21,678 nt of DNA from Bdellovibrionota bacterium (GTDB lineage Bacteria; Bdellovibrionota; UBA1018; UBA923), in NCBI GenBank assembly GCA_040754655.1, contig JBFMCE010000066.1, positions 1-21,678 of the forward strand. The letters are read 5' to 3'. A model generated the notes under the pieces. That model was not told the origin of the DNA, ran no database searches, and saw only the letters and a list, made by a program, of their open reading frames with translations. Below are positions 1 to 21,678 of this stretch, one piece after another (the stretch's first letter is position 1; each line of letters begins with the position of its first letter). The position numbers and the translations under genes are program-made.

Positions 1-9
1 CTTTTTTAC

Positions 10-36
10 TAAAGTATTTCTCTCTTCTGCCGATAC
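10..36 (+). promoter_or_regulatory. sigma28 (FliA) promoter of flagellin
   Basis: TAAAG at 10-14 and GCCGATAC at 29-36, with 15 nt between TAAA and the -10 box. Near-perfect match to TAAA-N15-GCCGATAA, upstream of a flagellin. Implies a TSS near 43-45. Confidence 0.85.
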
Positions 37-382
37 GTTTCATAGAAGGCATAAGTTGGGGGACGTAGTAGGAAGTAGTCAGTTGAAGTTGTCTAACCGT
101 TGAAATCACACTCCTAAAGCAGTTGTCGTTGTTGGCTCTTTATTAAATAGAAGATATTGCTAAAGAGCATCTTGTTGCAGTTGTAGCCGCACGTAGTGCA
201 TCCCTAATAAACAAACAATTTCATAGTTTTGCCAAAAGTTTTGGCGTTTTCTTATCCGCATGCATGTGTGGCTAAAGGGCGCCTAAAAGTTCCGGTAAAA
301 AGCCGGAAAAGGGCGACGTTTAGCTTAAATTTAACGCGCAGCGTCGAACTATATTAACCCATGAAATAGGAGGAAAATTCTT

Positions 383-1219
383 ATGGGCTTAAGAATATCC
401 ACGAACTTAGCATCAATGGCGGCACAACGCGTACTCACTGCAAACCAAGGTGCCACAACTAAAAACATGACTCGTCTTGCTAGCGGTGATCGCATCACCA
501 GCGCTGCAGACGATGCGGCAGGCCTTTCGATCTCTGAAAGGTTGCGAGGTCAGATCAGAAGCTTGAAACAAGCTCAACGCAACTCAAACGATGGTATCAG
601 CCTCATTCAGGTTGCTGAAGGTGGTTTGAGCGAAGTGAGCAACAGCCTTATTCGCATGCGTGAACTTGCTGTTCAAGCAGCTTCAGACACCATCGGTGAT
701 CGTGAGCGCGGTTTCATCGATCAAGAAATTCAACAATTGAAGATTGAAGTTGATCGATTGGCTGATTCCACCACCTTTAACGACACGAACTTGCTCAATG
801 GCGAGTCACAAAAAGACATGCTTGAGATTCAAGTTGGTTCGTACAACCGTGAGTCTGATCGCATCGGTTATAAAGCAAGCGACTACAATATCAGAACGAG
901 CAACATCGGAATCGATGGCACTCATGTTCGCGATATCGAGTCTGCTCGTGAAAGTTTGTCTCAAGTAGACGCTGCACTCGACAGGGTAAACGGCTTCAGA
1001 GCCAGCCTTGGCGCCATGCAGAACCGCTTGCAATCAACTTCGAACAGCTTGGGGATTTCGGTTGAAAGCTTGTCAGCAGCGAACTCACGTATCCGAGATA
1101 CTGACATCGCTGAAGATTCGGCTGAGCTCGTGAAACGCAACATCTTGAACTCCGCGAACATCACAGTGCTTTCACAGGCCAACCAAAGCCCGTCAAACGC
1201 TTTGCGACTACTCGCATAA
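383..1219 (+). CDS. fliC: flagellin (278 aa, lacks a large variable central domain)
   Basis: Flagellin N-terminal motifs (LRISTN, RLASGDRITSAADDAAGLSISE, RMRELAVQA) and C-terminal motifs (RASLGAMQNRL, ANSRIRDTDIA, LSQANQSP). SD AGGAGG at 368-373. Confidence 0.97.
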   Translation: MGLRISTNLASMAAQRVLTANQGATTKNMTRLASGDRITSAADDAAGLSISERLRGQIRSLKQAQRNSNDGISLIQVAEGGLSEVSNSLIRMRELAVQAASDTIGDRERGFIDQEIQQLKIEVDRLADSTTFNDTNLLNGESQKDMLEIQVGSYNRESDRIGYKASDYNIRTSNIGIDGTHVRDIESARESLSQVDAALDRVNGFRASLGAMQNRLQSTSNSLGISVESLSAANSRIRDTDIAEDSAELVKRNILNSANITVLSQANQSPSNALRLLA

Positions 1220-1233
1220 AGGCTCTTGCGCGA

Positions 1234-1302
1234 GAAGAACCCTACCGTGAAAGGGTTCTTCCTTAAGCCCGCCCTGGGGGGCCAGAGATGGTCCCCCAGG
1301 GC
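1234..1302 (+). terminator. tandem stem-loops after flagellin (terminator or 3' stabilizer)
   Basis: GAAGAACCCT (1234-1243) pairs with AGGGTTCTTC (1252-1261). GCCCTGGGGGGCCA (1271-1284) pairs with TGGTCCCCCAGGGC (1289-1302), 14 bp including one G-U, closed by a GAGA tetraloop. The U-tail is weak. Confidence 0.6.
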
Positions 1303-1339
1303 AAACTTCTTATAAATCCAATACGAGATCATACTTTTT

Positions 1340-1477
1340 ATGAAGCACCTGTTTTGGACCGTGGGCATCGTTTCAATCCTTACATTCGTCTCCGTTTTCG
1401 CGGATGCCGCTGAGTCGCCGACTGCGACGCCCAAGGCTTCTTTATCTAGGCCGGCAGTGGCAAATTCTACCCGTTAA
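1340..1477 (+). CDS. putative small secreted peptide (45 aa), not in the ORF track
   Basis: Read by hand: MKHLFWTVGIVSILTFVSVFADAAESPTATPKASLSRPAVANSTR*. Basic N-terminus, hydrophobic core and an A-D-A cleavage motif. SD is weak. Confidence 0.45.
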   Translation: MKHLFWTVGIVSILTFVSVFADAAESPTATPKASLSRPAVANSTR

Positions 1478-1501
1478 ATCAAATCAATCTGGGTCCGATA
1501 A
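1475..1501 (+). promoter_or_regulatory. sigma28 promoter of the FlaG-like gene
   Basis: TAAA (1475-1478), 15-nt spacer, TCCGATAA (1494-1501). ATG follows at 1521. Confidence 0.8.
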
Positions 1502-1520
1502 GTCGGTTGGGAGTCTAAAA

Positions 1521-1913
1521 ATGGCACCAAAAATTGAACGTGTTTGGGGCTCATTGTTTGCCGTGAACCCCAATGCGGTTAAAAGAAAAGAAGGCTCTGA
1601 AAACGGCCAGCCTGACGATCAACGCGAAAAGCGTGGCCGTCAGAATCCTTCAGAAGAGCAAGGGCAAAAGGCTCCAAAACAGGCCGACCGCGCTGACGTT
1701 GAAAGAGCCATCAATGACCTTAAAAGCGCCGATCCCTTCACTCAAGCGGGTTTGCGCGTTGAGATGATGCAAACCGCGGAGGGTTTGAGCGTGCGTCTAT
1801 TGCAACACAACGGGACCGTGCTCAAGACGATGTCAGCGGAGGAATTCTTAAAGCTGCGCGAGAGCTCTGCGGCCGATCAAACGCGCGGAAAAATACTTGA
1901 CCAAAAATTTTGA
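1521..1913 (+). CDS. flaG: FlaG-like flagellar protein (130 aa, start revised from 1404 to 1521)
   Basis: The C-terminal half (VERAINDL..GLRVEM..LSVRLL..GTVLKTMSAEEFLKL..GKILDQKF) follows the FlaG pattern. Lies downstream of fliC. The sigma28 promoter and GGGAG SD (1509-1513) fix the start. Confidence 0.6.
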   Translation: MAPKIERVWGSLFAVNPNAVKRKEGSENGQPDDQREKRGRQNPSEEQGQKAPKQADRADVERAINDLKSADPFTQAGLRVEMMQTAEGLSVRLLQHNGTVLKTMSAEEFLKLRESSAADQTRGKILDQKF

Positions 1914-1937
1914 TCTGCTACCCCTCTTTAATAAACC

Positions 1938-2735
1938 ATGTTGAACTCAAAGAACGATTCTAACGGCAAAATCGTTGTTTTAAGCGACCTTCATTTGTGG
2001 GGCCCTGAAGACCCGCTTTACAGGGCGCTTTTGAAGTTCATCGACTCAAAGCTTTCGTATGGCGATAAGTTTTTCATAGTAGGCGATCTCTTTGACCTGT
2101 TCATCGGGGGAAAGAGCGTTTTCATCGAACGGTACTACGAGCTTATCGCCAAGATCAGGGATCTCGCGGCTAAGAAGATCGAGGTTTTCTACATCGAAGG
2201 CAATCATGACTTTCATCTAGAAAACATATTTGACGATTGCGCTCACGTGAGGCTCTACGCTGATTCCCTTCATTATGAATGGAATGGGAGAAAGCTGTAC
2301 TTCTGCCACGGCGACAAGCTCAACTGGAAAGACGTCGGCTACCAAGCGTTTCGATTGCTTACCAGAAACTTGGTCTCTCAATGCATCATCGAGGCGACTC
2401 CCGGAACGATCATCGATCGCGTGGGTCGCATGATGTCAAAGGCGAGCCGCGGATATCACGTTGAACCTAACGACGATGTGGTGCGGCTGTTCCGCAATCA
2501 TGCCTGCGAATTGATCGCCAGTGGTTATGACTTCGTGGTGATGGGCCATTCGCACTACATGGATGACATGCGCTTCAGGATCAATGGGCATGAAGGCCAG
2601 TACGTGAACGTGGGCTATCCGAGAAAACACAAGCGATACCTGGAACTCGCCGGTGAGGATTGCTTTTTCAAGATGAGCAGCTGGGATGAGGTGGTTTCGC
2701 CGCTCAGACCCTTGAAGTCGGTTGAACAAGATTAG
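1938..2735 (+). CDS. lpxH: UDP-2,3-diacylglucosamine diphosphatase-like calcineurin-type metallophosphoesterase
   Basis: Motifs SDLH, GDLFD, EGNHDF, HGD and GHSH in the order and spacing of the LpxH family. Confidence 0.75.
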   Translation: MLNSKNDSNGKIVVLSDLHLWGPEDPLYRALLKFIDSKLSYGDKFFIVGDLFDLFIGGKSVFIERYYELIAKIRDLAAKKIEVFYIEGNHDFHLENIFDDCAHVRLYADSLHYEWNGRKLYFCHGDKLNWKDVGYQAFRLLTRNLVSQCIIEATPGTIIDRVGRMMSKASRGYHVEPNDDVVRLFRNHACELIASGYDFVVMGHSHYMDDMRFRINGHEGQYVNVGYPRKHKRYLELAGEDCFFKMSSWDEVVSPLRPLKSVEQD

Positions 2736-3262
2736 GGTGATCGATGGTCATACAGATGCTTGAGTCTTTTGGCATCTACCGATTTCACAAGCACATCAAT
2801 CGAGTTGTAATTCTCGCCTTCCTGATCGGAACTGGGTTTGCGCACGCCGCTTACGACTAAGAATTCTGGCTCAAAGCCTTCACTCAATGTTTGGTGGCAC
2901 CGGCTCTCAACGACGGTTGAATGCTGGGACAGTTCTTCCTGCATCTCAAGCCTTTTGAGTTCGCAAAAACTTAAGGTGCTGTAGGCTGACCCGCGTATCG
3001 TGCCGCTTTCAACTTGGCTTTCAGACAATACGCGGTAGCTGGGGGCGTATGCTCCGGCGTGTCTTTCGCATTGAACATCTTCAATCGGACGCAGTTTTGC
3101 GTGGTTCAGTTTTTCAGTGAATTGCGAGGCTTCTTTCAGGCACTCGCCGTAGTCGGCGCGCGCAAGGCCTCGGCCTTCGACGAGATACTCGTTCCCAAGA
3201 GCCGGCAGGCCCAGAAGTAGGGTCGATAAAATCAAAAGATATTCGACAAAACCCAATTGCAC
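2732..3262 (-). CDS. hypothetical secreted protein with two Cys-pair repeats (start revised to GTG 3262)
   Basis: GGAGAG SD 6 nt before GTG 3262. Hydrophobic stretch YLLILSTLLLGLPALG. C-x23-C and C-x21-C units. The track's TTG 3304 lies at the putative -24 box. Confidence 0.65.
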   Translation of the reverse strand: MQLGFVEYLLILSTLLLGLPALGNEYLVEGRGLARADYGECLKEASQFTEKLNHAKLRPIEDVQCERHAGAYAPSYRVLSESQVESGTIRGSAYSTLSFCELKRLEMQEELSQHSTVVESRCHQTLSEGFEPEFLVVSGVRKPSSDQEGENYNSIDVLVKSVDAKRLKHLYDHRSP

Positions 3263-3287
3263 TTGCTTCTCTCCGGTAATAAGTACA

Positions 3288-3386
3288 TTCAAGATCGAGG
3301 CCAACGAAAAATCGCGAATGCGTGCTTGAAATCAATGGGTTGGATCGACCATGGTGTATAAATTTTTGACGTCTGTCGAGTTTACA
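3288..3386 (-). promoter_or_regulatory. putative sigma54 promoter with IHF site and upstream dyad
   Basis: Minus strand TGGCCTCGATCTTGAA (3303-3288, GG-N10-GA). Exact IHF consensus AATCAAtgggTTG (3330-3342). Dyad TGTA-N9-GACGTC-N9-TACA (3355-3386). Confidence 0.55.
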
Positions 3387-3399
3387 GAGGAATTTTAAG

Positions 3400-3852
3400 A
3401 TGCTGAAAGAAGGAGACAAGGCTCCCGCGTTTAATCTTGAGTCTGATGCTGGTGAGAGGATCGCATTGAAAGATTTGAAAGGGAAAAAGGTCATCTTGTA
3501 TTTTTATCCCAAAGACCTCACTTCAGGATGTACCCAGCAGGCCTGCGATTTTCGCGACTCTTTTACGGCGTTTAAACGCAAAAATGCAGTGGTGCTTGGC
3601 GTGAGCAAAGATCCGGTGGCGATGCACCAGAAATTCAAAGAAAAACACACGCTGCCTTTCCCTCTCTTGGCGGATGTCGAAGGAAAGGTCTGCGAGGCTT
3701 ATGGCGTCTGGAAACAAAAGTCGATGTACGGCAGAAAGTACATGGGCATTGAACGCACGACGTTCGTGATCGACGAGGCGGGCAAAATCGAAAAGATTTA
3801 TCCCAAGGTCAAAGTGAAGGACCATATCAAGGAAGTGCTGGCGGGGATCTAA
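3400..3852 (+). CDS. bcp: thioredoxin-dependent peroxiredoxin, BCP/PrxQ family
   Basis: LYFYPKDLTSGCTQQACDFRD (P-x3-T-x2-C plus a resolving Cys 5 residues later) and ERTTFVID. SD GAGG. Confidence 0.93.
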   Translation: MLKEGDKAPAFNLESDAGERIALKDLKGKKVILYFYPKDLTSGCTQQACDFRDSFTAFKRKNAVVLGVSKDPVAMHQKFKEKHTLPFPLLADVEGKVCEAYGVWKQKSMYGRKYMGIERTTFVIDEAGKIEKIYPKVKVKDHIKEVLAGI

Positions 3853-3930
3853 AGATTAAAGGAACGTCGCGTTTAGGTTGCCAACGTCCTCACTTGAGGT
3901 GGTCGGTATCTACGAAGTCTCGTAAAAAAA

Positions 3931-4416
3931 TTAGTCCGCAGTGCTGCTCGATGTCTCTGTCTCAATGCCAGGGCGAGGATCGCCTTCTAGGCAAAGAAAG
4001 CTTTCCATGCTTCGTTCATGGGAAATGTTGGGGTTATTGGTCTTCGATGTGAGAATACCGATTCGCCCGGTGAGTTGAAGTTCCCAGCGCACTTGTTCTG
4101 ATTGAGTTTCAAAAAACCGGGTCAACGGCGATTTGTTCTTGGATTCTTTAAGACTGGCGGTGAGTGTCGCTTCTGTCCCTGGGCGAACTACCCTCGTGTA
4201 TAAGTTCGCCTCCTTGGTTATTCTTCCGTCCGGGGTTTCGAGCTCAACAACACGAATACTATACTTGCCTCCGAGCGCGAGTTCTCCTGTTTGCAGATTT
4301 TGCATGTCGCACTGAAACAGCTCGATTGAGCTTCCGAAAGCTTCTGACTGAAGCAGCGTTCCAAGAAGCGCGGCCATAATCGTTCCACGGTACTTGCGCG
4401 CTTTGAATTTATTCAT
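3931..4416 (-). CDS. hypothetical secreted protein (161 aa, start revised to ATG 4416)
   Basis: AAGGA SD before ATG 4416. Basic N-terminus, hydrophobic stretch and AFG site (MNKFKARKYRGTIMAALLGTLLQSEAFG). Two Cys near the ends of the mature part. The revised start removes the overlap with the GAF gene. Confidence 0.65.
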   Translation of the reverse strand: MNKFKARKYRGTIMAALLGTLLQSEAFGSSIELFQCDMQNLQTGELALGGKYSIRVVELETPDGRITKEANLYTRVVRPGTEATLTASLKESKNKSPLTRFFETQSEQVRWELQLTGRIGILTSKTNNPNISHERSMESFLCLEGDPRPGIETETSSSTAD

Positions 4417-4475
4417 GTCTAAATCCTTCTTTCTGGTAGGAGCGCCATCTACAATAGACTTTTCTAGAAAGCTAG

Positions 4476-4922
4476 CTATTTGAGTAGCGACGCCACTTCG
4501 GAGCAAGCCTTGGCCAAGATCTCTTCGTCTTCCAGGGTGAAAAAATCCTTCTCATCGCTTTCAACATCAAGCACCCCGACGACCTTGTTTCCCAAAAAAA
4601 TCGGAAGCACCAGTTCCGATTTCGTGTCAATGAAACACATCGAATAAGTTGGATCCGTGCTCACGTCTGAGATCACTTTCTTGATACCCTTCATGGCTGC
4701 GGTACCCACGTTGCCTTTTCCGAACTCAAACTCATGGCAAGGAGGCAACGGTCCCCTGAAGTTCACGCGTTTGGCCTTTTGCCCTTCGACCTTGTAGATG
4801 CCGATCCAAAAATAAGGCCTCCACGTCAAAATGCGATCCAAGGCAAGGCCGATTTTTTCTTCAAGCGTCCTACCTCTTTCAAGATCAGATTTTAAAAGGG
4901 CCAAAAACTCGGGGCTTTTCAT
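4476..4922 (-). CDS. GAF-domain protein, free methionine-R-sulfoxide reductase (MsrC/YebR)-like
   Basis: WIGIY..FRGPLPPC..FGKGNVGTAA..DVSTDPTYSMC..KSELVLPI..GVLDVES aligns by eye with the fRMsr pattern. Confidence 0.7.
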   Translation of the reverse strand: MKSPEFLALLKSDLERGRTLEEKIGLALDRILTWRPYFWIGIYKVEGQKAKRVNFRGPLPPCHEFEFGKGNVGTAAMKGIKKVISDVSTDPTYSMCFIDTKSELVLPIFLGNKVVGVLDVESDEKDFFTLEDEEILAKACSEVASLLK

Positions 4923-4977
4923 GCGCTGCTTCTTATCATTTACAATTTCCTAAAGCATCTATAACTATATAAGGCTT

Positions 4978-5700
4978 ATGGAAAACCTACTGCAACCTGA
5001 CCTGTTGATCGCCCTGCTGACGTTGACCGCAATGGAGATCGTGCTCGGCATCGATAATATCGTTTTCATCGCCATTCTTGTGGCGAAACTACCTAAAGAA
5101 CAGCAAGCCCGCGCGAGAAGCATCGGCATAGGCCTTGCTCTGGTGAGCAGGTTGATTCTCTTGCTTTCGATCACCTGGATCATGCGCTTGACTGAGCCTC
5201 TGTTTCAGATTGCGGACAAGGCTTTTTCTGGCCGCGATTTGATCCTTCTGATCGGCGGTCTCTTCTTGATCGCGAAGGCTACTTACGAAATTCATGAAAA
5301 GCTTGAGGTGGACGGTGAGGAAGCCGCGGTTGCGGTAAAAGGCAAAGGTCGCTTCAAGACCGTCGTTTTTCAGATCGCGCTGCTGGATATCGTATTTTCA
5401 CTCGATTCCGTGATTACTGCGGTAGGCATGGTTCAGCAAATCTCCATCATGGTGATCGCCGTGATTATTTCCATCGCCATCATGCTTCTTGCAGCCGGAA
5501 AGATCAGCGAGTTCGTCCATCGACATCCGACAATTAAGATCTTGGCGCTCTCTTTCTTGGTCCTCATCGGAGTTATGTTGCTGGTTGAAGGCATGGGTGG
5601 GCACGTGAATAAGGGATACATCTACTTCGCGATGGCTTTCTCGCTCATCGTTGAGTTTCTGAACATGCGTTTTCGGAAGAAACAAAAGATAGCGCATTGA
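4978..5700 (+). CDS. TerC family integral membrane protein
   Basis: MEIVLGIDNIVFIAIL and LDIVFSLDSVITAVG signatures, with multiple TM helices. Confidence 0.93.
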   Translation: MENLLQPDLLIALLTLTAMEIVLGIDNIVFIAILVAKLPKEQQARARSIGIGLALVSRLILLLSITWIMRLTEPLFQIADKAFSGRDLILLIGGLFLIAKATYEIHEKLEVDGEEAAVAVKGKGRFKTVVFQIALLDIVFSLDSVITAVGMVQQISIMVIAVIISIAIMLLAAGKISEFVHRHPTIKILALSFLVLIGVMLLVEGMGGHVNKGYIYFAMAFSLIVEFLNMRFRKKQKIAH

Positions 5701-5719
5701 GATAAAGAAGAGACGGCAA

Positions 5720-6013
5720 TTGCGCATTTTATTCTGGGCGGTCGGATCGATCTCCTTTGTTTTTGGCATCGCTGGCATCTTGCTTCCCATCATTCCGGGG
5801 GTACCTCTTCTCTTGTTTTCGCTTTACTGCTTTTCAAGGGCAAGCGAGCGATTTCGAGTTTGGGTGCTTTCAAGGCCCGGCATGGGGGCGGCCATTCAAA
5901 AGATGGAACAGAAAGCTCGCCTGGCTTTTCCTAGCTGGCTTGACGTTTTGTTGGTGGCAATCGCTCTTGGATTTCTTCTTTATTTCTTACTGCGATGGAT
6001 TTGGAAGGGGTAG
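5720..6013 (+). CDS. YbaN/DUF454 family small membrane protein
   Basis: GIAGILLPIIPGVPLLLFSLYCFSRASERFRVW matches the DUF454 pattern. TTG start 19 nt after terC. Confidence 0.75.
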   Translation: MRILFWAVGSISFVFGIAGILLPIIPGVPLLLFSLYCFSRASERFRVWVLSRPGMGAAIQKMEQKARLAFPSWLDVLLVAIALGFLLYFLLRWIWKG

Positions 6014-6074
6014 GCGAGAGCTGTTAGGGGATTGGGGGTATAGGGGGACCAGCTCTCGCCCGTGTTTTGTTACT
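6005..6074 (-). ncRNA. candidate sigma54-dependent small RNA with a C-rich loop (3' end uncertain)
   Basis: Perfect 11-bp stem (6013-6023 with 6050-6060). Minus-strand loop GUCCCCCUAUACCCCCAAUCCCCUAA. Begins about 14 nt downstream of the predicted sigma54 +1 (6074). Confidence 0.5.
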
Positions 6075-6084
6075 ACTATTCTAT

Positions 6085-6214
6085 TTCAAGACGGATGCCA
6101 GATTTTCAGCCAGTAATTTCAACGGTTTGCGAGCGAGGCCCAAAATTGAAAATGTTGAGGGCCTAGTACAAGTGTCGAAACCTTTGACAGGGGCTGCTGT
6201 CAAGCAATGGTACA
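6085..6214 (-). promoter_or_regulatory. putative sigma54 promoter with IHF-like site and tandem enhancer sites
   Basis: Minus strand TGGCATCCGTCTTGAA (6100-6085, GG-N10-GA). TTTCAAcggtTTG (6117-6129, one mismatch to WATCAAN4TTR). TGTC-N9-GACA (6173-6189) and TGTC-N9-TACA (6198-6214). Confidence 0.6.
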
Positions 6215-6227
6215 GCTTAATTTCTTG

Positions 6228-7928
6228 TTATTGGGATGAAGCATGGGCTTGTTTGATGAGATCTTTCGCATGAGCCCTGGATTTTTCGGTAACATTAAGG
6301 CCGCCCAGCATGCGGGCCAGCTCATCCACGCGTTTCTGTCCTTCAAGCAAGGCAACCTGGCTTGAAGTGCGTCCAGAAACCACCTTTTTGCTCACCGAGT
6401 AGTGCGCTCCTGCAAAAGCTGCGACTTGAGGAAGATGGGTAATGCAGATTACCTGGTTGAATTGGGCGACCGATTGCAACTTTCTTCCAACTATTGTTGC
6501 AGTTTGGCCCCCGATCCCTGAGTCGATCTCATCAAAAAGGTAAACACCGATGCCGCCTCGATCGGCCATCGTTCGCCTGATGGCCAACATGACGCGCGAC
6601 ATCTCTCCGCCAGAGGCTATCTTCGCGACGGGTTTCAAACCCTCGCCGGGGTTTGGACTAAATAAAAACTGTATACGATCAACTCCCTCTGGCCCCCACT
6701 GCTCGCTTTCGAGTTGGGTGAACTCGATATCAAAAGAAGTGCCTGGCATCATGAGTTCCCTCAGCTCACTTTGAATGCTTGTCTTGAGGGTCTTCGCAAT
6801 ATTCTTTCTTTTCTTCGAAAGCTCAAGGGCAGCTTCCTGGAAAGATTTCTTCAGCGAAGTCCTTTTCAATTCGAGGTCAGCGATCTTCGACTGCCGGTGA
6901 GCGAGTTCTGAGAACTCTTGCTCGAGCCTTGAGCGTGTCTGCACAATATCTTCAAACGTCATCCCGTACTTGCGTTTGATCTCAGACCACCGAGAGAGTC
7001 TTTCTTCGATCGTTTCAAGCCTTTGTGGGTCGATTTCCAGGTTTGATGCGTATGAGGCGAGTTGGCTAGTGGCTTCTTCGACTTCGAGTTGCGCTCTTCC
7101 AATCGCTTCAATGACTCCTGAGAGAGACGAATCAATCTGAGTGCTTTTCGAAAGTTTTTGGGCCGCTCTTGTCAAGAGGGTTCTGGCGTCGTGTTCTTCA
7201 GAAGAACCTGGGGTCCCTAACAAGGCAAGCGCGTGATCTACTGATTCAATGAGGTTTGTCGCGTTCAATAACTTGCGGCGCTCATTTGTAAGGGCTTCTT
7301 CTTCGCCTTCTTTGGGGTCAAATTCTTCAAGTTCATTTAGCTGAAAGCGCACGAAGTCTTCGTTTCGAGCCCGTTCGCGTTCATCTCCGCCTAGTATTCG
7401 AAGTTCGCTCTCGCAAGAGCGCAACGCCGAGTACAGCTCGCGCACGGCTCGCTTCTTTTCAATGAGTCCTCCGTAACGGTCTAGCAGGTCGAGTTGAAAT
7501 ATCGGTTTTGAAAGGCTTTGGTGTTCGTGCTGCGAACAAAGGTCAACGAGGTTTTCGCAAATATCCGCCAATTGGCTGAGGGTGATGAGTTCGCCGTTCA
7601 AGAAGATCTTGTTCTTGCCGCTTCGGTGGATGGCGCGTTTTACGATGATCTCATGGTCTGCTCGGTGCGTGTCTAACCCATGGGCTTGCAGCTTTTTCTC
7701 AAACGATTCGCTGCGGCCGACATCAAAGAGCGCTTCGACCGTGGCTTCTTCCGAGCCCGTGCGAATGAGCTCGGCCGTCGCTCTGTTGCCTAAGATGAGC
7801 CCAATGGCATCGAGTACGATAGACTTCCCTGCCCCGGTTTCACCTGTGATGGCATTAAGCCCAGCGTGAAATTCAAGTTCCAAGGCATCGATAATGGCAA
7901 AGTTTTTTATACGTAAGAGCCGTAGCAT
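6228..7928 (-). CDS. recN: DNA repair protein RecN
   Basis: Walker A GETGAGKS, QHEHQ, long coiled coil, ASGGEMSR signature, FDEID and ITHLPQVAA. Adjacent to nadK. Confidence 0.96.
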   Translation of the reverse strand: MLRLLRIKNFAIIDALELEFHAGLNAITGETGAGKSIVLDAIGLILGNRATAELIRTGSEEATVEALFDVGRSESFEKKLQAHGLDTHRADHEIIVKRAIHRSGKNKIFLNGELITLSQLADICENLVDLCSQHEHQSLSKPIFQLDLLDRYGGLIEKKRAVRELYSALRSCESELRILGGDERERARNEDFVRFQLNELEEFDPKEGEEEALTNERRKLLNATNLIESVDHALALLGTPGSSEEHDARTLLTRAAQKLSKSTQIDSSLSGVIEAIGRAQLEVEEATSQLASYASNLEIDPQRLETIEERLSRWSEIKRKYGMTFEDIVQTRSRLEQEFSELAHRQSKIADLELKRTSLKKSFQEAALELSKKRKNIAKTLKTSIQSELRELMMPGTSFDIEFTQLESEQWGPEGVDRIQFLFSPNPGEGLKPVAKIASGGEMSRVMLAIRRTMADRGGIGVYLFDEIDSGIGGQTATIVGRKLQSVAQFNQVICITHLPQVAAFAGAHYSVSKKVVSGRTSSQVALLEGQKRVDELARMLGGLNVTEKSRAHAKDLIKQAHASSQ

Positions 7929-7933
7929 CTTAA

Positions 7934-8773
7934 CTAATCACGGTACCCGTATTTGAGCTTTTCCCGCAAGAGCGAATAGTAGTCTCTTTCAAGGGAATGC
8001 AAGATTTTCAAAGGATGCTTCTTATACTTGGTAATCTTGATGACATCACCCGTCTTGATGTCGAGGCTTGTTTGACCATCTAAAGTCAAGATGACCGAAC
8101 CCCCCCGGCAATCGGGCACGAGTTTGATTACTGATGTATCCGGGATGATTAGGGGCCGTAATGTGAGCGAATGCGGGCAAATTGGTGCAATAGCCATAGC
8201 GGGCACGTTAGGAGCAACAATCGGGCCACCTGCTGCGAGGCAGTATGCAGTCGAACCCGTGGGAGTCGAAATAATCAGCCCGTCTGCTTTCATGTTTGTG
8301 ACAAGTAGATCATCGACAAGTACTTGGAGATCGAAGATTCTTGCGATAGCCCCTCTGCTTACTACGATATCGTTGACGATGGGATTTTTAGAGATCAATT
8401 TTCCATTACGCGTCAAAGAGCACTCAAGCATAGTGCGGTGACTGACTTGCAGTTCGCCTTTGAGTGCCGCATGGAGAGCTTGGTACATCTCGGATTTTTT
8501 TACTTCAGTCAAAAAACCTAACTGGCCCATATTCACGCCTAAAAGGGGAACACTGCGCGCAATCATGCGTCGAGCGACGCTAATAAAGGTGCCATCGCCT
8601 CCGAGTACAAGGATCAGGTCGCATTTTTTAATCAAGTCTTCTTTTGAGATTCGCCCGCTGAGGAACACCTTAACCTTCAGTTTTTTAAGAAATGTGGCTG
8701 CATCTGAAGCAAGTTTTCTTGCTTCAGGTAAATTGTGTTTCGTGACAATTCCGACTGTTTTAATTGCAGGCAT
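7934..8773 (-). CDS. nadK: NAD+ kinase
   Basis: LGGDGT, GQLGFL, ND motif, DGLIISTPTGSTAY..AGGP and PICPH. Confidence 0.96.
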   Translation of the reverse strand: MPAIKTVGIVTKHNLPEARKLASDAATFLKKLKVKVFLSGRISKEDLIKKCDLILVLGGDGTFISVARRMIARSVPLLGVNMGQLGFLTEVKKSEMYQALHAALKGELQVSHRTMLECSLTRNGKLISKNPIVNDIVVSRGAIARIFDLQVLVDDLLVTNMKADGLIISTPTGSTAYCLAAGGPIVAPNVPAMAIAPICPHSLTLRPLIIPDTSVIKLVPDCRGGSVILTLDGQTSLDIKTGDVIKITKYKKHPLKILHSLERDYYSLLREKLKYGYRD

Positions 8774-8968
8774 TTTTAGGTGTTCTCTACGTGTATCACT
8801 AAGAAGTATTTTGGACGGGTTTGTTCGTCAATCTTTAATCCCGGCGCAGATAGCATTACGGGCGATTTGTCGATATAGAAACCTGATGAATGGTCTCGTA
8901 TCTTGCTCGCCCGCCTAACCCAAAGGTTGACAAAGATACCCCAGAAAAACTACACCAAAGCTAATAGT

Positions 8969-10366
8969 ATGCCAAAACGATCAAATTCCGACGAACCCGG
9001 TTTGTTTTCCCAAAGTAAAGAAACAACTGAGAGTCTTGAAACCCCTCAAAAAACTCACTTAGCAGGTTCTAGCTCGGGCCCACTGGCCGATCGCATGCGT
9101 CCGACAAGGCTAGAAGAATTCAGAGGCCAAGAGGCGCTGCTTGGCCCCAATGCCCCACTGAGGCGTTCGATAGAAGAAGATCATGTGCATTCTTTCATCC
9201 TCTGGGGACCTCCAGGCACGGGAAAAACAACCCTTGCTCGCATCGTAGCGGAACACACGGAACGTGAGTTCATAGCGCTTTCAGCCGTGATGTCGGGTGT
9301 GCGCGATATCAAAGACTCGGTGGCTCGCGCAAAAGAGCTTCTTCGCATTTCAAGGAAACGCACGATTTTATTTGTCGATGAGATTCACCGCTTCAATAAA
9401 TCGCAGCAAGATGCGCTTTTACCCTACGTCGAAGACGGAACCGTCACATTGATCGGTGCTACCACCGAGAACCCAAGTTTTGAGCTGAACTCCGCGCTCC
9501 TATCGCGTGCGCCGGTTTTTGTTTTAAAGCCCCTCGCAAACGAGGAATTAAAAGCGATCTTAGAGAGAGCGCTGACCGACGCGACAAGAGGCTTGGGCAG
9601 CCTCGGAGTCGAGATGCCCGGCGAGTGGATTGAAGAAATTGTCTCTATCGCCAACGGAGACGCAAGGCGTGCGCTCACTTTGCTTGAGAGAGCGGCGGAT
9701 TATTTGAAATTTTCACGAGAGAAAATTGAATCGACGGGAAACGCCTCTAAAGAGGCTCTTGAGAAGGCCCTAGGCGCTCGAACCATAAGATACGATGCCA
9801 CTGGGGAAGAACACTACAATACCATCTCCGCTTTCATCAAATCCTTGCGCGACAGTGACCCCGATGCCGCTCTCTATTACCTTGCGCGCATGTTGGAAGC
9901 TGGCGAAGATCCGTTGTTCATAGCAAGGCGCATGGTTGTTTTCGCCTCAGAGGATGTCGGCAATGCCGACCCGAGAGCGCTGCAAGTTGCCGTCAATGTT
10001 CGTGACGCAGTGGATTTCGTGGGCATGCCCGAGGCGCGGATCAATCTTGCGCATGCAGTGGCCTACCTGGCGTCGGCGCCCAAAAGCAATGCTTCATATA
10101 TCGGGATTGAAGCGGCGATCGCTGACGTGAAGGCATTCGGCAACCTCGAAATCCCGCTGCATATTCGGAATGCGCCCACTGGACTCATGAAAAACCTAGG
10201 GTATGGGGCTGGCTACAAGTACGCTCACGATTATGAAAGCGCGGCCACCGGGCAAATAAACTTGCCTCAAGAACTGAGCGGAAAGCGGTATTATGATCCT
10301 AAAGGCGCGGGCCTGGAAAAACAAATTCGAGAGCGTCTTGAGTTTTTGCGTGGCAAGCGAAAATAA
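8969..10366 (+). CDS. rarA: replication-associated recombination protein A (MgsA/RarA AAA+ ATPase), probable start ATG 8969
   Basis: PLADRMRP, WGPPGTGKTT, FVDEIHRFNKSQQD, GATTENP, ASEDVGNADP and GYGAGYKYAHD. Confidence 0.95.
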   Translation: MPKRSNSDEPGLFSQSKETTESLETPQKTHLAGSSSGPLADRMRPTRLEEFRGQEALLGPNAPLRRSIEEDHVHSFILWGPPGTGKTTLARIVAEHTEREFIALSAVMSGVRDIKDSVARAKELLRISRKRTILFVDEIHRFNKSQQDALLPYVEDGTVTLIGATTENPSFELNSALLSRAPVFVLKPLANEELKAILERALTDATRGLGSLGVEMPGEWIEEIVSIANGDARRALTLLERAADYLKFSREKIESTGNASKEALEKALGARTIRYDATGEEHYNTISAFIKSLRDSDPDAALYYLARMLEAGEDPLFIARRMVVFASEDVGNADPRALQVAVNVRDAVDFVGMPEARINLAHAVAYLASAPKSNASYIGIEAAIADVKAFGNLEIPLHIRNAPTGLMKNLGYGAGYKYAHDYESAATGQINLPQELSGKRYYDPKGAGLEKQIRERLEFLRGKRK

Positions 10367-10373
10367 AGGCTCG

Positions 10374-10391
10374 ATCGTTTCATGAAACGAT
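10374..10391. terminator. perfect 18-bp palindrome between convergent genes (possible bidirectional terminator)
   Basis: ATCGTTTCATGAAACGAT fills most of the 28-bp gap between the rarA and hypothetical stop codons. No U-tract. Confidence 0.4.
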
Positions 10392-10394
10392 GGC

Positions 10395-10994
10395 TTAGTT
10401 CGCCTTCCAATTTCGAAACAGGGGAAACACGTCGTCTTTCCATTCTTTCAGATTCGAAACGAGGTCTTTTTCGAGAAGCTCCGCCAAGAAGATGTAGTTG
10501 TTCTGTCGTTTGGCGTCCAGCAGATCATTCATGATACTCACCAGAGTAGCCTCGGTCAAACCGATCTTCGGATTAAGGCCTATTCGAAGGGCGAGTTTGA
10601 CTCCGCCGATTGTTTGCACAAATAGATCAAGTCCTTCGATCGACTTGGCAAAGTAAGCGTCACCGGTGATGAGGTTCTTCGCCTTGTAATGAGTCGCGGC
10701 CCTTTCAATGCTGATGACCATGCGATCGATGTACTGTTCGAGGGTATTGAGCGTCTCATAAGCAAGGTCTTGAGGTTTCGCCGTAAAGACATCGATGTCG
10801 CCAAGGTCACCTACGGGCAGGCGCTTCAGGGCGCTTTCGTCAGATTCCGAGATCTCTCTGCCGTTGACGAGAATCGATGAAATGACGAGTTGTTCGGCAT
10901 TGAGGGTCTTATTGAGGTCGCTCACGAAATCTTCAAAAATTATTTGCTCGCTTGATACGGGTTGTTCAACACCGTTAATTCGAATCATTTTCAT
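10395..10994 (-). CDS. conserved hypothetical protein, flagellar-locus associated
   Basis: 199-aa ORF with an ATGA overlap with the GT9 gene. Small beta N-domain (IRINGVE, ILVNGREI) and a helical C-domain ending LLDAKRQNNYIFLAELLEKDL. Confidence 0.75.
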   Translation of the reverse strand: MKMIRINGVEQPVSSEQIIFEDFVSDLNKTLNAEQLVISSILVNGREISESDESALKRLPVGDLGDIDVFTAKPQDLAYETLNTLEQYIDRMVISIERAATHYKAKNLITGDAYFAKSIEGLDLFVQTIGGVKLALRIGLNPKIGLTEATLVSIMNDLLDAKRQNNYIFLAELLEKDLVSNLKEWKDDVFPLFRNWKAN

Positions 10995-12688
10995 CCGTCC
11001 GTCTCCTTGGAGGTTTCTTTATATTTTGCTTTCGAAGAACCGTGATTTGACCGTTTTTCAATGCGCTCTTGGGCTGCAGTCACAGCCGTTTGTAGGAGTT
11101 GTTGAATGATCTCCACGTTCTGAGCCAACTCTCGGTATGCTCCTTCATTCAGTGCGATCACGTCTTCGAGGGCCTCACTGCCATGTTTTTGAGTTCTCGC
11201 TTCCAGCGATGGTGCGTATGCGATGTCTTTCGCAACACTCCAAGTATCGATGAGAGGTTTCACAATGGGAACTGTTTTTTGGAGAGTCACCAGAAGCGAC
11301 TCGATTTCCTGAAGTTTATCAGCCCAATTCTTAAGGCTAACCTTGTTATCAATCTCTTCAAGCATTCGTAGACTGTAGTGCTGACCAAATTCAGCCAGGC
11401 GCCGTATTGTGCAAAGAGCGTCATAAACGACAAGAAGCTGGTCTAGTGCGCCTGTTTGGGCGGAATCTGCAAGCGGTGGGATCTCCGTCTCTTCCTGACG
11501 CCCAGCGCATCTAAACTCAGCCAACAAGTAGTAACTTTTCATGAAGAAGTAAGTGATTTCATTGTTGGAGAAATTTTTAGCAACGAGTTCGTTTCGAAAT
11601 GAACCGTTGTTGCAACGAACCCGCGCGGTGGTCGAATGAGCGACCGAATTTCCAACCTTTTCGCCATTCATCAGTTTCGCGATCTCATCGCCAAGGTGCG
11701 AGGGCGTGGTCGTGACCGGGTAGAGGACGTGATGACCGTCGCCGTAGGGGCCTGTTTCTTCCGGCTTCACTTTGCCTACCACCACTTCGATCACCTTGGC
11801 ACCCGTCAAAGAACTCAAGTGCACGATCGCAGTGTCAGGTGAAACGATCCACTTGCAGCTTCTTATCCATGAGATGTTTTCATGAAATCGCATTTTTCCC
11901 GCCAGAACGTGGATACGTTCTTGGGCAAGCTCGGGCAGTGCGTCTCTTATTCCTGCTATCACCGTGTTGATGGCTGGCAGATCTTTCTCAGAACCAAAAA
12001 AAGCGAGTTCTGAATCCTGGTGCTTGTTGAGGACTGAAAGGCAGACCTGGCTCCAAGCCTCGCAGTGCAAGGTCTTTTCCGGCTCACTTGCAGCCACCTG
12101 AATCCCCACGCGCATTCTCCCTGGGTCGAGCTTTTTCACTTCGAAGGGTTGAGCGGGCTCGTTGATCTCAAGTGGCCATTGATCGGTCTCGATATCTGCA
12201 ACTCTGCAAAACAGATCATTTAAATGCAGGATATTCAGGTTTCTGCCAAGCACTTGGGCGAAAAAGTATTGGCTCCACGCATCCGCGACCACAAGCTCGC
12301 CGCTTGTGGTGCAGAAGAGCCCCTTTCTGGTGGTTGCAGGAATCAAAGCGGAAAGAATCGCGCTAGCCTTTGAGAAGGTAAGGTTCACTAGAAGATCATA
12401 AGGGCTATTCCGCAGAACGCTGTTCGCGAGCCAAGAACCCAGCGACCCAAGAGCTGCGAAGACGCTTTCTTCGCTAGACTTCGAAGCCACGACTGGCTCA
12501 AGAAGCTCTTTTGAGGGCAGTTCAACCAAGTTATCCACATATGGGGATAACCTGGCTGCGTCGGCAAATGTAGCTCGTGTCACCAAGGTGATTTCGCTTT
12601 TCGGGTACTTTTTCTTCAACCCCTGTATCGTGGGAAGCGTCTGGATGACATCGCCAAACCTAGCAAGTTGCAGCACAATGACTTTCAT
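10991..12688 (-). CDS. glycosyltransferase family 9 (heptosyltransferase-like) with long helical C-terminal extension
   Basis: MKVIVLQLARFGDVIQTLP..LKKKYP start, VGIQVAAS..K, VSPDTAIVHL and PEETGPYG. SD AAGGAG at 12695-12700. Confidence 0.85.
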   Translation of the reverse strand: MKVIVLQLARFGDVIQTLPTIQGLKKKYPKSEITLVTRATFADAARLSPYVDNLVELPSKELLEPVVASKSSEESVFAALGSLGSWLANSVLRNSPYDLLVNLTFSKASAILSALIPATTRKGLFCTTSGELVVADAWSQYFFAQVLGRNLNILHLNDLFCRVADIETDQWPLEINEPAQPFEVKKLDPGRMRVGIQVAASEPEKTLHCEAWSQVCLSVLNKHQDSELAFFGSEKDLPAINTVIAGIRDALPELAQERIHVLAGKMRFHENISWIRSCKWIVSPDTAIVHLSSLTGAKVIEVVVGKVKPEETGPYGDGHHVLYPVTTTPSHLGDEIAKLMNGEKVGNSVAHSTTARVRCNNGSFRNELVAKNFSNNEITYFFMKSYYLLAEFRCAGRQEETEIPPLADSAQTGALDQLLVVYDALCTIRRLAEFGQHYSLRMLEEIDNKVSLKNWADKLQEIESLLVTLQKTVPIVKPLIDTWSVAKDIAYAPSLEARTQKHGSEALEDVIALNEGAYRELAQNVEIIQQLLQTAVTAAQERIEKRSNHGSSKAKYKETSKETDG

Positions 12689-12691
12689 TGC

Positions 12692-12802
12692 CTACTCCTT
12701 GCTCTGTGATGAAGGTGTTTGTTGTTCGCTGATGAGTGCATCGAGAAGCTTAAGCAGCAACTGTCGGTCGATGGTTTTTAAAAGCTCTTCTGTTTCTGAC
12801 AT
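12692..12802 (-). CDS. unannotated small protein (36 aa)
   Basis: AAGGAG SD (12811-12816) 8 nt before the ATG. MSETEELLKTIDRQLLLKLLDALISEQQTPSSQSKE*. Fills the TPR-GT9 gap and stops 3 nt before the GT9 start. Confidence 0.65.
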   Translation of the reverse strand: MSETEELLKTIDRQLLLKLLDALISEQQTPSSQSKE

Positions 12803-12836
12803 CAAAACCGCTCCTTGGTTTCGTTAGAACCGAATC

Positions 12837-14015
12837 TTAAACCTTCTTGGTTTGAATAAGCTCTTTCAGTTCTTTTGCTCCGGAATGATTGGGGTTACTG
12901 GCAAGAATCCTCTCTACTTCAGCCGAAGCTCCGGTGAGATTTCCGAGATGATAGAGGATTCCGGCGTAGCTGTATAAGATATTGATGTTGACCGGGTTGG
13001 TGTCGATATATCGCTTGAGGATGTGCGCCGTTTCATCGAATTTCTTGAGGTCATAGGCGCATTTCACGAGGTTGTAAATCGCTCCGAGGTTGTTCAGGTT
13101 AAGCCCTAGGCTCGCGACGAACATCTCATGGGCCTTCGCAAGATTACCTTTGCTCAAATAGACCATTCCCAGTCCGCTAATGGCCTTGTCGTTGGTGGCA
13201 TTGATTTCGAGCGCGCGTTGAAAATGCTTTTGGGCGGCATCCATTTCGTTCTTTTGCAATGCTAGGCTGCCAACGTTCACTTGCAGCACGTCTGAGTTTG
13301 AATTGAGCTCATATGCTTTCCGATAATGGTGTTCGGCTTTCGGGTAATCGCCAAGCCTCGTGAAGCAGTTGCCCAGCGATTTGTGCAGCTCAAATTTTTT
13401 CCCGTCGTCGAGCCCAGTCAGGCCTAGCGCGTGGGAGAGCGTTTTCGACGCCTCTTCATCGCTTCCCAAACGAATATGGATGGCAGCCAGAGCTTGATAA
13501 AATGAAAACTCGGAAGAGTAAGCGATCGCTTCCTGGTAACACCGAATCGCGCGATCAAGCTTGTTTTCCTTCTCATAGGTTCGCGCCATTCCCGCCAGGC
13601 CTTGCGGGATGCGAAGCCCTTTTTGCACCAAGACCTGGTAAATGTTGCGGGCAAGCTCTAAATCGCCATTTTCTTCGAGCAGCCTGGCGTTTTCGACGAG
13701 GAATTCCGGCTCGTACTCGGCGACCTGTCGTTCGGTCGAGATCTTTTCATTAAGCTCAAGGGTTTCATTCACAAGCGAATCAATTGAAAGTTGGGGTTGA
13801 TTCCCCTCGGTCTCAGGGCTTGGAAGGGGCTGAGTCGTTCTCCGGACTCGAACGATGAAATGGGCATAGTTCCCGTCGTCATCAAAGCGGGCCAGCGCTT
13901 CCTCGACGTCTTCGGTTACAAGACCGCTACGACGGTGTGCGGTCGGCAGCTCAACCGCGTCCACGATAAGGTCACTGCTTGCCAACTTTTTGATGCGATC
14001 GACTTCAGCGGACAT
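12837..14015 (-). CDS. tetratricopeptide repeat protein (start revised to ATG 14015)
   Basis: Multiple TPR units, for example LGNCFTRLGDYPKAEHHYRKAYEL and VGSLALQKNEMDAAQKHFQRALEI. Purine-rich RBS GAGGGGGATAAAGGA. Confidence 0.85.
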   Translation of the reverse strand: MSAEVDRIKKLASSDLIVDAVELPTAHRRSGLVTEDVEEALARFDDDGNYAHFIVRVRRTTQPLPSPETEGNQPQLSIDSLVNETLELNEKISTERQVAEYEPEFLVENARLLEENGDLELARNIYQVLVQKGLRIPQGLAGMARTYEKENKLDRAIRCYQEAIAYSSEFSFYQALAAIHIRLGSDEEASKTLSHALGLTGLDDGKKFELHKSLGNCFTRLGDYPKAEHHYRKAYELNSNSDVLQVNVGSLALQKNEMDAAQKHFQRALEINATNDKAISGLGMVYLSKGNLAKAHEMFVASLGLNLNNLGAIYNLVKCAYDLKKFDETAHILKRYIDTNPVNINILYSYAGILYHLGNLTGASAEVERILASNPNHSGAKELKELIQTKKV

Positions 14016-14040
14016 TCCTTTATCCCCCTCGCGAGAGTCA

Positions 14041-14070
14041 AGTATACCAACGACCAAGCGCCGCGGTCAA
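14041..14070 (-). promoter_or_regulatory. putative internal sigma70 promoter for TPR-smORF-GT9-hypothetical
   Basis: Minus strand TTGACC-N18-TATACT with an extended -10 TG (TGgTATACT). Confidence 0.55.
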
Positions 14071-14100
14071 ATGACAATAGGTTGGATGTGGGCTTTGGAC

Positions 14101-14553
14101 TTAGGCTTCCGTGCCTTTCCGTTTCTCAGCGGTTTCGACCGAATCTAAGGGTGAACGATAAGCATTGATGGTCTTTCGGCCGGTTTGGATTTCTTGAAGC
14201 CTTTGAATTGTTTGGCTCTTCAGGCGATCGATGTGGCCGAGGATTTGGAGGTCAATATTGAGGATCGAATGAACGAGGCTGTCTTTCTGGTCGAGCAACT
14301 GGGAAATTTTTGACCGGGTCTCGTCCGAATAAGACTCTTTCAGATTTTCATCCGCACCAGATTCGGCGATCCAAAGGCTGATCTTCGATTCGAGTTCCTC
14401 GATCACTTTTATGAGTTTTTGCCTGCGCCTTTGAAAGTCTTCAAGGTTTTTCGTCTCGCCCTGGGCGATCTCCTCGAGAAAGTACTCGCATAATTTGTAA
14501 AAATTCCTAAAACAGACGTTCTTTCTCTCTAAGAGTTCAACTATATTCGGCAT
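14101..14553 (-). CDS. FliT/FlgN-like flagellar export chaperone
   Basis: All-helical 150-aa protein directly after fliS, with C-terminal GRKTINAY. Assignment rests on position and pattern only. Confidence 0.55.
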   Translation of the reverse strand: MPNIVELLERKNVCFRNFYKLCEYFLEEIAQGETKNLEDFQRRRQKLIKVIEELESKISLWIAESGADENLKESYSDETRSKISQLLDQKDSLVHSILNIDLQILGHIDRLKSQTIQRLQEIQTGRKTINAYRSPLDSVETAEKRKGTEA

Positions 14554-14569
14554 CTTAAAGTCCTCTCAA

Positions 14570-15064
14570 TTACTTCTTGGGTTTGGTTTGGTCCCGTGCC
14601 AGTTTTTCCGCCGTGGCTTCGGTGGTTTGGTTTTGCTTTTCGGTCTGCGCCTGTGGATTGCTTGGCGCGGCATTCGAATTCGTGGCTGTATTCACTTGCT
14701 GTACCGCGATGACCCAACCTTCATACAATGTGTTGAGCAGCTTAAGCGTCTGTTCGAGGCCCTTCGTGTCATTCTTGATGTTTGATTCGGTGATTTGATC
14801 GACCATATAGTTGTACAGCCGTTCTAGCTCTTTGCTGATTTCTCCACCCACATTATGATCGAGGGTCACTGAAAGTTCATTCAAGATGTCTTGAACCTTG
14901 AGGATGTACTTTCCCTTGTCCGAAAGGTTCTTCGTGTTGATGGCGTCGATGGCTTGCCGGCAGAACTTCATGGCTCCTTCGTAAAGCATCAAAAGGATTT
15001 GCCCTCGATTGGCCGTTGTCACGGAAGTTTGCTTATATTTATTCAAGCCGTAGTTGTTTGCCAT
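14570..15064 (-). CDS. fliS: flagellin export chaperone FliS
   Basis: YKQTSVTTA..LLMLYEGA, ELSVTLD..GGEISKELERLYNYM and LYEGW. Downstream of fliD. Confidence 0.95.
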   Translation of the reverse strand: MANNYGLNKYKQTSVTTANRGQILLMLYEGAMKFCRQAIDAINTKNLSDKGKYILKVQDILNELSVTLDHNVGGEISKELERLYNYMVDQITESNIKNDTKGLEQTLKLLNTLYEGWVIAVQQVNTATNSNAAPSNPQAQTEKQNQTTEATAEKLARDQTKPKK

Positions 15065-15082
15065 CTCTGCTCCCTATTTCCG

Positions 15083-16465
15083 TTATCCTACCCCCGGTAA
15101 GATCCCCGGGCTTCCCAAGGCCTGCTGAAGATAGCTCTGCTGGCCTTGCATGCTTTGCATGAAACCTTCGAGTTGCGAGAACTGCCGCTTTAATTGCGCT
15201 TCGCGACGTTGCAACTGTTGTTCTTTCCTGACGATATCCTGGTCCATTGATCGAATTCGATCTCTGATGCCCTTTTCCCGAACGGTTACAGCGCCGGTCT
15301 CGGGCTGCAAGAAGCCTTGGGTGATGAATTTCAGGTTCTCGACAAGGTTGTTGTCGCCCGCGAATAAAGAGGCGACATAATCGAAGTTATCGGCAAGGTT
15401 CTTTTTGAAGCGGTCTTCGTTGAAGGCGAGCTGTCCGTTTTTTTGGAAGTTGATGCCCACGTCTGAGAGACGCATGACGATCTCATCATCATCCTCGTCG
15501 ACACCGAAAGCTTGAAAGATCAGATAACGCAATCTTGATTCGATCGCGAACAGGGACGTATCACCGCCGAGGGTGCGGCTCGTGTCTGACGAGGCGTCGA
15601 GTTTATTCTGGGTCACGACGAATTCAAGCACGCCGTTAATCGCATCGACGAGCGCTTTGACTTTACCCGTGATTTTCGCGATGTCTTCAGTGATGTTCAG
15701 CGTGAATTCGTAGTCTTCTTTGGCTTGCTTGAGGTCGAGGGTCACGCCTGGAAGAAGTTCGAAGCGATTGGACTGGCTCATGATTTCAAAGCCATTGAAT
15801 TTGATTATCGCATTTTGAGCCGATCGTTCATCGTCTTGGTAAAAGCGGAAGTCACCGTCGAGGAAGTAGAAATCGGGATAGACGATTTCATTGTCGACCC
15901 CTGATTTTTTCGCGTGAACCACGACTCGCCAGGGTCTGTCGCTTCCTGATCCATCGTTTACCAGAGAGGCTTGAACACCGAGCCCCTTTTCACTGTTGAT
16001 CGCGCCTACCAGGCCCTTGAGCGTGTTGTTGCTCGGACCGATCCAAACGCTTTTCGTGTCGCCATTGGGCAGGTCGTAGGTGAAATAACCTACGCCCACT
16101 TCGTCATCGGGCTCGGAGAACCCGTCAGAGATCATCGAGTGCCTGCCCGCGAGCTGCGTGACTTCGATCTGGTATTCGCCCGACTCTGCTAGATCTTTGT
16201 CGACGAAGACATCCATGAGTTCTTTGGCTGGCCAGTCCGCCTTTAGTTCACGGAACTTTTTGAAGTTTTCGAGTTCTTTATAAACTTCAGGGAGTTTTTT
16301 TACCCGAGCTGAGAATTCCTGGACGAGCTTGAGTTTCTCGTTTTCTTTTGCTTTACGAGATTCGACAAGGCGAATGGGCTGACGTTCGGCATTGACGATG
16401 TCTTTGACGAACTGCCGAAACTTGTTGTTTCCGACTGGACTCGGTATATCCACAGCTAGTTCCAT
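15083..16465 (-). CDS. fliD: flagellar filament cap protein FliD (HAP2)
   Basis: AERQP, GEYQIEVTQLA, TLKGLVGAIN..GVQASLVNDG, SAQNA..NG..SN..PGVTLDLK, LSDVGI and LKRQFSQLE. SD GGAGG. Upstream of fliS. Confidence 0.92.
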   Translation of the reverse strand: MELAVDIPSPVGNNKFRQFVKDIVNAERQPIRLVESRKAKENEKLKLVQEFSARVKKLPEVYKELENFKKFRELKADWPAKELMDVFVDKDLAESGEYQIEVTQLAGRHSMISDGFSEPDDEVGVGYFTYDLPNGDTKSVWIGPSNNTLKGLVGAINSEKGLGVQASLVNDGSGSDRPWRVVVHAKKSGVDNEIVYPDFYFLDGDFRFYQDDERSAQNAIIKFNGFEIMSQSNRFELLPGVTLDLKQAKEDYEFTLNITEDIAKITGKVKALVDAINGVLEFVVTQNKLDASSDTSRTLGGDTSLFAIESRLRYLIFQAFGVDEDDDEIVMRLSDVGINFQKNGQLAFNEDRFKKNLADNFDYVASLFAGDNNLVENLKFITQGFLQPETGAVTVREKGIRDRIRSMDQDIVRKEQQLQRREAQLKRQFSQLEGFMQSMQGQQSYLQQALGSPGILPGVG

Positions 16466-16547
16466 CCTCCATGATGAAACCCAGGCGAATCGCCTAGAAT
16501 AAAATATGAACGCGTCTCAAGGGTCGAGTTACACGTTCTTATCCATA

Positions 16548-16577
16548 ATTATACGGTTATTATTTACTGGAACGCAA
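16548..16577 (-). promoter_or_regulatory. putative sigma70 promoter of the fliD operon
   Basis: Minus strand TTGCGT (16577-16572), 18-nt spacer, TATAAT (16553-16548). Confidence 0.45.
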
Positions 16578-18570
16578 TCTCCTCGATGCGTCCGTTCTTC
16601 ACGGTAAGAAATACCAGGCGCTTGGTGAGGTGCCCTGACTGGTAGGAAATTTTTCCCGTCACTCCGGGAAAGTCGCGTAGCCGAGAAATGCGGTCTTTCA
16701 TTTCTGAGCGTGAACGAACATCGCTCTTTAAGAGCGATGCTACCACGTGTCCCGCATCGTACGACATGGCTTCGATCAGTCCCGGTTCAGAATTGAAGGT
16801 TTGCCGGTAATCTTCGATGAATTTCTTTGACGAGGGAAGATTTGACCCAGCATAGAAGCCATCCACGAAAACCGCGCCCTCAGCGAATTGCCCGGCGCGT
16901 GCGATGAGGTCAGGGCTGTTCCAGGTATTGATTCCCAAGAATTGTATTCCTTCAACATCGCGATAAGCGAAGGTCGGCAGGATTTGCCCCAGCGCCTTGG
17001 GTTCGTCGGGAATGAAAACAGCCTGAAAATCGACGATGGGTTTCAACTCAAACATTCGATCAAACTTTTTCGAATGCCCTTTGATTGGAGTCGCAGCCTT
17101 CAATAGCCGAAGTTCTTCGACCTCTCTTGCCCTGGCGTCGGTCTCGGAAAGACCCACAAGTTTATCCACATGTGACCTGAAATCGGTTTCATCCTCCACG
17201 TAAGTTTCATGCCCGCGAATCGAGCCTTCCCCGGATTCTATCTCGTCCCAAAATGCATTCGTATAGATTTCTCCGAATCGTCCCTTCGGAGAGAGAAGTG
17301 AAAAAGTCTTCATGCCGATGTGCTCTGCGTATCGACGCAGTTCTTTTACCTGCATCTCAGGAGTAAGCGCGGCATTGAAAACATAATCGCCACCCGAAGC
17401 TTCTTTTTGCGTCAGTGCGATCAATGGAAGGCCCAGTTCTTGAGCTTTTTTGCCTACGGGTTCAGCTAGCTTAGAAACCAGGGGTCCGATCACAGCGACG
17501 ACATGGTGCTTGAAATACAGCTCATCCAACGCCGCAAGCGCTCGTTCTTGTTCTCCTTGGTCATCCACGACCACCAGTGAAATCTGGTGAGAAGCGTGAG
17601 CAGGTTGGAAAATCTTAAAGGCGAGTTCAATTCCCTGCAAAGCTTTGTACCCTGCGCTCGCGGATCGTCCCGACAAGGTCAATAACACCCCGACACGCGT
17701 AGTATTGACCACGCCTTGAAAATCGACCTTGCGGATATTGTCGAGGGCAGCCGAATAATAACGGCTGTTGGGGAATTTCGTCACCAGTTGTTGGAAGTAA
17801 TCTTTGGCTTGGTCGCGGTTCCCCGACGAGAAATGAATTGTGCCTATGCGATAAAGAAGCCGGTCGACCCCTGCCGCTTCTTGGTATTGCTTCAAATAAC
17901 CCTCGAGCACCCCGACGTTGGTTACTTGTTCAAGTGAATCGTCCAAGAACCCAAGCATGGGTTCGATGTTGGCCGATCCCTGTGATTCGGACACTTGGTC
18001 GAGAGCAGCCAAGATTTCACGCGTGCTGCTCTCGTAGTCTTTTCTGAGCTTTGCGATCTTGGCTTTTAAGACGTGCAGTTTCATTCGATCGGGCCGTTCA
18101 AGCGAATCTTCCTTAACCTGATCGATGGCTCTGCTGGCCTGGTCCACTTGGCCTAGCTCAAAATAAACGTAAGCCAGATTGTATGAGGCCATGTTTCTCA
18201 CATCCTCGTTTTGAGTGAGCTCAAGCGCTTTTTTGAGCTGAAACACGGCAAATTGATATTGCTTTTGGCCAATGTAGGCGAGTGCGCGCAGATTGTAGAC
18301 TTGATCTAAGAAGATGCTATTGGGGTACTTGGACAAGAAAGTCTTCGAACGTTTTAAAAGCCCGTCGTAATTTCTTTTTCGATAAAGGCCATCGAGAGAT
18401 TCGTATTCGCGCGCATCCGGCGTGTCTTCACTCCTCGCGCGTTCCAATAAAATGTCCTGGCTGCTGGTATTGTCAGACGCGCTTCCTCTTTTTGAAGAAG
18501 AGCTGCATCCGGCAGCAAGACTCAACAATGTATAGACTAAAAGTAAAGCCGCCCTTAAACGAAGATTCAT
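16564..18570 (-). CDS. LpoA/LppC-like lipoprotein (TPR plus type 1 periplasmic-binding fold, putative penicillin-binding protein activator)
   Basis: Lipobox AAGC (Cys22), N-terminal TPRs (YPNS, FPNSRY) and a C-terminal domain with VGVLLTLSG, VIGPL, FQAVFIPD, LGINTWN, EAMSYDA and FPGVTGKI. Confidence 0.75.
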   Translation of the reverse strand: MNLRLRAALLLVYTLLSLAAGCSSSSKRGSASDNTSSQDILLERARSEDTPDAREYESLDGLYRKRNYDGLLKRSKTFLSKYPNSIFLDQVYNLRALAYIGQKQYQFAVFQLKKALELTQNEDVRNMASYNLAYVYFELGQVDQASRAIDQVKEDSLERPDRMKLHVLKAKIAKLRKDYESSTREILAALDQVSESQGSANIEPMLGFLDDSLEQVTNVGVLEGYLKQYQEAAGVDRLLYRIGTIHFSSGNRDQAKDYFQQLVTKFPNSRYYSAALDNIRKVDFQGVVNTTRVGVLLTLSGRSASAGYKALQGIELAFKIFQPAHASHQISLVVVDDQGEQERALAALDELYFKHHVVAVIGPLVSKLAEPVGKKAQELGLPLIALTQKEASGGDYVFNAALTPEMQVKELRRYAEHIGMKTFSLLSPKGRFGEIYTNAFWDEIESGEGSIRGHETYVEDETDFRSHVDKLVGLSETDARAREVEELRLLKAATPIKGHSKKFDRMFELKPIVDFQAVFIPDEPKALGQILPTFAYRDVEGIQFLGINTWNSPDLIARAGQFAEGAVFVDGFYAGSNLPSSKKFIEDYRQTFNSEPGLIEAMSYDAGHVVASLLKSDVRSRSEMKDRISRLRDFPGVTGKISYQSGHLTKRLVFLTVKNGRIEEIAFQ

Positions 18571-18611
18571 GAGATCTAGAATTTAACACAAAAACCTGCG
18601 AGCGACACGGT

Positions 18612-19751
18612 CTAGTCGAAAATGCCGCGCATCTTCTCAAAAAAACCCTTGGAAATGGGGTGGCTCTTGTCGTCGCTCAATTCTTGGAAGCGGCGCAAAA
18701 GTTCTTTCTGTTCGGCGTTGAGTTTTGAGGGCGTCTCGATAATGACTTTCACTAGCTGGTCACCGCGGCCATATCCTCCGAGCCTTGCGATTCCTTTGTG
18801 TTTGAGGCGCAAGACTTGGTGCGATTGTATGCCTGCGGGTATCTTAAGCTTTGCTTTGCCTTCCAGGGTGGGAACTTCAATTTCATCTCCCAGCGCCGCT
18901 TGGGTGAAACTCACCGGAACTTCGCAAATAATATCGGCTTCTTCACGTTGAAAAAATTGATGGTCTTGCACGTGCAAGACCACGTAAAGGTCGCCTGCAG
19001 GAGCACCTCGGGTGCCTGAGTCTCCTTCACCCGTCAGTTTTAGTCTTTGACCTGTATCAATGCCTGCGGGAATCTTCACAGAAAGGCTTACTTTCTTTCG
19101 AATCCGCCCAGCGCCAGCGCAATCGGTGCAAGGATTCTTGACGATCTGGCCCTCTCCATGACAGGCCGGGCACGTCTTTGAGACGGCGAAGAATCCTTGT
19201 TGGAAGCGAACTTCCCCTGAACCACCGCATTGACTGCACGTCACCGGTTTTGAGGATGCTTTCGCCCCCGAGCCGTCGCAGGTCGTGCATACCGCTGTGC
19301 GTGGAATGGAGAGCACCTTTTCGGTGCCAAAGGCTGCTTCCGTAAACGAAATTTCAAGATCGTATTGCAGGTCCGCGCCGGGTTGGGCACGGCTTCGGCG
19401 CCGGCCTCCACGTGGCGCTCCAAAGATGTCACCGAAGATATCGCCAAAAATGTCGTTGATATTACCCGAGTTGATGTCAAAGCCGAAGCCTTGACCGCTA
19501 CCGAACGGGCTGCCTCCTCCCATATTAGAGGCTGCATGCCCGAACTGATCGTAAGCGCGTCGTTTTTCGGCCGTGCTCAAGACCTCATAAGCTTCAGTGA
19601 GTTCTTTGAACTTCTCTTCAGCCGCCTTGTCACCTGGATTTTTATCAGGGTGATACTGAATAGCCAGTTTCCGATAAGCTTTTTTTATATCTTCAGCAGA
19701 GGCCGCGCGCTCAACGCCCAGAACCTCGTAATAGTCTCGTTTATTGGCCAT
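18612..19751 (-). CDS. dnaJ: chaperone DnaJ
   Basis: J-domain with HPD, G/F region with DIF repeats, four CxxCxGxG motifs. Follows dnaK. Confidence 0.98.
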
Positions 19752-19793
19752 TCCGTTATTCCTTGGTAACCACGGGCGTTACATGCTTGTAAC

Positions 19794-21678
19794 TTAGACT
19801 TCTTTGAAGTCGGCATCAATCACATCATCGTCTTTTTTGCCAGACTCTGTTTTCTCTTCAGTCTTTTGTTCGCCGCCGTTACCGCTGCCATTTCCATTCG
19901 CGGCATTCTGGTCCGTCGCGCCAGAATTGCGATAAAGAACCTCGGCCATCTTGTTTGAGGCTTGGGTCAAGGTTTCAGTAGCGCGTTTGAGTTCTTCCTC
20001 ATCTTTAGAGTCGAGCACTTTTCTTGCGTCTTCAACCGCCTTATTAACCGCTTCTTTGCTTGCGGCATCGACCTTATCGCCATGCTCCTTGACGGTTTTT
20101 TCAACGGAATAAATCAAACCATCCAAAGTATTCCTGGCGTTAACAATGGCTTTTCTCTTTTCGTCTTCAGCTCGATGGGCCTCGGCTTCTTTGGTCATGC
20201 GTTGTATTTCCGCTTCTGAGAGCCCCGAGCTTGCTGTGATCTTGATGGCTTGCTCTTTACCGGTTCCCATGTCTTTTGCGGTGACATGCACGATGCCGTT
20301 CGCATCGATATCAAACGTCACTTCAATTTGTGGCATGCCACGCGGAGCAGGGGGGATTCCAACCAGGTCAAATCGACCCAAGCTCTTGTTATGTTCTGCG
20401 AATTCGCGTTCCCCTTGAAGGACATGGATCGTGACCGCAGTTTGACTGTCCGCTGCTGTCGAGAAAATCTGGCTCTTTCTGCAAGGAATGGTCGTGTTTT
20501 TCTCGATGAGTTTCGTAGAAACTCCCCCCAATGTTTCGATCCCCAAAGAAAGAGGCGTAACATCGAGCAACAAGACGTCTTTTACATCGCCTTGAAGGAC
20601 CGCTCCTTGAATTGCTGCACCCACAGCGACAACCTCGTCGGGATTCACACCTTTGTGAGGCTCCTTGCCGAAGATCTGTTTTACCTTTTCTTGCACCTTG
20701 GGCATGCGGGTCATGCCGCCGACCAAGATGACTTCGTCGATGTCTGATTTTGAGATGCCAGCATCTCTGATGCAGGTTTCGCAAGGCGCTACCATCATCT
20801 CAATCAAATCCTCTACGAGAGCTTCGAACTTTGCTCGAGTAAGTTTGAGGTTAAGGTGTTTCGGACCCGATGCATCCGCCGTGATGAACGGAAGATTGAT
20901 ATCTGTTTCGATCGCGTTCGAAAGTTCGTGTTTGGCCTTCTCTGCAGCCTCTTTCAATCGTTGAAGCGCCATCTTATCTTTGCGAAGGTCGATGCCGTTG
21001 TCTTTCTTGAACTGATCCGCCAAATAATCAATAATGCGCTGATCGAAGTTGCCGCCACCCAAGAACGTGTCGCCATTGGTCGCTTTCACTTCGAAAACCC
21101 CGTCGCCGATCTCAAGGATCGAGATATCAAAGGTACCGCCGCCCAAGTCAAATACGGCGACGAGTTCATCTTTTTTCTTATCAAGGCCATAGGCTAGCGC
21201 TGCCGCGGTAGGCTCATTGATGATTCGCTTCACTTCAAGACCCGCGATGCGGCCCGCATCCTTCGTGGCTTGTCTTTGGGCATCGTTGAAGTAGGCAGGA
21301 ACGGTGATGACCGCTTCCTTCACTTCATGGCCAAGATAGTCTTCCGCGGTCTTCTTCATTTTTTGAAGAACGAGCGCAGAGATCTCTTGAGGAGAGTATT
21401 CGCGGTCGCCAACTTTGATCCAAGCATCGCCATTTTTCGCTTCGATAATCTTGAACGGGGCTACCTTGATGAATTCTTGAACTTCCTTGGAAGAGAACTT
21501 TCGGCCGATCAATCTCTTGGCTTCGAAAATAGTCTGCTCTGGGTTCGTGATCGATTGGCGTTTTGCCGATTGGCCTACGAGCTTTTCGCTCGCATTCGTG
21601 AATGCGACAACCGATGGAGTGGTATTTGCTCCTTCTGAGTTGGGGATTACCTTAGGGTCGCCGCCCTCTACGATCGCA
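19794..21678 (-). CDS. dnaK: chaperone DnaK (5' end outside the window)
   Basis: Frame is open to the window edge ([26 protein letters not shown]). [40 protein letters not shown] and C-terminal [11 protein letters not shown]. Confidence 0.98.

Follow-up and report, generated by a model that had tools for sequence, protein, structure and literature searches.

The window analysed here comprises 21,678 nucleotides from a Bdellovibrionota bacterium (GenBank assembly GCA_040754655.1, contig JBFMCE010000066.1). Within it, an intergenic gap of 214 nt (6014-6227) separates convergent plus-strand and minus-strand genes, which are arranged as follows:

4978-5700, plus strand: terC (TerC), on one flank of the gap
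5720-6013, plus strand: ybaN (DUF454/YbaN), on the same flank, with its stop codon TAG at 6011-6013
6228-7928, minus strand: recN (RecN), on the other flank of the gap
7934-8773, minus strand: NAD kinase, beyond recN

The gap harbours a putative small RNA (sRNA) gene on the minus strand, with a predicted transcription start at approximately 6074. Its features, with upstream positions numbered from that start, are:

6214..6198 (-140..-124), minus strand: distal enhancer-like site TGTACCATTGCTTGACA (TGT-N11-ACA; TGTA...GACA), weaker than the proximal one
6189..6173 (-115..-99), minus strand: proximal enhancer-like palindrome TGTCAAAGGTTTCGACA (TGTC-N9-GACA; TGT-N11-ACA)
6117..6129 (-55..-43), plus strand: IHF-like site TTTCAACGGTTTG, one mismatch from the consensus WATCARNNNNTTR
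6100..6085, minus strand: sigma-54 -24/-12 element TGGCATCCGTCTTGAA, TGGCAT-N5-TTGAA, with TGGCAT at 6100..6095
6074..6062, minus strand: 5' leader AGUAACAAAACAC, 13 nt, A-rich and predicted to be single-stranded, its start placed by promoter geometry
6061..6050, minus strand: 5' arm of the stem GGGCGAGAGCUG, from fold and covariation
6049..6024, minus strand: apical loop GUCCCCCUAUACCCCCAAUCCCCUAA, 26 nt with three C-runs, the presumed seed, from fold and conserved C-runs
6023..6012, minus strand: 3' arm of the stem CAGCUCUCGCCU, from fold and covariation
6011..5996, minus strand: C/U-rich 3' tail ACCCCUUCCAAAUCCA, from sequence, lacking a U-tract in the window copy

An initial annotation of this DNA had placed in the gap a pair of TGT-N11-ACA sites, an IHF-like site, a -24/-12 element and an 11-bp stem exposing three C-runs, with no coding gene downstream on the minus strand. 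All of these features are present at the positions listed above, and we found no credible minus-strand gene downstream of the RNA element in the window. Two small ORFs, 6081-6203 on the minus strand and 6067-6273 on the plus strand, match no Pfam family and are treated as non-coding. An ARAGORN search for tRNA and tmRNA genes was also negative.

The -24/-12 element is unlikely to be a chance match: under a composition model, 0.0008 occurrences of TGGCAY-N5-TTGA are expected per 214-nt gap. The -12 element of the window copy is TTGAA (GA) rather than the consensus TTGC, with correct spacing from the GG; at this position TTGAA or TTGTA is seen among the closest relatives, TTGCT or TTGCA among 11 more distant homologues. 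TGGCA, including its GG, is invariant across a 5-way alignment. No sigma-70 promoter for the window copy was found in 5000-7000. The consensus used for the IHF-like site is the one printed in PMC3045617.

The predicted transcript consists, in order, of AGUAACAAAACAC / GGGCGAGAGCUG / GUCCCCCUAUACCCCCAAUCCCCUAA / CAGCUCUCGCCU / ACCCCUUCC. Its 12-bp stem is made up of 11 Watson-Crick pairs and one G-U pair, closes the 26-nt loop and overlaps the ybaN stop codon at its base. The minus-strand RNA folds at -23.1 kcal/mol, compared with -9.95 ± 2.22 kcal/mol for shuffled sequences (z = -5.9; none of 200 shuffles as good), whereas the plus-strand fold is no better than its shuffles (z = -0.09; 85 of 200). 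No U-tract was seen after the stem in the window copy, and its transcript may run on antisense to ybaN and terC.

The element is conserved among relatives. At the DNA level, a search of 41 genomes (40 relatives and the window's own) matched 6003-6100, from the hairpin through TGGCA, in four genomes of the same family with 73-84% identity, and in two of these the matched stretch is not beside recN. A covariance model of the RNA part alone (R1), running from start site to tail with the promoter left out, matches eight of ten family genomes at E <= 0.01. Among the four new strong loci found with this model, G007 accounts for two, G005 for one and G004 for the last, a three-unit tandem array; TGGCAY-N5-(Y)TTG(A/T) lies 16-34 nt upstream of every one of them. 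Within the order, nine of 116 genomes have R1 matches. Two of the matches, one a two-unit array in G070 and the other a single locus in G019, come from outside the family: both are preceded by a near-perfect TGGCAC/T-N5-TTGCT, and their stems differ from that of the window while the C-run loops are the same.

A second model (R2), built from 11 sequences, matches 22 of 127 genomes of the class, distributed by family as f1 6/9, f3 12/75, f5 1/2, f8 1/1, f11 1/1, f10 0/19 and f13 0/9. The f3-type members have a longer stem, ACAAACGGAUUGGCUA...UAGCCAAUCCGUUUGU, beginning a few nucleotides past the predicted start, and carry ACAAAC at the 5' end, pairing with GUUUGU. The 3' ends of homologues consist either of C5 followed by U5-6 (G007, G019, G016) or of GUUUGU followed by C5, and many homologues end with a clear stem and U-tract. 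Genomes with the RNA contain from one to four copies, some of them in tandem, and the arrays of two to three units in G004 and G070 share one promoter. In an even sample of the phylum, a third model (R3) matches eight of 151 genomes; outside the order there is a single match among about 128 genomes, and it lacks a sigma-54 site. In this sampling, the predicted family is found almost solely within one order of Bdellovibrionota-like bacteria.

Among the 23 homologues aligned with R2, a scripted search (score of at least 14/16, within 75 nt upstream) found the sigma-54 motif TGGCAY-N5-TTGC/A in 18, at 16-60 nt upstream. Two more were recognized by eye: G003 has TGGCAC-N5-TCGCA, and in G004, where the aligned sequence is the second unit of the array, the promoter lies ahead of unit 1. 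Of the remaining three, one is cut by a contig end (the G075 locus is so cut), G016 has a poor motif and G073 has none. By comparison, the same motif occurs a further five times in the 122,052 nt of these loci, or in about 0.3% of 75-nt windows. Weak model matches without a sigma-54 site were rejected or treated as doubtful members: G009:C134 and G002:C177 (both weak R1 matches within the family), G088 (a plain terminator), G073 and G179. Further upstream, TGTN-N9-NACA is present at 12 of the 23 homologues. The exact IHF consensus occurs at -56..-77 in five of 19 homologous promoters, in one orientation throughout, and with one mismatch or fewer in 11 of 19, against a background of 0.003 per 60 nt for the exact sequence.

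The alignments also speak for the stem. In the 23-sequence alignment, standard pairs fill 93.1% of pair cells (31-50% after shifting the 3' partners by one to three columns), 11 of the 12 pairs have changed on both sides and none of 500 column shuffles matches the covariation score; the 11-sequence set gives 93.1% paired, ten of 12 double changes and again none of 500 shuffles, although both alignments were fitted to the structure of the model and the genomes are related, so that these figures overstate independence. One stem pair divides by subtype into GC (10) and UA (10). G-U cells outnumber A-C cells (14 to seven), which mildly favours the minus strand. The loop C-runs, typically CCCCC-UA(U)A-CCCCC-(A/U)A(U)-CCCC, stay constant despite complete turnover of the stem (for example, GGCGAGAGCUG compared with GGAUUGGCUAAC), and nearly every one of the 23 aligned homologues retains all three, the middle run being missing in one row. 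Comparison among relatives thus bears out the combination of stem covariation, C-loops and promoter to which the initial annotation had looked for comparative support, and shows the predicted promoter, stem and C-runs to be one unit, conserved and under selection.

The window's genome carries a second copy of the RNA on another contig (G000:C29:2675-2754(-); R3 match, E = 1.5e-7), located between two plus-strand ORFs. This copy folds at -31.5 kcal/mol (z = -6.3) and ends in a U-rich tail. It has the 14-mer loop word CCCCCUAUACCCCC in common with the window copy, and the stems of the two are unrelated. It has no sigma-54 site: a sigma-70-like TTGCTT-N17-TATAAC is found upstream instead, and this element is kept in G015 and G023 as TTGCGA/TTGCAG-N17-TACAAC/TAAAAC. 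The lack of a sigma-54 site at these three loci indicates that sigma-54 control is not family-wide. The occurrence of the same loop word in two unlinked genes with different stems and promoter types is as expected if the loop is the working part of the RNA.

The genome contains rpoN (216.6 bits), 18 enhancer-binding-protein genes (Sigma54_activat matches above 190 bits) and five genes of the HU/IHF family. TGGCAY-N5-TTGMW occurs 70 times in the genome, compared with about 14 expected, and the TGGCAY-N5-TTGA variant occurs 31 times, compared with 14 expected. The relaxed palindrome TGTM-N9-KACA lies 58-125 nt upstream of 14 of 111 sigma-54-like sites, where about 1.5 would be expected; the strict palindrome is not enriched genome-wide (54 occurrences, 58 expected). 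The first genes at 12 of the 13 other promoters of this set were examined, and all 12 have signal-peptide-like N-termini (four with a lipobox), compared with 813 of 3284 under the same rule (binomial p = 5e-8), both the gene calls and the signal-peptide calls being crude in-house heuristics. Pfam identifies a subtilase, a trypsin-like protein and a sub-threshold cytochrome c7 among these 12, and no family in the other nine. At the level of shared enhancer sites, the putative RNA gene is co-regulated with about a dozen exported-protein genes. The two activator candidates sharing a contig with promoters of this regulon (C42, C100) were considered and rejected, as they show no operon link.

Taken as a whole, the region 6214..~5996 of the minus strand is likely a self-contained sRNA gene, driven by sigma-54 and an enhancer, whose C-run seeds pair with G-rich mRNA sites. 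In this model, an enhancer-binding protein recognizing TGTC-N9-GACA would bind at about -100 to -140, and a DNA bend at the IHF-like site near -50 would bring it to the sigma-54 RNA polymerase at TGGCAT-N5-TTGAA. Transcription from about 6074 would yield an RNA of roughly 70-80 nt, in which a short A-rich leader precedes a 12-bp stem rich in GC; the stem would present a loop of 26 nt with three C4-5 runs and be followed by a C/U-rich tail. The C-runs would act as seeds, pairing with G-rich (GGGG) stretches at or near the ribosome-binding sites of several mRNAs and thereby repressing them, probably independently of Hfq in the manner of Xanthomonas sX13. The stem would double as the terminator of the RNA and may do the same for the converging gene on the opposite strand.

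Support for targets is weak or negative. The initial annotation had read the element as an unannotated, signal-controlled sRNA that blocks G-rich ribosome-binding sites: the comparative evidence strongly supports an unannotated sRNA gene under sigma-54 and enhancer control with a conserved C-run loop, but when the loop was scored by duplex energy against positions -40..+20 of 3258 ORFs, it performed no better than five shuffled loops. GGGG is found at -18..-4 in 238 of these 3258 crude ORFs (7.3%, with a peak at -14..-8), a figure that may be inflated by the inclusion of AAGG in the start-codon rule. No Hfq gene was found in the window's genome, which is 90% complete, so this absence is weak evidence. 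The exposed C-runs probably pair with G-rich mRNA sites.

Candidate targets were the 20 best-pairing genes among those with two or more G-runs, including one at the ribosome-binding site. Seven of these 20 encode peptidases, nucleases, a nucleotidase or a polysaccharide deacetylase, compared with one of 40 random genes without GGGG in -40..+20 (Fisher p = 0.0013, or 0.0033 with two near-identical nuclease genes counted once); this category was set post hoc, and the result serves as a lead only. An M28 peptidase was rejected as a conserved target, as its ribosome-binding site has a 4G motif in three of five sRNA-bearing genomes and in one of three where the sRNA was not found, which does not discriminate between them. 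It is conceivable, if on the unlikely side, that a sigma-54/enhancer programme for exported proteins, including proteases, in predatory Bdellovibrionota has the C-loop RNAs as its post-transcriptional arm, and that these RNAs gate G-rich ribosome-binding sites that are concentrated on degradative enzymes.

A different function for a genuine RNA would be that of a decoy or sponge, in which the clustered C-runs, multiplied in arrays, titrate a C-binding protein or a G-rich RNA. The three to five C-runs per unit and the arrays of two to three units behind one promoter (G004, G070) are reminiscent of sponge RNAs with many sites, no excess emerged from the scan for mRNA targets, and a 26-nt loop is very large and unusual for a seed-type sRNA. 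Against this, no candidate binding protein was identified: CsrA is present in the window's genome but is known for binding GGA motifs, not C-runs. In addition, known C-run sRNAs (sX13, PMC3771888; 6C, PMC6486639) act by base pairing. We regard the sponge function as improbable.

The genomic surroundings of the RNA bear on whether it acts in trans, as a pairing sRNA would, or locally. The neighbouring gene families all differ at the nine loci examined (DUF454, GT2, N6 methylase, AcrB, CCG/Fer4, ICMT, S13 peptidase, adenylosuccinate-lyase-like and START), and no activator gene lies next to the RNA at any of the nine. At eight of them, the gene that comes next on the RNA's strand is a convergent one, whose end in many cases lies within a few bases of the hairpin; at G009, a Peptidase_S13 gene on the same strand as the RNA begins about 30 nt downstream. 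This variation of the flanks indicates an independent gene, commonly found where a converging gene ends, a position in which its stem could end transcription on both strands. A transcript acting in cis, as an antisense RNA running into ybaN and terC or as the leader of a downstream gene, would agree with the missing U-tract in the window copy and with the gene arrangement at G009. However, the neighbours are not conserved, eight of nine loci have no co-directional gene immediately downstream, many homologues terminate at a clear stem and U-tract, and action in cis would not keep loop words between two unlinked copies in one genome, all of which makes this reading very improbable.

We find it hardly credible that, as the initial annotation had allowed, the hairpin is nothing but the intrinsic terminator of the terC-ybaN operon on the plus strand and that the sigma-54-like sequence is a chance or cryptic one. 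In favour of this reading, the ybaN stop codon marks the start of the hairpin, the T-tract CGTGTTTTGTT comes after it on the plus strand (GTGTTTTGTT is present here), and at eight of nine loci a convergent gene ends directly against the element, making a shared or bidirectional role plausible as an extra. Against it, the four closest relatives (G008, G004, G009, G003) lack the T-tract, so that a purely plus-strand terminator fails, the sigma-54 motif keeps a fixed distance at 20 of 23 loci whose neighbours are unrelated, the plus-strand fold does not exceed its shuffles, terminators need no conserved loop C-runs, and a terminator scan did not call the site, its 26-nt loop falling outside the definition used by that scan. 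The hairpin of the sRNA gene may nevertheless additionally terminate terC-ybaN.

With respect to known RNAs, an Rfam 15 scan of 5500-6700 (E <= 10) returned only an unrelated sR51 match at 5502-5530, and a scan of 12 homologous loci (E <= 1) returned three weak matches far below gathering scores. Neither the element nor its homologues match an Rfam family, in keeping with the novelty that the initial annotation had supposed. Judged by these comparisons, the predicted RNAs are a real, previously undescribed sRNA family that combines two known kinds, the sigma-54-dependent and the C-rich-loop sRNAs.

Attack-phase sRNAs and merRNA have been published for Bdellovibrio bacteriovorus HD100 and are, like the present family, small RNAs of a related predator. 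The eight sequences printed for HD100 (PMC3627812, Fig. S1), compared by eye, include no hairpin with a three-C-run loop; three of them have FliA promoters, and a sigma-54 promoter is reported for none. We found no paper linking Bdellovibrio, sigma-54 and an sRNA and, beyond the HD100 attack-phase RNAs, no description of a regulatory RNA with a defined regulator from Bdellovibrio-like bacteria. The family described here offers a putative regulatory address, in which sigma-54 is combined with an IHF-like site and a TGTC-N9-GACA enhancer, together with co-regulated exported proteins, a conserved seed and paralogues under another promoter type. It is as such an entry point to post-transcriptional control in Bdellovibrio-like bacteria, and its covariance model can be used for annotating their genomes.

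RsaE/RoxS and the CcsR/cuckoo RNAs use single-stranded C-rich loops to pair with G-rich regions of mRNAs, and RNAs of the CcsR type occur as tandem hairpin arrays. The C-rich loops of 6C RNA are likewise described as pairing with G-rich mRNA regions, independently of RNA chaperones (PMC6486639). All of these differ from the present RNAs in promoters, regulators and phyla, and no Rfam match connects them with the family.

Pxr of Myxococcus xanthus is described as having three stem-loops, lying always downstream of nla19 and, where it occurs in tandem, having a promoter for each copy (PMC5568312). The window RNA resembles Pxr, as far as it is described there, in being a small RNA with an apparent sigma-54 promoter in a delta-proteobacteria-like predator lineage, with tandem paralogues in some species. 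It differs in having a single hairpin, RecN and YbaN as neighbours, no adjacent activator gene and arrays that share one promoter. The initial annotation was accordingly right to claim no homology to Pxr: the single hairpin, the lack of an adjacent activator at nine loci and the lack of an Rfam match all agree with that caution.

The closest analogue in mode of action would be sX13 of Xanthomonas campestris pv. vesicatoria, reported to have three stems with 4C/5C loops and to repress mRNAs with GGGG near the start independently of Hfq; the 4G motif is found at the ribosome-binding-site position of about 5% of Xanthomonas genes (PMC3771888). As in that account of sX13, C4-5 runs are exposed in an apical loop, and the class of genes with a 4G ribosome-binding site is of similar size (about 7% here, about 5% there). 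In contrast to the three stem-loops of sX13, the window RNA has a single stem and one 26-nt loop carrying three C-runs; it also has a sigma-54 promoter and enhancer, belongs to another taxon and shows no homology to sX13 in sequence or structure (no Rfam match).

In its predicted control, the gene is most like glmY and glmZ of Enterobacteriaceae, which are described as having sigma-54 promoters, TGTCN10GACA sites for GlrR at over 100 bp upstream, and WATCARXXXXTTR sites for IHF between the two (PMC3045617). The N10 spacer of the GlrR palindrome in that description compares with N9 here, no glrK/glrR-like genes are adjacent, there is no GlmY or GlmZ match in Rfam, and the loops here carry C-runs. 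The overall layout is nevertheless shared with glmY and glmZ as presented there: both are sigma-54 sRNA genes with TGTC-N-GACA palindromes upstream and an IHF-like site between enhancer and promoter, and in both, paralogues or orthologues switch between sigma-54 and sigma-70 promoters.

The genome that contains the window (G000) carries a second member of this small-RNA family, and the covariance models also match hairpins with a C-run loop in other genomes, which are listed here with two tandem arrays.

G000:C29:2675-2754 (L097:1501-1580), minus strand: second copy
L021 (G004:C7:23344-23552): three tandem C-loop hairpins, one sigma-54 promoter
L026 (G070:C3:22581-22722): two tandem C-loop hairpins, one sigma-54 promoter
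L045 (G075:C116:18-96): C-run-loop hairpin, truncated by the contig end
L053 (G073:C20): C-run-loop hairpin
L095 (G179:C251:1079-1153): C-run-loop hairpin

The second copy has a long stem and a U-rich tail at its end, and its loop word, CCCCCUAUACCCCC, is identical to that of the window copy. No sigma-54 site was found at this copy; upstream lies a sigma-70-like TTGCTT-N17-TATAAC, which is kept in G015 and G023. A sigma-54 promoter is likewise not visible at L045, L053 and L095, the last of which looks like the terminator of the upstream gene.

On contig C183 of G004 (locus L034), an N6-DNA-methylase gene is convergent with the small-RNA gene and one further gene lies between the latter and recN:

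L034:2361-3551: gene of ~1.2 kb with DUF7168, DUF2786 and SprT-like domains

In the window, the plus strand at 6006-6052 holds four tracts of four or five G (GGGG...GGGG-ATT-GGGGG-TATA-GGGGG); the ybaN mRNA has its 3' end on this strand, which also serves as template for the small RNA. It is conceivable that these tracts form a G-quadruplex.

Sigma-54 promoters of G000 with TGTC-N9-GACA at about -60 to -125 constitute a regulon:

Regulon promoters: contigs C5, C8, C20 (two, divergent), C22, C35, C40, C42, C46, C94, C100 and C135
Promoter with no ORF of ≥50 aa close downstream: G000:C77:1086 (L089), plus strand, TGGCACGTCCCTTGCT

Judging by their sequences, the first genes of the regulon all look to encode exported-type products (12/12). 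Four of the 12 have a lipobox, nine have no Pfam family, and a subtilase and a trypsin-like protein are among them. The C77 promoter, with TGTAAAGGTTTTAGACA 90 nt upstream, stands opposite a converging gene of 466 aa. The first ~240 nt downstream contain no start of an ORF of at least 50 aa; the closest such ORF, of 80 aa, begins at 245 nt. The promoter may serve a further small RNA or small protein of this regulon.

Degradative enzymes, a category set post hoc, make up 7 of the 20 G000 genes with two G-runs in the start region that pair best with the loop, versus 1 of 40 controls. These seven are M28, S8 and trypsin-like peptidases, two bifunctional nucleases, a 5'-nucleotidase and a polysaccharide deacetylase.
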